Positions 1 through 64,000 are shown, numbered from the stretch's first letter. The stretch: DNA of 64,000 bases from Candidatus Wildermuthbacteria bacterium (GCA_037445205.1 JBBIKX010000001.1:8767-72766); one strand, 5' to 3'. A program made the numbers and translations. The notes: generated by a model not told the origin, from the letters alone.

Positions 1-121
1 GGGCGGAAAGGTGAAGGATTTGCCGGGCATAAGATATAAAATAGTAAGGGGAAGGCTGGATACTGCGGGCGTTGAGGGGAGGAAACAATCGCGCAGCAGG
101 TACGGCGCAAAGAAAGGATAA
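1..121 (+). CDS. rpsL: 30S ribosomal protein S12, 3' end (5' part lies outside the window)
   Basis: Frame starting at nt 2 translates to [39 protein letters not shown], the conserved S12 C-terminus. rpsG follows immediately. Confidence 0.9.
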
Positions 122-131
122 TTTTTAGAAA

Positions 132-590
132 ATGTCAAAAAGCAAAAAGAAAAGAGAAGTTGATCCGGATTATCTTTATGGAAGCTCTACAGTTGCCAAG
201 CTCATTAATTACATAATGAGAAAGGGCAAAAAAACCACAGCCCAGAAAATTGTTTATGGCGCTTTTGAGGTTTTAAAAGAAAAAACCAAGAAAGATCCGC
301 TTGAGGTTTTTGAAAGCGCTTTGCAAAATGCAGCGCCGATTTTGGAGGTAAGACCAAAAAGGATTGGGGGAGCGACATATCAGGTGCCAGTGGAAGTAAC
401 GCCCAAAAGAAGATTGATTCTGGCAACTCGCTGGATTATAGCGGCTGCGAAAACAAGGAAGGGGCCTATGAAAAATAATCTGGCGACAGAGATTCTTGAA
501 GCGGCCAACAATACAGGATCGGCAATCAGAAAGAAAGAAAACACTCATAAAATGGCCGAGGCAAACCGCGCTTTCGCTCATTTTGCCTAA
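132..590 (+). CDS. rpsG: 30S ribosomal protein S7
   Basis: 152-aa ORF with S7 motifs and the rpsL-rpsG-fusA order. Confidence 0.95.
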
Positions 591-651
591 TATGGTAAAT
601 ATTTGCATTTAAGGCAGAACTGCCTTTTTTAATTGTAAAATTATAAAACTT

Positions 652-2772
652 ATGCCAAGAACCCATTCCTTAGAAAGATATAGAAATATAGGCATTATTG
701 CCCACATTGACGCAGGAAAAACAACAGTTTCCGAACGCGTTTTATTTTACACGGGAATTTCTCACAAAATCGGAGAAGTTCATGAAGGAGCAACAATTAT
801 GGATTGGATGGAGCAGGAAAGGGAAAGGGGGATTACCATCACCGCGGCCGCCACCACTTGTTTTTGGGTTCCGGTTGAAAAAGAAACCGGACAGGATAAT
901 CAGGAAAGGCAAAAAAATCAGTATAGAATAAATATTATTGATACTCCCGGGCATATTGATTTTACAGCGGAGGTGCAGAGATCTTTGAGAGTGCTGGACG
1001 GGGCAGTGGTTGTGTTTGACGGAGTGGCGGGGGTTGAAGCGCAATCAGAAACCGTCTGGCGCCAAGCCGACAAGTTTAAAGTTCCAAGAGTCTGCTTCAT
1101 AAACAAATTAGACAGAATGGGCGCTTCGTTTGAAAACAGCCTGCAGTCAATTCGGGACAAGCTCACTCCCAATGCCGTGGCTATTCAAATTCCCATCGGC
1201 ATTGAATCCACTTTTAAAGGAGTGATAAATCTTATTACAATGAAGGCCTTAAGGTTTGAGGGAGAGCATGGAGAAAAAGTGATTATAGAAGAAATCCCTC
1301 AAGATTTGAAGGAAGAAGCGAATAAACGGAGAAAGCAAATGCTTGAAAAAATAGTTGCCGAAGATCATGATTTGCTTGAAAAATATCTGGCCAACCAAGA
1401 AATTTCTCCCTCAGAAATAAGAAACACCTTAAGAAAAAGCGTCATCAACTACAAATTAGTTCCCGTACTTTGTGGTTCCGCCCTGAAGAACAAAGGAGTG
1501 CAGGGATTGCTTGATGCCGTTATTTATTATCTTCCAAATCCTCTTGATTTGCCTCCGGTTCAGGGGACTGATCCAAAAACAGGAGAAATAGTTGAGAGAA
1601 AATCAGAAGACAATGAGCCATTTTCTGCTCTGGCTTTTAAAATTGCCACAGACCCATTCGTGGGAACATTAACTTATTTTAGAGTTTATTCAGGAACGCT
1701 TAAGGCGGGTTCCACTATTTTTAACACTACCACCCAAGAAAAAGTGCGACTTGGAAGAATTGTAAGAATGCATGCCAATCACAGAGAAGACATAACAGAG
1801 CTTTATGCGGGAGATCTGGCAGCGGCTGTCGGTTTAAAAAATGTAAGCACCGGTCATACTCTGTGCGATATGGATCGTTTGATCGTTCTTGAAAAAATAA
1901 CCTTTCCCGAGCCGGTTATTTCTATCAGAATTGAGCCCAAGACCAAGGCCGATCAGGAAAAAATGGATACTGCCCTTAGAAAATTGGCTGAAGAAGATCC
2001 GACTTTCAGAATTAAAGTTGATCCCGAAACTGAAGAGACCATTATTTCCGGCATGGGAGAACTTCATTTGGAAATTATCGTTGAAAGAATGAAAAGAGAA
2101 TTTCAGGTTGAAGCCAATGTTGGAAAACCCCAAGTTGCTTATAAAGAAACAATTACCATGCAGGCCGAAGCAGAAGGAAAATATATCAGGCAGAGTGGAG
2201 GCAGGGGGCAGTATGGTCATGTCTGGATTACTGTTGAGCCAAGAGAGAGGGGAGAAGGATATGAATTCGTTGATAAAATCAAGGGAGGCATTATTCCAAG
2301 AGAATTTATTCCCGCCGCAGAAAAAGGGATAAAAGAGGCGCTGGAGAAAGGAGTAGTCGCAGGGTACCCTTTGGTTGATATTTTGGTTACTCTTTTTGAT
2401 GGTTCTTTTCACGATGTCGATTCGTCGGAAGCTGCTTTTAAAATCGCAGGTTCCATTGCCCTGCAGGATGCGGTTAAAAAAGCAAAGCCGGTGCTTTTGG
2501 AGCCCGTTATGAAGCTTGAAGCGGCTTTTCCTTCGGAATATTTTGGAAGCGTAATCGGCGATTTAAATTCCCGGAGAGGAAAAGTCTTTGAGACGCTGGA
2601 CAGAATGAATTTAAAAATCGCCAGAGCATATCTGCCCTTGGCGGAAATGTTTGGCTATGCGACCACGATCAGATCATTGACTCAGGGGCGCGGATCATTT
2701 ACTATGGAATTTGACCATTATGCGCAGGTTCCATCAAACATCGCGCAAAATTTAATGGGAGTAAAAAAATAA
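652..2772 (+). CDS. fusA: Elongation factor G
   Basis: 706 aa with the GTPase motifs [14 protein letters not shown] and NKLD. It carries a roughly 10-aa insertion ([18 protein letters not shown]) in the G domain. Confidence 0.95.
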
Positions 2773-2776
2773 ACAT

Positions 2777-3049
2777 ATGGATTTCAGCTTGATTAAAAGA
2801 ATACTGGCCAAAGAAAAAACAAAAATTGTCATCGTGGAAAACGGCGTACCCACAATGATTATTTCAAGCATTGAAGATTATCTTTCAGGAGAAGAGAAAA
2901 CCGCCAAAGAAAAAATCGGCATGGAAAAAATCGGCATGGAGGAAAAAAAAGAAAGCTTTTTATCCGCTCCCAAGAGAGAAGAAGATGTTTTTTTGCCCAA
3001 AAGCGGGGAATTTACCGAGGAGCTGACTATTGATGATTTGCCTCTTTAG
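2777..3049 (+). CDS. Small hypothetical protein with a Phd/YefM-antitoxin-like N-terminus and a 2x KIGME tandem motif
   Basis: The 90-aa ORF starts 4 nt after the fusA stop. Its N-terminal ...KTKIVIVENGVPTMIISSIEDY resembles the YefM/Phd core (ILITRQNGEACVLMSLEEY). No toxin partner follows it. Confidence 0.45.
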   Translation: MDFSLIKRILAKEKTKIVIVENGVPTMIISSIEDYLSGEEKTAKEKIGMEKIGMEEKKESFLSAPKREEDVFLPKSGEFTEELTIDDLPL

Positions 3050-3116
3050 TGCTATATTCTGTATGAGCGTCACTTGATGATTGATTTCTGTTATCAATCC
3101 TTGGGCGCAAAAAGGA

Positions 3117-3144
3117 TTGACTTTTATTTTAAAAATAATATAAT
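3117..3144 (+). promoter_or_regulatory. Putative sigma70 promoter for tuf (TTGACT-16-TATAAT)
   Basis: TTGACT at 3117-3122 and TATAAT at 3139-3144, about 30 nt upstream of the tuf ATG. It overlaps an inverted repeat (aatcctt/aaggatt) with a U-rich tail that could terminate upstream transcripts. Confidence 0.5.
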
Positions 3145-3172
3145 TAAAAAAAATTAAACAAAATTAATACAT

Positions 3173-4372
3173 ATGGCAGAAAAAGAAAAATTTGAGCGCA
3201 CAAAACCGCACCTTAATGTAGGAACCATTGGGCATGTTGATCATGGAAAAACTACACTAACGGCTGCAATTTTAAAAGTCCTGAAACTTAAGGGTCTTAG
3301 AGCGTCTGAAAAAGACGTTGATCAAATTGACTCGGCGCCGGAAGAAAAAGCGAGAGGACTTACAATCAACATCACTCACGTTGAATATGAAAGCGACAAA
3401 AGGCATTACGCCCACATTGACTGTCCGGGGCACGCCGATTACATCAAAAATATGATTACAGGCGCAGCCCAGATGGATGGGGCTGTTCTTGTTGTTTCAG
3501 CGGTGGATGGCCCGATGCCTCAAACTCGCGAACACATACTTTTAGCAAGACAGGTGGGCGTTCCCGCAATCGTTGTATTCTTAAACAAATGCGATTCGGT
3601 GGATGATCCAGAAATGATTAATCTTGTGGAATCTGAGATAAGAGAGCTTTTGAAGAAATATAATTTCCCCGGAGATCAGACTCCCATTATCAGGGGATCT
3701 GCGCTTAAAGCCCTTGAGGCAAAATCTGCTGATGATGAATCTGCAAAGCCCATTCTTGAATTGGCAAAAGCACTTGATGAACACGTGCCTGAGCCGGTCA
3801 GAGAAAAAGACAAGCCATTTTTAATGGCCGTTGAAGATGTTTTCTCAATTGCGGGCAGAGGCACTGTTGCTACAGGAAGAGTTGAAAGGGGAATGGTAAA
3901 ATCCGGCGAGGAAATAGAAATAGTCGGGATCAAGCCCACAAGCAAAACAACGGTTGTGAGCATTGAGATGTTTAATAAAATCCTTGACGAAGGATTTGCC
4001 GGAGACAATGTTGGAATTCTTTTAAGGGGTCTTAAAAAGGAGGACATCGAGAGAGGGCAGGTTTTGGCAAAAACCGGCTCAATCACCCCTCATGCCGAAG
4101 TTGATGCAGAGGTTTATATTTTGACAAAAGAAGAGGGCGGAAGACACACGCCGTTTTTTGCCGGCTACAAGCCCCAATTTTACGCCCGAACAGCGGATAT
4201 TACCGGAGAGGTGACTCTTCCTCAGGGAACAGAAATGGTTATGCCCGGTGATACCGTCAATTTGAAAATTAAATTGATTGTGCCGGTGGCCATTGAAGAA
4301 AAACAAAGATTTGCCATCAGAGAAGGAGGAAAAACAGTGGGCGCGGGAGTAGTCACAAAAATAATCAATTAG
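3173..4372 (+). CDS. tuf: Elongation factor Tu
   Basis: 399 aa with [14 protein letters not shown] and NKCD motifs. Confidence 0.97.
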
Positions 4373-4396
4373 TTCTGGATTTTAAAAAATAAATAA

Positions 4397-4732
4397 ATGA
4401 TAGCCAAGAAAAAGCAAGAAGAAACAGTCAAGCCGCGACTTAGGATTAAGCTTAGGGCTTACGATTATAAAGTTTTAGACAAGAGCAGTCATCAAATAGT
4501 GGAAACTGCCTTGCGTCACGGCATTGAATTTTGCGGGCCTATTCCTTTGCCCACGGAAATTCACAAATACACCGTTAATCGCTCAAGCTTTATTCATAAA
4601 GACGCGAGAGAGCAGTTTGAAATGAGAATTCACAAAAGATTGATAGATGTTTCAAGCCCCAGCCAGAAGTTTATTGAAGCGCTGACAAGTCTGACTTTGC
4701 CGAGCGGAGTGGATGTACAGATCAAGATGTAG
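4397..4732 (+). CDS. rpsJ: 30S ribosomal protein S10
   Basis: 111 aa. The S10 core is LRIKLRAYDYKVLD...RLIDV. Confidence 0.93.
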   Translation: MIAKKKQEETVKPRLRIKLRAYDYKVLDKSSHQIVETALRHGIEFCGPIPLPTEIHKYTVNRSSFIHKDAREQFEMRIHKRLIDVSSPSQKFIEALTSLTLPSGVDVQIKM

Positions 4733-4805
4733 AAAAAAGAGAAAAAATTAATTATGAGCAAATCATCTTAGGTTAAAAGAGGATTTTGGCAGCCACAAAG
4801 GTAAA

Positions 4806-4834
4806 ATACCGGGCGCAAAACCCGGTATTTCGTT
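4806..4834 (+). promoter_or_regulatory. Stem-loop (ataccggg-cgcaaaa-cccggtat) plus a U-rich tail between rpsJ and rplC; possible attenuator or processing site
   Basis: An 8-bp perfect stem with a 7-nt loop is followed by ttcgtt, inside the 123-nt rpsJ-rplC spacer. Confidence 0.3.
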
Positions 4835-4855
4835 AAAAAGATATCAAAATAATTT

Positions 4856-5446
4856 ATGCCGTTTATCTTGGGAAAAAAAATTGGGATGGCGCAAGTGTGG
4901 CGGGACAAAAAGGTGGTGCCGGTTACAATTATCGGGGCCGGGCCTTGCGTTGTTACCCAATTAAAAAATCAGCGAAAAGACGGATATCAATCAATACAGA
5001 TCGGCTTTGAGAAAATCACCAAGGAAAAAAAGATTAAAAAAACGCAGAAAAACAAGCCATATAGATGGTTAAGGGAGTTCAAAAAAGATCCGGGCGAATA
5101 TAAGTTGGGCGATGTTCTGGACGTTTCAAGGTTTAAGATTGGAGAGAAAGTAAAGATTTCGGGCATTTCGAAAGGGAAAGGATTCCAGGGAGGAGTAAAA
5201 AGGTGGGGATTCGCGGGAAGGAATGCCACCCATGGAGTAAAGCATGAACATAGAACAATTGGTTCCACGGGGAGTTGTTTGCCCGAAAGAGTGAGAAAAG
5301 GAAAAAAAATGCCCGGCAGAATGGGACAGGACAGGATAACGGTAAAAAATCTGGAGATTATGGAAATTGATCAAGAGAAAAACTTGATTGCCGTCAAAGG
5401 AGCGGTTCCGGGCAGCAAAGATACATTATTAGAAATCAGGAATTAA
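4856..5446 (+). CDS. rplC: 50S ribosomal protein L3
   Basis: 196 aa. L3 motifs are present, including the FKIGEKVKISGISKGKGFQG loop. Confidence 0.93.
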   Translation: MPFILGKKIGMAQVWRDKKVVPVTIIGAGPCVVTQLKNQRKDGYQSIQIGFEKITKEKKIKKTQKNKPYRWLREFKKDPGEYKLGDVLDVSRFKIGEKVKISGISKGKGFQGGVKRWGFAGRNATHGVKHEHRTIGSTGSCLPERVRKGKKMPGRMGQDRITVKNLEIMEIDQEKNLIAVKGAVPGSKDTLLEIRN

Positions 5447-5477
5447 ATAAAAACGGGGCAGTTTGTATTAAAATTTT

Positions 5478-6119
5478 ATGTTGACAGACGTTTACAATCA
5501 AAAAGGCGAAAAAACAGGGCAAGCGCAACTGCCCAAGGAGATTTTTGGAGTAAAATTCAGAGCTGATTTGGTGCATCAGGTGTTTTCTTCCATGGTTTCA
5601 AACAAAAGAAGGCCCATCGCTCACGCAAAAGACAGGGGAGAGGTGAGGGGCGGAGGGAAAAAGCCCTGGCGCCAGAAAGGAACGGGCAGGGCAAGACATG
5701 GTTCGATCAGGTCTCCTTTATGGAGAGGCGGCGGGGTTACTTTTGGTCCAAGAAACGAAAGAAATTTTAAAAAAAGCATACCTAAAAAAATGAAAAGGTC
5801 AGCGCTCTTTTCCGTTTTGTCAGCCAAATTAAAAGATAATGAAATTATTGTTTTAGATAATCTTTTCCTGAAAGAACCCAAAACAAAATTAATGGACGAA
5901 ATCCTTGATAATCTTAAAAAAGCCGGTTTAAAGCAAAAAAACTGCTTGATTATTCTTCCAAAAAAGGATAAAAATATAGGACTGGCAGCAAGGAATATCG
6001 CGAAAATAAAAACCGCCCAAATAAATAATTTTAACATTTTAGACATACTTTCGTTTAAATACCTGCTTTTTACAAAAGAAACCATCGGCGCGATGAAAGA
6101 AACATTGATAAAAGATTAA
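5478..6119 (+). CDS. rplD: 50S ribosomal protein L4
   Basis: 213 aa. L4-like sequence in the S10-operon order. Confidence 0.9.
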   Translation: MLTDVYNQKGEKTGQAQLPKEIFGVKFRADLVHQVFSSMVSNKRRPIAHAKDRGEVRGGGKKPWRQKGTGRARHGSIRSPLWRGGGVTFGPRNERNFKKSIPKKMKRSALFSVLSAKLKDNEIIVLDNLFLKEPKTKLMDEILDNLKKAGLKQKNCLIILPKKDKNIGLAARNIAKIKTAQINNFNILDILSFKYLLFTKETIGAMKETLIKD

Positions 6120-6120
6120 T

Positions 6121-6525
6121 ATGGCTCCATTGAGAATTTTTAAACAAAAAAAAGAAAGCCCCAAAGAAAAAAAGAAAGAAGAAAAGAAAGAAACCGCAGA
6201 GAAGGTTGTCAAACAGGAAATTTCCAAACCAAGCAAAGTAAGAATGATTGCGTGGAGGGTTGTAAAAGCGCCTCATATTACAGAAAAGGCGACCATCGGG
6301 GAAGAAAGCCGCAGGTATATCTTTAAAATTTTTGAAAGGGCTAATAAGACTGAAACCAAAAAAGCCATTGAAGAAATTTTTAATGTGAAGGTTGAGAAAG
6401 TGAGGATTATTAATGTCCCAAGAAAAAAAAGACAGCGGGGAAGAGTGCGCGGATGGAAGGGGGGATATAAAAAAGCGATAGTGACGTTAAAAGAAGGATA
6501 TAAAATTGAAATTTTATCACGATGA
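6121..6525 (+). CDS. rplW: 50S ribosomal protein L23 (with a lysine-rich N-terminal extension)
   Basis: 134 aa. The L23 core is VVKAPHITEKAT...KVEKVRIINV. Confidence 0.92.
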   Translation: MAPLRIFKQKKESPKEKKKEEKKETAEKVVKQEISKPSKVRMIAWRVVKAPHITEKATIGEESRRYIFKIFERANKTETKKAIEEIFNVKVEKVRIINVPRKKRQRGRVRGWKGGYKKAIVTLKEGYKIEILSR

Positions 6526-7352
6526 TAGGGTTTGGCAAAAAAAACATAAGCAGAGGGAAAAAGCTAAAAAGGATTGATCTTTCGGGATTATCTAAAAAGA
6601 AACCCCAAAAAAGCTTGATTTTTTCTTTGAAAAAAAAGTCGGGCAGAAATTTTCAGGGAAGGATTACAGTAAGGCATCGGGGCGGAGGATCAAAAAAATT
6701 TTATCGCATGATTGATTTTTCCCAGAAGAAAATGAACATTGCGGGAAAGGTAGCGGCCATTGAATATGATCCAAACAGGACGGCTTTTATTGCCTTGATA
6801 GAGTACCAAGACAAAACCAAGGGATATATTTTGGCTCCTCAAAAGCTGAAAGAGGGCGATGAGATAATAGTGTCTGAATCAGCGCCTATAAATCCCGCCA
6901 ACAGAATGAAGCTGAAAAATATACCCGTTGGAACAGAAGTCCATAACATTGAATTGCAGCCCTTTGGCGGGGGAAAAATTGTTCGCTCCGCGGGCAGCTC
7001 TGCAACTGTTTTGGCGCAGGAAGGAGGATATGCTCACCTTTTATTGCCCTCAAAAGAAATAAGGAAAATTCATAGCGAATGTTTTGCAAGCATCGGAGCG
7101 CTTTCTCATCAGGAGCATAGATTTATCCGCATTCCCAAAGCAGGCACGATGCGTCTTAAAGGCAGAAGGCCGCAGGTCAGGGGCACTGCGATGAATCCGG
7201 TTGATCATCCCCATGGCGGCGGAGAAGGAAGAACAGGAATTGGCATGCCCCATCCAAAAACTCCTTGGGGAAAGCCGGCCTTGGGAGTAAAAACAAGAAA
7301 GAGAAAACATACCAACCAGTTTATCCTTCAGAGAAGGTCAAAGAAAAAATAA
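6522..7352 (+). CDS. rplB: 50S ribosomal protein L2
   Basis: 276 aa with RHRGGGSKK, AGT(M)RLKGRRP and HPHGGGEG motifs. Confidence 0.95.
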   Translation: MIGFGKKNISRGKKLKRIDLSGLSKKKPQKSLIFSLKKKSGRNFQGRITVRHRGGGSKKFYRMIDFSQKKMNIAGKVAAIEYDPNRTAFIALIEYQDKTKGYILAPQKLKEGDEIIVSESAPINPANRMKLKNIPVGTEVHNIELQPFGGGKIVRSAGSSATVLAQEGGYAHLLLPSKEIRKIHSECFASIGALSHQEHRFIRIPKAGTMRLKGRRPQVRGTAMNPVDHPHGGGEGRTGIGMPHPKTPWGKPALGVKTRKRKHTNQFILQRRSKKK

Positions 7353-7388
7353 CAAACAACCAACAATTAATAAATTATTTTAATTATT

Positions 7389-7730
7389 ATGGCGAGATCA
7401 TTAAAGAAAGGCCCATACATTGATAAAAAACTGATAGAAAAGATTAAAAAAACTGCGCCGGATTCGAAAACCATTATCAAAACATGGGCAAGGGATTGCA
7501 CCATTGTTCCGGAGATGATCGGGCGGTCCATTAATGTCCATAACGGGAAAGATTTTATAACCGTAAAGATAAGCGAAGAAATGGTTGGACATAGATTGGG
7601 AGAGTTTTCGCCGACTACGAAATTCGTAAGGCATGGAGGGAAAATGCAGAGAGATTTAGAGGCAAAAACCGAAGCAAGGGCGTTGCCTCAAAAAGAGACA
7701 GCAGGATTGCCCAAAGATAACAAAAAATAA
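7389..7730 (+). CDS. rpsS: 30S ribosomal protein S19 (C-terminal extension)
   Basis: 113 aa starting MARSLKKGPYID... Confidence 0.93.
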   Translation: MARSLKKGPYIDKKLIEKIKKTAPDSKTIIKTWARDCTIVPEMIGRSINVHNGKDFITVKISEEMVGHRLGEFSPTTKFVRHGGKMQRDLEAKTEARALPQKETAGLPKDNKK

Positions 7731-7738
7731 TCGCTTGT

Positions 7739-8161
7739 ATGGAAAAAAAAGATGTAGTGGCAAAATTAAATCATTTGAGGGTCGCGCCAAGAAAAGCAAT
7801 GCTTGTGGTTGATTTGATAAGGGGAAAGTCAATTAAAGAGGCGCTTGCTGTTTTGGATTTAGCCAATAAAAAATCAGCCCTGCCCGTTAAGAAATTATTG
7901 AACTCCGCCCTTGCCAACGCTAAAAATAATTTTCATTTAAGCGAAGAAAATTTATATATTTCAAAAATAGTCGTCAATCAGGGCCCAAAATTAAAAAGGT
8001 GGATTGCAAGGTCAAGAGGGCAGGCAAATGAAATCCAGAAGAAGACCAGCCATATTATTCTCGTGCTTTCAGAAAAAAAGAAACCAAAAAGCCCAAAAGA
8101 AAGGAAAATTGACAAAGGCGATAAAAAGCAAATTAAAAATAAAAAGAAGTGGAATAAGTAG
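7739..8161 (+). CDS. rplV: 50S ribosomal protein L22 (lysine-rich C-terminal tail)
   Basis: 140 aa. L22 core. Confidence 0.9.
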   Translation: MEKKDVVAKLNHLRVAPRKAMLVVDLIRGKSIKEALAVLDLANKKSALPVKKLLNSALANAKNNFHLSEENLYISKIVVNQGPKLKRWIARSRGQANEIQKKTSHIILVLSEKKKPKSPKERKIDKGDKKQIKNKKKWNK

Positions 8162-8175
8162 CATTTATTTATCTT

Positions 8176-8874
8176 ATGGCACACAAGGCTAATCAAAAAA
8201 GTTTAAGAATTGGATATATCGAGGGTTGGGATTCGCGCTGGATAAGCAATCAAAAGTTTCCCAAATATCTGGAGGAGGATTTTTTGATCCGCCGATTTCT
8301 TGAGAAAAAGCTGAGAGATGGAGCGGTGGAGAAGATAGAGATAGAGCGTTTCCCCGGGAAATTGAATATTGCCATTAATACTGCCAGACCGGGCTTGATA
8401 ATCGGGAGGGGAGGAAGGGGAGTTGAGGATCTGAAGGTTGCCATAGAAAAACTTTTGCTCAAAAAAAATGATTCAAAAAAAGAAGCAAGAGGAGTAAGAA
8501 TAGAGATAAAGGAAATAAAGAATCCCTGGATCAGCGCTCCTGTTGTCGCCCAGTGGGCGGCCCAGAGAATAGAAAAAAGATTACCTTATAGAAGAGTGTT
8601 GAAAGAGGCATTATCCAGAGTGATTAATTATAAAGAAGTTCAGGGAGTAAAAATTGAAGTATCAGGGAGACTAAACGGAGTTACCATTGCAAGAAGGGAA
8701 TGGATGCAGAAAGGCAAATTGCCAAGGCAAACTCTGAGGGCAGATATTGATTATGGCTTTGCGCAGGCATATTGCACTTACGGAGTAATAGGAGTAAAAG
8801 TATGGATATATAAAGGAGAGAAGTTTCAACCCCAAGGATTAAAAAACCACAATGCTTTATCCAAAAAAGGTTAA
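8176..8874 (+). CDS. rpsC: 30S ribosomal protein S3
   Basis: 232 aa with a KH domain and the [11 protein letters not shown] motif. Confidence 0.95.
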
Positions 8875-9259
8875 ATATAGGAAAATGCAGAGAGGAAAAA
8901 GCAAAGGCATAGAGAGCCGGGGCGTAGATTTGTCCTTTGGTCAGTTTGGATTGAAAGCGCTTGAAGCCCAGTGGATAACGGCGCGCCAGCTTGAAGCGGC
9001 AAGAAGAACAATAGTTTACTATCTTAGAAAGGGCGGAAAGCTTTGGATAAGAATTTTTCCCGATAAACCTGTTACCAGCAAAGGCGTTGAAGTTCCCATG
9101 GGCGGAGGGAAGGGAGCGGTAAGTCATTATGTTTTTTCCGTGAGGCCGGGTAGAATTATTTTTGAGTTGGCAGGCGTTGATGAAAGTATTGCGCGGGAAG
9201 CTTTCACAAAAGCGGCGGCAAAATTCCCCATTAAAACAAAGTTTATAAAAAAGGATTAA
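8852..9259 (+). CDS. rplP: 50S ribosomal protein L16
   Basis: 135 aa starting [15 protein letters not shown]... Confidence 0.95.
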
Positions 9260-9325
9260 TCCCCGCGTCCGGAGGAGCATTGACAGAAACGGTAAAAATC
9301 ATTATGAAAGAGTTTTAAAATATAA

Positions 9326-9532
9326 ATGATAAAAACAAAGATAAAAGAATTAAGAAGTAAAAATAAAGAAGATTTAGGTCGGCTGCTTTTAAACTTGCGA
9401 GAAAAGCTAAGGCAATTAAAATTTGATTTGGCTTCGGGGAAAATTAAGAATGTAAGCGAAATAAGAAAAATAAGAAAAGAAATAGCCCAGATTTTGACGG
9501 TTCTTGAAGAACATACGGATCAAAAAGTTTAA
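9326..9532 (+). CDS. rpmC: 50S ribosomal protein L29
   Basis: 68 aa. L29 helical pattern and operon position. Confidence 0.85.
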   Translation: MIKTKIKELRSKNKEDLGRLLLNLREKLRQLKFDLASGKIKNVSEIRKIRKEIAQILTVLEEHTDQKV

Positions 9533-9553
9533 TAATTTTTACATACAGCCAAT

Positions 9554-9787
9554 ATGGCAAAAAAGAAATTAATCGGAAAAATCGTCTCTTCTAAAATGCA
9601 GAAAACAGTCGTTGTAGAGGTTGAAAGAATGAAATTTCATTCCAAGTTTAAAGTGCGCCATAAAATGCATAAGAGGTATAAAGTTCATAATGAGGATCCA
9701 GAATATAAGGTGGGGGATAGGGTGATTATTGAAGAATCTTTGCCAATCAGCAAAGAAAAGAGATGGAGGATTATAAATAAGGTTTAA
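9554..9787 (+). CDS. rpsQ: 30S ribosomal protein S17
   Basis: 77 aa. S17 OB-fold sequence. Confidence 0.9.
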   Translation: MAKKKLIGKIVSSKMQKTVVVEVERMKFHSKFKVRHKMHKRYKVHNEDPEYKVGDRVIIEESLPISKEKRWRIINKV

Positions 9788-9815
9788 TTTTTAATTCAAG
9801 GCGATAATCAAAGCT

Positions 9816-10187
9816 ATGATTCAATTAAGAACAATGCTGACCGTTGCGGACAATACCGGAGCAAAAATAGTGCAGTGCATCCGTGTTTTGGGCGGGAGTA
9901 CGCGCCGATACGCTCGATTGGGTGATATCATAGTTGCGGCTGTCAAAAAAGCAGAACCAAGAAAAATTGTTAAAAACCACGAGGTAGTAAGGGCGGTAGT
10001 GGTCAGGCAAAGGAAAGCGTATAGAAGGGTTGATGGTTCTTACATAAAGTTTGATGAAAATGCGGTGGTGATTTTAGATGGCAAAACAAAAAATCCAAAA
10101 GGGGGGAGAATTTTCGGACCGATCCCCCGCGAGATAAAAGAAAAAGGTTTTGAAAAAATTATAACCCTTTCTCCGGAAGTTGTATAA
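9816..10187 (+). CDS. rplN: 50S ribosomal protein L14
   Basis: 123 aa starting [17 protein letters not shown]... Confidence 0.95.
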
Positions 10188-10211
10188 ATTTAAGACGATA
10201 AACTAATTTTT

Positions 10212-10520
10212 ATGAAGTTGAAAAAAAGCGATACAGTATTAATAATATCGGGAGATGACAGGGCAAAGAAGGGAAAGATCATAAAAGTTATACCATCAAA
10301 GCAAAAAATTGTGGTGGAGGGCGTGAGCATTCAGAGGAGACATCAGAGGCCGAAAAAAGAAGGAGAAAAAGGGCAAATTGTAGAAAAGCCGGCGCCTATT
10401 TCTGCCTCTAATGCAAAATTGATTTGCCCGCGATGTCAAAAACCAACCATGATATCGCGAAAAATAATGCAGAATAAAAAAAGAAGAGTGTGTAAAAAGT
10501 GCAATCAAATGATTGACTAA
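10212..10520 (+). CDS. rplX: 50S ribosomal protein L24 with an unusual C-terminal CxxC...CxxC zinc-ribbon tail
   Basis: 102 aa. The KOW/L24 core is followed by ICPRCQKPTMISRKIMQNKKRRVCKKCNQ. Confidence 0.88.
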   Translation: MKLKKSDTVLIISGDDRAKKGKIIKVIPSKQKIVVEGVSIQRRHQRPKKEGEKGQIVEKPAPISASNAKLICPRCQKPTMISRKIMQNKKRRVCKKCNQMID

Positions 10521-11088
10521 AGATATGACCGTAAGAATAAAAGAACAATTTGGAGAAAAGATAAACCTGAAAATGAAGGAGCTTTTTGGATATCGAAGCC
10601 GTCTTTCAGCGCCCAAGATAAAAAAGGTTGTTGTAAATGTCGGATTCGGAAATTTGGTGGCTAACAAATCAAAGCAAGAGAGAGAAAAAATATACGAAGA
10701 AATAGCCAAAGATTTAGCGATCATAACCGGGCAGAAACCGATTGCCACCAGAGCAAAAAAATCCATTGCGGCTTTTAAAGTAAGAAGCGGCATGGCTTTA
10801 GGCGCCAAAGTAACTCTTAGGCGCCAGAAAATGAATGATTTTTTGGAAAGATTGATTAATATCGCCCTTCCCCGCACAAGGGATTTTAAGGGCATTGATC
10901 TTAAATGTATTGATCAGGGAGGCAATTTGAATTTTGGAATTAAAGAGCAGATTTCTTTTCCCGAGATTGCCCCGGAAAAGATTAAAAGAATTTTTGGTTT
11001 TGAAATTACCATAGTGACAAGCGCAAAAAGCCCAAAAGAGGCGATAGAATTATTTAAACTGCTTGGCTTTCCCTTAAAAAATCAATAA
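10513..11088 (+). CDS. rplE: 50S ribosomal protein L5
   Basis: 191 aa. L5 motifs. Confidence 0.93.
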   Translation: MTKDMTVRIKEQFGEKINLKMKELFGYRSRLSAPKIKKVVVNVGFGNLVANKSKQEREKIYEEIAKDLAIITGQKPIATRAKKSIAAFKVRSGMALGAKVTLRRQKMNDFLERLINIALPRTRDFKGIDLKCIDQGGNLNFGIKEQISFPEIAPEKIKRIFGFEITIVTSAKSPKEAIELFKLLGFPLKNQ

Positions 11089-11097
11089 GATTTAAAT

Positions 11098-11283
11098 ATG
11101 GCTACAGAAGCGCAAATATACAAATCTTTAAAAAATCCGAAATTCAGCTCAAGAATTATGAGAAGATGTTTTAGATGCGGAAGAAAAAAGGGATATCTGA
11201 GAAAATTTGGCCTTTGTAGAATTTGTTTCAGAGAATTAGCGCATAAAGGCCTTATTCCCGGAATCAGAAAATCAAGCTGGTAA
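11098..11283 (+). CDS. rpsZ: 30S ribosomal protein S14 type Z (zinc-binding)
   Basis: 61 aa with [23 protein letters not shown]. Confidence 0.93.
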
Positions 11284-11305
11284 ATTACATTTATTAAAAA
11301 AAGAT

Positions 11306-11692
11306 ATGGATTCAATCGCAGAAATGCTAATTAGGATAAAAAACGCCCAATCCGCAGGGAAGCCGACGGTGGATGTTGATTATTCTTCCGTAAAATATCA
11401 AATAGCGAATATTCTTGTAAAGAAGGATTTTCTTGAGGCGGTGGAGCGGAAATTCAAAAAGCAAAAAAAGTTTTTAAGATTAATTTTAAAATATGTAGAC
11501 AAAGAGCCGAAAATGAGGGGAGTAAAAAGGATTTCCAAGCCGGGGAGAAGAGTTTATTTGCCGTCTAAAAAAATAAAATCTTCAAAAGGAGTTTTTAGCG
11601 TTGTTATTGTCTCTACCTCTCAGGGGATAATGTCTCACATAGACGCGCGAAAGAAGAATTTGGGAGGAGAAATTATTTGTGAAGTCTGGTAA
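11306..11692 (+). CDS. rpsH: 30S ribosomal protein S8
   Basis: 128 aa. S8 core. Confidence 0.92.
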   Translation: MDSIAEMLIRIKNAQSAGKPTVDVDYSSVKYQIANILVKKDFLEAVERKFKKQKKFLRLILKYVDKEPKMRGVKRISKPGRRVYLPSKKIKSSKGVFSVVIVSTSQGIMSHIDARKKNLGGEIICEVW

Positions 11693-11694
11693 AT

Positions 11695-12246
11695 ATGTCC
11701 CGCTTATCAAAAAAACCAATTGTTATTCCCGCCGGCATAGAAGCCGAGATTTTGCAAGGCACGATTAGGATAAAAGGCCCCAAGGGCGAGCTTTCTTTTA
11801 CTTTACATCCAAAGATAGAGATTTTAAAAGAGAGCAAAAAAATAAAAATTAAGACAAAAACCCTGACAAAGAAAACGAAATCTCTTTTGGGCCTTAGTAT
11901 AAGAATGATTTGCGCAATGATTGAGGGGGTTATTAAGGGATATGAAAAACAGTTAATAATAGAAGGAGTTGGATATAAGGCGAACGTAGAAGGAGAAGAT
12001 TTGATTTTGGAGGCGGGCTTCTCTCATAAGGTGAAAATGAAAATTCCCGAGGGCCTGAAAATAACTGTTGCCAAGAATGTTATCAGCATCTTGGGCGCAG
12101 ACAAGCAGGTTGTTGGCGAATTTGCCGCCAGAATTAAAAAAATAAAACCGCCCGAGCCGTATAAAGGAAAGGGGATTAGATATGCAAACGAAAAAATCAA
12201 AAAGAAATTTAGCAAAAAAGCAACTGCGGCCGCCAGCGCCGCTTAG
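11695..12246 (+). CDS. rplF: 50S ribosomal protein L6
   Basis: 183 aa. L6 two-domain pattern. Confidence 0.92.
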   Translation: MSRLSKKPIVIPAGIEAEILQGTIRIKGPKGELSFTLHPKIEILKESKKIKIKTKTLTKKTKSLLGLSIRMICAMIEGVIKGYEKQLIIEGVGYKANVEGEDLILEAGFSHKVKMKIPEGLKITVAKNVISILGADKQVVGEFAARIKKIKPPEPYKGKGIRYANEKIKKKFSKKATAAASAA

Positions 12247-12262
12247 CGGATTCATATAAAAA

Positions 12263-12688
12263 ATGCCCAGCAAATTATCAAAAATTAAAAAAAGAATAAG
12301 AAGGCATAAAAGATGCAGAGCAAAGATTTTTGGCACGGCGCTAAAACCGCGACTTTGCGTTTTTCGCTCAAATAAACATATTTATGCGCAGTTGATTGAT
12401 GATGAAAAAAGAAAAGTATTGCTGTCGGCAAGCGATTTTGAAGTTAAGGGCCAAAAAAACAAAGCGCCATCTTTAAAAATTAAGGATAAAAACAAAAATG
12501 ATTCAAAAAAAGAGGATATTTTGCAAAGCGTTAAAAGGTCTATTGCTTATAAGGTTGGAGCTTTAATCGCCCAAAAAGCTTTTGCCAAAAAAATCAAAAA
12601 AATAGTCTTTGACAGGGGCGGATATAAATATCATGGCCGGGTTAGAGCGCTTGCAGAGGGAGCGCGCAACGAAGGTCTGGAATTTTAA
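12263..12688 (+). CDS. rplR: 50S ribosomal protein L18 (lysine-rich insertion)
   Basis: 141 aa with RLCVFRSNKHIYAQLIDD and a C-terminal FDRGGYKYHGRVRALAEGAR. Confidence 0.9.
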   Translation: MPSKLSKIKKRIRRHKRCRAKIFGTALKPRLCVFRSNKHIYAQLIDDEKRKVLLSASDFEVKGQKNKAPSLKIKDKNKNDSKKEDILQSVKRSIAYKVGALIAQKAFAKKIKKIVFDRGGYKYHGRVRALAEGARNEGLEF

Positions 12689-12693
12689 TTTTT

Positions 12694-13170
12694 ATGGAAA
12701 AAAAAGGTTTTAGAAAATTTAATCAAAAGCCGGCGGATGATTTTGTTTCCGAGTTTTTGGAAGTGAGGAGGGTGACAAAGGTTACAACCGGAGGGAAGAA
12801 ATTAAGATTTCGCGGCATTGTTGTTATAGGCGATAAGAAGGGAAAGGTTGGTTTGGGAGTGGCAAAGGGAAAAGATGTCGCCCAGGCGATTGAAAAAGCA
12901 GAAGCATCGGCAAGAAAAAATATAATTGATGTGCCCATCGTTGAGGGAACCATACCGCACGAAGTTATGGCAAAATTCGGCGCGGCAGTTATTCTTTTAA
13001 GACCCCAAAGAAAAGGAAGGGGGTTGGTTGCGGGCGGAACAGTGAGGGTTATTTGTCAGCTTGCAGGCATTAAAAACATTTCTTCAAAAACCCTTGGAAC
13101 AACAAGAAACAAGCTGAATAACGCCCGGGCAACTCTTAGAGCGATAAAGCAATTAAGGATAAAAAAGTAG
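12694..13170 (+). CDS. rpsE: 30S ribosomal protein S5
   Basis: 158 aa. S5 dsRBD plus C-terminal domain. It is followed directly by rplO, with no rpmD (L30) between. Confidence 0.93.
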   Translation: MEKKGFRKFNQKPADDFVSEFLEVRRVTKVTTGGKKLRFRGIVVIGDKKGKVGLGVAKGKDVAQAIEKAEASARKNIIDVPIVEGTIPHEVMAKFGAAVILLRPQRKGRGLVAGGTVRVICQLAGIKNISSKTLGTTRNKLNNARATLRAIKQLRIKK

Positions 13171-13173
13171 TTT

Positions 13174-13617
13174 ATGCAAATTCACCAGATTAAGCCAAAA
13201 AATCCCCGCAAAAGGAAAAAACGGATCGGAAGGGGAGGCAAAAGAGGGGTTTTTTCCGGAAAGGGAACCAAAGGACAGAAATCGCGCGCAGGAAGAAGAA
13301 TGCAGCCCCTTATCAGAACCCTCATTAAAAAATATCCAAAACTCAGAGGATATAGCTTTAAGGCAAAAAATAAAAATCAAAATTCAAAAATCGCCGCTTT
13401 GAATATAGAAACCTTAGAAAAACAATTTCAAGACGGGGATAAGGTTTCTTTTAAGAGTTTGCTTGAAAAAAGAATAATTCGTAAAATAAAAGGAGCAGCG
13501 CCCAGAGTAAAAATTTTAGGAAGGGGCAATTTAAACAAAAAAATTACAATTGAAAAATGCATGGTTTCCAAAACCGCCCGGGAGAAAATTAAAAAAACGG
13601 GCGGAAAGATTTTATAA
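13174..13617 (+). CDS. rplO: 50S ribosomal protein L15
   Basis: 147 aa with the RIGRGGKRG... motif. Confidence 0.92.
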   Translation: MQIHQIKPKNPRKRKKRIGRGGKRGVFSGKGTKGQKSRAGRRMQPLIRTLIKKYPKLRGYSFKAKNKNQNSKIAALNIETLEKQFQDGDKVSFKSLLEKRIIRKIKGAAPRVKILGRGNLNKKITIEKCMVSKTAREKIKKTGGKIL

Positions 13618-13620
13618 TTT

Positions 13621-14913
13621 TTGAAAATGTGGTCTGGCAAGCTTTTACAAATTTTTAAAATACGCGATTTAAGGAAAAAGATTTTCTTCGTTTTGCTGAT
13701 TTTTATTGTTTTCAGAATGATGGCAAACATTCCCGCGCCGGGAGTAAATACGGAAAATTTAAAAGAATTCTTTCAAAGATTTCAGGTCTTTGGCCTGATG
13801 AATATTTTTGCGGGCGGGGCGATGGAAAATGTTTCTATCGCCATGCTTGGATTGGGTCCCTATATTACAGCTACCATTATTTTTCAGCTCTTAACCCTTA
13901 TTTTTCCAGCTCTTGAGAGAATGTATAAGGAAGAAGGCGATGCGGGGAGAAAAAAATTCAATCAATATGCAAGAATTGTAACTGTGCCGCTGGCTCTTGT
14001 TCAGGCATATGCGATGCTTTCCTTTTTTCAAAAACAGAACGCGGTGAGTTTTGATTCTTCGTTTTCTCTTTTGGCGTCTGTGGTGGCGGTGACGGCGGGC
14101 AGTATTTTTCTGATGTGGCTTGGAGAATTAATTACAACAAGGGGTATCGGCAATGGCGTATCCCTTTTAATTTTTGCGGGAATTGTCGCGCGCCTGCCCC
14201 TAAATATCTGGGAAATAATGGTGAAATGGGAACGTTCCCAAATTCCATTCTATGCTTTGTTTTTGGCATCAATATTCGCGATTATATTCGGAGTTGTTTT
14301 TGTGACAGAGGCCAGAAGGAATATTCCCGTCTCCTACGCCAAAAGGGTGAGAGGGTCAAAAATTTATGGAGGGGTTTCTACGTATCTTCCTATGAGTGTT
14401 AATCCTGCGGGGGTTATTCCGATTATTTTCGCCCTTTCCATTATGATTTTTCCGGGGATGATCGCTAATTTTTTAACGGGCGCAGGGGGCAAAGTTGGTC
14501 TTGTTGCTCAGGCAATAGCGAATTTTTTTGATCCCCAAAAACATCCCTTTGGGCATGGCGCTATGTATTTCGCCCTTGTTTTCATCTTCACATATTTTTA
14601 TACGATGGTTACTTTTGATCCCAAAACTATTTCTTCTAACTTGCAAAAAATGGGCGGATTTGTTCCCGGTATTAGGCCCGGAACATCAACGGTGCAACAT
14701 CTTTCATTCATACTGCACAGGGTTTTATTTATCGGAGCCCTTTTTCTAGCCGCGATCGCTGTCATGCCTTCTATTATTCAGGGAATAACAAGAATAACTG
14801 CTCTGCAGTTTCTAATCGGGGGTACTTCTGTTTTGATTATGGTGAGCGTTATTTTGGAAATGGTGAAGCAGATTAATTCTCAGCTCCAGATGCGGGAGTA
14901 CGAAACAATTTAA
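13621..14913 (+). CDS. secY: Preprotein translocase subunit SecY
   Basis: 430 aa, ten TM segments, SecY signature. Confidence 0.93.
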   Translation: MKMWSGKLLQIFKIRDLRKKIFFVLLIFIVFRMMANIPAPGVNTENLKEFFQRFQVFGLMNIFAGGAMENVSIAMLGLGPYITATIIFQLLTLIFPALERMYKEEGDAGRKKFNQYARIVTVPLALVQAYAMLSFFQKQNAVSFDSSFSLLASVVAVTAGSIFLMWLGELITTRGIGNGVSLLIFAGIVARLPLNIWEIMVKWERSQIPFYALFLASIFAIIFGVVFVTEARRNIPVSYAKRVRGSKIYGGVSTYLPMSVNPAGVIPIIFALSIMIFPGMIANFLTGAGGKVGLVAQAIANFFDPQKHPFGHGAMYFALVFIFTYFYTMVTFDPKTISSNLQKMGGFVPGIRPGTSTVQHLSFILHRVLFIGALFLAAIAVMPSIIQGITRITALQFLIGGTSVLIMVSVILEMVKQINSQLQMREYETI

Positions 14914-14936
14914 TTGCGCCTCTTTTGACCTAAAAC

Positions 14937-15656
14937 ATGTCGGAGTTAAAAAAAATAGACAGCCAGAGGATTATTATTGTTATTGGACCTCCGGGATCGG
15001 GCAAGGGAACTCAGGCAATTCTTCTTGCCGATAAATTGGGGTTATATTATTTTGAAACAAGCAAAATAATAGAGCTTAACGTGATGAATGCAAAGAAAGG
15101 AGAGTGGCAGATGGTTGAGGGTAAAAAATATTTTCTTGAAAACGAAAAAATAATATGGGAGAAAGGGGGATTGTGCAGTCCGCCGATAGTAACTTTTTGG
15201 GTCAAGGAAAAAATTAAAAATTTGGCAAACGAAAATCAAGGTATTATTTTTGCGGGTAGTCCTAGAACTATTTACGAAGCAGAAAACCTAATGCCTCTGC
15301 TGGAAAAACTTTATAAAAAAGAAAATATCAAGATTGTTTTGTTAGATTTGCCCCCGGAGCAGACATTGTGGCGCAATTCAAGAAGAAAAATCTGCACATT
15401 AATGCGCCATCCGATTATTTATCATCAGGAAACAAAAAAACTGAAAATTTGCCCGCTCGACGGCTCTAAGCTGGTGACAAGAGTGGGGCTTGACAGTAAA
15501 AAATCAATCAAATTAAGAGTTGAACAGTATCAAATCAGAACCTTTCCGGTTATAGACTATCTCAAGAAAAACCAATACGAAGTTGTAAAGATAAACGCGA
15601 TGCCCGCTCCATCAATAGTTTTTTCCGATATTTGCGACGCACTTGATATAAAATGA
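14937..15656 (+). CDS. adk: Adenylate kinase
   Basis: 239 aa with P-loop GPPGSGKGTQA and a LID region. Confidence 0.9.
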   Translation: MSELKKIDSQRIIIVIGPPGSGKGTQAILLADKLGLYYFETSKIIELNVMNAKKGEWQMVEGKKYFLENEKIIWEKGGLCSPPIVTFWVKEKIKNLANENQGIIFAGSPRTIYEAENLMPLLEKLYKKENIKIVLLDLPPEQTLWRNSRRKICTLMRHPIIYHQETKKLKICPLDGSKLVTRVGLDSKKSIKLRVEQYQIRTFPVIDYLKKNQYEVVKINAMPAPSIVFSDICDALDIK

Positions 15657-16405
15657 GAGAAATTCCCGTTAAAACCAAAGAAGAAATAGAAATTATGGCC
15701 AGGGCCGGAAAAATCCTGGCTTTAATTTTAGATTCTTTAAAAAAAGAGATTCGAGCCGGCATAAAAACAAAAGATTTAGACTTAAAGGCCCGTCAATTAA
15801 TTAATTTTTACAAAGCGAAGCCAGCTTTTCTGGGATACGATAATTTTCCGGCTGTTTTATGCGTTTCCGTGAACGACATAATCGTCCACGGAGTGCCCTC
15901 TGATCATCAATTAAAAACAGGGGATATTATAAGCCTGGATCTTGGAATAAAATATGGCGGTTTTTATGTTGATATGGCGGTTACGATGCCGGTTGGAAAA
16001 GTTGATTCCGAGGCCTTAAGATTGATAAAAACCACAAAAAAAGCGCTCAAAAGAGCAATCAAAAAAGTCAGGCCCGGGAACACTTTTGGCGATGTCAGCA
16101 ACACTATTCAAAGATATATTGAGAAGCGGGGATTTTTTGTGATAAAAGATCTGTGCGGGCATGGCATCGGGAAAAAGCTTCACGAACCGCCGGAAATTTT
16201 AAATTATGGCAAAAGAAAAACAGGTCCTTTGTTGCGCGAAGGAATGGTTTTTTGTATAGAGCCAATGGCTTCAATCAGCGCTGAAAAAACAAAAAAATCC
16301 GATGATATCTGCGGATACAAAACGATTGATGGATCTCTGTCCGCCCATTTTGAACATACAGTGGCAGTGACAAAAAATGGGGCAAGGATTCTCACTAAAA
16401 TTTGA
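15653..16405 (+). CDS. map: Methionine aminopeptidase type I
   Basis: 250 aa with pita-bread-fold metal-binding residues. Confidence 0.92.
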   Translation: MREIPVKTKEEIEIMARAGKILALILDSLKKEIRAGIKTKDLDLKARQLINFYKAKPAFLGYDNFPAVLCVSVNDIIVHGVPSDHQLKTGDIISLDLGIKYGGFYVDMAVTMPVGKVDSEALRLIKTTKKALKRAIKKVRPGNTFGDVSNTIQRYIEKRGFFVIKDLCGHGIGKKLHEPPEILNYGKRKTGPLLREGMVFCIEPMASISAEKTKKSDDICGYKTIDGSLSAHFEHTVAVTKNGARILTKI

Positions 16406-16433
16406 CGATTGGATCATATTATATTACTATAAA
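16402..16433 (+). promoter_or_regulatory. Putative promoter of GC-rich cassette A (TTGACG-17-TACTAT)
   Basis: The -35 box at 16402-16407 overlaps the map stop codon and the -10 box is at 16425-16430. It is followed by aatcccaaaaaagataAGGAGGTag. Confidence 0.45.
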
Positions 16434-16461
16434 GAATCCCAAAAAAGATAAGGAGGTAGTG

Positions 16462-16839
16462 ATGAGAAGGATAACGCTTTTAGTAGGACTAGTTCCGCTT
16501 TCGCTCTGCACGGTTTTGGCGAGTCATTTCCTTGAGCTGCGCGGTTTCCATTACGAGCAAGCCGCTGTCTTATTTCTTCCTTTCTTAATATGGCTGACCT
16601 TATTGCGGCTTGTGGAAGGGTCAAGGGCTTGGATAGCTTGGATCGGATTTGGAACCGCCAGCGCATTGGGCGGTTTCGTTGTTTTTTCGGTGGTTCTGCA
16701 TCATCTTGCAGAGTGGAAAATAGGCCTTTGTCTCATCATGTTAGTTGCCTACTGTTTTGCCTGTGGGTTCGTTGGCCTGCTTGGTTACGATATCTGGAAG
16801 CTACAGCGCCACAATCGCGACAAGAAGAAAAAATCGTAA
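16462..16839 (+). CDS. Small integral membrane protein, about 4 TM (GC-rich cassette A)
   Basis: SD AAGGAGGT at 16449-16456 sits 5 nt before the ATG. The 125-aa hydrophobic protein has much higher GC than its flanks and is followed by a strong terminator. Confidence 0.6.
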   Translation: MRRITLLVGLVPLSLCTVLASHFLELRGFHYEQAAVLFLPFLIWLTLLRLVEGSRAWIAWIGFGTASALGGFVVFSVVLHHLAEWKIGLCLIMLVAYCFACGFVGLLGYDIWKLQRHNRDKKKKS

Positions 16840-16882
16840 CAAAGCAGAGCCGGGCAGATGGGGAAATTGAGGTTGGGATGTC

Positions 16883-16915
16883 GGGGGCATAGCTAGGCCC
16901 CCTTTTTCTTTTTTT
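16883..16915 (+). terminator. Rho-independent terminator of cassette A
   Basis: Stem gggggc/gccccc around loop atagctag, followed by tttttcttttttt. Confidence 0.75.
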
Positions 16916-16961
16916 GAAAAAGATGATAGAATAAAAAAGATAAAGAATTAATTTAAAAAAA

Positions 16962-17696
16962 ATGAAACTATCAATAATTATTCCCGCGTACAACGAAGAA
17001 AAAAGACTGCCCAAAACGCTTTTATCGATAGATAAGCATTTGAAAGGACAATCTTATGAATATGAGATTATTGTTGTAAGCGATGGTTCAAAAGACGACA
17101 CCGCAAAGATGGCTAATGATTTAAAGCCCAATGTTTCAGGCCTGAAAGTGATTGACAACAAGGAAAATCACGGCAAGGGATATGTCGTGAGGCAGGGAAT
17201 GCTTGAGGCAAGAGGAGATTATCGCATTTTCAGCGATGCTGATAATTCTACCACCATTGATCAGGTTGAAAGAATGTGGCCTTGGTTTGAAAAAGGATAC
17301 GACATCGTCATAGGATCAAGAGATGTTGAGGGTTCTGTTTTAAATCCTCCCCAGCCCTGGCTCAGAAAAGTTATCTTTGGAGGAGGGTTCAAGCTGGTCA
17401 GAAAATTTATAATCGGCCTTTGGAATATAAATGATACCCAGTGCGGCTTTAAATGCTTTACAAAAAAAGCCGCGGAAGACATTTTCTCTTCTTCAAAAAT
17501 TGACGGCTTTGCGTTTGATGTGGAAATACTGGTTTTGGCGAAGAGAATGAAGCATAAAATCAAAGAAATACCAATTACCTGGATAAATGACGTTGAGTCA
17601 AAAGTGAAATTAAAACATGTTTTCAAAATGTTTTTGGAAATGCTTAAATTGAGAAAGGATTTAGTTTTTGGAAAATATGGAAAAAGAAGAATCTAA
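16962..17696 (+). CDS. Family 2 glycosyltransferase (dolichyl-phosphate-sugar transferase-like)
   Basis: 244 aa with IIIPAYNEE...VVSDGSKDDT...DAD motifs. Confidence 0.85.
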   Translation: MKLSIIIPAYNEEKRLPKTLLSIDKHLKGQSYEYEIIVVSDGSKDDTAKMANDLKPNVSGLKVIDNKENHGKGYVVRQGMLEARGDYRIFSDADNSTTIDQVERMWPWFEKGYDIVIGSRDVEGSVLNPPQPWLRKVIFGGGFKLVRKFIIGLWNINDTQCGFKCFTKKAAEDIFSSSKIDGFAFDVEILVLAKRMKHKIKEIPITWINDVESKVKLKHVFKMFLEMLKLRKDLVFGKYGKRRI

Positions 17697-18726
17697 TCCA
17701 TTTCCGTCACAGCTGCGCTATGATTTGGTTTCAAAAGACTGGGTAATTATCGCCACGGGCCGGGCAAAAAAACCCCAGCTTTTTAAGCAGGCAAGAAAAC
17801 CCCAACAAGCAGTCAGGAGAAAAGATTGCCCATTTTGCAAAACAGAAACGCAATTGTTGCCCACCCTTGTTTTTTCCAATGGAAAAAGACAAGACCTGAA
17901 AAAAAACAATGGCAAAATTCCAAAAAATTGGACAACCGTCGTTATTCCCAACAAATACCCGGCCCTTTTACCCCACCCCGATCTTGGTAAAAAAATGGAA
18001 GGCGGGCTTTATCAAACAATGAACGCGGTCGGTTTTCACGAGGTTGTGGTTACCAGAAATCATCAAAAAACAATGGCAAAGTTTTCTTTAAAGGAAGCAA
18101 AAGAACTTATGGATGTTTATCAGGCAAGATATCTTGATTTAATGAAGAAAAAATTCGTAAATTATATTTCCATATTTCATAACCATGGCCAGGCGGCCGG
18201 CGCCTCCATAGAACATCCTCACTCTCAAATTATTACAACGCCCCTGATCGATTCGGATTTAAACAAAGCGCTTATCAACGGCCATAGATATTTTAAGAAA
18301 TTCAAAGAATGCATCTATTGCAGGATGAATAGATGGGAAATAAGAGCGAAAAAAAGAATTATTTTTGAAAATAAAAATTTTATTGCCGTTTGCCCTTTTG
18401 CCTCTAAAGCCGCTTTTCAGGTCATTATATCGCCCAAAAAACACCTTTCTTATTTTGAGCGAATAACAGAAAAAGAAAAAATTGATTTGGCAGATGCTTT
18501 TAGAACGGCTTGCGCAAAGCTTGAAAAAGGCCTAAATAGCCCCGCTTATAATTTTTATCTTCACACCGCCCCTTGCGACAGAAAAAAATATCCCTTTTAT
18601 CATTGGCACTGGACTATTATTCCCAAGACATCGACTTGGGCCGGTTTTGAAATCGGCACAAGAATTGAAATTTCCACCATTGAGCCCGAAAAAGCAGCGC
18701 AGTATTTAAGAGAACAAAGGACTTAA
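17668..18726 (+). CDS. GalT-family (galactose-1-phosphate uridylyltransferase-like) HIT-superfamily nucleotidyltransferase
   Basis: 352 aa with CPFC zinc motif and HPHSQ active-site motif. Confidence 0.7.
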   Translation: MENMEKEESNPFPSQLRYDLVSKDWVIIATGRAKKPQLFKQARKPQQAVRRKDCPFCKTETQLLPTLVFSNGKRQDLKKNNGKIPKNWTTVVIPNKYPALLPHPDLGKKMEGGLYQTMNAVGFHEVVVTRNHQKTMAKFSLKEAKELMDVYQARYLDLMKKKFVNYISIFHNHGQAAGASIEHPHSQIITTPLIDSDLNKALINGHRYFKKFKECIYCRMNRWEIRAKKRIIFENKNFIAVCPFASKAAFQVIISPKKHLSYFERITEKEKIDLADAFRTACAKLEKGLNSPAYNFYLHTAPCDRKKYPFYHWHWTIIPKTSTWAGFEIGTRIEISTIEPEKAAQYLREQRT

Positions 18727-18840
18727 GTTTTTTGTAATGGGGAAAAATATATCTGGAAAGCATAGAGGGGGTTGGCACGAGATTTACGCTTGTTTTTCCG
18801 TTTGCAAGACAGAGCTACTTAAAATCAGCTCAAAAGTCTT

Positions 18841-19587
18841 ATGAATAAAACAATAATTATAGCAAACTGGAAATGCAATCCGAATTCTCTAAAAGAGGCA
18901 AAAAATATTTTTGGAAAAATCAAAAAATCCCTTAGCCGTTTTAAAAAGATAGAAATAGTGGTTTGCGCGCCATTTGTCTATCTTTTTTCTTTAAAAAATA
19001 TCGCGGGAGGGAATATTCTTCTGGGCGCCCAAGATGTTTTTTGGGAAGAGGGGGGAGCGTTTACAAGCCAAATTTCTTCTTTAATGCTTAAAGACGCCGG
19101 ATGCAAATACGTGATAATTGGCCATAGCGAAAGAAGGAGATTCGGAGAGAGCGATGTAACGATAAATAAAAAGATTAAGAAGGCGATTTCTTTTGGGTTA
19201 AATGTTATTTTTTGTGTTGGGGAAACAAAGGAGGAAAGAGAAAAAGGAAGGACGTTTGAAGCGGTGTCAGGGCAGTTAAAAATTGGGTTGGGCGGTGTAT
19301 CAAAAAACTTGACGAAAAATATCATTATCGCCTATGAGCCGGTTTGGGCGATAAATCCGGGAAAACCCTGTTTATATGACGACGCCATGACAATGAATAT
19401 TTTTATTAAAAAAAATCTTGTTAAAATTTTTGGAAAGAATTTTTCCCAGAAAATAAGAATAATTTACGGAGGGAGCGTTGATTCCCAAAACGCAAAAGAT
19501 TATATAGAAAAAACGCTTATGAAAGGATTATTGGTTGGATCCGCTTCTTTAACAGAAGATTTTATAAAGATAGCAAAAAAAATATAA
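18841..19587 (+). CDS. tpiA: Triosephosphate isomerase
   Basis: 248 aa with ANWKCN, IGHSERR and YEPVWAI motifs. Confidence 0.92.
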   Translation: MNKTIIIANWKCNPNSLKEAKNIFGKIKKSLSRFKKIEIVVCAPFVYLFSLKNIAGGNILLGAQDVFWEEGGAFTSQISSLMLKDAGCKYVIIGHSERRRFGESDVTINKKIKKAISFGLNVIFCVGETKEEREKGRTFEAVSGQLKIGLGGVSKNLTKNIIIAYEPVWAINPGKPCLYDDAMTMNIFIKKNLVKIFGKNFSQKIRIIYGGSVDSQNAKDYIEKTLMKGLLVGSASLTEDFIKIAKKI

Positions 19588-19635
19588 TTTCTTGTTTTCG
19601 CCTGACCTTTTTGATAGTATATACAAAGAAATTTT

Positions 19636-20145
19636 ATGAAAGACATAACTTTCGGAAGGTTTTTTAATCCCACAAAGGGCTATATTGATTTTTCAGAAGT
19701 TTTAAATGAAATCTTTTTTTATTTTCAGGAGAGGCCGGAAAAATTTTATGAAGTTGTTTTGGGCTGCGATTCGTCTTCCCAAAAAGAGCCATTTTTTCCT
19801 GTGGCCATTGTTGTTTTAAGAAGAGGGGAGGGCGGAAGGTTTTTTTTGAAAAAAATCAAATATCGCCATAGAAAATTTTATAATCATCAACAAAGGATTT
19901 TAGAAGAAGTTTTTTTGTCCTGTCAGATGGCGCTTATCATAAAAGATAGGATTAACAATGAAATCAGGGGGAAAATACCAAATTTAAAATTGGAATTTAA
20001 ATATATCCATGCCGATGTGGGAACAAATGGATTGACCCGCGATATGATAAAGGAAGTGGTTGGATTGATCAAGGGGAACGGATTCGAGGCAAAAATCAAG
20101 CCCGAATCTTTTGCGGCTACGATTGTAGCCGATCGCTACTCCTAA
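19636..20145 (+). CDS. Hypothetical protein, possibly YkuK/DUF458-like RNase-H-fold
   Basis: 169 aa with GCDSS...GGRFFLKKI; assigned only from a remembered family resemblance. Confidence 0.35.
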   Translation: MKDITFGRFFNPTKGYIDFSEVLNEIFFYFQERPEKFYEVVLGCDSSSQKEPFFPVAIVVLRRGEGGRFFLKKIKYRHRKFYNHQQRILEEVFLSCQMALIIKDRINNEIRGKIPNLKLEFKYIHADVGTNGLTRDMIKEVVGLIKGNGFEAKIKPESFAATIVADRYS

Positions 20146-20164
20146 AAAATCAATAAAAAAGCCA

Positions 20165-21970
20165 ATGAACAGCGCAGGCAAGATTCGTCAAAAATTTCTT
20201 AAGTTTTTTGAAAAAAGGGGACACAAAATCGTGCCATCATCTTCTCTTTTGCCCGCTGACCCTTCCGTTCTTTTTACCACCGCCGGCATGCAGCAATTTA
20301 AGCCCTACTTTTTGGGGGAAGAATCGCCCCACGGGGACAAGACGACAAGCTGCCAGAAATGCTTGCGCACTTCAGATATAGAGAGCGTGGGCGATGAAAG
20401 CCATCTGACATTTTTTGAAATGCTTGGAAATTTCAGCTTCGGAACTTATTTTAAAAAAGAGACTATAAAGATGGCGATTGATTTTTTAGTTGAAGAATGT
20501 AAATTGCCGATTAAAAATATTTGGGTAACAGTTTTTGGAGGAGAGGCTGGTATGCCGCCGGATGAAGAATCTCCGAAAATCTGGCAGGAGATTGGGATTC
20601 CTCCAGAAAGAATTTATTCTTTTGGAAAAAAAGATAATTTTTGGGGGCCTACGGGAAAAGAAGGTCCCTGCGGCCCGACTACTGAAATCCACTATGATTT
20701 GAGAGGCGGTTTTTGTTCCAAAAAAGAAAAATGCATGCCCGGCTGTAAATGCCAGAGATTTGTAGAGGTTTGGAATTTGGTGTTTAACCAGCACTATCAA
20801 AATGAGGACGGAAGCCTTGAGGCGTTAAGAAAAATTGGAGTTGATACGGGTATGGGACTGGAAAGATTAACGATGATCCTCCAAAACAAAAAATCAGTTT
20901 TTGAATCAGATCTTTTTTGGCCGATAATGAAAGTGATTGAGTCCAATTGCAAAAAAAAATATGAAACAGCGCCAAGACATTTCAGAATTATTGGCGATCA
21001 CCTGAAGTCATCTTGTTTTCTGATATCAGAGGGGATAACGCCCTCTAAAATTGAAAGAGGATATGTTTTAAGGCGTCTTTTGAGAAGATCTATGCGTTAT
21101 GGTAAAATGATAGAGTTAAAAGAAGAAGGATGGAGGCAAATTCTTGGCCAGATAATTGATCTTTATAAAAAAGATTATCCCGATATTTTTTACAATCAAA
21201 AGAAAATTTTTTCCATAATATCCGAGGAAAAAAGCAGATTTGACAAAACAATTCAGGAGGGAATCAGGGATTTTGAGAGATTAATCGCCGATTCTAATGG
21301 AAAAATAACGGGCAAAGAGCTCTTTGATCTTTCTGCAACGCATGGCCTTCCCTTGGATTTGATTCAGGATATTGCTTTTGAGCGGGGCATTCAATTTGAT
21401 AAAGACGGCTTTAACAGGGCGTTAAAAAAACATCAGGAGGTTTCGCGCGCCGGAGCAAAGAAAAAATTTGGAGGTCTCGGGGTGGACAGTTTGGAAAATG
21501 AACAGGAAATCAAAGAAGCAAAAAAACTTCACACGGCAACCCATATTCTTCACGCCGCGCTAAGAGAAATTTTGGGCAAAGAGGTAAAACAGATGGGTTC
21601 TGACATTACTCCTCAGAGGTTAAGATTTGATTTCTCTTTTAAAAGAAAGCTTGAAAAAGACGAGCTTGAGAAGATAGAAAGCTTTGTAAATAAGAAAATT
21701 AAGGCAAATCTTTCGGTCTCTAAAAAAGCAATGCCCTTAAAAAAAGCCCTTAGCGTCGGAGCGCTCGCTTTTTTTAAAGAAAGGTATCCGCAAACCGTAA
21801 ATGTTTATTTGATAAGAGATCCAGAAGGCAAAGCGGGATTTCTTTCAAGGGAAATTTGCGCAGGTCCTCATGTAAACGGAACTTTAGAGATAGGAGGGTT
21901 TAAAATCCTCAAAGAAGAAGCAGTGGGTTTAGGAATCAGAAGAATCAGGGCAGTAGTCGGAAAAAAATAA
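20165..21970 (+). CDS. alaS: Alanyl-tRNA synthetase, compact form (catalytic, tRNA-binding and editing domains; no C-Ala domain)
   Basis: 601 aa. N-terminal AlaRS motifs (FTTAGMQQFKP, FEMLGNFSFG) plus the editing HTATHILH...CAGPHV. Confidence 0.88.
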   Translation: MNSAGKIRQKFLKFFEKRGHKIVPSSSLLPADPSVLFTTAGMQQFKPYFLGEESPHGDKTTSCQKCLRTSDIESVGDESHLTFFEMLGNFSFGTYFKKETIKMAIDFLVEECKLPIKNIWVTVFGGEAGMPPDEESPKIWQEIGIPPERIYSFGKKDNFWGPTGKEGPCGPTTEIHYDLRGGFCSKKEKCMPGCKCQRFVEVWNLVFNQHYQNEDGSLEALRKIGVDTGMGLERLTMILQNKKSVFESDLFWPIMKVIESNCKKKYETAPRHFRIIGDHLKSSCFLISEGITPSKIERGYVLRRLLRRSMRYGKMIELKEEGWRQILGQIIDLYKKDYPDIFYNQKKIFSIISEEKSRFDKTIQEGIRDFERLIADSNGKITGKELFDLSATHGLPLDLIQDIAFERGIQFDKDGFNRALKKHQEVSRAGAKKKFGGLGVDSLENEQEIKEAKKLHTATHILHAALREILGKEVKQMGSDITPQRLRFDFSFKRKLEKDELEKIESFVNKKIKANLSVSKKAMPLKKALSVGALAFFKERYPQTVNVYLIRDPEGKAGFLSREICAGPHVNGTLEIGGFKILKEEAVGLGIRRIRAVVGKK

Positions 21971-21979
21971 TTTTAAATT

Positions 21980-23215
21980 ATGGCCAATATAAAAATTTAT
22001 GATATACGTCCGCCAAGGAAAGTAAAAAAAATAAGCCCGGATAAGGAAGTTTTAAAACAGCCAAAAAAATCCGACGCGAAAGCAAATATCAAAAAAATAT
22101 CAATAATATTTATTTTTTTTATCATTCTTTCCTTGGTTGTCATACAATTTTTTAACGCCTCAAAAGCGACTATATCAATATGGCCAAAAACTCAGGAAAA
22201 TGAATATCAGGTTTTTATAACAGCCGTTCCTCAGCAAAAAGAATTTGATGTTCTTGCCCAAACAATTCCCGCAACTGTTTTAGAAAAAGAAGAAGTGTTA
22301 ATAAAGGAATTTCAGTCGCCCAAGATTAATATTGGAGAAAAAGCGAAGGGCACGATCCGCGTCCACAGCAAACATCATTTGCCGACAACCCTTATCGCCA
22401 ATACAAGATTTTTGTCTTCCACCGAACCGACCCGTCAATTCGTCGCTTTAAAGCGATTTACGGTTCCGGCGGGAGGTTACGTGGATGTGGATGTTGTCGC
22501 CAGCGAGGCGGGAAGCGATTATAACATAGGACCCTCCACTTTTTCCATTCCGGGATTAAGAAATTTTTCTCCTCCGGAACTGTATTATAATCTTTACGGA
22601 AAATCCTCGGAAGAAATGACAGGAGGCGGCAATAAGGAAATTTTTAAAATTGACAAAAAGGCTGTTGAAAAAGCAAAAGAGGTTGCAGAAAAAGAAGCCC
22701 GGGAAATGATACAAAAAGAATTAGAAAAGCTTGCCGGTCAAGACAAATTATTGCAAAAAAGCATTTATAAAGAAATATTAGAATCATCTGCGCCATCCGC
22801 CCAAGAGCAGGAACAAAAAGAATTTTTCACATACAAAGTAAAGATTAGGGGCAAGGCTTTGATTGTTAAAAATTCCCAACTTTCGGATTTCATTATAAAA
22901 TATCTTTCGCTTAAAATGCCTCGTGATAAAGATGTCAACAAAGAAAAAATTGCCATAAAAAATTTTTCTGAAAATATTGATAAGGAAAATAACATCACCA
23001 TTGATTTGACCATTGCGTCTTATATCTTTTCTAAAATAGAAGATATGGCTATAAAAGAGATGAGTCGCAACCAGAGAGTGTCTAACATCAAGCGATACTT
23101 AACAGAAATTTATCCCCAGATGCAAAAAGAGCCCAAAATCAAAACCTCTCCATTTTTTCTAAAAAAACTTCCCGAGAGCTCCGAAAGCGTGGAAATTCAA
23201 ATTAAATTCGAATGA
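21980..23215 (+). CDS. Hypothetical membrane-anchored protein
   Basis: 411 aa with one N-terminal TM and a lysine/glutamate-rich coiled region. Confidence 0.5.
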   Translation: MANIKIYDIRPPRKVKKISPDKEVLKQPKKSDAKANIKKISIIFIFFIILSLVVIQFFNASKATISIWPKTQENEYQVFITAVPQQKEFDVLAQTIPATVLEKEEVLIKEFQSPKINIGEKAKGTIRVHSKHHLPTTLIANTRFLSSTEPTRQFVALKRFTVPAGGYVDVDVVASEAGSDYNIGPSTFSIPGLRNFSPPELYYNLYGKSSEEMTGGGNKEIFKIDKKAVEKAKEVAEKEAREMIQKELEKLAGQDKLLQKSIYKEILESSAPSAQEQEQKEFFTYKVKIRGKALIVKNSQLSDFIIKYLSLKMPRDKDVNKEKIAIKNFSENIDKENNITIDLTIASYIFSKIEDMAIKEMSRNQRVSNIKRYLTEIYPQMQKEPKIKTSPFFLKKLPESSESVEIQIKFE

Positions 23216-23218
23216 TGC

Positions 23219-23247
23219 TTGACCTTTTTGTGCAATATTGCTATACT
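23219..23247 (+). promoter_or_regulatory. Putative sigma70 promoter for infA-rpmJ-rpsM... (TTGACC-17-TATACT)
   Basis: The -35 box is at 23219-23224 and the -10 at 23242-23247. A 6-bp inverted repeat (attgtc...gacaat) follows in the leader. Confidence 0.5.
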
Positions 23248-23292
23248 TTTTTACATTGTCCGGATTTAAAAAGACAATTTAGGAAGTAGCAA

Positions 23293-23511
23293 ATGTCTAA
23301 AAACAAAGCCCACAAGGTAGACGGAATGGTAATTGAATCTCTGCCCAATGCAACTTTTAGGGTCAAGCTTGATGATGGAAGGGAAATTTTGGCGCATCTT
23401 GCGGGCAAATTAAGAATATATAGAATAAGGGTTCTGCCCGGAGACAGGGTTGTGGTAGAACTACCATCTTTACAAGACCTAAGAGGCAGAATCACATACA
23501 GAAAAAAATAA
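23293..23511 (+). CDS. infA: Translation initiation factor IF-1
   Basis: 72 aa. S1-like OB fold with GMVIESLPNATFRVKLDDGREILAH. Confidence 0.95.
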   Translation: MSKNKAHKVDGMVIESLPNATFRVKLDDGREILAHLAGKLRIYRIRVLPGDRVVVELPSLQDLRGRITYRKK

Positions 23512-23525
23512 AGTTTTTTTGAAAT

Positions 23526-23639
23526 ATGAAGGTGAGACCATCAGTAAAAAAAATTTGTCAAAAATGCAAAATCGTCAGAAGAAAAGGACGAATTTATGTT
23601 ATTTGCGAAAATAAAAAACATAAGCAAAGACAGGGATAA
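23526..23639 (+). CDS. rpmJ: 50S ribosomal protein L36 (not in the supplied ORF track)
   Basis: Manual translation gives [37 protein letters not shown], which has the C-x2-C-x12-C-x4-H zinc ribbon typical of L36. Confidence 0.9.
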
Positions 23640-23641
23640 TT

Positions 23642-24031
23642 ATGGCCAGAATTTCAGGGATAAATCTCCCCGACAATAAAAAAATAGAAGTTGGATTGTC
23701 CTATATATACGGAATAGGCCCTTCTTTGAGCAAAAAAATTATAAAAGAGACCAAGATCAGCGCCGCTAAAAAAGTTTCTGAACTTAGCGCCGAAGAAGTC
23801 AGCAGAATTCAGGATTACATCATTAAAAACTTTAAAGTTGAGGGGGATTTGAAAAGAGAAACGATGATGAATATCAAAAGATTAAAGGAAATCAGTTGCT
23901 GGCGCGGGATAAGACATATAAAGAAATTGCCGACAAGAGGCCAGACTACCAGAGTGAATTCAAGAACCGTCAGGGGAAACGTGAGAAAGACGGTTGGTTC
24001 GGGGAGAAAACCGCCTCCCGCTCCTACCTAA
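23642..24031 (+). CDS. rpsM: 30S ribosomal protein S13
   Basis: 129 aa starting MARISGINLPDNKKIEVGLSYIYGIG. Confidence 0.95.
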   Translation: MARISGINLPDNKKIEVGLSYIYGIGPSLSKKIIKETKISAAKKVSELSAEEVSRIQDYIIKNFKVEGDLKRETMMNIKRLKEISCWRGIRHIKKLPTRGQTTRVNSRTVRGNVRKTVGSGRKPPPAPT

Positions 24032-24045
24032 TAAACTAAATTAAT

Positions 24046-24498
24046 ATGGGAAAGAAAAAAGTCATTAAACAAACAGAAGAAGAAGTTTTAAAAGAGAGAG
24101 AAGAGCTTGAAACAAAGATTCAAAAAATTTCTCCGACAAAATCAATAAAGAAGATTAATTCAGGCATAATTTTTATTACTTCTACTTACAATAATACAAT
24201 CCTTACGCTGACCGACCGCAAGGGCAATGTTTTGTCTTGGGTTAGCGCGGGCAAAATAGGATTTAGGGGGACAAAAAAAGGAACTCCTTACGCGGCGGTA
24301 AAAGCCGCAGAGGTTCTGGTTGGCGCAATAGAGAAAATAAAACTGGACGAGGTTGAGGTAAAGATAAAAGGCATTGGAACAGGCAGAGAATCAGCCCTGA
24401 GAACTTTAGCGGGAAGGGGAGTGAATATTGTTTCCATAGAAGACATCACACCTATTCCTCATAATGGTTGCAAAAGGCCCAAGCCCCGCAGAGTTTAA
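24046..24498 (+). CDS. rpsK: 30S ribosomal protein S11
   Basis: 150 aa. S11 core. Confidence 0.93.
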   Translation: MGKKKVIKQTEEEVLKEREELETKIQKISPTKSIKKINSGIIFITSTYNNTILTLTDRKGNVLSWVSAGKIGFRGTKKGTPYAAVKAAEVLVGAIEKIKLDEVEVKIKGIGTGRESALRTLAGRGVNIVSIEDITPIPHNGCKRPKPRRV

Positions 24499-24524
24499 AC
24501 AACAAGGATTAATCATGGATAAAA

Positions 24525-25169
24525 ATGGAAAAAAAACCACAATGCAGAATTTGTAGAAGAAGGCAGAAAAAGCTTTTCTTAAAGGGAGATAAGTGCAATT
24601 CTCCCAAATGTCCCATTATAAAAAAACCATATCCCCCCGGCACGAAAAAGAAAAGAAGGATGGGCGGTTTTTCCGAATATGCCAAAGAGTTGCAGGAAAA
24701 GCAAAAATTAAAGAATTATTATAATTTAAGCGAGAAACAGCTTAATAAATACATCAAAGATATTTTGGAGAAAAGCCGCAAGGGATCTTGGAAGGCCCAA
24801 GACGCCACAGAATCTTTAATAAAAAGATTAGAATTGCGCTTGGACAACGTTGTTTATCAAATGGGATTGGCAGAATCAAGAAAGGCGGCCAAGCAAGTCG
24901 TTTCACATGGCCATCTTTGGGTTAATGGAAAATCAATAGACATACCCAGCATTGAACTTAAAAAGGGAGACAAGATAAGCGTTAGGCCCCATTCCCTTAA
25001 AAAGAATATATTCAAAGACAAGGAAGCTTTGATAAAAAAACATCAACCTCCAGTTTGGATTAAATTTGATGCGGAAAAGTGGAGCGGGGAAATTATTGGT
25101 TTCCCCTCGGTAGAGGTTGCGGCCCCGCCGGCGGATATTACTGTCGTTTTCGAATTCTATTCGAAATAA
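24525..25169 (+). CDS. rpsD: 30S ribosomal protein S4 (zinc-finger form)
   Basis: 214 aa with CRICRRRQKKLFLKGDKCNSPKC. Confidence 0.93.
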   Translation: MEKKPQCRICRRRQKKLFLKGDKCNSPKCPIIKKPYPPGTKKKRRMGGFSEYAKELQEKQKLKNYYNLSEKQLNKYIKDILEKSRKGSWKAQDATESLIKRLELRLDNVVYQMGLAESRKAAKQVVSHGHLWVNGKSIDIPSIELKKGDKISVRPHSLKKNIFKDKEALIKKHQPPVWIKFDAEKWSGEIIGFPSVEVAAPPADITVVFEFYSK

Positions 25170-25198
25170 AAATTTAAAATTAATTCATAAACAAAAAT

Positions 25199-26152
25199 AT
25201 GATTCCCTTGCCCACTATTATGAAAATAACGCAGAAAAATGAAAATTATGCTGAATTTATGATCGAGCCGCTTTATCCGGGATATGGCATTACTCTTGGC
25301 AATACTCTCCGCAGAGCGCTTTTTTCCTCGCTGGAGGGAGCGGCGCCGACAGAGGTTAAAATTAAGGGAGTGCAGCACGAATTCTCTACTATTCCGGGAG
25401 TCATAGAAGATGTGATTCACATTTGCTTAAACTTAAAAAAACTTAGATTCAAAATTTTTGGCGATGAACCAATAAGGGCAACGCTGAAAATAAAAGGGCA
25501 GAAAGAAGTAAAGGGGGGCGATTTTGAATTGCCTTCTCAACTGGAATTAGTGAATAAAAACCAGCATATCGCCAGTTTGACCAAAAAAGACGCAGAATTG
25601 GAAATGGAAATTATAGTGAAAAATGGCATTGGCTATGAAACCAGGGAAATGAGATCAAAGGAAAAACTGCCCGTAGGTCAAATATCACTGGATGCAATTT
25701 ATACACCCATAAGAAGGGTTAATTTCAGGATAGAAAATATGCGCTTTGGCGAAAGAACAGATTTTGATCGGTTATTTGTTGAAATTGAAACCGACGGCAC
25801 TATACAGCCCCAAGAAGCGCTTTTGAAAGCAAACGATGTTTTAATAAAGCATTTTCAATTTGTAGCCAATGAAGGGGTGGGATTTTTAACAGACAAGGCC
25901 TCGGAAGAGAAAAAAGAAAAAAAGAAAACTGCAAAAAAAGAAGAATTTCAAGATATTTCTAAAATGCCGATATCCCAGCTTAAGCTGTCCAACAGAACCA
26001 TTAATGCTTTGTCGGGCGCGCACATTAAGACAGTTGGAGGGCTTTTAAAGAAAAAAGAAAAAGATCTTCTTGGGCTTGAGGGCTTGGGGCAAAAGGGGAT
26101 TGAGGAAATCAAAAAAATACTAAAAACATTAGATATAGAGATAAAGAAATAG
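25199..26152 (+). CDS. rpoA: DNA-directed RNA polymerase alpha subunit
   Basis: 317 aa with N-terminal dimerisation domain and alpha-CTD. Confidence 0.92.
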   Translation: MIPLPTIMKITQKNENYAEFMIEPLYPGYGITLGNTLRRALFSSLEGAAPTEVKIKGVQHEFSTIPGVIEDVIHICLNLKKLRFKIFGDEPIRATLKIKGQKEVKGGDFELPSQLELVNKNQHIASLTKKDAELEMEIIVKNGIGYETREMRSKEKLPVGQISLDAIYTPIRRVNFRIENMRFGERTDFDRLFVEIETDGTIQPQEALLKANDVLIKHFQFVANEGVGFLTDKASEEKKEKKKTAKKEEFQDISKMPISQLKLSNRTINALSGAHIKTVGGLLKKKEKDLLGLEGLGQKGIEEIKKILKTLDIEIKK

Positions 26153-26158
26153 AGGTTT

Positions 26159-26509
26159 ATGTGGAAAAGAAAAAAAGGAAGAAAATTTCATAGAGAGAAA
26201 GATCAGAGGAAGGCCTTTATAAAGTCTTTGCTTGGGGCGTTGATTATGAAAGAAAGAATTGAAACAACGCAAGCCAGAGCCAAAGAAATTTCCGGATTGG
26301 CGGAGAAATTAATCACCAAAGCCAAAGCGGGAGGCTTAAGTTCAAGGAGATTAACATCCAAAATTTTATCATACAAAGCGTCCAAGAAATTATTTGAGAA
26401 ATTAGCGCCTCAATATAAAGACAGGAAAGGAGGATATACCAGAGTTTTAAAAACAGGTCATAGGAAAGGAGATGGCGCCAAAAAAGCAATTATTGAATTC
26501 GTAAAATAG
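26159..26509 (+). CDS. rplQ: 50S ribosomal protein L17
   Basis: 116 aa. L17 core. Confidence 0.9.
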   Translation: MWKRKKGRKFHREKDQRKAFIKSLLGALIMKERIETTQARAKEISGLAEKLITKAKAGGLSSRRLTSKILSYKASKKLFEKLAPQYKDRKGGYTRVLKTGHRKGDGAKKAIIEFVK

Positions 26510-26513
26510 TTAT

Positions 26514-26888
26514 ATGAAAAGCATTATCAAGAGAAAAACACACATCATTGACGCCAAAGATCGATCGCTTGGGAGATTGGCCAGCGAAATTGCGCTTTTG
26601 CTTCAGGGAAAGCACAAACCCGATTACGCTCCTCACAAAGATATAGGCGATAGGGTAGTTATCAGAAATTTGGATAAAATTAAATTTAGCGGACGAAAAA
26701 TTGACAAGAAAAATTTTTACTATCACACAACTTTTCCCAAGGGCTTGAAAACAACCCCTCTTAGAAAGTTTTTGGAGAAAAACCCATTTAAAGTTTTAGA
26801 GCTGGCTGTTTTGGGAATGCTCCCCAAGAATAAACTTAGAAAAAGAATGATCAGCAGGTTAAAGATTGAAGATTTTTCTAAAAATTAA
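26514..26888 (+). CDS. rplM: 50S ribosomal protein L13
   Basis: 124 aa. L13 core. Confidence 0.9.
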   Translation: MKSIIKRKTHIIDAKDRSLGRLASEIALLLQGKHKPDYAPHKDIGDRVVIRNLDKIKFSGRKIDKKNFYYHTTFPKGLKTTPLRKFLEKNPFKVLELAVLGMLPKNKLRKRMISRLKIEDFSKN

Positions 26889-26893
26889 ATCAT

Positions 26894-27367
26894 ATGCCAA
26901 GAAAAAAAACTAAAAAAACAAAAGATCCGGTAAAAGTCAAGGCGAAAGAGGAATTGAAGCAGAAGAAAAGCAAAGAAGATCGCTATATAGAAGCTGTTGG
27001 TCGCCGAAAAAGAGCAATTGCAAGATTAAGATTTAAAAAACACGAAGGGAAGGAAATTTTTATAAACGATAAAAAATTATTTGAATATTTTCCCCCAAAA
27101 GAATTGCAAGAAATTGTTTTTTCTCCTCTTTACAAAATAAATCTTTCTGAAAACTTTAAAATTACAATCAAGGTCAAGGGCGGGGGAGTCCGCGCGCAGG
27201 CAGAGGCAATAAGGCATGCATTGGCGCGGGCGCTTGTTAAGAGCAATGAAGATTTCAAAAAAAGATTAAAAAAGGCAGGATTCCTTACGCGAGATCCCCG
27301 CGAAAGAGAAAGAAAAAAGTTTGGACTTAAGCGGGCAAGGAGAGCTCCGCAGTGGTCTAAACGATAA
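26894..27367 (+). CDS. rpsI: 30S ribosomal protein S9
   Basis: 157 aa with the C-terminal ...RKKFGLKRARRAPQWSKR. Confidence 0.93.
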   Translation: MPRKKTKKTKDPVKVKAKEELKQKKSKEDRYIEAVGRRKRAIARLRFKKHEGKEIFINDKKLFEYFPPKELQEIVFSPLYKINLSENFKITIKVKGGGVRAQAEAIRHALARALVKSNEDFKKRLKKAGFLTRDPRERERKKFGLKRARRAPQWSKR

Positions 27368-27390
27368 AGACTTAATTTTTAAACGCAACA

Positions 27391-27414
27391 AACCCCGCTC
27401 CTAAGCGGGGTTTT
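27391..27414 (+). terminator. Rho-independent terminator after rpsI
   Basis: aaccccgc-tcctaa-gcggggtttt. Confidence 0.8.
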
Positions 27415-27419
27415 GGCAC

Positions 27420-27447
27420 TTGATCGCGGCTGAGAATAGGCTATAAT
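27420..27447 (+). promoter_or_regulatory. Putative promoter TTGATC-16-TATAAT upstream of the excisionase-family gene
   Basis: Perfect -10 TATAAT at 27442-27447. Confidence 0.45.
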
Positions 27448-27467
27448 TAATGTAATTCGTAAAAATA

Positions 27468-27710
27468 ATGGAAAACAATCAAAAAGAGCCAAAAAAAATT
27501 CCGTTATTTAATACTTCAAGGCATGCAAGGAAAATAAAAGCGACAACTCTTTTAACGCCACAAGAAGTGGCAGAAAGATTAAGGTTAAAGCGCTCTACCA
27601 TTTGGGAATATATTCGCAAGGGAAAAATAAAAGCAATAAGATTCAATAAAAGAACTTGGCGCATTCTGGAAAAAGATCTTAATAGGTTTCTGAAGCAATG
27701 CAGGCGATAG
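27468..27710 (+). CDS. Excisionase-family (Xis/AlpA-type) helix-turn-helix DNA-binding protein, orphan
   Basis: 80 aa. LLTPQEVAERLRLKRSTIWEYIRKGKIKAIRFNKRTWRILEKDLNRFL matches the excisionase-family HTH consensus. No integrase is nearby. Confidence 0.65.
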   Translation: MENNQKEPKKIPLFNTSRHARKIKATTLLTPQEVAERLRLKRSTIWEYIRKGKIKAIRFNKRTWRILEKDLNRFLKQCRR

Positions 27711-27807
27711 ATATATTTTGCTATATTGACTCAGGTCAAATCAATCGTATCTGAACTTTTTGATTTCATATGGTTTTTTGGGCTTTTGTCCGGGCGCAGC
27801 AGTGAAT

Positions 27808-27840
27808 GCCCTCCGAGCAATCGGAGGGCTCTTCTTCTTT
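27808..27840 (+). terminator. GC-rich hairpin (gccctccga-gcaa-tcggagggc) with a pyrimidine-rich tail; probable terminator between convergent genes
   Basis: A 9-bp perfect stem with a GNRA-like loop. Confidence 0.5.
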
Positions 27841-27860
27841 CAAGAATTAAAATTTAAAAG

Positions 27861-29303
27861 CTATCTTAAAATCTCATTATTTGAATAAAACTTGTCTTTT
27901 TCCAAAACAAAAAGAGTTTTTTTCTCGCCAATCCATAAAATCTTTGCGTTGTTAAACTCTGATATTTGCCAGATATTGACCGGTTTTCTATCATCAATTT
28001 CTATTATAAAAATTCCGCTGCGCCCGGAAAAAATTAAATGATTCAAGCCCAGCCAAAAAATTTCATTCACTGGTTCCTTAAATTCAGCCAATTTGACGAT
28101 TTCCATTTCTTGGCGATGGGGTTGCTCATATTCTTTTTCTAAATAAAAAATTTCTATTTGATTGCCTTTCAAGATAGATATTTTTCTGTTTTCTTTATCC
28201 GCCAAAACCTTGTTTACATTTTCAGAGACTTTGTAAAAAATATGCGTTTTTGGATTTATATAGTAAAGATTCTCATCGCCCAGGACAAAAAACCGGGAAT
28301 TTGGGTAAGCAAAAATTTTATAACTTTTTTCATTCATTTCCAGGGGTTTCAAATTCAATATTTCCGAAACAATAATGATATGGTCTCTTATAAATGTTTT
28401 GTACAAAAAACCGCTGCTGCCCAGTAAAATCAAATCGCCGTTTAAAAAAGAAAAATCCATTATTTGGTCATCAAAAAAGGCTTCATTCATTAGCGATATT
28501 TGGTTAAGCTGTTCGTCAAGCGTCCAAAGGCGATCTTTTTTATTGTTTTTTACATCATCGCCGATAAAAACAATTTCGTTTTGATTTTGAGGATTAAATT
28601 TGGCTGATTTTAGGGAAAACTCAATTTCAATGGGAATTAATTTGTTTTGAGAGATATCTACTAAAAATATCCTTTTCTGTTTATCAAGGGCTGCCTCAAA
28701 AATAATTTTTTTTTCGTCCCCTGACCAGATGACTTCGTTTATGGTCAAAGATGTTTTTGGCTTTTTTATCTTGAAATGCGGGATTAGCTGGTCTTCTGAA
28801 AAAAGCTGGCTGATTTTCGAGTCAAAATGGCTCAATAGCAATATTCTCCTTTCTTCCTTTTCTGCTCCTTGGTCTGCGACAGAAAAACGCCCCGAGGGAG
28901 AGAAAAATATTTCTTTAATGTTTTCATAAGAAAAGGAAAAATTTATATTTTGAGGGATAAGAAGGATATTTTTCGCTTCAGTCACCATTGATTCTTCTAT
29001 GGTAAGAATTTTTTCCCATTTTTGATAATTATCCCTTTCTATCCTTATATGATAATCTCCGGGCAAAAGGTTATTCAAAAAAACCGAACTAAAAATTGGG
29101 TTTGTTTTTTTAATAAGGCGGTCGTTTATATAAATTTTGGCTGTTGATGGTTCGCTTTTAAGATAAAGTCCTCCCAAATGAACGATTTTATATGAAGCGA
29201 AATCAAAACGATATCCGTTTATATAAAAAAGAGTCAAGGGGGCGCAAGTTAAAAAAGCCAACGAAAGCGCTAAAAGCAGAATTTTTTTATGAAGCTTTTT
29301 CAT
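27861..29303 (-). CDS. Secreted or membrane-anchored PEGA-domain protein with a C-terminal beta-rich region
   Basis: 480 aa with signal/TM anchor. The PEGA-like segment is AKIYINDRLIKKTNPIFSSVFLNNLLPGDYHIRIERDNYQKWEKIL. Confidence 0.6.
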   Translation of the reverse strand: MKKLHKKILLLALSLAFLTCAPLTLFYINGYRFDFASYKIVHLGGLYLKSEPSTAKIYINDRLIKKTNPIFSSVFLNNLLPGDYHIRIERDNYQKWEKILTIEESMVTEAKNILLIPQNINFSFSYENIKEIFFSPSGRFSVADQGAEKEERRILLLSHFDSKISQLFSEDQLIPHFKIKKPKTSLTINEVIWSGDEKKIIFEAALDKQKRIFLVDISQNKLIPIEIEFSLKSAKFNPQNQNEIVFIGDDVKNNKKDRLWTLDEQLNQISLMNEAFFDDQIMDFSFLNGDLILLGSSGFLYKTFIRDHIIIVSEILNLKPLEMNEKSYKIFAYPNSRFFVLGDENLYYINPKTHIFYKVSENVNKVLADKENRKISILKGNQIEIFYLEKEYEQPHRQEMEIVKLAEFKEPVNEIFWLGLNHLIFSGRSGIFIIEIDDRKPVNIWQISEFNNAKILWIGEKKTLFVLEKDKFYSNNEILR

Positions 29304-29384
29304 AATTTAACTTATTCTATCATAAAATATCCTTTTTTGAAGCAATTGCCAAAAATGCTTTTTTAGTTTAAGATTAAAAAATCT

Positions 29385-30653
29385 ATGGACGAAAAATTTA
29401 TCATTGCCGGCAATAAACCGCTGAAAGGAGAAATTGAGGTCGGCGGCGCGAAAAACGCCACCTTTCCAATCTTGGCCGCCTCTCTTTTAACCGAAAAGCC
29501 ATGCGTTATAGACAATATACCTCTTATAGAAGACATTCTTAAAATGATAGAAATCATTAAAGAGTTGGGAGCAGAGGTTTTTTGGCTTGGAGATCGGAAG
29601 ATAAAGATCGTTGCGCGAAACATAGATCTTAAAAAACTAAACGAAGGTTTAGTGAAGAAATTAAGAGGATCGGTGCTTATTGCGGGATCTCTTTTGGCCC
29701 GATTTGGGGAAATAAAAATTCCCCAGCCGGGCGGATGTTTAATCGGCGCAAGGTCTATTTCCACCCACCTTGATTTATTTTCCCAATTGGGCGTAAAAAT
29801 AGATTTTCAGGATGATGGGTTTTTATTCCAAGCTCCTTTAAATATTTCTGCAAAAGAAGTTATTTTAAACGAATGCAGCGTTACTACCACCGAAAATGCC
29901 TTGCTTTTTCTCGCAAACAGACCGCAAGAAATTATTATTAAAAACGCTGATGGAGATTATCCCGTGCAAGAGCTGGCAAGGGTTTTGCAAAAAATGGGCG
30001 TCAAGATAGGGGGTTGGGGGACTCATACTATTTTGATTAAGGGAGCTAAAAAATTAGAGGGATTTGAACATAAAATAATGTATGATCCTTTAGAAGCAGG
30101 GACGTTTATTCTGCTTGCCGCAGCCACCAAGAGCAATATAATTATAAAAAATGTTGAGTTCAGATTTTTGGAAATGGTCTTGAAAAAATTAAAAGATTTC
30201 GGATTGCCGTTCGAAATTATTGATGAGAAAACAATTAAAGTTAGTCCGTGGCATCATTTAATTTTGGACAAATTGCAGGCTCTTCCGTACCCGGGCCTGC
30301 CCACAGACCTTCTGCCATTATTTGGCGTTTTGGCTACTCAGGCCGAGGGGCTGACGCTTTTACACGATCCTCTTTATGAAAATAGATTGAAATATTTAGA
30401 AGAATTAAATAAAATGGGAGCGCAGATTATTTTTGCCGATCCTCATCGGGCGATTGTAAAAGGTCCTACTGCGCTTTTTGGGATAGAAATTAACAGTCCG
30501 GATATAAGAGGCGGGGCTTCCCTGATTGTCGGCGCCTTGCTCGCCAAGGGGAAGACAATCATAAGTAATATTCATCAGATAGACAGGGGATACGAAAAAA
30601 TTGAAGAAAAGCTTCAAAAAATCGGCGCTGATATAAAAAGAGTAAAAGAATAA
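29385..30653 (+). CDS. murA: UDP-N-acetylglucosamine 1-carboxyvinyltransferase
   Basis: 422 aa. MurA/EPSP-synthase fold motifs. Confidence 0.92.
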   Translation: MDEKFIIAGNKPLKGEIEVGGAKNATFPILAASLLTEKPCVIDNIPLIEDILKMIEIIKELGAEVFWLGDRKIKIVARNIDLKKLNEGLVKKLRGSVLIAGSLLARFGEIKIPQPGGCLIGARSISTHLDLFSQLGVKIDFQDDGFLFQAPLNISAKEVILNECSVTTTENALLFLANRPQEIIIKNADGDYPVQELARVLQKMGVKIGGWGTHTILIKGAKKLEGFEHKIMYDPLEAGTFILLAAATKSNIIIKNVEFRFLEMVLKKLKDFGLPFEIIDEKTIKVSPWHHLILDKLQALPYPGLPTDLLPLFGVLATQAEGLTLLHDPLYENRLKYLEELNKMGAQIIFADPHRAIVKGPTALFGIEINSPDIRGGASLIVGALLAKGKTIISNIHQIDRGYEKIEEKLQKIGADIKRVKE

Positions 30654-30671
30654 TCCAAAACAATAAAAATT

Positions 30672-31679
30672 ATGATTGTAAGAAAAATAGGAATAGATCT
30701 GGGGACCTGCAATTCATTGGTTTATATTCCCAAAAAAGGAGTGATGCTTAATGAGCCGACAGTTGTTGCCGTATCTATGGATGATAATAAAATTTTGGCG
30801 GTAGGCAGGGCGGCCAAAGAAATGACGGGCCGCACGCCAGATACTATAAGAGTTTATCGCCCTCTAAAAGATGGCGTAATCGCCGATTATACGGTCACTT
30901 TGGTGATGCTTAAATATTTTATTAACAGCACAAAACCATGGTATCAGGTTTTTAAGCCAGAACTTGTTATTTCTGTGCCTGCGGGTATTACCTCCACCGA
31001 AAAGAGAGCAGTGATAGAGGCTGCTATGGAAGCGGGCGCAAAGGCGGCTTATGTCGCAAAAGAACCCATTTTGGCAGCCATAGGGGCCGGTATCCCCATT
31101 AACAGCTGTTCGGGCCATCTGATCATTGATATTGGCGGAGGAACCACAGAGGTGGCTGTTATATCTCTTGGCGGGATAGTAACCGCGCATTCGGTGCGTA
31201 TGGCGGGAGATAAAATGAATGCGGCCATATCCGACTATATAAAAAAGAAATACAACTTGGCGATAGGCGAACAAACCGCAGAAGATATAAAAATAAAAAT
31301 CGGCACTGCTCTTTCTGAAAGAAAAGAAATGTTTATAGAGGCAAAAGGAAGAGATTTGATTTCCGGACTTCCAAGGGTGATAAAATTTTCATCAAATGAG
31401 GTATGCGAGGCCATTTCAAACGTTTTAAGCGATATAGTTCAGGCAGTAAAAATGGTTTTAAAAGAAACGCCCCCTGAGCTTGCCGCAGATATTATGGATA
31501 AGGGGATGGTGCTTTCCGGAGGCGGTGCGCTGCTCAGGAACATAGATCAATTAATTGCGAAAATGACAGGAGTGCCTTGTTTTGTGGCGGATGAACCGCT
31601 ATTTTGCGTTGTAAAAGGAACGGGAGTGGTTTTGGAAAATTTGGAGACATATAAAAAGAGCATTATGACAAAACATTAA
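30672..31679 (+). CDS. mreB: Rod shape-determining protein MreB
   Basis: 335 aa. Actin-fold motifs include IGIDLGTCNS and DIGGGTTEVAVISLGG. Confidence 0.92.
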   Translation: MIVRKIGIDLGTCNSLVYIPKKGVMLNEPTVVAVSMDDNKILAVGRAAKEMTGRTPDTIRVYRPLKDGVIADYTVTLVMLKYFINSTKPWYQVFKPELVISVPAGITSTEKRAVIEAAMEAGAKAAYVAKEPILAAIGAGIPINSCSGHLIIDIGGGTTEVAVISLGGIVTAHSVRMAGDKMNAAISDYIKKKYNLAIGEQTAEDIKIKIGTALSERKEMFIEAKGRDLISGLPRVIKFSSNEVCEAISNVLSDIVQAVKMVLKETPPELAADIMDKGMVLSGGGALLRNIDQLIAKMTGVPCFVADEPLFCVVKGTGVVLENLETYKKSIMTKH

Positions 31680-31686
31680 TAATTTT

Positions 31687-32598
31687 ATGATTATAGGACA
31701 CCAAAAAGAATGGGAGTTCTTAAAAAAAAGCGCAGAGAAAAGAAGCTTATCCCATGCCTATCTTTTTTATGGGCCCCAAAGCGTGGGCAAGAGGAAAGTG
31801 GCAATGGAATTTGCAAAATATCTTAATTGTAAAGATCATATTAAAAATAACCCATGCCAGAAGTGCATAGTCTGTTATCAGATAGAAGGAAAATTTTATC
31901 CGGACCTGTCTTTGGTGGAAAAAAAATTGGACGAACAAGCAATAGGCATAGAGCAGATAAAAGATTTAAAAGCGAAACTTTCTTTATCCTGCGCTCTTGA
32001 AGGTCATAAGACAGCGATAATTGATCAAGCCCATCTTATGACCCACGATGCGCAAAACGCCCTTTTAAAACAGCTAGAAGAACCCAAAGGCAAAACGATT
32101 ATTATCTTGATTGCAGAGCATCCTCATCGTCTTCTGGGAACAGTTCTTTCAAGATGCCAAAAAATAAGATTTTCCCCCGTGCCTTCATATTTAATAAAAG
32201 AATATTTTCCGAAAAACGAAGCGTTAAAAGAAAATCATTTATATGCATTGGGGAGGCCCGGAATTGTTTTTGGTGCCTTAGCCAATCCCCAAACAGACGC
32301 CAAAAGAAAAAAACTGGAACAAGATATGATACAATTAAAACAGGCAAGTTTTCATGAAAGATTCTCTTATGCAAAAAAAATAATTAAAAACGGCGGGGAA
32401 ATCTCTGAAATATTTGGAATTTGGATTCTTTATCTAAGAAACCTTATGCAAAATTATTTAGAGAAGAAAAAAAACAATATTTGGAATTTAAAAGAATTAA
32501 GAAAAATTATATCTTTGGCTCAGGAAATGCAACATCTTATAGATACCTCTAATGTGAACAAACAATTAGCGCTAGAATTATTTTTAATGGAAATATGA
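31687..32598 (+). CDS. holB: DNA polymerase III delta' subunit
   Basis: 303 aa with the AAA+ P-loop YLFYGPQSVGKRK and a zinc module CQKCIVC. Confidence 0.8.
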   Translation: MIIGHQKEWEFLKKSAEKRSLSHAYLFYGPQSVGKRKVAMEFAKYLNCKDHIKNNPCQKCIVCYQIEGKFYPDLSLVEKKLDEQAIGIEQIKDLKAKLSLSCALEGHKTAIIDQAHLMTHDAQNALLKQLEEPKGKTIIILIAEHPHRLLGTVLSRCQKIRFSPVPSYLIKEYFPKNEALKENHLYALGRPGIVFGALANPQTDAKRKKLEQDMIQLKQASFHERFSYAKKIIKNGGEISEIFGIWILYLRNLMQNYLEKKKNNIWNLKELRKIISLAQEMQHLIDTSNVNKQLALELFLMEI

Positions 32599-33149
32599 AC
32601 AATTTAGTGAACAATTTTAAAAACGAGATGGAAAAAATATCAACTTTTTTTAGAAACGAATTGCAAAGATTAAGAACGGGCAGAGCGAGCCCCCTCATCG
32701 TGGAAGATATTTTAGTGGATTGTTACAACACAAAAATGAAGTTAAAACAGGTGGCGGCTATTTCTTGTCCGGAGCATCGCCAGATTCTTATCCAACCATG
32801 GGACAGGACAATCACAGAGCATATTGTTAAAGCCCTTAGCGCAAGCGATCTTGGCACAAGTCCGATTGTAGACAAGCAGTTTATCAGGATTAACTTGCCC
32901 TCGCTCACAGAAGAGTTTCGCAAGAATTTAATAACCCAGATTTCCAGAAAAGAAGAAGAATCCAGGGAGGCAATTAGAAAATGGAGAGATTATTTCTTAA
33001 AAGAATTACAAAAGCAGTTTCAAGAAAAGCAGATTTCCGAAGACGATAAATTCAGGACAAAAGATGAAATACAAAAAATAGTGGATGAATACAACAAAAA
33101 ATTAGCGGATATTGCCAAATTAAAAGAAAAAGAAATTTTAGAATCCTAA
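32595..33149 (+). CDS. frr: Ribosome recycling factor
   Basis: 184 aa. RRF motifs. Confidence 0.92.
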   Translation: MNNLVNNFKNEMEKISTFFRNELQRLRTGRASPLIVEDILVDCYNTKMKLKQVAAISCPEHRQILIQPWDRTITEHIVKALSASDLGTSPIVDKQFIRINLPSLTEEFRKNLITQISRKEEESREAIRKWRDYFLKELQKQFQEKQISEDDKFRTKDEIQKIVDEYNKKLADIAKLKEKEILES

Positions 33150-33152
33150 TTT

Positions 33153-34274
33153 ATGATTGCTTTTATCGTTGCTATTTTTATTTTAAGCTTCCTTATTTTT
33201 ATCCACGAACTTGGGCATTTTCTTGCCGCAAAAAAAGCCAATATTTTGGTTGAAGAGTTTGGATTTGGATACCCGCCAAGAATATTTGGAAAGAAAATCG
33301 GCGAAACGATATATTCGCTAAACATTATTCCCTTCGGGGGTTTTGTAAAAATCAGGGGAGAGAGCGGGCCCTTAGAAGACAAAAATGCGGACAAAAGGAG
33401 TTTTTTCTTGCAAAAGCCAAAAATGAAGGCAAAAATTCTTTTAGCGGGCGTTTTGGCGAACGCTTTTTTGGCGGTAGTTATTTTTTATTTTATTCTGATA
33501 AGCCAAAATTTCTCCTTTCATCTTCCGTCTTTTTATAATCATCGCTTTATTTTCGGGGAGCAGAAAAGTTTTCCCGCAGTGGCGCTGGTGCTTGATGATT
33601 CCCCCGCCCAAGAATCAGGGCTTAGGATATACGATTTGATTATTTCAGCCAATGATCAGTATATTTCAGGTGCCCGTCAATTTATTGATTTTATCAACCA
33701 AAGAAAGGGCGAGACAGTCGCGCTTCATGTTAGGAATTTAAATGATAATCTGGAAAAGACGATTATGGTGTCTTTGCCTATCAATGCGCCAGATAAAAAA
33801 GTCTTGGGGGCGGGAATTCAGGATATGATAAATATAAGATACAATTCTGGCTTAGAAAAAATCTTTTCGGGATTTTTTCATTCAATTAATATCATTGATT
33901 ATTCCTTCGCCATCTCGGGAAATTTGATTAAACAATCATTTGCTACAAAAGAGATAGCTCCTCTCGCGAATTTGGCAGTAGGTCCGGTGGGCATAATCGC
34001 TTTGACAAAAAATATTCTTAGCGGAGGGGTTTTGGCGCTTTTGAATTTCTTGGCAATTTTTTCGCTGGGCTTGGCGCTGGTAAACGTCCTGCCCATTCCG
34101 GCGGCAGACGGGGGAAGATTGGTTTTTGTAGCATATGAGGCCATATTCAAAAAAACCGCTCCGCCTAAATTTGAAAGGAATTTCAACCTTGTGGGATATA
34201 TTTTCCTTATTGTATTGTCAATTATCATCGCCGCAAAAGATATTATCCAATTTAGGGATATTTTATTTAAATAA
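33153..34274 (+). CDS. rseP: RseP-family site-2 zinc metalloprotease (M50) with PDZ domain
   Basis: 373 aa with HELGH and a distal LDG-type motif. Confidence 0.85.
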   Translation: MIAFIVAIFILSFLIFIHELGHFLAAKKANILVEEFGFGYPPRIFGKKIGETIYSLNIIPFGGFVKIRGESGPLEDKNADKRSFFLQKPKMKAKILLAGVLANAFLAVVIFYFILISQNFSFHLPSFYNHRFIFGEQKSFPAVALVLDDSPAQESGLRIYDLIISANDQYISGARQFIDFINQRKGETVALHVRNLNDNLEKTIMVSLPINAPDKKVLGAGIQDMINIRYNSGLEKIFSGFFHSINIIDYSFAISGNLIKQSFATKEIAPLANLAVGPVGIIALTKNILSGGVLALLNFLAIFSLGLALVNVLPIPAADGGRLVFVAYEAIFKKTAPPKFERNFNLVGYIFLIVLSIIIAAKDIIQFRDILFK

Positions 34275-34286
34275 CCTTGTTTTTAT

Positions 34287-35540
34287 ATGAGGCAATCGCA
34301 ATTATTTTATAAAACAGAAAAAGTTTTGCCGGACAAAAAAGAGGCGATATCCCATGAGCTTTTAAAAAAAGCCGGCTTTATAAACCAATTGGCTTCAGGG
34401 CTTTATAGTTTATTGCCGCTGGGGTTTTTAGTCCATAAAAAAATTGAAAATATCATTCGCGAAGAAATGAAGAATATCGGCGCCCAAGAAGTATTTTTGC
34501 CCGCCCTGCAGCCAAAAGAAATTTGGGAAAAGACAAAAAGATGGAATACTATTGATCCTCCGCTCTTTAAGCTAAAAGACAGGCACCAAAAAGAATTTGC
34601 CCTTGGGTCTACGCATGAGGAAGTAATCAGCGATCTTGCGCGCCTTAAAATTAAATCTTACCGAGATTTGCCGGCGGCGCTTTTTCAGATTCAAACAAAA
34701 TTCAGAAACGAATTAAGATTTTCCGGGGGTCTTTTAAGGGCCAGAGAGTTTGTTATGAAAGATCTTTACAGCTTCCATCGAGATAAAGAAGATTTTGAGA
34801 AATATTATAAAAAGGCTATGGGCGCCTATCTTAAAATTTTTAAGCGATGCGGACTTAGGGCGGTTGTAACAGAAGCTTCGGGACAGGGATTTACAAAATC
34901 CGCTACTCACGAATTTCAGATTTTAACGCCGGCCGGCGAAGATAAAATAATTTTTTGCAAAAATTGTGCTTTTTCTCAAAATCAAGAAATCGCCCGGCAA
35001 AATGAAGGAGAAAAATGTTTAAATTGCAATAAGGGCGTTTTAGAGCTTAAGAGGGGAATAGAGGTGGGAAACATTTTTCCTTTGGAAGATAAGTATTCCA
35101 ATGATTTTGACCTTTATTTTGTTGATAAAGACAATAAAAAAAAGCCCGTTATTATGGGATGTTATGGAATCGGACTGGGAAGGTTGATGGCCGCCGCTGT
35201 TGAGATAAACTGCGATAAAAAAGGAATTGTCTGGCCAAAAGAGATAGCGCCCTACAGCGTGCATTTGCTTGCCATAGATTTAAAAGATAAAAAAGTTTTT
35301 CATCAGGCGGAAAGTTTTTATCAAAGTTTACAAGGCGCGGGTATGGGGGTATTATATGACGACAGACCGCAGACAAGCGCAGGAGAGAAATTTTTTGAAT
35401 CAGATTTGATAGGGATACCCAAAAGAATTGTTATCAGCAAAAAAACGCTGGGCGGGAATAAAATAGAATTAAAAGAGCGAAAGAGCGACAATTTGAAACT
35501 GATCAGCCGGAAACAGGCGTTAGGAGAATTAAAATTATGA
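34287..35540 (+). CDS. proS: Prolyl-tRNA synthetase (short form without the INS editing domain)
   Basis: 417 aa. Class II motifs and the ProRS signature SHELLKKAGFINQLASGLYSLLPLG. Confidence 0.85.
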   Translation: MRQSQLFYKTEKVLPDKKEAISHELLKKAGFINQLASGLYSLLPLGFLVHKKIENIIREEMKNIGAQEVFLPALQPKEIWEKTKRWNTIDPPLFKLKDRHQKEFALGSTHEEVISDLARLKIKSYRDLPAALFQIQTKFRNELRFSGGLLRAREFVMKDLYSFHRDKEDFEKYYKKAMGAYLKIFKRCGLRAVVTEASGQGFTKSATHEFQILTPAGEDKIIFCKNCAFSQNQEIARQNEGEKCLNCNKGVLELKRGIEVGNIFPLEDKYSNDFDLYFVDKDNKKKPVIMGCYGIGLGRLMAAAVEINCDKKGIVWPKEIAPYSVHLLAIDLKDKKVFHQAESFYQSLQGAGMGVLYDDRPQTSAGEKFFESDLIGIPKRIVISKKTLGGNKIELKERKSDNLKLISRKQALGELKL

Positions 35541-36604
35541 TAAAAAATTTATTTTCAAACTTTGGAAAAGATATTGCCATAGATCTGGGTACGGCCAATA
35601 CGCTGGTTTATGTGAAAGGAGAGGGGATAGTAATTCGGGAACCCTCGGTTGTGGCGCTCAACCAAAAAACTGGAAAAATTTTGGCAATTGGACAAGAGGC
35701 AAAGAAAATGATCGGCCGCACGCCTTCCCATATTTTGGCAATCAAACCGCTAAGGAATGGCGTCATATCCGATTTTGAAGTGGCAGAGCAGATGTTAAGG
35801 TATTTTATTCAGAAATCATATAAAAGGAATATTGTTTTTCCAAGGCCCCGAATTATTATTGGCATTCCATGCGGGCTGACAGACGTAGAAAGAAGGGCAG
35901 TCAGAGATGCCGCAAAAAATACCGGAGCAAAAAGCGTATTCTTGGTGGAACAGCCGATGGCCAGCGCAATCGGCGCAAGGCTGCCCGTTAACGACCCCGG
36001 AGGAAATTTTGTTGTTGACATTGGGGGAGGCACTACTGAAATAGCCGTTATATCTCTTGGCGGGATAGTTCTTTCCAAGAGCTTGAAAATCGCGGGAGAT
36101 AAATTAAACGACGATATCATCAATTATGTCCAAGAAGAATATCGTCTTTTGATAGGGGAAAGAACCGCAGAGCAGATAAAAATGCATCTTGGAAGCGCTT
36201 GCCATGTAAAAGAAAAAGAAGGCGCTCCCGTAAAAAAGGAATTGCCAATGAGGGGGCGAAATCTTATTACCGGCCTTCCCGAAGAAGTAATTATTACGCA
36301 AGATGACGTGCGCAGGTCTCTTGAGAAATCAATAAAAGAGGTTGTTATGGCAGTAAAGGATACAATCGAGGCAACCCCTCCCGAGCTTGTTTCCGATATT
36401 ATGACTAAAAATATTTATCTCTCAGGAGGAGGAGCGCTTTTGAAGGGAATAGATGTTTTGATATCAAAGGAAACGAGGATTCCGACAAAAATTGTGGAAG
36501 ATCCCTTAACTGCGGTTGTGAGAGGTGCGGGCATGGTTTTGGAAAATCTTGAGATATTCAAAGATGTTTTAACCCAGCCCCAAGAAGTTCAGATTCCGCA
36601 ATAA
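35537..36604 (+). CDS. mreB: Second MreB-family actin homolog
   Basis: 355 aa with IAIDLGTANTLVYV and DIGGGTTEIAVISLGG. Confidence 0.9.
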   Translation: MIKNLFSNFGKDIAIDLGTANTLVYVKGEGIVIREPSVVALNQKTGKILAIGQEAKKMIGRTPSHILAIKPLRNGVISDFEVAEQMLRYFIQKSYKRNIVFPRPRIIIGIPCGLTDVERRAVRDAAKNTGAKSVFLVEQPMASAIGARLPVNDPGGNFVVDIGGGTTEIAVISLGGIVLSKSLKIAGDKLNDDIINYVQEEYRLLIGERTAEQIKMHLGSACHVKEKEGAPVKKELPMRGRNLITGLPEEVIITQDDVRRSLEKSIKEVVMAVKDTIEATPPELVSDIMTKNIYLSGGGALLKGIDVLISKETRIPTKIVEDPLTAVVRGAGMVLENLEIFKDVLTQPQEVQIPQ

Positions 36605-36611
36605 TAAAAAA

Positions 36612-36899
36612 ATGATCACAGAAAAAGAAGTAATACATATTGCAGGGCTCGCGCGCATTAATCTTTCAGAAAAAGAAATTGAAAAGATGAAAAATGAACT
36701 TTCTTTGATTTTGGAATACATCAAGAAATTAAAAGAGCTTGATTTAGAAAATGTTTTGCCGACCACGCACTGCGCGGAATTAAAAAATATTACAAGAGAG
36801 GACATTTCGTCCAAAAGAGACGAGAGGGTGGCTGACTCTTTAAAAAATCTGGCTCCTCAAAAAGAGCAGAAATATATTAAAACAAAATCAGTTTTTTGA
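36612..36899 (+). CDS. gatC: Glutamyl/aspartyl-tRNA amidotransferase subunit C
   Basis: 95 aa. GatC pattern, immediately upstream of gatA. Confidence 0.85.
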   Translation: MITEKEVIHIAGLARINLSEKEIEKMKNELSLILEYIKKLKELDLENVLPTTHCAELKNITREDISSKRDERVADSLKNLAPQKEQKYIKTKSVF

Positions 36900-36900
36900 A

Positions 36901-38340
36901 ATGAATTTTTCTGACCTATCTATAAAGGAGATTCATAATGGGTTAAAAAGCAAAAAATTTTCCTGCCGGGAGTTAACCGATTTTTATTTGAGCAAAATTG
37001 AAGAGTGGAATCCGAAAATCAATGCCTATCTTTGGATTTTTTTTGATCAGGCGCGCTATCTTGCTCAAGAAATTGATGAATTAATAGCGCAGGAGAAAGA
37101 GATCCATCTTCTTTCGGGAATTCCCTGCGCGATCAAAGACAATATTGCAATAAGGGGCCAAAAAGCGAGCGCCGGCTCCAAAATACTCAAAAATTATATT
37201 GCACCCTATGATGCGTTCGTTATAGAAAAGTTGAAGTCAAAAAATAGCGTTATACTCGGGAAAACTAATTTAGATGAGTTTGCGGTGGGCTCTTCGGGAG
37301 AACATTCCGCATACGGGCCCACAAAAAATCCCTTAGACCATAAACTTGTTCCGGGCGGATCATCTTCGGGATCAGCGGCGGCAGTCAGCCAAAAAATGTG
37401 CGTTTTTTCATTGGGTTCGGACACGGGCGGATCCGTGAGGCAGCCCGCCTCATTTTGCGGAGTTGTGGGATTAAAACCAACCTATGGGGCGGTTTCTCGG
37501 CATGGATTGATAGCTATGGCTTCATCGCTGGATCAAATAGGCCCCATCGCAAAAACAGTTGAAGATGCAGAAATCGTTTTTGAGGCGATTAGAGGACAAG
37601 ACAAAATGGATTCAACCAGCTTTGAAAAAAAAGAAGAAGATTTTGAAAAGAAGCTTCAGGCAGAGAAATTTAAAATCGGAATCGTGAAAGAAGGGATGGG
37701 CGAGGGGATAGACAATGAAGTTCTTGCGTCTTTTAAAAAAACGATAGAAAATATAAGAAAAGAAGGAGTCAGCCTGGAAGAAATTAGCCTGCCCCACCTG
37801 CATTACGGACTCGCCTGTTATTATATTTTGATGACTGCGGAAGTTTCAAGCAATCTTGCAAGGTATGATGGAATAAAATATGGCCAATCAAAGAAAGACG
37901 CAAAAAATCTTTTAGATATTTATTTTGAAACAAGGAAAGAGTTTTTTGGACCGGAGGTGAAGCGAAGAATAATGCTTGGGACTTACTGTCTGTCATCGGG
38001 CTATTACGAGTCTTATTATTTAAAAGCCCAAAGAACAAGGACAAAAATAGTAGAGGATTTCAAAAGCGCATTCAAAAAAGTGGATTTGCTGTTAATGCCC
38101 ACCTCCTCCACTCTTCCATTCAGATTGGGCGAGAGGATAGACAATCCTTTGTCAATGTATCTTGCAGATTTGTTAACCGTTCCTGTTAATCTTTCAGGGC
38201 TTCCCGCCATTTCCATCCCTTTCAAGGACAAAAAGAAATTTCCGATAGGCATTCAGCTTATTGCTCCGGCCTTTGGAGAAAAAAAGATATTTGAATTTGG
38301 AAAATTTTTTGAGAAAATATGTCAATCCAAAACAACATAA
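36901..38340 (+). CDS. gatA: Glutamyl/aspartyl-tRNA amidotransferase subunit A
   Basis: 479 aa. Amidase signature with GGSSSGSAAAV. Confidence 0.93.
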   Translation: MNFSDLSIKEIHNGLKSKKFSCRELTDFYLSKIEEWNPKINAYLWIFFDQARYLAQEIDELIAQEKEIHLLSGIPCAIKDNIAIRGQKASAGSKILKNYIAPYDAFVIEKLKSKNSVILGKTNLDEFAVGSSGEHSAYGPTKNPLDHKLVPGGSSSGSAAAVSQKMCVFSLGSDTGGSVRQPASFCGVVGLKPTYGAVSRHGLIAMASSLDQIGPIAKTVEDAEIVFEAIRGQDKMDSTSFEKKEEDFEKKLQAEKFKIGIVKEGMGEGIDNEVLASFKKTIENIRKEGVSLEEISLPHLHYGLACYYILMTAEVSSNLARYDGIKYGQSKKDAKNLLDIYFETRKEFFGPEVKRRIMLGTYCLSSGYYESYYLKAQRTRTKIVEDFKSAFKKVDLLLMPTSSTLPFRLGERIDNPLSMYLADLLTVPVNLSGLPAISIPFKDKKKFPIGIQLIAPAFGEKKIFEFGKFFEKICQSKTT

Positions 38341-38945
38341 TCAATATTCCCAATTACGATTTTGAGGGGTTATTTTCTTATCTTTTAAGGATTGTTCAGG
38401 GATTTAAAATTCCCTTCATTGTTGTTTCTTTAATATTGCTTGCCGGAATTGTATATTTTATGGTTTTTACGGATTATCTTTATTACAAATACTTTGAGCA
38501 ATGGGAGGAATATACCAAATGGAAAGCGATGCATAAAATTCCCCGCAGAAAAAAAAGGAAAATCATCCAAAAGGAAAATCCGCTCTCCATGGCGCCGTCC
38601 CTGCCCGCAGAAGAGTCAATCATAAAAGAATCAAAACCGCCGGGGGAGTGGGAAAGGATTTTTGAAAAGCTTAAAAGCCAAAAAGGCATTGATTATAAAT
38701 TGGCGCTTGTTGACGCAGACAGATTGCTTGCCAAAAAATTAGAAGAAGCGGGAATCGCGGGAAGGAATTTAGATCAGCAAATAGAAAATGTTCCTCCGGA
38801 TTTTAAAATGGATTTGTCCCAGATTAAAAAGGCGCGAAATCTTTTAAAAGAGGTATTTTTGGAAGAAAAAAAGAAGACTGCGAAAAGCTCTGTTAAAGAG
38901 GCAATTGAGGTGTATAAAAATGCGTTTGACGCAGTAAAAATTTGA
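38319..38945 (+). CDS. Hypothetical membrane protein
   Basis: 208 aa with one TM and a charged C-terminal region. Confidence 0.5.
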   Translation: MSIQNNIINIPNYDFEGLFSYLLRIVQGFKIPFIVVSLILLAGIVYFMVFTDYLYYKYFEQWEEYTKWKAMHKIPRRKKRKIIQKENPLSMAPSLPAEESIIKESKPPGEWERIFEKLKSQKGIDYKLALVDADRLLAKKLEEAGIAGRNLDQQIENVPPDFKMDLSQIKKARNLLKEVFLEEKKKTAKSSVKEAIEVYKNAFDAVKI

Positions 38946-38975
38946 TTTTTTCTAAAAATCAATATATAAATACGA

Positions 38976-39049
38976 TAGCGGGGTGGACCAGTAGTAGGTC
39001 GCGGGTCTCATAAGCCCGAAGCGTTGGTGCAATTCCAGCCCCCGCTACC
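38976..39049 (+). tRNA. tRNA-Met (CAU), initiator-like; CCA is encoded
   Basis: Manual fold: acceptor agcgggg/ccccgct, D-stem gacc/ggtc, anticodon stem cgggt/gcccg (three G:C pairs), loop ctCATaa, T-stem gttgg/ccagc. Confidence 0.85.
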
Positions 39050-39084
39050 AGTTTAAAAATAAAAAATTTTAATTTTTCTCTGTG

Positions 39085-39156
39085 GCCGGTGTAGCTCAGT
39101 GGCAGAGCAAACGTTTCATAAGCGTTGGGTCGTTGGTTCAATTCCAACCACCGGCA
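39085..39156 (+). tRNA. tRNA-Met or tRNA-Ile2 (anticodon CAU), elongator-type
   Basis: Acceptor gccggtg/caccggc, D-stem gctc/gagc, anticodon loop ttCATaa, T-arm gttgg-ttcaatt-ccaac. Confidence 0.85.
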
Positions 39157-39175
39157 AAAATTGAGAATATATTAT

Positions 39176-39250
39176 GGACCCATGGTGTAGCCCGGTTAAC
39201 ACATCTCCCTGTCACGGAGAAGATCAGGGGTTCAAATCCCCTTGGGTCCG
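39176..39250 (+). tRNA. tRNA-Asp (GUC)
   Basis: Acceptor ggaccca/tgggtcc, anticodon stem tctcc/ggaga, loop ctGTCac, T-loop ttcaaat, discriminator G. Confidence 0.88.
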
Positions 39251-39253
39251 CAA
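39235..39253 (+). repeat. Direct repeat copy 1 (aatccccttgggtccgcaa), the 3' end of tRNA-Asp; attL-like
   Basis: A 19/19 identical copy is at 40465-40483. Confidence 0.9.
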
Positions 39254-39305
39254 TACGAGATTTGTCAAAGATTCTGTTTCGCAATCAACGCGGAAGTGAC
39301 AATTT

Positions 39306-40373
39306 ATGAAAATTTCTGATTTAAATTTTAGTAATTTCAATAGACAAATTAAATTTTCAATGAAAGCAATACTAAGCGATTTTAAATATTTCTATTTATC
39401 GATTTTTTTCTTTGGAATTCTTTTGTTTTTCATTCCTGAAATTTGTAGCGCTAATTTCCTTATAGGAGGATTTTTTATGTATAGTTTCTCTTTGTTGGCG
39501 CCCGTTATTTTCACGGGCGTTTGGGCCATAGAAGCCTTAACTATCAAGAATAAATTAGGGGGGACGCCACAAAAAGCACTATTTACTGCTTTAGTGGTAA
39601 ATTTGGCCACCAGCCTATCGGGCTTTGTTTTGGTTAAAAAAAACTTCTTGGCGGAATACACCCTATATAACGAATCTCTTACATTAATGATTTTTTTCCT
39701 TCTATCTGTTTTTGTTGAAATGTTAATGTTGCATTTTTGCTATAGAGAAGAATCTTGGCATAAAGTAATTATTGCTAGCTTTTTAATGAATCTGAAATCT
39801 TACTTTTTTTTAGCGTTTTTCTTGATAGGAGATTTTACAATCATAGGCGGGGCTATTATTTTAGTTATTGTCGTCCCCTATTTTTTCACAAAAGCTTTTA
39901 GGATGTTAGCCCCGGACAGAGAGTTTTTAAAATTTTTTAAAATAAGATCAGGCATCTTAATTCATTTCCTTTCCATTGTTCTAATCGGTTTGGTGTTTAT
40001 AGGAACCATAAAGGCGATAGATAAAGCGTTTCTTAAGCAAAGAAGAGAGGTGATAAAAGAGCATGAGGTAATGTCTAACATGCTTCAGATAAGCTCCAAG
40101 GCAGAATTGATCTATGCATACAAAGGAAGTTATGAATCATTAAATTGCGACTATGACGAAGAAATAAAAAGTGCTTGCAAGAATATTGAAAAGAAGACAG
40201 GCGCCAGGCTCACTATTCATACATCTGAAAACAGATATTGCGCCTATATTAAATTAATTTATTCTGAAAAATGGTATTGCGCAGATAATATTTCTGGACT
40301 TATCCCTGGGAAAATTAATATTAATCCCTCTATTTTGGGGTATTGTGATGGTAAGACTTTTATTTGTCCATAA
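39306..40373 (+). CDS. Polytopic membrane protein with a Cys-rich C-terminal domain (cargo of the tRNA-Asp-flanked insert)
   Basis: 355 aa, about 7 TM segments. C-terminal NCDYDEE...CAYIKL...YCADN...YCDGKTFICP. Confidence 0.6.
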   Translation: MKISDLNFSNFNRQIKFSMKAILSDFKYFYLSIFFFGILLFFIPEICSANFLIGGFFMYSFSLLAPVIFTGVWAIEALTIKNKLGGTPQKALFTALVVNLATSLSGFVLVKKNFLAEYTLYNESLTLMIFFLLSVFVEMLMLHFCYREESWHKVIIASFLMNLKSYFFLAFFLIGDFTIIGGAIILVIVVPYFFTKAFRMLAPDREFLKFFKIRSGILIHFLSIVLIGLVFIGTIKAIDKAFLKQRREVIKEHEVMSNMLQISSKAELIYAYKGSYESLNCDYDEEIKSACKNIEKKTGARLTIHTSENRYCAYIKLIYSEKWYCADNISGLIPGKININPSILGYCDGKTFICP

Positions 40374-40464
40374 ATATTAGCTTATTTGTAAGAATTAGAT
40401 GTGTTGTCCACAATTTTTTAGAGTAAAAATAATTGATTAATTTTTCCATCGGTATCAGATTATT

Positions 40465-40483
40465 AATCCCCTTGGGTCCGCAA
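40465..40483 (+). repeat. Direct repeat copy 2 (aatccccttgggtccgcaa); attR-like duplicate of the tRNA-Asp 3' end
   Basis: Perfect 19-bp match to 39235-39253, about 1.2 kb downstream of the tRNA. Confidence 0.9.
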
Positions 40484-40505
40484 CGATACAAATTTCTTAC
40501 CTTAA

Positions 40506-40531
40506 AGCCGCGCTCCAGCGTGGCTTTTTTT
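40506..40531 (+). terminator. Rho-independent terminator (agccgcgc-tcca-gcgtggct-ttttttt); likely the original tRNA-operon terminator
   Basis: An 8-bp stem (one G:U pair), tetraloop and a 7-T run. Confidence 0.75.
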
Positions 40532-40589
40532 GGTTGAAATTTTTTTTGATTCTGATAGATTGAAAAAATAACCAAAAGGAGGTGAGACA

Positions 40590-41588
40590 GTGTCTTGCGA
40601 TACAGCCGTTATCGTGAATGTGCAGGCGGGCGCGGGAATGACTCGCTGGAAGTTGGCGCATCTTATGCGCCAGTTAAACCGCATTCTTTCTGTGCCCAAG
40701 AGTTGTGTCTGGCTGACTCGGGAAACCGGCGAGAGCAGCGCCACATCCCTGGCATCTTTTGCCCAAAGCAGAGGGGCCAAAGCAGTGATTGTCTTTGGCG
40801 GAGACGGCACGGTTCATCAGGCAGTAAACGGCCTGAAACTGCCCGATCCTTCAATCTCTGTTGGCATTGTGCCCTGCGGTACGGCCAACGTGGTTGCTTC
40901 CTGCCTTGGAATGCCAAGAAATGTCAAAGCGGCGCTGGAAGTCATAAGGGCCGGAATGACAAGAAAGATCGATCTGGGAATCCTGGAGGGAGATGGCCTT
41001 CCAAGATACGCGGTTTCCACGCTAAGCGTGGGACTTGACGCGATGATAAACGAACTGGCGCATCGTGTTAAGCCCCTGTTTCGGAAATACCATCTGCCAT
41101 CCATCTTGGGCTACATTCCGCCTCTTCTTAGATACACTCTTAATGAAGTTCCGCTCTACGATGTAGCTGTCAAAAAGGATGGATTGGTTTTTTGCGAAAG
41201 GATATCCTTTCTGGCAGTAACAAACACTCCATGGTATGGAGGCGGATTGGTGGACAGAACTGCCAAGCTTGACGACGGGCTGTTTAACATGATATGCGCC
41301 AGAAAGATCAGGTCCCGCGATCTTCCCTGGTGGATGTTTCAGATGTGGCAGGGAAATCACATCTATTATCCCAAGGTTTTTCTGCCCTGCTCTTCGTTTT
41401 CAGGATTAAGCATAAGTTCTGACTTTCCCTTGCCCGCGCAGATTGACGGACAGATTCTGCCCGCCCGGAAGAACATCGCAATCTCTGTCGTTCCCCGCCT
41501 CCTGCAGGTTTTCGCACCTTTGCCCCAACCAGAAAGAACAAAGCATTCTGGTTGGGGTTGTTTTTTTGATATGTCCAGGTTCAGATAG
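40590..41588 (+). CDS. Diacylglycerol-kinase catalytic-domain lipid kinase (YegS/BmrU-like), in GC-rich island B
   Basis: 332 aa with GTG start and SD AGGAGGTG 5 nt upstream. Motifs VIVFGGDGTVHQAVNGL (the GGDGT signature) and IVPCGTANVVA. GC is much higher than the flanks. Confidence 0.75.
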   Translation: MSCDTAVIVNVQAGAGMTRWKLAHLMRQLNRILSVPKSCVWLTRETGESSATSLASFAQSRGAKAVIVFGGDGTVHQAVNGLKLPDPSISVGIVPCGTANVVASCLGMPRNVKAALEVIRAGMTRKIDLGILEGDGLPRYAVSTLSVGLDAMINELAHRVKPLFRKYHLPSILGYIPPLLRYTLNEVPLYDVAVKKDGLVFCERISFLAVTNTPWYGGGLVDRTAKLDDGLFNMICARKIRSRDLPWWMFQMWQGNHIYYPKVFLPCSSFSGLSISSDFPLPAQIDGQILPARKNIAISVVPRLLQVFAPLPQPERTKHSGWGCFFDMSRFR

Positions 41589-41591
41589 ATA

Positions 41592-41620
41592 TTGACCAAA
41601 ATATTCTTTTATGATATAAT
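41592..41620 (+). promoter_or_regulatory. Consensus sigma70 promoter TTGACC-17-TATAAT inside island B
   Basis: TTGACC at 41592-41597 and TATAAT at 41615-41620. It is followed by ttggatatccTAAGGAGGTG. Confidence 0.65.
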
Positions 41621-41647
41621 TTGGATATCCTAAGGAGGTGATGCGTG

Positions 41648-41815
41648 ATGAAGGCGGGTATAGTGATTTTCCGGCATACACAAGTAGAAACGCTGCAGGC
41701 GACGGTTAACGCGTTTCTCAAGGTTCACGCTCCACATATGGAGAACCTTGAGCATCAGCTGGTAGTGACTCCAGACGGCACTATCGTCTTGACCCTGCTT
41801 TATCGGGCTAAGTAG
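41648..41815 (+). CDS. Small hypothetical protein (55 aa), island B
   Basis: SD TAAGGAGGTG at 41631-41640, ATG 7 nt later. Translation MKAGIVIFRHTQVETLQATVNAFLKVHAPHMENLEHQLVVTPDGTIVLTLLYRAK*. Not in the ORF track (under 60 aa). Confidence 0.5.
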   Translation: MKAGIVIFRHTQVETLQATVNAFLKVHAPHMENLEHQLVVTPDGTIVLTLLYRAK

Positions 41816-41837
41816 GGTTCGTAAGGAGGGAGGAACG

Positions 41838-42101
41838 ATGCGTAAGCTCTTTGCGGCGATTGTCGGACTCTACCGTCGGCTCTGGATGATTGAGCCCCGC
41901 CGTTTCAAACGGGGACAAATCATCCAGTTCGAAGACTGGCGCGATGGCATTAGAGTTGCCAAAGCCAGATACCTGGTTCTCGGCAATACACCCTCCGAGA
42001 AGAGGTACGTCCTGGAGGGTGTTGGGCCCGGCAACAAGGGGAGGCGCGAGCGCCTTCGCTTCCGCTGGGTTGACAAACACGCACATTTGGTGCGCGGCTG
42101 A
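41838..42101 (+). CDS. Small basic hypothetical protein (87 aa), island B
   Basis: SD AAGGAGGG at 41823-41830, then the ATG. A strong terminator follows. Confidence 0.55.
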   Translation: MRKLFAAIVGLYRRLWMIEPRRFKRGQIIQFEDWRDGIRVAKARYLVLGNTPSEKRYVLEGVGPGNKGRRERLRFRWVDKHAHLVRG

Positions 42102-42111
42102 AATGCCTGTT

Positions 42112-42155
42112 CCGCCCGGGACTAAGGAGGAGTTCCGGGCGGTTGTTGTTTTTTG
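42112..42155 (+). terminator. Rho-independent terminator (ccgcccgg...ccgggcgg, ttgttgttttttg)
   Basis: An 8-bp perfect GC stem with a T-rich tail. The loop contains taaggagg. Confidence 0.7.
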
Positions 42156-42204
42156 ATGAAGTTTCTGGTATCGTATCAAGTATCGCACATTGGGAGGTGG
42201 AACG

Positions 42205-42348
42205 GTGCACAAATGGGTAATCTTTGCGGTAGTGGTGATCCCAAGCATTCTCATCGGTTCCCTTATCTGCCTTTTCCAAGGAAAGGGCAGAAGAGTGTGG
42301 TCCTTCGCTAAGGGGAGAGTCTTTGCTTGGGCGGAAACGGATTGGTGA
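42205..42348 (+). CDS. Tiny single-TM protein (47 aa, GTG start), island B
   Basis: SD GGGAGGTGG at 42192-42200, 6 nt before the GTG. Translation VHKWVIFAVVVIPSILIGSLICLFQGKGRRVWSFAKGRVFAWAETDW*. Confidence 0.45.
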   Translation: MHKWVIFAVVVIPSILIGSLICLFQGKGRRVWSFAKGRVFAWAETDW

Positions 42349-42371
42349 ACACAATCCTCTTGGCACTTGTT

Positions 42372-42407
42372 AACCGGCGCATCTTCTGATGGGCCGGTTC
42401 ATCTTTT
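42372..42407 (+). terminator. Hairpin aaccggc...gccggtt with a weak U tail; probable right-end terminator of island B
   Basis: A 7-bp stem with a 14-nt loop, followed by catcttttaacaaaaaa. The sequence turns AT-rich after this point. Confidence 0.4.
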
Positions 42408-42472
42408 AACAAAAAATGCTCCATTTTTTGATTTGATTTTTGTTTGTTTTTGAATTAGAATTAATATATAAA

Positions 42473-43519
42473 ATGGATTTAAAAAGCATTAAAAAGAAAG
42501 CAAAAAAGGAGATTGAATCGGCAAAAGATTCTGTTGCGCTAAAGCATATTTTTCAAGATTTTTTCGGCAAAAAGGGCGAGATTGCCGTCATTTTAAGCTC
42601 TCTTAAAAATCTTCCCCAAAAAGAAAGAAAGGACAAGGGAAAAATTATAAATGAAGTAAAAAAAGAGGTTCTGGAAATGATTGCAAAAAAAGAAAATAAT
42701 TTGAAAAAAATTGAGGCGGCTTTGGACGCAAAAGAGGAGTGGATTGATATAAGCTTTCCCTCAAAAAAAATTCCTCTGGGACATCTTCACCCCCTTACCC
42801 AAGCCAGAAGAAAAACAGAGGAAATTTTTGAAAAACTTGGATTTTCTGTGATTGAAGGACCCCAGATAGAAACAGAGTGGTATAATTTTGACGCCCTAAA
42901 CATTCCCAAAGATCATCCCGCGCGGGACAGGTGGGACACTTTTTGGCTCAGGGAGTCAGAAAGTCAAAAGTCAAAGGTCAAAAGTCAAAGGTTATTGTTA
43001 AGAACCCACACAAGTCCGGTTCAAATCCGCTATATGGAAAAAAACAATCCTCCCTTGCGGATTATTGTTCCAGGCAGAATATTCAGATACGAGGCGACAG
43101 ACGCTTCTCATGAAATAAACTTTTACCAGCTGGAAGGATTAATGGTTGATTCAAAAGTAACCCTTGCCGACTTTAAAGGAGTGATGGAAAAATTTTTCCA
43201 GATGTTTTTTGGCGATGAGGCCAAGATCCGGCTAAGGCCCAGCTATTTTCCCTTTACCGAACCGAGCGTTGAAATTGATATTAGCTGCCGGATATGCAAA
43301 CAAGAGGGATGCAGCGCTTGCGGCCGGAAGGGCTGGGTTGAAATAGCGGGCGCAGGCATGGTTCACCCAAATGTTTTTAAAGCAGCCAACCTTAACCCTA
43401 AAAATTGGCAGGGATTTGCGTTTGGAATAGGTCTTGATAGGTTGGCTATGATGAAATACAGGATTAATGATATAAGATTGTTCTATGGGGGAGATCTGCG
43501 GTTTCTTGAGCAATTTTAA
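42473..43519 (+). CDS. pheS: Phenylalanyl-tRNA synthetase alpha subunit
   Basis: Class II motifs (HPARD, FRYEATDASHEINFYQLEG, GFAFGIGLDRLAM). ATG at 42473; the ORF track starts at an upstream TTG (42440). A 10-aa repeat-encoded insertion is present. Confidence 0.92.
   Translation: MDLKSIKKKAKKEIESAKDSVALKHIFQDFFGKKGEIAVILSSLKNLPQKERKDKGKIINEVKKEVLEMIAKKENNLKKIEAALDAKEEWIDISFPSKKIPLGHLHPLTQARRKTEEIFEKLGFSVIEGPQIETEWYNFDALNIPKDHPARDRWDTFWLRESESQKSKVKSQRLLLRTHTSPVQIRYMEKNNPPLRIIVPGRIFRYEATDASHEINFYQLEGLMVDSKVTLADFKGVMEKFFQMFFGDEAKIRLRPSYFPFTEPSVEIDISCRICKQEGCSACGRKGWVEIAGAGMVHPNVFKAANLNPKNWQGFAFGIGLDRLAMMKYRINDIRLFYGGDLRFLEQF
42955..42992 (+). repeat. Tandem microsatellite-like repeat (GTCARAR)x5 inside pheS
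   Basis: gtcagaa-a-gtcaaaa-gtcaaag-gtcaaaa-gtcaaag encodes SQKSKVKSQR. Confidence 0.8.
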
Positions 43520-43528
43520 TTTAACATA

Positions 43529-45595
43529 ATGATATTTTCGTATAACTGGATACAGTCATTTTTTACTGAAAAACTGCCCAAGCCTCAAGCATTGGCAGAG
43601 CTTTTGGAGCTTCACAGCTTTGAAGTAAAAGAGACAAAAAAAATCGGGAGAGATTTTTCGCTTGATATAGATATAATGCCGAACAGGCCCGACTGTTTTT
43701 CTCATTTGGGCATTGCAAGAGAATGTTCTGCCATTCTTGGATTAAAAACCAAGAATAATCAGCCAAAAATAGTTTCAGAATTTTCGTTTAAAAATCTCAA
43801 AAAGAAATCTAATCTGATTTCCGTGGAAATTAAAGATCAAAACGATTGTTTTAGATATACGGGGGCGTTTGTCGGGGGCATTAGTGTTGGTTTTTCTCCG
43901 AAATGGATGCAGCAAAGACTTTCCGTTTGCAATATTCAGCCGATTAACGGCATAGTTGATGTGGCGAACTACACAATGCTTGAAACGGGCCAGCCCATAC
44001 ATATTTTTGATTATGATAAAATCGCGGGCAAAAAAATTGTCGTAAGACGCGCCCGAAAAAACGAGAAAATTTCCGCTCTTGATGGGAAAGAATATAGCCT
44101 CGATCAGGATATTTTGGTAATTTCCGATGAAAAACAACCTTTGGCGATAGCGGGAATTAAAGGCGGAAATATCGCAGCAATTGACGAAAAAACAAAAAAC
44201 ATCTTTATTGAATCCGCGACTTTTGACCCTTTGGTTATAAGAAAGGCGTCTTATAAGCTGAAATTGAAAACAGATGCTTCTTTGAGATTTGAGCACGGGC
44301 TTGATTACAATATGACGGAATCGGCGATCAATAAAGCGATATCTTTTGTAAAAAAAACTTCGTCCAAGGATGCTAAAATTTTCAAAATAGATATTTTTGA
44401 GAAGTGTCCGCCCAAAAAAATTATAAAACTTGATTTTAACTTTGCAGAAAAACTCTTGGGCGTAAAAATTTCTCCAAAAAATACAGAGAACATATTAAAA
44501 ACGCTTGGAATAAAAGTTTTTAAAAAAACGAACAGCACTTTTGATTTAGAGATTCCCTTTGAAAGGGGCGATCTCTGCCTGCCCTCCGACATCGCGGAAG
44601 AAATTATAAGAATTTACGGATTAGAAAGAATAAAACCCACTTTGCCCCTTGGAGTTTTAGTCCCTCCCCAAAAAAACGACGAACTTTTTTGGGAAAACCA
44701 GGTTAAAAATTCTTTGAAAGAAATGAATTTCTTTGAAATTTACAATTATTCTTTCATCAAAAAAAACGATGGAAAAAATTATTTTTCTCTTGTTGAGCTT
44801 GAAAATCCGGCAAGCGAACAATTCCAATATCTCAGGCCAACGCTTTTAACGGGGCTTATAGAAAATTTAAAAATCAACACTCCAAATTACAAGGAAATAA
44901 AAATTTTTGAGCTGGAAAAAGTTTTCCAAAAATCAATCAGCGGAGAAATTTTTGAAAAGAAAATGTTGTCTGGCCTGATTTGGGAAAAAGGGGCAAAAAA
45001 GGGGAGATTGGAAAACGAATTCGCCCATATCAAGGGAATTTTAGACACGCTTTTGAATAATTTGGGGATAAGCGATTATTATTTTAACGAATACAAACCA
45101 AATCCTTCGGAGATGAAATTATCATTTTGGGATAAAAACCGCGTAGCAGAAATTTCTCTTATGAGCGGGAAAAAAATTGGATTTCTGGGAGCGATTTCTT
45201 TGGATATTCTTGGGGGCTATAAAATTGAGGAACCGGTTATGGCTTTTGACATAGATTTTGAAAAGCTTTGGACGGAGTGCAGCGAAGAGTGCGAATATCG
45301 TCCTGCCTCAAATTATCCCTGCGCTATACGCGATATTGCGGTTTTAGTTCCAAGAGAAACAAAAATAGGCGAGGTTTTAAATGCAATACAGAAAGCCGGC
45401 GGAGAAAAGATAAGAGATGTGGATTTGTTTGATTTCTACGAGGGGTCTCAAATTCCCCAAGGAAAGAAGAATCTTGCATTCCATATCATATTTCAATCAG
45501 ACGATAAAACATTAAGCGGCAAGGAAGTTGATTCATTGCATAAAAAAATAATCGGTTTTCTTGAGAAAAAAGAAGGATGGGCGGTGAGAAAATAA
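43529..45595 (+). CDS. pheT: Phenylalanyl-tRNA synthetase beta subunit (short form)
   Basis: 688 aa. B3/B4 and B5 domain patterns, downstream of pheS. Confidence 0.88.
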   Translation: MIFSYNWIQSFFTEKLPKPQALAELLELHSFEVKETKKIGRDFSLDIDIMPNRPDCFSHLGIARECSAILGLKTKNNQPKIVSEFSFKNLKKKSNLISVEIKDQNDCFRYTGAFVGGISVGFSPKWMQQRLSVCNIQPINGIVDVANYTMLETGQPIHIFDYDKIAGKKIVVRRARKNEKISALDGKEYSLDQDILVISDEKQPLAIAGIKGGNIAAIDEKTKNIFIESATFDPLVIRKASYKLKLKTDASLRFEHGLDYNMTESAINKAISFVKKTSSKDAKIFKIDIFEKCPPKKIIKLDFNFAEKLLGVKISPKNTENILKTLGIKVFKKTNSTFDLEIPFERGDLCLPSDIAEEIIRIYGLERIKPTLPLGVLVPPQKNDELFWENQVKNSLKEMNFFEIYNYSFIKKNDGKNYFSLVELENPASEQFQYLRPTLLTGLIENLKINTPNYKEIKIFELEKVFQKSISGEIFEKKMLSGLIWEKGAKKGRLENEFAHIKGILDTLLNNLGISDYYFNEYKPNPSEMKLSFWDKNRVAEISLMSGKKIGFLGAISLDILGGYKIEEPVMAFDIDFEKLWTECSEECEYRPASNYPCAIRDIAVLVPRETKIGEVLNAIQKAGGEKIRDVDLFDFYEGSQIPQGKKNLAFHIIFQSDDKTLSGKEVDSLHKKIIGFLEKKEGWAVRK

Positions 45596-45631
45596 CTTCA
45601 AAATTAAGTTTTGATAATAAAAATATAATAT

Positions 45632-47557
45632 ATGACAAAAAAAGATAAGGCCTCGGAGGGTTATAGTGCAAAAGATATTTTTGTATTGAAAGGATTGGAG
45701 CCGGTGCGCAAAAGACCGGCGATGTATATTGGCTCAACGGGGCCAGACGGGCTTCATCATCTAATTTGGGAATGTTTGGACAATGCCATTGATGAGGCGA
45801 TGGGAGGATACGCTACAGAAATTGAAGTGGTTTTATTGCCCAAAAACCGGGTAAAGGTTACTGACAACGGCCGCGGGATTCCTGTTGATATTCATCCCCA
45901 GACCAAAAAATCTGCCCTTGAAACGGTGATGACGACCCTTCATGCAGGCGCAAAATTTGACAGGAAAGTATACCAAATTTCAGGGGGACTGCATGGAGTC
46001 GGAGTTTCTGTCGTATGCGCTCTTTCTTCCTGGATGAGGGTTGAAGTATGCCGTCAGGGACATCGCCATTCCCAAGAATACGAGAAAGGCAAGCCCCAGA
46101 CGAAAGTGAAAAAAGAAGGAACTTGCAGACAATCCGGCACCGCTGTAATTTTTGATGCCGACCCGGAAATTTTTTCTCAAATCAAATATGACAGAAAAAG
46201 GGTCATTTCTCATTTGAGGAGACAGGCATATCTTACAAAAGGCGTGAGAATAAAATTCAAGGATTTGCGCGAAGGAGAATTTGAATACACTTTTTATTTT
46301 GAAGGCGGGCTCCGTTCCTACATAAAGTTTTTAATCGGCAACAATACTCCTCTTCATCAGGGCGTTTTTTACGTCCAAAAGGAAAAGGACGGAATTATTT
46401 CAGAGGCCGTATTCCAGTATACGCAGGAAAGAGAGGGCTGGGAGGAGGGTTTCGCGAATAACATTTATACAGTTGAGGGAGGTAGCCATTTAACCGGCTT
46501 TCGCTCCGCCTTAACGCGCAGCCTGAATGATTACGCCAAAAAGAATAACTACATAAAACCAGAAGAAGATGGTTTTTCCGGCCAAGACGTGAGAGAGGGT
46601 TTGAACGCGGCTGTTTCCGTGAAAATTAAAGAACCGCAGTTTGAGGGCCAGACAAAAACAAAACTTGGAAATCCCGAGGCAAAATCGGCGGTAGAGTCAG
46701 TTGTGGGAGAGGTGCTCAGCGATTTTTTGGAGAGAAATCCCCAAGATGCCCGGTTAATTGTGGAAAATTGTCTTTTAGCCGCAAAAGCGCGTCAGGCGGC
46801 AAGGGCGGCGCGCCAGACAATCCTTCGCAAGGGTATTTTAGATGGATTGAGCCTTCCCGGAAAACTGGCCGATTGCATTATGCGCAATCCGAGCCAAGCA
46901 GAGCTTTTTATCGTAGAGGGAGAGAGCGCGGGCGGCTCTGCAAAAATGGGAAGAGATAGGAAATTTCAGGCGATCCTCCCCCTTAGGGGAAAAATTTTAA
47001 ATGTTGAAAGGGCGAGGCTTGATAAAATTTTGTCATCTGAAGAAATCAAAGCGCTTGTAATTGCATTAGGCACTGCCATTTCTCAGGATTTTGAAATAGA
47101 CAAGATAAGGTATCATAGGATTATCATTATGACCGATGCGGATGTAGATGGCGCTCATATAAGAACTCTTCTTTTAACGCTTTTTTACAGATATTTTAAG
47201 CCGGTGATAGATATGGGATATCTTTATATCGCCCAGCCTCCGCTTTATAAAATCCAATCGGGAAAGATTGTAAAATATGCCTACACAGAGGGTCAGAAAG
47301 AAAAATTCATAAAAGAGATCCAGAAAGGAGAAGTGAAAAATATTAATATACAAAGGTATAAAGGTTTGGGAGAAATGAACCCCGATCAGCTCTGGGAAAC
47401 GACAATGAATCCTTCCCAGAGAATGTTAATGCGGGTAGCAATTGAAGAGGCCAAAGAAGCCGATAAGATATTTGATATTCTGATGGGCAAGGAGGTTTTT
47501 CCAAGAAAAAAATTCATTCAGGCGCACGCCAAAAGCGTCAAAAACTTAGATATTTAA
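45632..47557 (+). CDS. gyrB: DNA gyrase subunit B
   Basis: 641 aa with GHKL ATPase and Toprim motifs (LHHLIWECLDNAIDE, EGESAGG, PLRGKILN). Confidence 0.95.
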   Translation: MTKKDKASEGYSAKDIFVLKGLEPVRKRPAMYIGSTGPDGLHHLIWECLDNAIDEAMGGYATEIEVVLLPKNRVKVTDNGRGIPVDIHPQTKKSALETVMTTLHAGAKFDRKVYQISGGLHGVGVSVVCALSSWMRVEVCRQGHRHSQEYEKGKPQTKVKKEGTCRQSGTAVIFDADPEIFSQIKYDRKRVISHLRRQAYLTKGVRIKFKDLREGEFEYTFYFEGGLRSYIKFLIGNNTPLHQGVFYVQKEKDGIISEAVFQYTQEREGWEEGFANNIYTVEGGSHLTGFRSALTRSLNDYAKKNNYIKPEEDGFSGQDVREGLNAAVSVKIKEPQFEGQTKTKLGNPEAKSAVESVVGEVLSDFLERNPQDARLIVENCLLAAKARQAARAARQTILRKGILDGLSLPGKLADCIMRNPSQAELFIVEGESAGGSAKMGRDRKFQAILPLRGKILNVERARLDKILSSEEIKALVIALGTAISQDFEIDKIRYHRIIIMTDADVDGAHIRTLLLTLFYRYFKPVIDMGYLYIAQPPLYKIQSGKIVKYAYTEGQKEKFIKEIQKGEVKNINIQRYKGLGEMNPDQLWETTMNPSQRMLMRVAIEEAKEADKIFDILMGKEVFPRKKFIQAHAKSVKNLDI

Positions 47558-47561
47558 GGTT

Positions 47562-49058
47562 ATGAGCTATATTGTTAAAATAATATTTTTTTGGAAAAGA
47601 ATTTATTTGCTGATAATGATTATCTGTTTTTCTTTATTCGCAGAGTTTGCGTTGGCAGAAGAAATTAAACAAGAAATATATGTCCCCAAAATAGAAATAG
47701 GCGATGGAATTACTCATTTAGCCAGAAAAACAATAATTGAATTTATAAAAAGAGAGGGTATTGACCCCAGAATTACGGTTCCGCACTTGGTTTATATTGA
47801 GGATCGTCTTGCGATAGAAAAAGGAAAGAAAACTATTTATTTAAAAGATTTTTCGCCAATAAATTTTTCCAGTGAAGAAATATCTAGGGCGATAAATAAA
47901 GCGTTGCTGCTTAACGAAAAGCAGATTTTAAGCTTAGAGCACTACGCTCTGTCCGTAAGCGCATATTTTGACTTAATAGTTAATAATAAGTTGCGGTTTA
48001 ATATAAAAAAAATTTCCGATTATAATTTGCCCCAGATAACCGGATTAGGATATCGCTTTATTGTTTACAAAGACAATATTTTTTTATTAGACATAGAGAA
48101 AAAAATAATGATTTTAGATATAGCGAATTCTAAAACCCCGAAGTTAATTGCCGAATTTTCTCCACCCCCTGGGGCTCGATGTAATAATCTTGCCTCTCTA
48201 CAAGACAATTTGATCGCTCTTTTTTGCTGGAATTCTTTTTCCGAGAGAATAATCTATTTTCTCGAGGTAGACAATCCTTTTGATTTGAAAATTATTTCAG
48301 AGTATAAGTTCGGCAAGGGAAATCTTATGGGAAATGCCGCTATAAAAGATTCTTTGCTTTTTTTGAGCGATTATAATCTATTTGAGGCAATAGACGTAGG
48401 CGATATTAAAACACCAAAATTAATTTTTAAACATGAATTTGATGATAGCTTTGAGCCGGTGAATATAACAAAAAAAGATAATCTTTTAATAGTCGGCTAT
48501 GATAAAAACTCTCCCCAGATCTTATGGTTGTTTGATGCCAAAAATTTTGAAATAAAAGAATTAGAAATACAAAACGAGAAAGCGATAAAACATCGCTATT
48601 TTTGGAGAAGCAGGGAAGGAAAAAACTGGCTCTTGGGTTCGCCCAGTATTTATTATTATTTTCCTTCATTGCTATTTATCAACTCCAAGGATATTTCTTT
48701 GGGAAAAAATAGCGGAATCTTGAACGTTAAGCCCTTTGAATTTCAATGTCCTTTATTAGAAAATCCAATTTTTGACTATGATAGCAAAGATGATGTCGTA
48801 TATCTTTATGTTCGCAGCCGCTATTTGAGAGACCCGACAAACAATATAACAGAATGTTGTGATGAGAATCTTTATATTTTGGATTTTAATGCTATTGGAG
48901 AAGAGCCACTAAAAGAGATTATAAATATCGGAAAATCCCCAGTTCTATTTAAAAATATGAACCTACAAAAGAGTAGATTATTTACTGTAACCGACTCCTT
49001 AACGACTTCTTGGCAAAAACTGGAAATTTATCAATTAATAAAAACTATCCATCCTTGA
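47562..49058 (+). CDS. Secreted LVIVD-repeat beta-propeller-like protein
   Basis: 498 aa with a signal peptide and repeated ...ILDIANSKTPKLIAEF / IDVGDIKTPKLIFKHE LVIVD-type motifs. Confidence 0.55.
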   Translation: MSYIVKIIFFWKRIYLLIMIICFSLFAEFALAEEIKQEIYVPKIEIGDGITHLARKTIIEFIKREGIDPRITVPHLVYIEDRLAIEKGKKTIYLKDFSPINFSSEEISRAINKALLLNEKQILSLEHYALSVSAYFDLIVNNKLRFNIKKISDYNLPQITGLGYRFIVYKDNIFLLDIEKKIMILDIANSKTPKLIAEFSPPPGARCNNLASLQDNLIALFCWNSFSERIIYFLEVDNPFDLKIISEYKFGKGNLMGNAAIKDSLLFLSDYNLFEAIDVGDIKTPKLIFKHEFDDSFEPVNITKKDNLLIVGYDKNSPQILWLFDAKNFEIKELEIQNEKAIKHRYFWRSREGKNWLLGSPSIYYYFPSLLFINSKDISLGKNSGILNVKPFEFQCPLLENPIFDYDSKDDVVYLYVRSRYLRDPTNNITECCDENLYILDFNAIGEEPLKEIINIGKSPVLFKNMNLQKSRLFTVTDSLTTSWQKLEIYQLIKTIHP

Positions 49059-49163
49059 CAGGGAATAAAAGAGGGATTATTCTAAAGCAATAAGCCCCAA
49101 AAAAGGGCTTTTAAAAAATGCGTTTATCGTCCTAAATTCCCCCTAGATTCTTTTAATAAAAAT

Positions 49164-49364
49164 ATGAATTTCTCATCTTTTCCCAAAAAGATCCTTAATT
49201 ATTTCAAAGAGGTCAAAACAGAAACAAAAAAAGTCAATTGGCCTACAAAAAAAGAAGCGACTAAATACACCTTAATTGTTATTGCTGTTATTGTTGTTGT
49301 TTCTGTCTTTCTGGGCTTTTTGGACATTATTTTTACCCTTATTTTAGATAAATTCATTTTTTAA
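49164..49364 (+). CDS. secE: Preprotein translocase subunit SecE
   Basis: 66 aa with one TM, directly upstream of nusG. Confidence 0.85.
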   Translation: MNFSSFPKKILNYFKEVKTETKKVNWPTKKEATKYTLIVIAVIVVVSVFLGFLDIIFTLILDKFIF

Positions 49365-49367
49365 ACT

Positions 49368-49913
49368 ATGCCCAAGCAACAATTGCCCGAACAGCGAAAA
49401 TGGTACGCAATCCACACATATTCGGGATATGAAGATGCGGTTTCAAGAAATCTCAAGCAGAGGATTGAGTCTTTGGGAATGGAAGATAAAATTTTCAGCG
49501 TTCTGGTTCCCAAAGAAAAAAAAATTAAAATTAAGAACGGAAAACGATATTCCATTGAAGAAAAAATTTATCCGGGATATGTTTTGGTAGAAATGATTGT
49601 CACAGACGATTCTTGGTATGTGGTCAGAAACACTCCCAATGTTACGGGATTCGTCGGCGCTGGCACTACGCCCGTGCCTCTTTCCGAAGAGGAAATATCG
49701 GTTCTGAAAAATAGGATGGAGGGAGAGACGCCCAAATACCAGATAAGTTTTAAAATAAGCGACCATGTAAAAATTATTGATGGCCCTTTCAAAGATTACG
49801 AAGGAAAGGTTTCAGAAATAAATCAAGACGAGGGAAAAATTAAGGTAATGATAAATCTATTTGGAAGAGATACGCCAGTTGAATTAGATTCCCTGCAAGC
49901 CAAAAAAATATGA
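49368..49913 (+). CDS. nusG: Transcription termination/antitermination factor NusG
   Basis: 181 aa. NGN domain (KWYAIHTYSGYE) plus KOW. Confidence 0.93.
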   Translation: MPKQQLPEQRKWYAIHTYSGYEDAVSRNLKQRIESLGMEDKIFSVLVPKEKKIKIKNGKRYSIEEKIYPGYVLVEMIVTDDSWYVVRNTPNVTGFVGAGTTPVPLSEEEISVLKNRMEGETPKYQISFKISDHVKIIDGPFKDYEGKVSEINQDEGKIKVMINLFGRDTPVELDSLQAKKI

Positions 49914-49990
49914 TTCCCGCCTTCGGCAGGACCCCGTCTTTCTCTAACGAGAAATTATGATTCCCGCCTTCGGCAGGACCCCGTCTTTCT
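49909..49990 (+). repeat. Two tandem copies of a 35-bp element (tatgattcccgccttcggcaggaccccgtctttct) with a 12-nt spacer, in the nusG-rplK intergenic
   Basis: Perfect copies at 49909-49943 and 49956-49990. Each holds a small gcc-ttc-ggc hairpin and a U-rich tail, and the first copy includes the nusG stop. Confidence 0.85.
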
Positions 49991-50006
49991 AAAAACTTTA
50001 AAAATT

Positions 50007-50429
50007 ATGAAAAAAATACAAACAAAAGTTAAACTCCATATCGCCGCCGCTCAGGCTAATCCCGCCCCTCCTATCGGTCCCGCCCTTGCGCAACACGGAA
50101 TAAACATCGCTGACTTTTGCCAGAAGTTTAATGCCGCAACTAAAAATCTGGCAGGTTATCAGATTCCTGTTGAAATATCAATATACGAGGACAGGACTTT
50201 TAATTTTAAAATAAAACAGCCCCTTGTCAGCGATCTTTTAAAAAAGGCAGCGGGCATTGAGAAAGGGTCGGGCGAGCCGAATAAAATTAAGGCTGGAATA
50301 ATCACCAAAGAGCAGTTAAAAGAGATTGCCCAGAAGAAATTAGACGATTTAAACACAAAAAACATTGATGCCGCAATGAAAATTATTGAAGGACAGGCAA
50401 GATCAATGGGAATTGAAATTAAAAATTAG
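50007..50429 (+). CDS. rplK: 50S ribosomal protein L11
   Basis: 140 aa with [22 protein letters not shown]. It is not followed by rplA. Confidence 0.95.
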
Positions 50430-50434
50430 TTTTT

Positions 50435-51265
50435 ATGACCCAGTTTGACGAGCAGTATAAACAAGCAATCTGGGAAGTAATGAACGGAGGTACGGAAATT
50501 TACAGCGCAAGACAGAAATGTCATACCAAAGCTTTTCCGGGCATAACCTTTAATTTAGACAAAGGATTTCCTCTGCTTACTTTGAGAAAAATTCCTGTTA
50601 AAATTTTTGTCGCTGAACAATTCTGGTTTTTGATGGGCGAAAAAGACCCCAAGGTTTTTTTAAAAAAATTTACTGCCATATGGGATGATTTTGCCGATCA
50701 AAATGGATTAGTTTTGGGCGCTTATGGCTATCGCTGGAGGAAGCATTTTGGGAAAGATCAAATAGCCAATTTGTTGAGCCTTCTTTCCCAGGATCCAAGT
50801 TCGCGTCACGGAGTTGTGGTGGCGTGGGATCCCTCAGACGACATCAGGACCCTTGATTCAAAAAAGAAAAACGTTCCCTGCCCCTATACTTTCACTGTTA
50901 ATATTATCGGCAATAAGCTTCATATTCATATTATTATAAGGTCAAACGATATGATTCTTGGCTGTCCTCACGATATTGCGGGATTTGCGCTTTTGCAAAG
51001 GATTTTGGCCGGAAAGCTGGGGGTAAAGACAGGAAAGCTTACTTGTTCCATCAGCAATGCCCACATTTACGATATTCATTACAATGCGGCATGGGAGATG
51101 CTTGAAAGAAAAAACAATCATCCCGAAATTATTTTGGACGCAGAAGAAAATTGGTTTGACAGGGCGGAGAAGGGAGATGAATCGCTTGCTCAAGAAATTA
51201 TAGATACCATTGCAAGACAATATAGCCCGATGAATCCCATTAAGGGCTTAAAAATTATTTTATAA
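50435..51265 (+). CDS. thyA: Thymidylate-synthase-family enzyme with Asn177(E. coli)->Asp and RSND motif (possible cytosine-nucleotide C5-modifying enzyme)
   Basis: 276 aa. TS fold motifs: FPLLTLRK, AEQFWFLMGE, catalytic VPCP, IIRSNDMILGCPHDIAGF, SNAHIYDIH. A gap-free 22-residue alignment from the catalytic PC puts D where all TS enzymes have N (LPFNIAS). Confidence 0.8.
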   Translation: MTQFDEQYKQAIWEVMNGGTEIYSARQKCHTKAFPGITFNLDKGFPLLTLRKIPVKIFVAEQFWFLMGEKDPKVFLKKFTAIWDDFADQNGLVLGAYGYRWRKHFGKDQIANLLSLLSQDPSSRHGVVVAWDPSDDIRTLDSKKKNVPCPYTFTVNIIGNKLHIHIIIRSNDMILGCPHDIAGFALLQRILAGKLGVKTGKLTCSISNAHIYDIHYNAAWEMLERKNNHPEIILDAEENWFDRAEKGDESLAQEIIDTIARQYSPMNPIKGLKIIL

Positions 51266-51270
51266 ATTAT

Positions 51271-51777
51271 ATGAAAATAATTTTAGTAATGGCAATCACG
51301 CTTGATGGGAAAATTGCCAAGACAAAAGACCATTTTCCAAACTGGACGTCAAAGGAGGATAAAAACTTCTTTGCCAAAATTTCAAAAAAGCACAAGGTCG
51401 TCTTAATGGGAAAGAACACTTTTGATACCTTCAAAAAACCGCTCAAAGACAGATTAAATGTGGTTTTTACAAATAAAAAAAATCTGGCGAAGATAAAAAA
51501 TGTAATGTGGGTTTCGGGCAAAATAAGTCCGATTTTAAAAAAGCTGGAAAAGAGGGGATATAAATCGGCGGTTCTTGGCGGAGGAGCAATGTTGAACGCA
51601 GAGTTCTTAAAGGAAAAATTGATAGATGAGGTTATAGTCACAATCAATCCCAAAATCTTTGGGCGAGGGATATCTTTGTTTGAAGGAGATTTTGATATTG
51701 ATTTAAAACTTTTAAAAGTGGAAAATATTAATAAAGATACGATAGCTCTTCGTTATAGGCCGGTGTTTTGTAATTAA
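51271..51777 (+). CDS. folA: Dihydrofolate reductase
   Basis: 168 aa starting MKIILVMAITLDGKIAK... with DHFR GG motifs. Confidence 0.88.
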   Translation: MKIILVMAITLDGKIAKTKDHFPNWTSKEDKNFFAKISKKHKVVLMGKNTFDTFKKPLKDRLNVVFTNKKNLAKIKNVMWVSGKISPILKKLEKRGYKSAVLGGGAMLNAEFLKEKLIDEVIVTINPKIFGRGISLFEGDFDIDLKLLKVENINKDTIALRYRPVFCN

Positions 51778-51786
51778 ATTAAAAAT

Positions 51787-52443
51787 ATGCCCCTATCAAA
51801 ACCTGAAATCATAAAATCCATCCAAGAAGAGAAAATTAAATTTGAACCGTCTCTTGATAAATTTCAGCTTCAGCCCCATTCCATTGATTTGCGGCTTGGT
51901 TGGAATTTTTATATACCAAAAAACTGGGCAATCACGGAAAAGGGAAGGGTTGGCGTAAGTATTGATTATTTGGACACGCAATCCCAAAAAGACAACTTTG
52001 ATTTAATCAAATTAAAACCCGGTCAGTATTTTGAAATTTTGCCAAAAGAATTCATTATTGCTTCGACAATGGAAAAGGTGGTTATAGAAGCCGATAAGCT
52101 AATGGCATTGTTGTATCCCAGAAGCTCTTTTACAAGAAAAGGGTTGTTCATTGCCAGCGGAATCGTTGATGTAAAATACAGCGGATATCTGGCTCTTTCA
52201 GTGATAAACAATACAGAAACCCAGATTATAAGGCTATATCCGGGCGAAAGAGTGTGCCAGCTGGTCTTTCATTTTTTAAGCTCTGCTTTGTCGCCAGAAG
52301 AGGCAATTAAGCACGGGATAAGCGATTCCAAATATTTAAAAGCGGCTCCTTATTCTCTTGAGGCAAAAAGCGACAATCAGGAAGAAATAGATCTAATCAG
52401 ATTTGGAAAGATTGGCGAATTGAAAGAAAAATTCAAATTATAA
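51787..52443 (+). CDS. dcd: dCTP deaminase / dUTPase-family protein
   Basis: 218 aa. HSIDLRLG...RSSFTRKGL...GYLALSVIN aligns with E. coli Dcd. Confidence 0.8.
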   Translation: MPLSKPEIIKSIQEEKIKFEPSLDKFQLQPHSIDLRLGWNFYIPKNWAITEKGRVGVSIDYLDTQSQKDNFDLIKLKPGQYFEILPKEFIIASTMEKVVIEADKLMALLYPRSSFTRKGLFIASGIVDVKYSGYLALSVINNTETQIIRLYPGERVCQLVFHFLSSALSPEEAIKHGISDSKYLKAAPYSLEAKSDNQEEIDLIRFGKIGELKEKFKL

Positions 52444-52449
52444 AAGCCG

Positions 52450-52908
52450 ATGGGAAAAGAAGGAATAAAATATCCCTATTTGCCGGAAGCAAGAGAAATA
52501 AAATTTGTTTCAGAAAAAAATATTTTTATCAGGGAGGCGAAGAAAATTTGCAAAAAGAAAGGATGCATTGCGCATCCAACAGGGGCGGTTTTGGTCAAAA
52601 AGAATAAAATCATAGGGAAGGGGACTAACGCCGCAAAAAAAATAAAAGATTGTCCAAGGGCTTTGAAAAAAAGCAAGACCGGCCAAGATTATCATTTATG
52701 CAAAAAAATTTGCCTGCAGGAAGGACACGCAGAAGCGATGGCGATTAAAAGCGCAAAAGAAAAAAAGGAGAAAATCAGAGGAGCAGATTTATATCTTTAT
52801 GGCCATTGGTGGTGCTGTAAAGATTGTTGGGATAAAATCATCAAAGAAGGGATAGGAGAGGTTTATTTAATTGAAAACGCTTTTGATAAATTTCATAAGC
52901 GAATATGA
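52450..52908 (+). CDS. dCMP deaminase (ComEB-type cytidylate deaminase family)
   Basis: 152 aa with HAE...C-x2-C zinc motifs (GHAEAMAI, WCCKDC). Confidence 0.8.
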   Translation: MGKEGIKYPYLPEAREIKFVSEKNIFIREAKKICKKKGCIAHPTGAVLVKKNKIIGKGTNAAKKIKDCPRALKKSKTGQDYHLCKKICLQEGHAEAMAIKSAKEKKEKIRGADLYLYGHWWCCKDCWDKIIKEGIGEVYLIENAFDKFHKRI

Positions 52909-53540
52909 AAAAAAATCCTTATCTTGGAAAATTCATAGTTTTTGAAGGGCTGGACGGGTCCGGACAAAGCACCCAAGCATCAAAACTGGTGGATTATTTC
53001 AATGAAAAAAACCAGATATTTAAATTTGGGCATACCGGAGCGCATCTTACCAAAGAGCCGACATCCGGAATTATTGGAGGATTAATCAGGGGCCAGCTAT
53101 CTTTTGACTGGAAATCTTCTCAAGAATGCCTCCAGCTTTTATTTGCGGCAGATCGGGCGTACCATCTAGAAAAGGAGATTTTGCCTCTTTTGGAAATGGG
53201 CGTAACGGTGGTTTGCGATCGTTATTTTTTTTCTTCTTGCGCCTTCGGGGCGCTGGAGGCCGATCAGGAATGGCTTTTAAAAATCAATGAAAAGTTTCTT
53301 TTGCCTGATTTGATATTCCTGCTTGCTGTTTCTCCCAAAATCTGCATTGAAAGAATAAAAAGAAATCGTTTTGAAATAAATCTTTTTGAAAACGAAGAAA
53401 TATTAAAAAATGTGTGGGAGAAATACTTGATATTGGCACATCAAAATAAAAACACGCATATTATAGACGGGGAACGGCCGATCAATGAGATTTTTGAGGA
53501 GATTAAAGAAATAACTGATAGGAAATTTAACCAACGATGA
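52905..53540 (+). CDS. tmk: Thymidylate (dTMP) kinase
   Basis: 211 aa with P-loop FEGLDGSGQSTQ and LID region. Confidence 0.9.
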   Translation: MKKNPYLGKFIVFEGLDGSGQSTQASKLVDYFNEKNQIFKFGHTGAHLTKEPTSGIIGGLIRGQLSFDWKSSQECLQLLFAADRAYHLEKEILPLLEMGVTVVCDRYFFSSCAFGALEADQEWLLKINEKFLLPDLIFLLAVSPKICIERIKRNRFEINLFENEEILKNVWEKYLILAHQNKNTHIIDGERPINEIFEEIKEITDRKFNQR

Positions 53541-55024
53541 TAAATTCATCAAAAAAATATATTCCCGTCATCGGGCTTGAAATACATACGGAATTAAAAA
53601 CTAATTCCAAAATGTTTTGCGGGTGCAAAAACGATTCGCAGGAAAAAGAAGCGAATTTGAATATTTGTCCTGTTTGCATGGGTCATCCCGGCACTCTCCC
53701 CGTTATAAACAAAACAGCGATTCGTTTTGTCATAAAAACAGGGATTGCTCTGAATTGTAAAATTACAAAAGAGTCGCGATTTGAAAGAAAAAATTATTTT
53801 TATCCCGATCTTCCAAAAGGATATCAGATTTCTCAATACAAAGAGCCGTTTTGTTTTAATGGCTTTTTAAAAATAAATAATAAAAAAATAAGAATTAGAA
53901 GGGTTCATTTGGAAGAAGATACTGCCCGCCTGATACACTCCAAAAATGGATATTCGCTGATTGATTTCAACCGCGCCGGCATTCCTTTAATGGAGCTTGT
54001 AACGGAGCCGGACATAGAATCTTCTAAAGAGGCATCAGACTTCGCAAAAAAACTTCAGTTGATCCTGAGATATTTAAATGTTTCCAGCGCTGACATGGAA
54101 AAAGGGCAATTGAGAGTGGAGGCAAATATTTCATTAATAAACGCAAATTTTAAAGCAAAAAACGCAAAACTAGGAACAAAGGTGGAGATCAAAAATTTAA
54201 ATTCGTTTAGGGCAGTTGAGAGGGCGATAGAATATGAAATAGAAAGGCAAAAGGAGTTACTATTAAATGATGAGAGGGTGGCGCAGGAAACAAGAGGATG
54301 GGATCCTCAATCAGAAAGAACCTTTCCCCAGAGAGAAAAAGAAGAGGCGCATGATTACCGCTACTTTCCAGAGCCGGATTTGCCCCAGATTTATATAAAA
54401 AAAGACTATCTGGAGGCGATAAAAAAAGGAATTCCCGAACTTCCCGATCAAAAAATAAAAAGATTAAAAGAAGAATTTTTTGTTAACGAACAATCAGCCC
54501 AGATTCTTGTCTCTAACAGAGATTTAAGCGAGTATTTTGAAAAATCGGCAAGCGAGCTTTTAAGATGGTCAAAAGACAAAAGATTAGATCAAAAGAGCCA
54601 AAAAGAATTGATACAGAGCGCCGCCAACTATCTTTTGACAGATTTACTCGGCTGTCTTTCAGGGAAAGAATTTTCAGAAAAAGATTTTCCCATAACGCCT
54701 GAAAATTTCGGAGAGTTTATCGCTCTTGTCCGCGATAAAAAATTCACAAGCAAAATGGCAAAAATTCTTTTAGGAGAGATGTTTGATTCCGGCCAAGATC
54801 CCTCAACCATAATAAAAAAAAGAGGATTAATCCAGACGGACAACGAAGATGAGATTAAAAAAATAGTGCAAAAAATAATTTCATCAAATCCTCGGGCATT
54901 TGAAGATTATAAAAAAGGAAAAGAAAATGCTCTTCAATTCATGATTGGACAAATGATGAAAGAAACTAAAGGCACTATAAATCCCCAGATGGCAAAGAAA
55001 GCGTTGATTGATTTTTTAAAATAA
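53537..55024 (+). CDS. gatB: Glutamyl/aspartyl-tRNA amidotransferase subunit B
   Basis: 495 aa. N-terminal GLEIHTELKT...CGC...CPVC motifs and GatB/YqeY tail. Confidence 0.93.
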   Translation: MINSSKKYIPVIGLEIHTELKTNSKMFCGCKNDSQEKEANLNICPVCMGHPGTLPVINKTAIRFVIKTGIALNCKITKESRFERKNYFYPDLPKGYQISQYKEPFCFNGFLKINNKKIRIRRVHLEEDTARLIHSKNGYSLIDFNRAGIPLMELVTEPDIESSKEASDFAKKLQLILRYLNVSSADMEKGQLRVEANISLINANFKAKNAKLGTKVEIKNLNSFRAVERAIEYEIERQKELLLNDERVAQETRGWDPQSERTFPQREKEEAHDYRYFPEPDLPQIYIKKDYLEAIKKGIPELPDQKIKRLKEEFFVNEQSAQILVSNRDLSEYFEKSASELLRWSKDKRLDQKSQKELIQSAANYLLTDLLGCLSGKEFSEKDFPITPENFGEFIALVRDKKFTSKMAKILLGEMFDSGQDPSTIIKKRGLIQTDNEDEIKKIVQKIISSNPRAFEDYKKGKENALQFMIGQMMKETKGTINPQMAKKALIDFLK

Positions 55025-55135
55025 TATATAATACTTAAAATCCAGAATAAGGAGGTGGTCGCCGGGATACAGTCCAAAGAGGGCGAGGGGCGTTTTCGGA
55101 AGCAAAACCGGATCTTTCTTGCGAAAGGAGCATCG

Positions 55136-55333
55136 ATGCCAGCAGTAAATCTTGTTAACGTGGCGAGGTCATTGCCGGACGAAGAGGCGGAGAGGCTTTT
55201 GCTCATCGAGCAAAGCAATCCTGATTGCCTCAGGGCGCTTTTTGCGGTCGTTCTGAGCGCCGGAACGCTGGAAAAAGCTGTTCCTCTGATCCAACGAGTT
55301 CTTGCTGGCGCACCCTTGTTTCCGGGCGGATGA
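55136..55333 (+). CDS. Small hypothetical protein (65 aa) in GC-rich cassette C; start uncertain
   Basis: Inside a GC-rich segment that begins with AAGGAGGTG (55049-55057) but has no start codon at the right spacing. An internal aaaggag-N5-ATG sits at 55136. The ORF ends at a TGA followed by a perfect terminator. Confidence 0.4.
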   Translation: MPAVNLVNVARSLPDEEAERLLLIEQSNPDCLRALFAVVLSAGTLEKAVPLIQRVLAGAPLFPGG

Positions 55334-56341
55334 AACTGGATGGGGCTCCCTTCGGGAGCCCCCTTGTTTTGTTAAAAAAGTATTTATTATTTTTCTGGCT
55401 TTTTTTTTATCCCCAACCCAATTTACTCTTTTGTCTTTTTTAAACCAGGTTATTTGTCTTTTGGCGTAACTTTCAATTGCTTTTTGGAGCATTCCGACCA
55501 TTTCATCATAGCCAATTTTTTTTTGAAGATAGCAAGCAATATATCTGTATTCCAATCCAAATTCTTCAAGCCGTTTCCAGGAAACGCCGTCTTTTCTTAG
55601 CGCTCTGACCTCTTTTATCATCCCCTGATTTAATCTTTTGTATAGCCGTTTTCTGATTAAATTTTTTAGCTCTTTTTTTTCTTTCTTGATGCCGATAATG
55701 AGCAAATCAAACAATTGGCTTTTTTTTATGACGGGTACCGGTTTTTTTGATTTCAAAACTATTTCAATTGCCCGGATTAATCTGCGGGGATTTTTTTTAT
55801 CAATAATTTTTGCCCGCCGCGGGTCCAGTTTTTTTAACATTTGATAAAGCTGGTTTGGCAATTTTTTTTCCAGTTTTTTCCTTAATTTCCAGTCCGGCGG
55901 AATTTTTGGGATGACGATTCCGTCAACGACTGATTGAATATAGAATCCGGTGCCGCCGCAAAGAATGGGCAGCTTATTTCTCTTATGGATTTCCCTTATT
56001 TTTTTTAATGCCATTTTTTGATACTGGGCGACCGTAAATTTCCTTTTTGGAGAAGCAACATCCAAAAGATGATGTTGGATGCCTCTATAAAGATATGACT
56101 GTTTTGAAATTTGAGATTTAGGACTTGGAGTTTGTTTAGAAATTAGAAATTTGGAATTAGAAATTTTATCTCGTGGAACCTTCCCGGTTCCGATATCCAT
56201 TTTGCGATAAACCTGACGGGAATCGGCCGAAATCACCTCTCCGTTAAAATTTTTTGCCAGTGCTACCGCCAAATCGCTTTTTCCCGAAGCAGTGGGTCCA
56301 AGAATAACTAACAATATTTTTCGGTCCGTTTTTTTTGACAT
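55169..56341 (-). CDS. miaA: tRNA dimethylallyltransferase; about the last 70 codons read antisense through GC-rich cassette C (an insert-derived C-terminal extension or lost stop)
   Basis: P-loop ILGPTASGKS and MiaA core. The lysine-rich host-like tail ...NWVGDKKKARKIINTFLTKQ is followed by the GC-rich-encoded GGSRREPHPVSS... Confidence 0.8.
   Translation of the reverse strand: MSKKTDRKILLVILGPTASGKSDLAVALAKNFNGEVISADSRQVYRKMDIGTGKVPRDKISNSKFLISKQTPSPKSQISKQSYLYRGIQHHLLDVASPKRKFTVAQYQKMALKKIREIHKRNKLPILCGGTGFYIQSVVDGIVIPKIPPDWKLRKKLEKKLPNQLYQMLKKLDPRRAKIIDKKNPRRLIRAIEIVLKSKKPVPVIKKSQLFDLLIIGIKKEKKELKNLIRKRLYKRLNQGMIKEVRALRKDGVSWKRLEEFGLEYRYIACYLQKKIGYDEMVGMLQKAIESYAKRQITWFKKDKRVNWVGDKKKARKIINTFLTKQGGSRREPHPVSSARKQGCASKNSLDQRNSFFQRSGAQNDRKKRPEAIRIALLDEQKPLRLFVRQ
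55342..55374 (+). terminator. Rho-independent terminator with UUCG tetraloop (ggggctccc-ttcg-gggagcccc-cttgttttgtt)
   Basis: A 9-bp perfect stem with a T-rich tail. It lies antisense inside the extended miaA reading frame. Confidence 0.75.
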
Positions 56342-56363
56342 AATCCCAAGAATATTATATCAT
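56335..56363 (+). promoter_or_regulatory. Consensus sigma70 promoter TTGACA-17-TATCAT of cassette D
   Basis: The -35 box at 56335-56340 overlaps the miaA ATG on the opposite strand. The -10 box is at 56358-56363, followed by tataaatcccaaaaAGGAGGTGgttaATG. Confidence 0.6.
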
Positions 56364-56389
56364 TATAAATCCCAAAAAGGAGGTGGTTA

Positions 56390-56683
56390 ATGTCGTATTA
56401 TTTAGCAATAATGTTTATGTTGCTAAGCGCAGGCTTTGCAAGTGCGGGGTTTAGGGTGATCCGTTATGCCCTTCGAGGAAAGCTGACAGGCACTATGCTT
56501 GATAGAGGCATGATACTCGGTACTGTCATCGTGCTTGTTGGAGTGGGGCTCGCCACGATTCCCATCATCTTCCAGAGCGGGATAAGATGGTGGTGTCTTG
56601 CGCTGGCGCTTGTGGAGGCAGTGGTCTGTATTGGGCTCTGGATGCTGCATGTCTTCTCGTCTGCGTCAATGGATTCACCCTAA
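56390..56683 (+). CDS. Small integral membrane protein, about 3 TM (GC-rich cassette D)
   Basis: 97 aa. A perfect SD AAGGAGGTG sits 4 nt before the ATG. Hydrophobic and GC-rich. Confidence 0.6.
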   Translation: MSYYLAIMFMLLSAGFASAGFRVIRYALRGKLTGTMLDRGMILGTVIVLVGVGLATIPIIFQSGIRWWCLALALVEAVVCIGLWMLHVFSSASMDSP

Positions 56684-56695
56684 GGCGTGGATTGC

Positions 56696-56728
56696 GAGGG
56701 CTCTCTTGTGCGGGGGCCCTCCTTTTTT
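56696..56728 (+). terminator. GC-rich hairpin plus T6 terminator of cassette D
   Basis: gagggc...gccctc stem followed by cttttttt. The T run abuts the miaB stop codon on the other strand. Confidence 0.6.
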
Positions 56729-58061
56729 ATTCCATCAATTTTCCTCTCAGTCCGTATGGACCAATGTTTATTATTTTGGCTTTAACAAAATTTCCTAAAA
56801 TATTTTTATCTGATTTCAATCTAATGGTTTGATAATGCCTTGTTTTTCCGACATAAAAATCATTTTTTTTGGTGAGTATCAAAACTTCCGCGGTTTTTTT
56901 AAAAAACTTCTTGTTAAAATTTAAAATGGTTTTTTTTAATACTTTGAATAATTCTTTTTCTCTTGTTTTTTTCTTAAAGTTGGGGACATCGTCGTTTAAA
57001 TGAAGGGCGGCTGTTTGAGGCCTTTTAGAATAAGCCGCAATATATCCAAACGCAAATCCGATTTTTTCAAAATTATTTTTTGTATTTTCAAATTGTTTTT
57101 TGGTCTCGCCGGGAAATCCTACAATTACATCAGAAGATACAGCCACTTCTTTTTCGATGCCGCATCTGTATTTTTTAAAATTATTTCTTATTTTTTTAAT
57201 AAGCGCTTTATATTGAGATACAGTGTAGGGCCTATTCATTTTTTTAAGGATTTCATTGTCTCCTGATTGAATTGGAAGATTAATATAGGGCGTTACTTTA
57301 TGGCATTTTGCCATTGTTTTAATTAGTTCGTCGCTTAAATCTTTTGGATGAGAAGAGGTAAATCTTATCCAAAAATTCCCCTCAATATCATTTATCATTT
57401 TAAGAAGCGTTGGAAAATTTATTTCTTTTTCTTTTTTCACTTTAAGGTTTGTGTTTTGGATTTTACCATTATAGGAATTGACATTCTGTCCCAACAGCCA
57501 TACTTCTTTTGCTCCGCTTAAAACGGCCTTTTTTATTTCACAAATAATATCTTGGGCCGGCCTTGAGATTTCTTTTCCTCTTACATAAGGTACGACGCAA
57601 TAACTGCAGAAATTATTGCACCCGGTCATTATCGGAATATAGGCAACAACAGGGGATTGATATTTAGGCATTAATTCAAAATAGTGTTTTTTTTTGAATT
57701 CAACCGACCTAATTTTAAAACCAAGCTTTTTTAATATCTCGGGCAATTTGGGAAGCTCATTTATGTCAAAGATTTCATCGCAGAATTTATTAAGTTCTTT
57801 TTTGTCTTTTTCTAAGATACATCCCGTTAAAATAATTTTATATTTTATATTTTTATTTTCATATTTGAGCCTTATCTTTTTAATTCGAGCGCTTGCTCGA
57901 TCTATCGCCGACTGTCTGACTGAACAGATATTAAACACTATCAAATCCACCCCATCGCATTTATTGGCATGATTAAATCCTGATTTTTCCAAAACGCCTG
58001 CGATTCTTTCGGAGTCAGATTTATTCATTTGGCACCCAAAAGTGATAATATGATATTTCAT
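56727..58061 (-). CDS. miaB: tRNA-i6A37 methylthiotransferase (radical SAM MTTase)
   Basis: 444 aa with an N-terminal MTTase domain (ITFGCQMN), radical-SAM CNNFCSYC and a TRAM domain. Adjacent to miaA. Confidence 0.88.
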   Translation of the reverse strand: MKYHIITFGCQMNKSDSERIAGVLEKSGFNHANKCDGVDLIVFNICSVRQSAIDRASARIKKIRLKYENKNIKYKIILTGCILEKDKKELNKFCDEIFDINELPKLPEILKKLGFKIRSVEFKKKHYFELMPKYQSPVVAYIPIMTGCNNFCSYCVVPYVRGKEISRPAQDIICEIKKAVLSGAKEVWLLGQNVNSYNGKIQNTNLKVKKEKEINFPTLLKMINDIEGNFWIRFTSSHPKDLSDELIKTMAKCHKVTPYINLPIQSGDNEILKKMNRPYTVSQYKALIKKIRNNFKKYRCGIEKEVAVSSDVIVGFPGETKKQFENTKNNFEKIGFAFGYIAAYSKRPQTAALHLNDDVPNFKKKTREKELFKVLKKTILNFNKKFFKKTAEVLILTKKNDFYVGKTRHYQTIRLKSDKNILGNFVKAKIINIGPYGLRGKLME

Positions 58062-58092
58062 ATCTTTTCTTTAAGATAAACGCTAAAGAATA

Positions 58093-58536
58093 TTATTCTC
58101 CGATTATTTGAATCTGGATATTTCTTTTTTTAGGATAAGCGAGTTCTATGAAAAGAATGCTCTGCCATAAGCCGAGCTGCAGCTTTCCTTCAATTATATT
58201 TAGGCAGACGCTTGTTGGTATATGCAATGCTCTGCAATGAGAGTGGGCGTTCGGTTTCTCATCCGGACACATATTTACGGTTCTTATTTCAAAATTATTG
58301 TGATTATACGCTTTATTTTTCGGAGAACAATGCTCTAAGTGTTCTTTAATGTCCTGTAAAAGCAACGGTTCGTTTTCATTTACAAAAACAGAGGCGGTTG
58401 TGTGAAGAGACTGAATATTAATAATTCCGTTTTTTACCGCAGTTTTTTTGGTTATTTCTTTAATCCTTTCCGTGATATCGATAATTTGAAGTTCTTCGAC
58501 GGTATCAATAGAGATAATCGAATTTTTGATAATCAT
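58093..58536 (-). CDS. yjbQ: YjbQ-family (UPF0047) protein
   Basis: 147 aa with TASVFVNENEP...LGLWQSI...ELAYPKKRNIQIQIIGE. Confidence 0.75.
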   Translation of the reverse strand: MIIKNSIISIDTVEELQIIDITERIKEITKKTAVKNGIINIQSLHTTASVFVNENEPLLLQDIKEHLEHCSPKNKAYNHNNFEIRTVNMCPDEKPNAHSHCRALHIPTSVCLNIIEGKLQLGLWQSILFIELAYPKKRNIQIQIIGE

Positions 58537-60287
58537 TTTTTTTCTTTGATTTCTTTTTTTATTTTTTCAATGAAATCACGCAATGAAATAACACCTAAAT
58601 TTCCTTTTTCTCTGCTTCTCATGCTTATTTTTTGTTCTTTTTCTTCTTTATCCCCGGCAACAACAACGTAAGGAATTTTTTGAATTTCAGCTTCCCTTAT
58701 TTTTTTAGAAAGCGTTTCATTATCGTCTTTAATTTCCACTCTGATACTTTCTTTTTCTAATGCGTTTTTTATTCCTTGGGAATAAATCAAATGCCTTTGA
58801 GCAATCGGCATTATTGAAACCTGGACCGGAGAAAGCCAAAGGGGCAAAGCGCCTTTATAATGCTCTAATAAAAACGCAATGGTTCTTTCAATCGCGCCGA
58901 TTGAAGAACGATGAATCACAATCGGTTCTTTTTTTGAGCCGTCTTGGTCGATATAAGAAAGATTGAATCTTTTTGAGGCTAAAAAATCGTATTGCACGGT
59001 AAAAGCGGTTTCTTCTTTGCCGGCGAAATTTTTTATTTGAATATCTATTTTGGGCCCATAGAAAGCGGCTTCACCCTTTGCCTCAAAAAAAGGAGATTTT
59101 CTTTCGATTAAAACATCTCGCAAAATATTTTCCGCGAGAAGCCAGGATTTTTTATCCTGATAATATTTTTTAGCATTTTTTAGGTCGCCCAAAGACAATC
59201 TGTATCTGTAATTTTTATTTTTTTCCAAGCCCAGGGCGAAAGATACGCATTCTATCAAATCCAGAACTTTTTTAATTTCTTCTTTTGCCATTTCTTTTTG
59301 GCAGATGATATGGGAATCCGCCAAACAAAAAGATCGCACCCTCATCAGACCGGTTAATTCCCCGGATTTTTCGTATCTATACTGCTTTGCCAATTCGGCC
59401 AAGCGGAAAGGAAGATCTCTGTAAGATCTTGGAGCGTCAAGGTAAAGTTGATAATGATGCGGGCAGGTCATTGGTCTTAGAATCAGCTTTTCTTCGTCAA
59501 CCTGCATCACTGGATACATCGCATCTTTATAATAAGGGTAATGTCCGGAAACTTCATATAGAGCAACGCGAGCCAGATCGGGTGTGTAAATATGCATATA
59601 GCCCCTTTTAATTTCTTCTTCAACTATAAACCTTTCCAGTTCTCTTCTGATTATTGATCCCTTGGGCGTGAAAAGGGGTAATCCTTTGCCTACCAATTCG
59701 GAGAATGTGAACAAATTAAGCTTTTTTCCAATTATCCTATGGTCTCTTTTTTCCGCTTCTTTAATCAGTTCAAAGTGATTATCCAGTTCTTTTTTATTTT
59801 TAAAAGCAACCCCATAAATTCTTGTCATCATTTTATTCTTTTCGCTGCCCCTCCAATAAGCGCCCGCAATCTTAGTTAATTTAAAACAATCTTCTGGAAT
59901 TTCTTTTGTTGATTTTATATGCGGACCTCCGCACAAATCAATAAAATTTCCTGATTCATATATCGTAACCATTTTTTCTTTAAGCTCTTTGATCAGTTCA
60001 ATTTTATACGGTTGATTTTTAAAGATCTTTTTTGCTTCAATTTTAGAAACAAATCTTTTTTTAAATTTGATATTTTGTCGAATTAATTCTTTCATTTTTG
60101 TCTCAATTCTTGATAAATCATCAACGCTAAATCCGCTCCCATCTGAAGTCGTAGCGGGCAAGTCAAAATCATAATAAAATCCATTTTCAATAACCGGACC
60201 TATGCCAAACTTTGCTTTAGGATAAAGTTCTTTAACCGCATGCGCCATTATATGCGCCAGCGAATGTCTGATGGTGTCTAATTTCAT
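58533..60287 (-). CDS. thrS: Threonyl-tRNA synthetase lacking the N-terminal TGS domain
   Basis: 584 aa. It starts at the N2 editing domain (RHSLAHIMAHAVKELYP...GPVIENGFYYDFDL), then the class II core and anticodon-binding domain. Confidence 0.9.
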   Translation of the reverse strand: MKLDTIRHSLAHIMAHAVKELYPKAKFGIGPVIENGFYYDFDLPATTSDGSGFSVDDLSRIETKMKELIRQNIKFKKRFVSKIEAKKIFKNQPYKIELIKELKEKMVTIYESGNFIDLCGGPHIKSTKEIPEDCFKLTKIAGAYWRGSEKNKMMTRIYGVAFKNKKELDNHFELIKEAEKRDHRIIGKKLNLFTFSELVGKGLPLFTPKGSIIRRELERFIVEEEIKRGYMHIYTPDLARVALYEVSGHYPYYKDAMYPVMQVDEEKLILRPMTCPHHYQLYLDAPRSYRDLPFRLAELAKQYRYEKSGELTGLMRVRSFCLADSHIICQKEMAKEEIKKVLDLIECVSFALGLEKNKNYRYRLSLGDLKNAKKYYQDKKSWLLAENILRDVLIERKSPFFEAKGEAAFYGPKIDIQIKNFAGKEETAFTVQYDFLASKRFNLSYIDQDGSKKEPIVIHRSSIGAIERTIAFLLEHYKGALPLWLSPVQVSIMPIAQRHLIYSQGIKNALEKESIRVEIKDDNETLSKKIREAEIQKIPYVVVAGDKEEKEQKISMRSREKGNLGVISLRDFIEKIKKEIKEKK

Positions 60288-60329
60288 AACGATTAATTAT
60301 ATTATTAATTTTTCAGGATTTTTTCAAAT

Positions 60330-61916
60330 TTAGGAAAGAGGGATATTGATGTAAAACAAAGAACCCTTCTCTGTTTTTTTGGGGGTTGCCCAGACAATTC
60401 CCCTATGAAGTTCGGTAAACTTTCTTGCGATATAAAGACCCAGCCCCGCCCCTCCTGTCCAGCTTTCTTCGCCCGCTTTTCCCCGCATAAAGCTTTGGAA
60501 GAGATTTGCAGCTTCTTCTTCGCTCATTCCAAGCCCCGTGTCAGAAATTTTTATAAGCGCCCTGTTTTCTTTAACAGTGCTGATAATTTCTATCCCGCCC
60601 TTCTCTGTGTATTTGATTGCGTTATCAATAATATTTATAAAAACCTGCCTTATTTTTTCTTTGTCTAACGACATTAAAGGAAGAGGAATATTCTTTTTAT
60701 ATCTTAAATACAGATCTTTCTGATGGGCGGCAATTTTTAATTGTTCCACCACTTCTCCAATTAAATCCTCAAGCGAGGTTTTTTCAATGTTCATTTCCAT
60801 TTTTCCCGCTTCAATCCGGGAGATGTCTAAAAGATCCTGCACAAGCTTATTAAGCTGGGAAACCACCTGAAAAGAATTTTTTATTGGTTTTTTGATTCCC
60901 CGCGAAACTTCTCCGTAGTTTTCTTCAAGAACCATTGAAAGGTAGCCGCGAACGATGGTTAAAGGGGTTCTCAATTGGTGCGAGGCAATAGAAATAAATT
61001 CTGTTTTCGCCTTGTCCAGCTCCGATAATTTTTCATAAGCAATTTTCAGTTTTTTCGCCATTTCCTCCATTTCTTTCCTCTGCTTTATTTCCCTGAGAAC
61101 GCTTCTTATAAGCAAAACTCCAAAAATCAAAAAAACAAAAAACACAAATCCCTTCCACATATACTGCCAGAGGTGAACCGCGTCAAAAATGTTAAAAAAC
61201 AAAACGATGCTTATAATGCCTACAATCAGGGCGGCAATTACAACCTTTATGTCAAAAAGTCGGTGCTTGACGATGGCATAGGAGAGTATTAGCGGGTAAA
61301 ACGCAACAAAAAAATTTCCATAGGGCGGAAAAGAAATTCCATACCACAATGGAAAATTTGTTGCGCCCCCTCCAAACCCAATTATTATTGCCAGAAAAAT
61401 ATATTTTATCTGGTTGCGGATATCGTTAGATGATTTTTTATAGACTTTTAAAAGTTCGTAGCAGGTGTAAGCAATTATCGCGCCGTATGCCCCAAAAAGA
61501 TAAATGGTGTAGACAGGTCCGGCTATCGGCCACCAGGGAAAATTAAGCTGGGGTTTTACATTTTTTACAAAAAGAGGGCTGAAGCTGAATAGAAATAAAA
61601 TTGCTGTAAGCAGGTATCCAGAAATAATGACCGCCCTTCTTTTTTTATGTAAATCATAAATTGTAAAAATCCAATGAAGGAATGTTATCGGTATGAAAGT
61701 TGATCCAATACTTAAGCATTTCGCCCAAAATAACGCAGTTTCTTTATTAAGACTTAGCTGCCAGAAACCGTAACTGACTCCCCAAAAAACAAGCGCGACA
61801 TTCATTAGCAAAAAAGTTTTATGGGAAAGCTTTTTTGGATTTTTATAGAATACAAAAAAACCGAAAATTATAGCCGATAGTCCGTTGATAAAACCAGATA
61901 AAGCGAATATATTCAT
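60330..61916 (-). CDS. Sensor histidine kinase with a multi-TM N-terminal domain
   Basis: About 8 TM segments, then HisKA (ISIASHQLRTPL) and HATPase_c (GGAGLGLYI). The ATG at 61916 is preferred over the upstream TTG at 61928. Confidence 0.85.
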   Translation of the reverse strand: MNIFALSGFINGLSAIIFGFFVFYKNPKKLSHKTFLLMNVALVFWGVSYGFWQLSLNKETALFWAKCLSIGSTFIPITFLHWIFTIYDLHKKRRAVIISGYLLTAILFLFSFSPLFVKNVKPQLNFPWWPIAGPVYTIYLFGAYGAIIAYTCYELLKVYKKSSNDIRNQIKYIFLAIIIGFGGGATNFPLWYGISFPPYGNFFVAFYPLILSYAIVKHRLFDIKVVIAALIVGIISIVLFFNIFDAVHLWQYMWKGFVFFVFLIFGVLLIRSVLREIKQRKEMEEMAKKLKIAYEKLSELDKAKTEFISIASHQLRTPLTIVRGYLSMVLEENYGEVSRGIKKPIKNSFQVVSQLNKLVQDLLDISRIEAGKMEMNIEKTSLEDLIGEVVEQLKIAAHQKDLYLRYKKNIPLPLMSLDKEKIRQVFINIIDNAIKYTEKGGIEIISTVKENRALIKISDTGLGMSEEEAANLFQSFMRGKAGEESWTGGAGLGLYIARKFTELHRGIVWATPKKTEKGSLFYINIPLS

Positions 61917-61920
61917 ATAC

Positions 61921-61971
61921 AAAAACAAATCCCCCGGAGGTGCGTTAGTTCATTTTAACACCTTTTGGGGG
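61921..61971 (-). terminator. Hairpin terminator of cassette E (minus strand)
   Basis: ccccc-gg-aggtg ... cacct-ttt-ggggg stems with a U-rich tail on the minus strand. It overlaps the kinase start region. Confidence 0.5.
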
Positions 61972-61983
61972 ATAGAGACAACG

Positions 61984-62859
61984 TTATGCTGGTTTATAGA
62001 CACGGTTTACCAGCACTTGGCGGGCAAACGTCACCCTCCATGTCGGGCCTACGAATCCGACTTCCCGGAGCAGTTGTTCCCATTGCGGAATTGCGAGGAA
62101 GGTGTATGTTCCTTCTTTTCCCTTTCTTTGTATTTCAAGGGCGTGACGAAGTATGCTTGTGCCCTGAAGAATTCGGCTAAAATCCCGATTTCTTATGTAG
62201 GGCAGAGGATTGAGCATGTCAGGAAGAGAAGCGACAAACACCCATTGGAAGTGAACGTTTTGTCTGGGAGTAGACCAGACGATATGTCCTCCGGGCTTGA
62301 GCACCCTATGCATCTCTCTGAAAACTTCCCTCATGGCCCTTATGCCTTTTTCGCTTCGAAAGTCAGTTGCATAGGGGATAACTAAATTTGCGATAATTCC
62401 ATCAAAGTGGTTATCGTCGAAGGGAAGTTCTTCGCCAAGATGAGCGAAAACAAGATGCATGGGCAACGTGGGGTGAAGAGATTGCGTTTTCCGCGCCGGA
62501 TCAAGAACTATATCCAGACCAACTACCAATTTGATAGTTCTGCCGGATTTGTTCCATGCCAAGAGAGCCATCTTGGCGGGTCCGCAGCCTACATCCAGCC
62601 AAACTTCGTTAGCTTTGGGCTGGATTAATCCGGCGACTGTCGTTGTAAGGTTGTGGTAGGGTCTTGCCTTTTCCAGGTTTTTGTAAATCCTTGCGTAATC
62701 CCTCCAAAACGCCAACTCTTGTCCCCAAGAGCGGATCCTTCCTCTTGTGAAGGGCGAAAGCCCGTTCTCATTTGCTTCCAGCCACTCTTCTATGCTCTCC
62801 GTGCTTAATCCTTCTCCAAAGCACGGCCCAAGGATCTCTGATATGCTTTTGGTTTTCAT
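61984..62859 (-). CDS. Class I SAM-dependent methyltransferase (GC-rich cassette E)
   Basis: 291 aa. Motif I VWLDVGCGPAKMALL and post-I/II motifs. SD AAGGAGGT sits 5 nt before the ATG. GC is much higher than the flanks. Confidence 0.75.
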   Translation of the reverse strand: MKTKSISEILGPCFGEGLSTESIEEWLEANENGLSPFTRGRIRSWGQELAFWRDYARIYKNLEKARPYHNLTTTVAGLIQPKANEVWLDVGCGPAKMALLAWNKSGRTIKLVVGLDIVLDPARKTQSLHPTLPMHLVFAHLGEELPFDDNHFDGIIANLVIPYATDFRSEKGIRAMREVFREMHRVLKPGGHIVWSTPRQNVHFQWVFVASLPDMLNPLPYIRNRDFSRILQGTSILRHALEIQRKGKEGTYTFLAIPQWEQLLREVGFVGPTWRVTFARQVLVNRVYKPA

Positions 62860-62906
62860 TCCTTACCTCCTTGCTTGCCCGATAAATCAAAGGGCTGTGT
62901 TTATTT

Positions 62907-62935
62907 TTTATAGCCGTATAGCAGGAATTTGTCAA
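62907..62935 (-). promoter_or_regulatory. Consensus sigma70 promoter TTGACA-17-TATAAA driving cassette E (minus strand)
   Basis: Reverse complement of 62930-62935 is TTGACA and of 62907-62912 is TATAAA. The -35 box sits 5 nt from the dnaE stop codon. Confidence 0.6.
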
Positions 62936-62939
62936 TTTT

Positions 62940-64000
62940 CTATTCTTCAATGATTTCTTCTATTTCCTCGGCAATAATTTTTGGGATTTCGTTTTCAAAA
63001 TTAACGCGGCCCGAAATGAAAACAACTTTATTTTCCTGCAGGGCGGCCGGATTTTTTTCAATGATGCTTGGAAAAATAACCGTTTCTATTTTCTCTGAAA
63101 GGTCCTCAATTTCAACAAAAAGCATTGGTTTGCCGTTCTTGGTGATAATTCTTTTTATTTTGTTGATGAGTCCGCCAATCTTTATTCTGGTCCCCGGCAT
63201 AATTTTTTTGACAAACGAGATGGGAAAATTATTTTCTTTATTTACGCCATTTTGGTAAATCTTTACTATGGGAGTTGTTTTTTCAGCGATTATTTTCTCC
63301 ATAGACCTTAGAGGATGTCCGGAAATATAAAGGCCCAGCAGTTCTTTTTCCCACAAAAGCTTTTCTTTTTCATGGGCATCTTGGCAATCTTCCATTTTCA
63401 GGCCGGGATTAATTTTGGGCAATCCGTCAAAAAGCCCTTTTTGCCCGTTAGATTTTGACTTTTTAAGCTCTCTATTATATTCAAGCAATCTCTCCAAATT
63501 TTTCAAAAGCTTGTTTCTTTTTTCGAGGTTGTCAAAAGCTCCCGCCTTGATAAGCGCCTCCATTGATTTTTTATTGAGATCTTTGCAATCTATGCGATGG
63601 ATAAAATCGCTGATTGATTGGTACTTGCCATTTGATTTTCGTTCTTTGACGATTGTTTCTACGATATTGTGCCCCACGTTCTTAATCGCCAAAAGCCCAA
63701 AGCGGATCTGATTTTTTCCTACCACGCTGAAGTTTTCAAAGCTTTCATTGATGTCGGGACCAAAAACTTCAATTTTCATTCTTTTGCATTCTTCCAAAAG
63801 AAAAGCGATTCTTTCCACGTCCTGTTTTTCGCAAGCCAAAACAGACGCCATAAACTCCACCGGAAAATGCGCTTTTAAATACGCGGTTTGATGCGCAATT
63901 GTCGCGTATCCGACGCTGTGGCTTTTGTTGAATCCATAACTTGCGAACGGCAAAAACCATTGCCATATTTTCTGGGCGATTTCTTTTTTAATGTCTTGAG
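62940..64000 (-). CDS. dnaE: DNA polymerase III alpha subunit, 3' part (5' portion lies outside the window)
   Basis: ...IAQKIWQWFLPFASYGFNKSHSVGYA... and an OB-fold C-terminus. The reading frame is open to the window edge. Confidence 0.88.
   Translation of the reverse strand, partial: QDIKKEIAQKIWQWFLPFASYGFNKSHSVGYATIAHQTAYLKAHFPVEFMASVLACEKQDVERIAFLLEECKRMKIEVFGPDINESFENFSVVGKNQIRFGLLAIKNVGHNIVETIVKERKSNGKYQSISDFIHRIDCKDLNKKSMEALIKAGAFDNLEKRNKLLKNLERLLEYNRELKKSKSNGQKGLFDGLPKINPGLKMEDCQDAHEKEKLLWEKELLGLYISGHPLRSMEKIIAEKTTPIVKIYQNGVNKENNFPISFVKKIMPGTRIKIGGLINKIKRIITKNGKPMLFVEIEDLSEKIETVIFPSIIEKNPAALQENKVVFISGRVNFENEIPKIIAEEIEEIIEE

Follow-up and report, generated by a model that had tools for sequence, protein, structure and literature searches.

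How does a tiny genome of the Patescibacteria type make thymidylate when the thymidylate synthase (TS) relative that it keeps in a housekeeping operon is built like the dCMP-methylating enzymes of phages? The question arises from a locus of a Candidatus Wildermuthbacteria bacterium in a 64,000-nt stretch of DNA (the window), whose ribosomal-protein, aminoacyl-tRNA synthetase, gyrB and mreB genes mark it as cellular chromosome. Five genes on the plus strand (50435–53540) are packed between rplK (50007–50429), immediately 5′ of the cluster, and gatB (from 53537). They encode, in order, a 276-aa ThyA-like protein that is an Asp-type member of the TS fold (50435–51265; PF00303), here called ThyD, a 168-aa DHFR-like protein (51271–51777; RibD_C/DHFR_1), a 218-aa protein of the Dcd/dUTPase fold, here called DcdL (51787–52443), a 152-aa zinc deaminase of the CDA fold (52450–52908; dCMP_cyt_deam) and a 211-aa dTMP kinase, Tmk (52905–53540). 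From rplK to gatB the intergenic gaps are 5, 5, 9, 6, −4 and −4 nt, the tmk start overlapping the deaminase stop, and the gatB start the tmk stop, by 4 nt. Order and coordinates are those given by the first-pass annotation, which had described contiguous thyA-like, folA, dcd-family, dCMP deaminase and tmk genes right after rplK.

The five genes are best read as a housekeeping operon for thymidylate synthesis. We give a probability of roughly 0.55 to the reading that this operon runs from dCTP through dCMP, 5-methyl-dCMP and dTMP to dTDP, which would make it a cellular version of a phage route.

The specificity position of ThyD

ThyD belongs to the TS family by profile (PF00303, 169.9 bits against a cut-off of 24.3), and its AF2 model (pLDDT 91.3) matches the M. 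tuberculosis and E. coli ThyA structures in Foldseek with TM scores of 0.77–0.80. In canonical ThyA, which methylates dUMP, Asn177 pairs with O4 and N3-H of uracil. Opposite this residue ThyD has Asp180 (codon 50972–50974) in three independent alignments, namely phmmer against the TSs of the PDB, MAFFT with E. coli ThyA and T4 gp42, and a MAFFT alignment of 158 sequences. In all three, RSND-MILGCPHD of ThyD faces RSCD-VFLGLPFN of E. coli ThyA, ungapped from the catalytic Cys to R166; Cys149-Pro150 is encoded at 50879–50884, RSND (residues 169–172) at 50939–50950 and His179-Asp180 at 50969–50974. Relative to E. coli ThyA, three further positions are changed, R127 to His125, H147 to Pro150 and W83 to Phe86. 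The Asn-to-Asp exchange, the ungapped alignment, the three accompanying changes and the RSND motif, which is also that of T4 gp42, had all been proposed in the first-pass annotation and are reproduced here; the alignment with TSs and T4 gp42, by which it had meant the residue to be checked, gives Asp and not Asn. His179, next to Asp180, is a family-specific residue that could influence how far the aspartate is protonated.

Mutagenesis of this Asn to Asp turns TS into a dCMP methylase (PMC8670742). In the same study, no positions single out the phage TS homologues that modify cytosine better than 177 and 147 (PMC8670742), and ThyD departs from canonical TS at both.

The main rival explanation is an ordinary pathway, in which ThyD would methylate dUMP and tolerate the Asp, for instance in a protonated form that His179 buffers; its dUMP would be supplied by the dCMP deaminase and by DcdL and/or Dut hydrolysing dUTP, with DHFR and Tmk acting as usual. 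We regard it as unlikely, although much of ThyD is in line with it. The protein passes the TS equivalog model TIGR03284 (122.3 against 108.35 bits) and has the overall fold and the C-terminal tail of a full TS (IKGLKIIL, 51239–51262), a tail that is conserved in the family. The remaining catalytic residues are kept as well, R26, E61, Y97, R124, C149, R169, S170, D172, H210 and Y212 in the MAFFT alignment answering R21, E58, Y94, R126, C146, R166, S167, D169, H207 and Y209 of E. coli. With canonical ThyA (EC 2.1.1.45; E. coli, M. tuberculosis) ThyD thus has in common the fold (TM ~0.8), the length, the catalytic Cys, the phosphate-binding arginines, Glu58, Tyr94, Asp169, His207, Tyr209, the tail and a DHFR partner; moreover, a TS, a DHFR, a dUTPase-fold protein, a dCMP deaminase and Tmk are exactly the classical set. 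What sets ThyD apart from canonical ThyA is Asn177→Asp, His147→Pro, Trp83→Phe and Arg127→His, and these differences argue against dUMP as the substrate. By itself, the Asn-to-Asp exchange shifts the TS of E. coli and that of L. casei away from dUMP and towards dCMP (work cited by PMC8670742), and here it is accompanied by other changes of the cytosine type (Pro147, Phe83, His/Gln127). In addition, five of the six ThyA equivalog models are missed widely, for example with 144 against 327 bits for NF002497, 130 against 325 for NF002496, 123 against 327 for NF002495 and 117 against 405 for NF002499.

If it acts on cytosine nucleotides, ThyD could in principle be compared with a hydroxymethylase, and the dCMP hydroxymethylase T4 gp42 does share with it the Asp at the specificity position (Asp179 of gp42) and RSND. 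However, gp42 is distant (20% identity; NJ distance 2.29), has Thr, Val and Arg at positions 147, 83 and 127, has no C-terminal tail and does without a DHFR, whereas ThyD has the tail and an adjacent DHFR. The TS-like tail, the DHFR gene and the distance from gp42 argue for a putative methylase and against a hydroxymethylase.

Distribution of the aspartate and kinship with phage enzymes

The aspartate is present in 120 of the 120 closest homologues and is invariant in the 81 sequences from the window and 80 related genomic loci; it is far beyond chance and not sporadic. An exhaustive phmmer search of 1.84 billion representatives returned Asp-type proteins as its top 77 matches, the first Asn-type appearing at rank 78. 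Among the 120 homologues, Asp goes with a residue other than His at 147 in 117 and with Phe83 in 112, while the Asn-type representatives (n = 21) have His147 and Arg127 without exception and Trp83 in 19 cases. A rough NJ tree without support values gathers 113 of 119 Asp-types in a single clade, with no Asn-type inside it, that includes ThyD and the PaMx74-type phage enzymes; the Xp12 enzyme and five metagenomic Asp-type homologues were not among the tree sequences. ThyD therefore lies outside the Asn-type group both by similarity ranking and in this tree, and its grouping with PaMx74/Xp12-type phage enzymes, in a clade of Asp-types only, speaks further against the ordinary pathway. Conservation of the module extends across Patescibacteria/CPR lineages, and it also occurs among Chloroflexi.

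The phage enzymes give the closest comparison. Five of the best phage matches among 3784 records (H1, H4, H7, H9 and PaMx74) all carry NVPCP and RSSD..GLPYD and lie in thyA-cd(-frd) cassettes, with a PRA-PH (MazG-like NTP) pyrophosphatase directly upstream of ThyA(Asp) in all five. In PaMx74 and Xp12 phage DNA, 5mC replaces C; the Xp12 enzyme and the five metagenomic Asp-type homologues make 5mdCMP, and the in-cis deaminases that go with these enzymes are reported to give thymidine nucleotides by deaminating 5-methyl-dC nucleotides (bioRxiv 10.1101/2024.12.05.627091). The phage dCMP methyltransferase module of Xp12 and PaMx74, composed of the PRA-PH pyrophosphatase, ThyA(Asp), a dCMP-family deaminase and DHFR, has in common with ThyD the Asp at 177, NVPCP (Pro147), Phe83, the TS-type tail and the Asp-only clade, and both enzymes have as partners a CDA-fold deaminase, a DHFR and a gene of the NTP pyrophosphatase type, the pyrophosphatase role in the cell being drawn by analogy. 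No PRA-PH pyrophosphatase was found in the cellular ThyD loci, in which DcdL holds the corresponding position; its Dcd/dUTPase fold is not homologous to the MazG/PRA-PH fold. The two modules differ in other respects as well. ThyD and the PaMx74 enzyme are only ~34% identical, with RSND and PHD in the former and RSSD and PYD in the latter, the cellular deaminase (GHWWxCxxCW) is of a different clade from that of the phages, and tmk is attached in the cellular module, whose context is housekeeping rather than viral. Furthermore, the substrate of the phage deaminase that has been assayed is a triphosphate, 5mdCTP, and 5mC is incorporated into the phage DNA.

That last property raises a further alternative, DNA hypermodification, in which 5-methyl-dCMP (or 5-hydroxymethyl-dCMP) made by ThyD would be phosphorylated and incorporated, 5mC or 5hmC replacing much or all of the C, as in phages Xp12 and T4, while DcdL excludes dCTP. 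The same type of enzyme with a pyrophosphatase partner does occur in phages that replace C fully. Nevertheless, we consider hypermodification very improbable, as the operon lies on a cellular chromosome among ribosomal-protein and tRNA synthetase genes, the neighbouring kinase is of the standard dTMP type and not a broad dNMP kinase, a co-transcribed deaminase would destroy the modified nucleotide, and viral contigs hardly ever carry the family (3 viral loci against 455 genomic relatives). The hydroxymethylation variant is additionally at odds with a TS tail that is conserved at the C-terminus and with a DHFR as partner. The first-pass annotation had offered both hypermodification and a route from dCMP through 5-methyl-dCMP to dTMP. 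The latter is favoured by the Asp-only clade, the TS tail, the DHFR and the linkage to deaminase and tmk genes, whereas genomic 5mC/5hmC found no positive support in this housekeeping chromosomal operon with its ordinary dTMP kinase.

The partner genes of ThyD

DcdL scores above the cut-off of the dCTP deaminase profile TIGR02274 (102 against 92.8) and reaches 101.9 bits on PF22769, and the structures nearest to its AF2 model (pLDDT 86.8) are bifunctional dCTP deaminase-dUTPases. At the place of the catalytic Glu138 of E. coli Dcd (E129 in M. tuberculosis), however, it has Ser138 (52198–52200), and among 196 relatives this residue is Pro in 186, Ser in 9 and Ala in 1, but never Glu. With Pro or Ser in place of the catalytic Glu, deamination by DcdL is not expected, and we rejected the candidate function of dCTP deaminase on the loss of this residue in 196/196 relatives. 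The first-pass assignment of the third gene to the dcd/dCTP deaminase family was thus right as to fold and wrong as to deamination.

The motifs for triphosphate binding and hydrolysis are retained (RSS..R, G.VD..Y.G and PGERVCQ, the last at 52240–52260), VD..Y.G and PGERVCQ being equivalents of dUTPase motifs 3 and 4, and the C-terminus is of the Dcd type with an additional helical tail. DcdL shares its fold (rmsd 1.6–2.1 Å over ~171 residues), a Ser/Arg pair, an Asp-x-x-aromatic motif and a Dcd-type C-terminal lid with the bifunctional enzymes of M. tuberculosis, B. halodurans and M. jannaschii and with the T. pacificus dUTPase. In comparison with this group, the loop that precedes the Asp has two residues fewer, and DcdL is further set apart by an extra conserved C-terminal helical extension (EEIDLI..GK..LK) and by its constant linkage to an Asp-type TS. 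The ordinary pathway gains some ground here, since Dcd-fold archaeal proteins without the Glu, such as that of T. pacificus (PDB 8y1w), are known dUTPases, and DcdL has the same loop length. On the other hand, dUTPase motif 5 (RGxxGFGSTG) is absent from the C-terminus of DcdL, and its score on the Dut model TIGR00576 is 31 against a cut-off of 102.

Gene linkage was counted over the 80 related loci, ignoring phylogenetic relatedness, and by this count DcdL adjoins ThyD in 77. A full-length canonical Dut is found near ThyD in 21 of the 80, and DcdL is therefore not simply the dUTPase of the cell. The frequent adjacency of Dut counts in favour of the ordinary pathway, and these 21 cases can be read also as a supply of dUMP for ThyD. 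By analogy, DcdL is probably a dNTP pyrophosphatase, most likely acting on dCTP. In the cytosine route that we prefer, this Glu-less Dcd-fold protein would take the first step, hydrolysing dCTP to dCMP and PPi. ThyD would then methylate C5 of dCMP with methylene-THF to give 5-methyl-dCMP and DHF, a second step suggested by Asp180, the covarying residues and the clade shared with the PaMx74-type phage enzymes.

The DHFR-like protein, which by its family would restore THF from DHF as the third step, is above the cut-offs of PF01872 (87.5 bits) and PF00186 (53 bits), is a DHFR by PHROG, and has its gene next to ThyD in 60 of the 80 loci. Three CPR MAGs have folA genes that can stand in for the deleted folA of E. 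coli (PMC11974145), their kinship to this DHFR-like family not being established. The argument of the first-pass annotation that folA points to a DHF-producing methylation is in line with the favoured route, given the TS-type tail and the DHFR partner.

The zinc deaminase (PF00383, 50.7 bits against a cut-off of 25) carries YPYLP, HAE at residues 93–95 (52726–52734) and GHWWCCKDCW at 118–127 (52801–52830), with C123-x-x-C126, and belongs to a Patescibacteria-specific clade in which GHWWxCxxCW replaces PCxxC. It shows no equivalog-level likeness to the dCMP deaminases ComEB, DCTD and T4 cd (TIGR02571, 29 against 219), and its sole PDB match, a dCMP deaminase, is weak (E 2e-4). Its substrate is presumably 5-methyl-dCMP (or dCMP), and as the fourth step it would turn 5-methyl-dCMP into dTMP. 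The deaminase occurs in 64 of the 80 ThyD loci and a Cys-less, Asp-bearing TS paralogue (TS2) in 12, with both together in none (Fisher p = 3e-11); this mutual exclusion suggests that deamination is integral to the module and that the protein in charge of it can be exchanged.

Tmk, which would make dTDP as the fifth step, is assigned to its family above the curated cut-off (TIGR00041 equivalog, 151.6 bits against 83.25; PF02223, 151.7 bits), has the P-loop FEGLDGSGQS and is encoded within 7 kb of ThyD in 34 of the 80 loci.

Routes to thymidylate

We infer every substrate in this scheme from what is observed, that is, the residues, the invariance of the Asp, the clade structure, the loss of the Dcd Glu and the gene linkage. 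Each of the partner genes would fit the classical order (dCTP, dCMP, dUMP, dTMP) just as well.

Dual specificity would be a compromise between the two orders: ThyD would methylate both dCMP and dUMP, and the deaminase would funnel the 5-methyl-dCMP fraction to dTMP. A possible source of dCMP (DcdL) and a source of dUMP (Dut, in 21 of the 80 loci) do accompany ThyD, but TS mutants with Asn changed to Asp lose most of their dUMP activity, and we give this reading only a small chance. If true, a cell that lives by scavenging could produce dTMP from any pyrimidine deoxynucleotide that it came by. It would suit the CPR bacteria, which have been described as host-dependent and with reduced genomes (PMC11665869).

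Returning to the preferred order, in which cytosine is methylated before deamination, the sequences suggest, without proving, that a very large bacterial group makes T in this way. We propose, tentatively, that thymidylate synthesis in the Patescibacteria (CPR), and in some of the Chloroflexi, has no uracil nucleotide as an intermediate, with TS2 deaminating where the zinc deaminase is missing. Such a pathway would be a third cellular route to thymidylate beside ThyA and ThyX, vertically inherited and very widespread. Fusion proteins also occur, joining a deaminase to ThyA(Asp) in P0266 and PRA-PH to ThyA(Asp) in P0327.

The operon and the Asp-type branch of the TS family

The window belongs to a cellular chromosome, that of a bacterium with a small genome, and holds ribosomal-protein operons, secE-nusG-rplK, aminoacyl-tRNA synthetases, gyrB, two mreB, gatA/gatB, miaA/miaB and three tRNAs, and the nearest relatives of its proteins lie in Patescibacteria/CPR MAGs; a prophage or viral origin was ruled out by this gene context. 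Gene calls together with Pfam and NCBIfam assignments bore out the layout proposed in the first-pass annotation, with five contiguous genes at 50435-53540 on the forward strand. These encode, in order, a thymidylate synthase (TS) homolog of 276 aa, here called ThyD (50435-51265; 169.9 bits on PF00303); a 168-aa reductase of the RibD_C/DHFR type; a 218-aa protein with the Dcd/dUTPase fold, here called DcdL (51787-52443); a 152-aa zinc deaminase with the fold of dCMP/cytidine deaminases (52450-52908); and a 211-aa dTMP kinase, Tmk (52905-53540), which scores 151.6 bits on TIGR00041 (cut-off 83.25). The gaps, with the rplK and gatB flanks included, are 5, 5, 9, 6, -4 and -4 nt. The operon lies directly downstream of rplK (50007-50435 region), where rplA, the usual downstream neighbour, is not found. 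In 36 of 80 related genomic loci, which were drawn from 455 matches in a species-representative genome collection, nusG-rplK is also located within 7 kb of ThyD.

ThyD was aligned in three ways, by phmmer against all PDB chains, by MAFFT with E. coli ThyA and T4 gp42, and in a 158-sequence MAFFT alignment. In all three, PCPYTF...IIRSNDMILGCPHDIAGF of ThyD stood without gaps opposite PCHAFF...YQRSCDVFLGLPFNIASY of E. coli, so that the Asn177-to-Asp exchange claimed earlier was confirmed as Asp180. The other deviations claimed were recovered as well (E. coli His147, Trp83 and Arg127 correspond to Pro150, Phe86 and His125), as was the RSND motif, which is identical to that of T4 gp42; in addition, E. 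coli Cys168 is Asn171 in ThyD. The remaining catalytic set is kept (the Cys nucleophile, Arg21/126/166, Glu58, Tyr94, Asp169, His207 and Tyr209), and the C-terminus is TS-like (IKGLKIIL vs IKAPVAI in E. coli). The AlphaFold model of ThyD, made with 30 relatives as input (pLDDT 91.3), superposes over nearly its full length on solved ThyA from M. tuberculosis and E. coli (TM 0.77-0.80). Position 177 is an experimentally established pyrimidine-specificity switch, and positions 177 and 147 are the best two discriminators of cytosine-modifying phage TS homologs (PMC8670742).

Asp at position 177 (Asp-type) was found in all 120 of the closest database homologs of ThyD and in all 80 related loci. When 1.84 billion representative proteins were searched exhaustively with phmmer, the top 77 matches were all Asp-type, the first homolog with Asn at this position (Asn-type) appearing at rank 78, and the 141 scorable matches comprised 120 Asp and 21 Asn. 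Asn-type representatives carry His147 and Arg127 without exception (21/21) and Trp83 in 19/21; Asp-type representatives have a residue other than His, mostly Pro, at 147 in 117/120 and Phe at 83 in 112/120. In a quick neighbour-joining tree, made without support values, 113 of 119 Asp-types formed one clade with no Asn-type inside. Taken together, the invariance of Asp, the similarity ranking, the covarying residues and the Asp-only clade argue on sequence grounds that ThyD is a member of a large, coherent cytosine-type TS branch and not a TS with a stray substitution.

Several Asp-type representatives are fusion proteins. Those joining Asp-type TS to a dCMP-family deaminase (P0266) or to a PRA-PH pyrophosphatase (P0327) support a functional coupling of the three steps; others carry an HNH endonuclease (P0267) or a LOG/'lysine decarboxylase'-like domain (P0353). 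Five Asp-type homologs (P0252, P0253, P0312, P0313 and P0330) have Thr or Ser in place of Tyr94, the residue implicated in C5 proton abstraction, and their chemistry may be different.

DcdL, the zinc deaminase and TS2

The third gene had been read as a dCTP deaminase family member, and this reading did not hold as to activity. DcdL scores above the dCTP deaminase profile TIGR02274 (102 vs 92.8 bits), and its model (pLDDT 86.8) has bifunctional dCTP deaminase-dUTPases as closest structures (rmsd 1.6-2.1 A). In the phmmer comparison with the PDB as well as in the MAFFT alignment, the residue of DcdL that matches the catalytic Glu (E138 in E. coli Dcd, E129 in the bifunctional enzyme of M. tuberculosis) is Ser138. 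Across 196 members of the DcdL family, Pro stands there in 186, Ser in nine and Ala in one; Glu does not occur. Essentially invariant in the family are Ser113, Arg117, Asp128, Tyr131 and Glu154-Arg155, with Gln158 in most members (170/196). Because the catalytic Glu is missing, we infer that DcdL does not deaminate; a dNTP pyrophosphatase is the simplest role for this member of the fold. Its substrate is put forward with reserve, since a Glu-less archaeal Dcd-like protein from T. pacificus (PDB 8y1w) acts as a dUTPase. An assignment of base specificity (dCTP or dUTP) from sequence or the AF2 model was dropped, as Dcd-family pockets bind dCTP, dUTP and dTTP via main-chain contacts.

No gene accompanies ThyD more constantly than DcdL (77/80 loci). 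In 21 of the 80 loci, a canonical Dut of full length is encoded no more than 7 kb from ThyD in addition to DcdL. No PRA-PH gene was found in the cellular loci; in the five phage cassettes examined, a PRA-PH pyrophosphatase is located directly upstream of ThyA(Asp). The additional Dut, together with a DcdL-ThyD constancy that mirrors the phage PRA-PH arrangement, suggests that DcdL is not merely the dUTPase of the cell. T4 gp56 was considered as a homolog of DcdL and rejected, since BLASTP similarity is absent; gp56 is at most a functional analogue. Dictyostelium Dcd2, which complements a dcd deletion in E. coli, has its closest relatives among the Dcd proteins of CPR and Chloroflexi (PMC10733785).

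The zinc deaminase has the motifs HAE and CxxC and is found alongside ThyD in 64 of the 80 loci. Its clade, with the signature YPYLP ... H(A/S)E ... GHWWxCxxCW, was found only among Patescibacteria-type sequences, and the deaminase resembles, albeit weakly, the fused deaminase domain of P0266 (E 4.6e-6) and the PaMx74 deaminase (E 3.5e-4) more than it does T4 dCMP deaminase (E 0.08). Twelve loci without this gene, seven from Chloroflexi and five from CPR, encode instead a 342-aa TS paralog, here called TS2 (e.g., L081:8030-9058; the others are L056, L057, L035, L037, L047, L060, L062, L068, L070, L073 and L075), in which an invariant Tyr stands in for the catalytic Cys (PPYQ.FQ) and SRR, RS.D and Asp at the Asn177-equivalent position are retained. 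Across the 80 loci, 64 have the deaminase only, 12 have TS2 only, none has both and four have neither (Fisher p = 3e-11, in a test that ignores kinship). Of these four, one is also without DcdL, and for the other three the contig is short or ends close by. From this distribution, TS2 is a candidate non-orthologous replacement for the deamination step; it may also be a partner subunit of ThyD.

A proposed cytosine route to dTMP and its alternatives

For comparison, we read five of the best among 3784 matching phage records (H1, H4, H7, H9 and PaMx74), from phages of Janthinobacterium, Achromobacter, Xanthomonas, Ruegeria and Pseudomonas. NVPCP and RSSD..GLPYD occur in all five ThyA homologs, and all five cassettes combine ThyA with a PRA-PH (MazG-like) pyrophosphatase and a deaminase of the dCMP family, and three of them have an annotated DHFR gene. 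An ORF downstream in the Ruegeria phage cassette had no Pfam match. In Xp12 and PaMx74, all C is replaced by 5mC; 5-methyl-dCMP was made in vivo by the Xp12 enzyme and by five metagenomic Asp-type homologs, and in-cis phage deaminases convert 5-methyl-dC nucleotides to thymidine nucleotides, bypassing dUMP-dependent TS (10.1101/2024.12.05.627091). The text of the phage papers gives no rule separating 5mdC-makers from 5hmdC-makers or 5mC-selective from ordinary deaminases.

Alongside the observed fold, residues, invariance, clade and linkage, we infer the reactions of all five proteins as follows. DcdL would convert dCTP to dCMP, which ThyD would methylate with CH2-THF to give 5-methyl-dCMP and DHF; the DHFR-like protein would recycle DHF, the zinc deaminase would turn 5-methyl-dCMP into dTMP, and Tmk would phosphorylate the dTMP. 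We give this cytosine route, methylation followed by deamination, a probability of about 0.55. It is one of two pathways suggested in the first-pass annotation. The other, hypermodification of the DNA with 5mC or 5hmC, appears highly improbable, given that the deaminase is co-transcribed and the dTMP kinase ordinary, which favours dTMP over modified DNA as the end product. The annotation had also taken the adjacent folA as an argument for a DHF-producing methylation, and we concur, since both the presence of a DHFR gene and the conservation of the TS C-terminus favour reductive methylation over hydroxymethylation. ThyD shares the Asp and RSND with T4 gp42, a dCMP hydroxymethylase, but is only 20% identical to it, and gp42 lacks the C-terminal tail and differs in its residue set; a hydroxymethylase reading is unlikely in view of this distance, the tail and the DHFR partner.

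If ThyD were an ordinary TS, the classical order dCTP -> dCMP -> dUMP -> dTMP would apply. All partner genes are compatible with this order, the difference being the sequence of methylation and deamination alone, and the choice hinges wholly on which base ThyD accepts. In favour of an ordinary TS, ThyD is only 34% identical to the PaMx74 enzyme and scores above the TIGR03284 cut-off, and the nearby Dut can be read as a source of dUMP; with Asp at position 177 and a place in the cytosine-type branch, we regard it as rather unlikely. Dual specificity of ThyD seems more doubtful still. Apart from the Cys-less TS2 of 12 loci, no second ThyA-like gene was found in the window or the 80 loci, and a T. 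maritima ThyX sequence gave no ThyX-like match in the window or the 80 neighbourhoods.

The logic of dTMP synthesis is considered universal, with dUMP methylated by ThyA or ThyX. In the literature searched, methylation of dCMP before deamination was reported for 5-methylcytosine phages only, and nothing was found on a cellular route to dTMP through a dCMP methylase. If the cytosine route is real, the same logic would operate in a housekeeping operon across a radiation that makes up much of bacterial diversity; in thousands of genomes, the label "thymidylate synthase" would misname the reaction and "dCTP deaminase" the activity, and dUTPase/Ung-type uracil control in these organisms would need rethinking. 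It would also offer a plausible cellular source, or sink, for phage 5mC systems and make new enzymes available, namely a dCMP methylase of cellular origin, a dCTPase with the Dcd fold and a separate clade of deaminases acting on 5mC nucleotides; methylome sequencing already employs related phage deaminases.

Distribution and further observations

Within CPR, the module occurs in Falkow-, Kuenen-, Moran-, Magasanik-, Uhr-, Jackson-, Harrison-, Portnoy-, Doudna-, Davies-, Woese-, Shapiro- and Taylorbacteria, with DcdL additionally in Dojkabacteria. It is also present in Chloroflexi MAGs (Anaerolineae, Ktedonobacterales), and relatives of DcdL were found in Bipolaricaulota and WS5. Viral contigs nearly lack the ThyD family. 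The three loci L092, L093 and L094 (IMG/VR) are the sole viral-collection contigs with a CPR-type ThyD (47-53% identity); all have a canonical Dut beside it, two have a deaminase and none has DcdL.

Chloroflexi loci carry additional genes between class II ribonucleotide reductase and ThyD. These include a second Glu-less Dcd/dUTPase-fold gene (L081:6001-6579, 192 aa, with Ile at the Glu position), a nucleoside 2-deoxyribosyltransferase-like (NDT-like) gene (L081:6576-7004, 142 aa) and an SDR gene, possibly an alternative pterin/folate reductase. An NDT-like gene also lies 3' of the deaminase in about 10 CPR loci (L010, L011, L017, L018, L024, L026, L043, L051, L054 and L058).

Elsewhere in the window there are two full-length MreB paralogs (30672-31679 and 35537-36604) and four sizeable uncharacterised ORFs at 27861-29303 (-), 38319-38945, 39306-40373 and 47562-49058, the first three without a Pfam match. 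Between gatB and miaA, a GC-rich island at 55050-55400 (49-54% vs ~35% in the flanks) has at its end a strong GGGGCUCCC-UUCG-GGGAGCCCC hairpin with a U-run after it, and the miaA ORF call extends through it with an odd Arg-rich tail. The only Rfam match of the island is a sub-threshold one to the RNase P clan (10.8 bits), and the z-score of its fold is -1.95. The island may be a structured RNA that has gone unrecognised.

Follow-up and report, generated by a model that had tools for sequence, protein, structure and literature searches.

The 3' end of miaA raises a question in the stretch of DNA analysed here (64,000 nucleotides of a Candidatus Wildermuthbacteria bacterium, hereafter the window): why does the reading frame of this housekeeping enzyme lack a stop codon at its end, and what is the GC-rich DNA into which it continues? 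The initial annotation proposed that a GC-rich cassette, either damaged or in an antisense arrangement affecting miaA, was inserted at this position. We arrived at a different account, in which a strain-variable slot carries an intact small gene, the miaA stop was lost, and an unselected tail is encoded antisense to the small gene; the probability of this account as a whole is about 0.7. The real anomaly of the locus is the absent stop, not the long open antisense frame.

The miaA reading frame and the absent stop

The miaA ORF occupies 55169..56341 on the minus strand and encodes 390 amino acids. Its first 325 codons, miaA proper (55367..56341), contain the complete IPPT domain. The window MiaA matched Pfam PF01715 (IPPT) with an E-value of 1.1e-63 and 215.6 bits (cutoff 23.6), profile positions 1-243 of 243 being covered by residues 43-303, and the N-terminal P-loop GPTASGKS (GxxxxGK[ST]) was invariant across a 30-sequence MiaA alignment. 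The closest MiaA matches were labelled, for example, Candidatus Pacebacteria and Minisyncoccales. At residues of about 60-80 (56103-56165), a low-complexity insert, ISNSKFLISKQTPSPKSQISKQ, is encoded by short degenerate direct repeats; its length differed between relatives, and it was modelled at pLDDT below 50.

The AT-rich 3' end of the gene codes for ...KKARKIINTFLTKQ, where the final Q is a CAA codon at 55364..55366, the position of the TAA stop in the related locus L005 in identical context. Beyond FLTKQ the frame remains open for 64 codons (55172-55363) and is closed by TGA at 55169-55171, the read-through tail with its stop spanning 55169..55363. It crosses the hairpin GGGGCTCCC-TTC-GGGAGCCCC (55342-55362) and then runs antisense to an ORF on the plus strand. 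The ORF reading of the sequence therefore agreed with the initial annotation that no stop follows FLTKQ and that the frame runs via a terminator hairpin and an opposite-strand ORF to the TGA at 55169. Its fusion of about 70 GC-rich codons onto MiaA was right as to the fusion and the GC richness, and the counted number was 64. GC content was 56% in the tail codons vs 36% in the miaA core. The encoded tail is strongly basic (pI 11.4) and rich in Arg, Ser and Gln, with peptides such as EPHPVSSAR, NSFFQR and IALLDEQKPLR. A database-style call of a 390-aa 'MiaA' masks the small gene on the opposite strand, and the fused tail should not be counted as a MiaA domain.

The related loci L001 and L002/L003 were recovered via MiaA homologues, while L008 (Logan assembly, run SRR11582151) was retrieved using the exact 390-aa MiaA as the query. 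In principle a sequencing or assembly artefact could explain the missing stop: a genuine one might have dropped out of the assembly, or the ending ...INTF* might have been lost through an error of 1 nt in the A6/T6 run (55374-55379), since the source is a metagenome-derived assembly and a TAA lies out of frame within the T6 run, where loss of one T would give a stop. The sequencing error near 55376 that the initial annotation had considered was not found, as the independent assembly L008 is also stop-less there and is identical across the miaA junction. L008 encodes exactly the same 390-aa protein, and its 10,275-bp alignment with the window shows 99.99% identity, the sole mismatch lying at 56975, far from the junction. 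In addition, the frame through FLTK is the usual C-terminal frame of the family (DFLTK*, FLQKK* and FLKNL* in relatives), which indicates that it is correct up to the hairpin and makes a frameshift error upstream of the hairpin unlikely, and a separate organism, L001, independently has a stop-less junction. The probability left to an artefact is close to negligible. A search for contigs encoding P0001 returned none. TGA closes 12 of the 44 long ORFs in the window, and an alternative genetic code was rejected since TGA is thus an ordinary stop here.

At 55370-55378 on the minus strand, the conserved Phe-Leu codons read U UUU UUA, 9 nt upstream of the GC hairpin, an arrangement that is formally like a -1 frameshift signal and is the same in L001; the +1 frame has a TAA there. 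A programmed -1 frameshift site would call for an in-frame slippery heptamer, a spacer of 5-9 nt and a stable downstream hairpin leading to a defined alternative product. Shifting by -1 here would yield another stop-less tail of ~47 codons and no sensible product; the heptamer can be accounted for by the conserved Phe-Leu codons, and the hairpin by a terminator role.

A variable slot between gatB and miaA

The block is flanked by gatB, tmk, miaA and miaB in conserved synteny. On its left side lies gatB (53537..55024, plus strand, 495 aa), identified by GatB_N/GatB_Yqey Pfam matches on the syntenic genes. In L009 (Logan SRR21427515), whose MiaA is 77% identical to that of L001, the block is absent and the gatB and miaA stops are 16 nt apart; this empty junction supported the view that GC-rich accessory DNA has been placed at the miaA 3' end in the window, as the initial annotation had suggested. 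The miaA tail of L009 (KKIINTFLKNL*) is identical to the window in DNA up to the junction, and the comparison located the right-hand block junction within the last 2-3 codons of miaA, stop included.

Filled versions of the slot were found at different distances from the window. The L001 locus (Logan SRR8371833), with a MiaA 65% identical to that of the window, carries a collinear homologous block. This block shares AATCCAGAATAAGGAGGTGGT with the window, and its leader falls in the same length class; GCATCGATG stands at the start, the ORF has 65 codons, and its stop is followed by the shared TGAAACTGGATGG and by a GC hairpin. The equivalent of the second Shine-Dalgarno (SD) sequence in L001 is AAGGGGG, and the two cassettes are roughly 30% diverged. 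L002/L003 (GCA_964383555.1, SRR11582140), with a MiaA 93% identical, has a 61-codon ORF at the same place, which keeps GGGAGGTGGT and a similar N-terminus and is otherwise 27% identical. The slot is occupied by unrelated ORFs of 190 and 70 aa in L005 and by a 93-aa ORF in L007, all of which share their strand with gatB and have AAGGAGG-type SDs; a terminal hairpin adjoins the miaA stop. Elsewhere in L005 (2208-2906), the miaB-miaA gap contains an opposite-strand 232-aa ORF with a faint match to Y1_Tnp (IS200-like transposase).

Comparison with the closest relative, L002, delimited a tract of ~550 bp (approximately 54874..55424 by sliding identity, blastn breakpoints 55088/55359), on both flanks of which the identity was 95-100%. 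Within the tract, identity fell to 70-82% in the final ~150 nt of gatB (from about 54874) and to 30-60% over the block and the last ~17 codons of miaA. The drop between such similar flanks suggests an allele replacement by recombination. The window miaA tail (IINTFL) is also like L001 and L009 and unlike L002 (LAKDFL). Taken together, the sequence comparisons mark the gatB-miaA junction as a small hotspot at which apparently self-contained, GC-rich orphan genes with strong SDs are inserted, replaced or absent in the AT-rich genomes of close relatives. The slot is possibly worth study as a route of gene gain in reduced genomes, and the exchangeable slot and its orphan small gene are the parts of this locus that deserve most further work. 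The runs of L003 (SRR11582140) and L008 (SRR11582151) bear neighbouring accession numbers and hold very different slot alleles, with and without the miaA stop respectively; both strains may therefore be present together in one study system.

The GC-rich small gene opposite the tail

The block contains 57% GC vs about 37% in its surroundings. A sigma-70-like promoter was predicted at 55004..55032 on the plus strand (TTGATT, 17 nt, TATAAT; 10/12 matches in a consensus scan). It straddles the gatB stop, its -35 lying within the final gatB codons, and in the alignment TATAAT is kept in L001 and L002 as in the window. At the 5' end of the leader (55040..55135, roughly 85-95 nt), AAGGAGGTG (55049..55057, plus) is placed some 10-15 nt downstream of the predicted TSS and about 79-85 nt before the ATG at 55136, without ATG, GTG or TTG at usable spacing, and is conserved as (A/G)GGAGGTGGT in L001 and L002. 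The leader is not unusually structured (fold z-score +0.46, no better than shuffles). A second SD, AAAGGAG (55124..55130), was read from the sequence 5 nt before the ATG. It is followed by the small ORF of 65 codons plus TGA (55136..55333), predicted to encode an orphan helical protein, and by an intrinsic terminator (55342..55372, plus) made of a 9-bp GC stem (55342-55362) and a T-tract. This T-tract is the complement of the last Lys/Thr codons of miaA and of the former stop position. Judged by their match to consensus, the promoter and the terminator presumably work.

AAGGAGGTG is non-random in the window, with 4 copies in 64 kb (at 40576, 41632, 55049 and 56377) vs 0.31 expected, each where a GC-richer block begins. 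An SD of this kind is missing from core genes such as miaA. Further GC-richer ORFs with strong SDs start at 16451 (plus, 125 aa) and 62871 (minus, 291 aa). An island of roughly 1.9 kb at 40490-42400 (47-55% GC vs about 37%) contains a DAGK_cat/YegS_C-type kinase gene (40590-41588) and three small ORFs, each ORF with an AAGGAGG-type SD and a hairpin and with promoter-like AT-rich spacers between them. Between miaA and miaB there is a further GC-rich unit, cassette D (56348-56722). Its promoter/SD region (56348-56387) shares 70% identity with the equivalent 40 nt of the studied block (55020-55059), its ATG stands 5 nt after AAGGAGGTGGT, and its 97-aa hydrophobic, membrane-protein-like ORF (56390-56683) is followed by a terminator (56696-56721). 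Cassette D is present in L002 at about 95% identity and missing in L001 and L007, whose miaB and miaA genes adjoin or overlap each other.

The initial annotation correctly noted that AAGGAGGTG has no properly spaced start and that the first ATG, at 55136, follows AAAGGAG. The damaged cassette that it considered on this ground was not supported. Such damage would mean that a start codon once stood just after AAGGAGGTG and is now lost, the block being a decaying pseudogene, and the same promoter/SD module in cassette D, where an ATG does follow 5 nt later, speaks for this. On the other hand, three diverged alleles have in common the start-less AAGGAGGTGGT, a long leader and a second SD placed before the start codon, features kept in L001 and more loosely in L002, and an intact ORF of 61-65 codons is present in all three. 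An N-terminal extension of the small ORF from a GTG at 55055 was ruled out by the broken frame in L001: there, the frame opened by the GTG within the first SD runs in another phase than the main ORF and closes separately, which makes the stretch 5' of the ATG at 55136 a leader. Decay of the gene is thus very improbable. Since leader, promoter (TATAAT) and ORF are kept across the three loci, the block is, as far as sequence conservation indicates, an intact and undamaged promoter-leader-ORF-terminator unit.

There is moderate evidence from sequence comparison that the small ORF is protein-coding. Between the window and L001, the product showed 55% amino acid identity with zero indels over 65 codons. 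The pN/pS ratio was 0.54 vs a column-shuffle median of 0.80 (P = 0.044, from two comparable sequences only), and the window-L001 differences by codon position were 16/18/25 (third-position excess P = 0.09). The AlphaFold model of the small protein consisted of 4 short helices at pLDDT 69, and the protein sequence includes SLPDEEAER and ALFAVVLSAGTLEK.

Homologues were sought in several collections. The small protein gave zero matches in Pfam, PHROGs and NCBIfam, zero in a Foldseek search against the PDB and zero in BLAST against phage and plasmid sequences; a word-indexed search with a 3-allele profile recovered only the L002 protein, and the window-type small ORF was absent from the gene calls of a 5.8-billion-cluster collection. 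No further cassette loci were found in a viral scan. A first metagenome scan gave 600 candidates, 0 of which were confirmed, and a second gave 31 matches, nearly all on GC-rich contigs and none with GatB, MiaA or the small protein. The genome-contig scan gave a single match, which fell within an ORF of 1095 aa in a MAG from Bacteroidota (Flammeovirgaceae) and was judged spurious; we take this ORF to encode a TonB-dependent outer-membrane receptor. Membership of the TPR families (TPR_10/TPR_12) was also rejected, since the matches of an exhaustive phmmer search were summed weak repeat scores to multi-repeat proteins, the pairwise E-value was 0.036, and Pfam gave no match even at E <= 10.

We also considered that the block might be non-coding, a structured or antisense RNA of ~320 nt convergent with miaA in which the 65-codon ORF is incidental. 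Structured RNAs in AT-rich genomes are typically of high GC, the whole-block fold z-score was -2.5, the ORF homologues in the searched collections were limited to the L001 and L002 alleles, and the coding statistics are marginal. Against these points stand the conserved start and stop positions and the lack of indels between the window and L001, the retention of a 61-codon ORF in the very divergent L002 allele, and an SD at proper spacing before the ORF. At the gathering threshold, the Rfam matches in the window were limited to three tRNAs at other positions, with none for the leader or the block, which also speaks against an RNA. Covariation from 3 sequences is not interpretable and was used neither for nor against it. 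We consider the RNA reading unlikely, and a small protein-coding gene is preferred.

The MiaA tail, its origin and its parallels

The length of the tail follows from the composition of the small gene. Codon-complementary antisense stops arise solely from the sense codons TTA, CTA and TCA. The miaA frame enters the small gene in exactly codon-complementary register, and its TGA lies opposite TCA, the Ser12 codon of that gene. Small-gene codons 13-65 would be free of TTA, CTA and TCA with a probability of about 0.29 under the codon usage of the window's GC-rich blocks and of 0.005 under host codon usage. Since a GC-rich gene avoids these codons and the register is codon-complementary, the antisense frame stays open, and it is a by-product of GC-rich codon usage. 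The locus is a natural case of such usage rendering an antisense strand translatable.

Extensions of this kind are not natural in MiaA orthologues. Among the 30 aligned MiaA proteins, 28 extend no further than about 25 residues past the FL motif, with C-termini such as DFLTK*, DFLQKK*, TFLKNL* and KKFL*, and only the window protein and P0003 (from L001) carry the tail; P0002, whose sequence is 93% identical to the window MiaA, ends ...FLQKK. Likewise, among the 120 listed MiaA matches P0003 alone has a tail in common with the window, the other long proteins being one of 350 aa, whose extension is unrelated, and two MiaA fusions with a radical-SAM (MiaB-type) domain. P0065 and P0066, encoded by some relatives, are proteins of 654-667 aa that combine MiaB-type radical-SAM domains (PF00919, PF04055) with the MiaA IPPT domain. 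A search with the tail peptide returned zero matches, but it was uninformative because it missed P0001 and P0003 themselves. In the AlphaFold model, residues 1-326 of MiaA were confident, while residues 328-390 had pLDDT below 50. Over the tail overlap, the window and L001 showed 38% identity and a pN/pS of 1.2 in the miaA frame, vs 55% and 0.54 in the sense frame. The pN/pS value, the low identity and the predicted disorder argue against the tail as a selected part of MiaA, and on these comparisons and models the best reading is that it would be a tolerated, unselected extension.

The window and L001 are both stop-less in the same register, and as a counterpoint the fusion could be old and maintained rather than accidental. 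The basic tail might then serve MiaA, for example in tRNA binding, or couple the expression of miaA and the small gene, the overlap coding on two strands. The shared state occurs in two lineages whose MiaA proteins are only 65% identical, all alignment gaps from the FL codon to the small-gene stop are multiples of three, and the strongly basic pI of 11.4 would suit such a role. However, the substitution pattern and the disorder already described oppose it, the closest relative has no tail, the open frame is expected from codon usage, and the shared register is explained by a 1-in-3 chance or by shared ancestry. A functional, maintained fusion is therefore quite unlikely. A stronger form, in which the stop-less junction is old and maintained and MiaA is deliberately translated over the terminator and the antisense strand to couple the two convergent genes, is decidedly improbable. 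If coupling were true, ribosome traffic or RNA duplex formation would let the convergent genes control each other, and the locus would count as a true overlap with coding on both strands, in a CPR-type genome of reduced size, at a slot of strain-exchanged divergent alleles. The preferred reading remains that the stop-loss tail on MiaA is a genuine yet fairly ordinary evolutionary accident.

Comparing alleles leaves two ways in which the stop may have been lost. L005 reads ttt tta aca aaa TAA aggggc and the window ttt tta aca aaa CAA gggggc; CAA and TAA differ here by one base, G55366 on the plus strand, which is A in L005. The L002 tail, caa aaa aag TAA, places the stop directly against its hairpin, while in L001 ttt tta aaa aaa is followed by the hairpin and a stop is absent. 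The TAG of the L009 empty site, which lies within the 16 nt, is missing from the cassette-bearing alleles. Single substitutions may have changed a TAA beside the hairpin, to CAA in the window and to AAA in L001; it is also possible that a cassette allele displaced the original stop without supplying a new one, and that this state then became common to the window and L001. The site offers a clean natural case in which one base decides whether a housekeeping enzyme gains a 64-residue random tail.

The proposed course of events is as follows. The strain-variable slot between the convergent gatB and miaA would here hold an intact, self-contained small gene, and the miaA stop would have gone by the single T-to-C change or by displacement without replacement. 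The hairpin at 55342-55362 has a T-tract on the plus strand only, and the U-tract signature of a terminator is absent from the minus strand; thus the hairpin should terminate the small gene and not miaA, and miaA transcripts probably run into the antisense strand of the small gene in all these genomes. In the window, transcription presumably extends beyond the hairpin, and the tail is presumably made. As miaA has no stop at the junction, ribosomes on its mRNA would read on across the hairpin and then the strand antisense to the small gene, and translation would end at the complement of the first TCA of that gene (TGA 55169). The product would be MiaA with a 64-residue Arg/Ser/Gln-rich disordered tail, tolerated and not selected. 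If miaA transcripts instead end at or near the hairpin, a non-stop mRNA would result in place of a tailed protein.

Neither stop-loss extensions nor antisense frames that stay open in GC-rich DNA are new phenomena. In GC-rich DNA, antisense 'shadow' ORFs are normally untranslated annotation artefacts. The tail is like them in being exactly complementary in register and in ending at the complement of the first TCA, and unlike them in being fused in frame to a real gene. The recent de novo C-termini studied in PMC4494051 are an example of C-terminal extensions by stop-codon loss. As in stop-loss (non-stop) extensions, a conserved enzyme here gains a tail from its 3' flank up to the next in-frame stop, and the window tail appears unconstrained and is predicted to be disordered. 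Here, however, the recruited DNA is the antisense of an apparently functional gene together with its terminator hairpin, and the state is seen in two diverged lineages.

The block itself resembles other mobile or accessory units to different degrees. Phage morons are promoter-gene-terminator units of deviant GC inserted between two genes. By consensus matches and by comparison of filled with empty sites, the block likewise combines promoter, SD, ORF, terminator and deviant GC, and it shows presence, absence and replacement between otherwise collinear genomes; unlike a moron, it lies between core housekeeping genes of a bacterial chromosome, outside a prophage, and no phage similarity was found in the phage records searched. 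The block also appears to differ from an integron cassette. An attC site (an imperfect palindrome of 57-141 nt with RYYYAAC/GTTRRRY cores) was not visible by reading of the sequence, and the 3' element is a simple 21-nt GC hairpin with a T-tract and without integron core-site motifs. Integron cassette ORFs are promoterless and expressed from Pc, with intI nearby, and the sigma-70-like promoter match of the block itself argues against membership of this class.

Finally, the start-less SD has a parallel in STAB-SD, a 5' mRNA stabiliser known from Bacillus thuringiensis cry3A (PMC4113751). Like STAB-SD, AAGGAGGTGGT lies near the predicted 5' end, is start-less, stands far upstream of the real start and is conserved in the alleles. 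The likeness would be one of sequence features, 30S binding, the resulting block to the 5'-3' exonuclease RNase J and a longer mRNA half-life being properties of STAB-SD, and it would extend from a Firmicute, the host of STAB-SD, to the CPR-type bacterium of the window.
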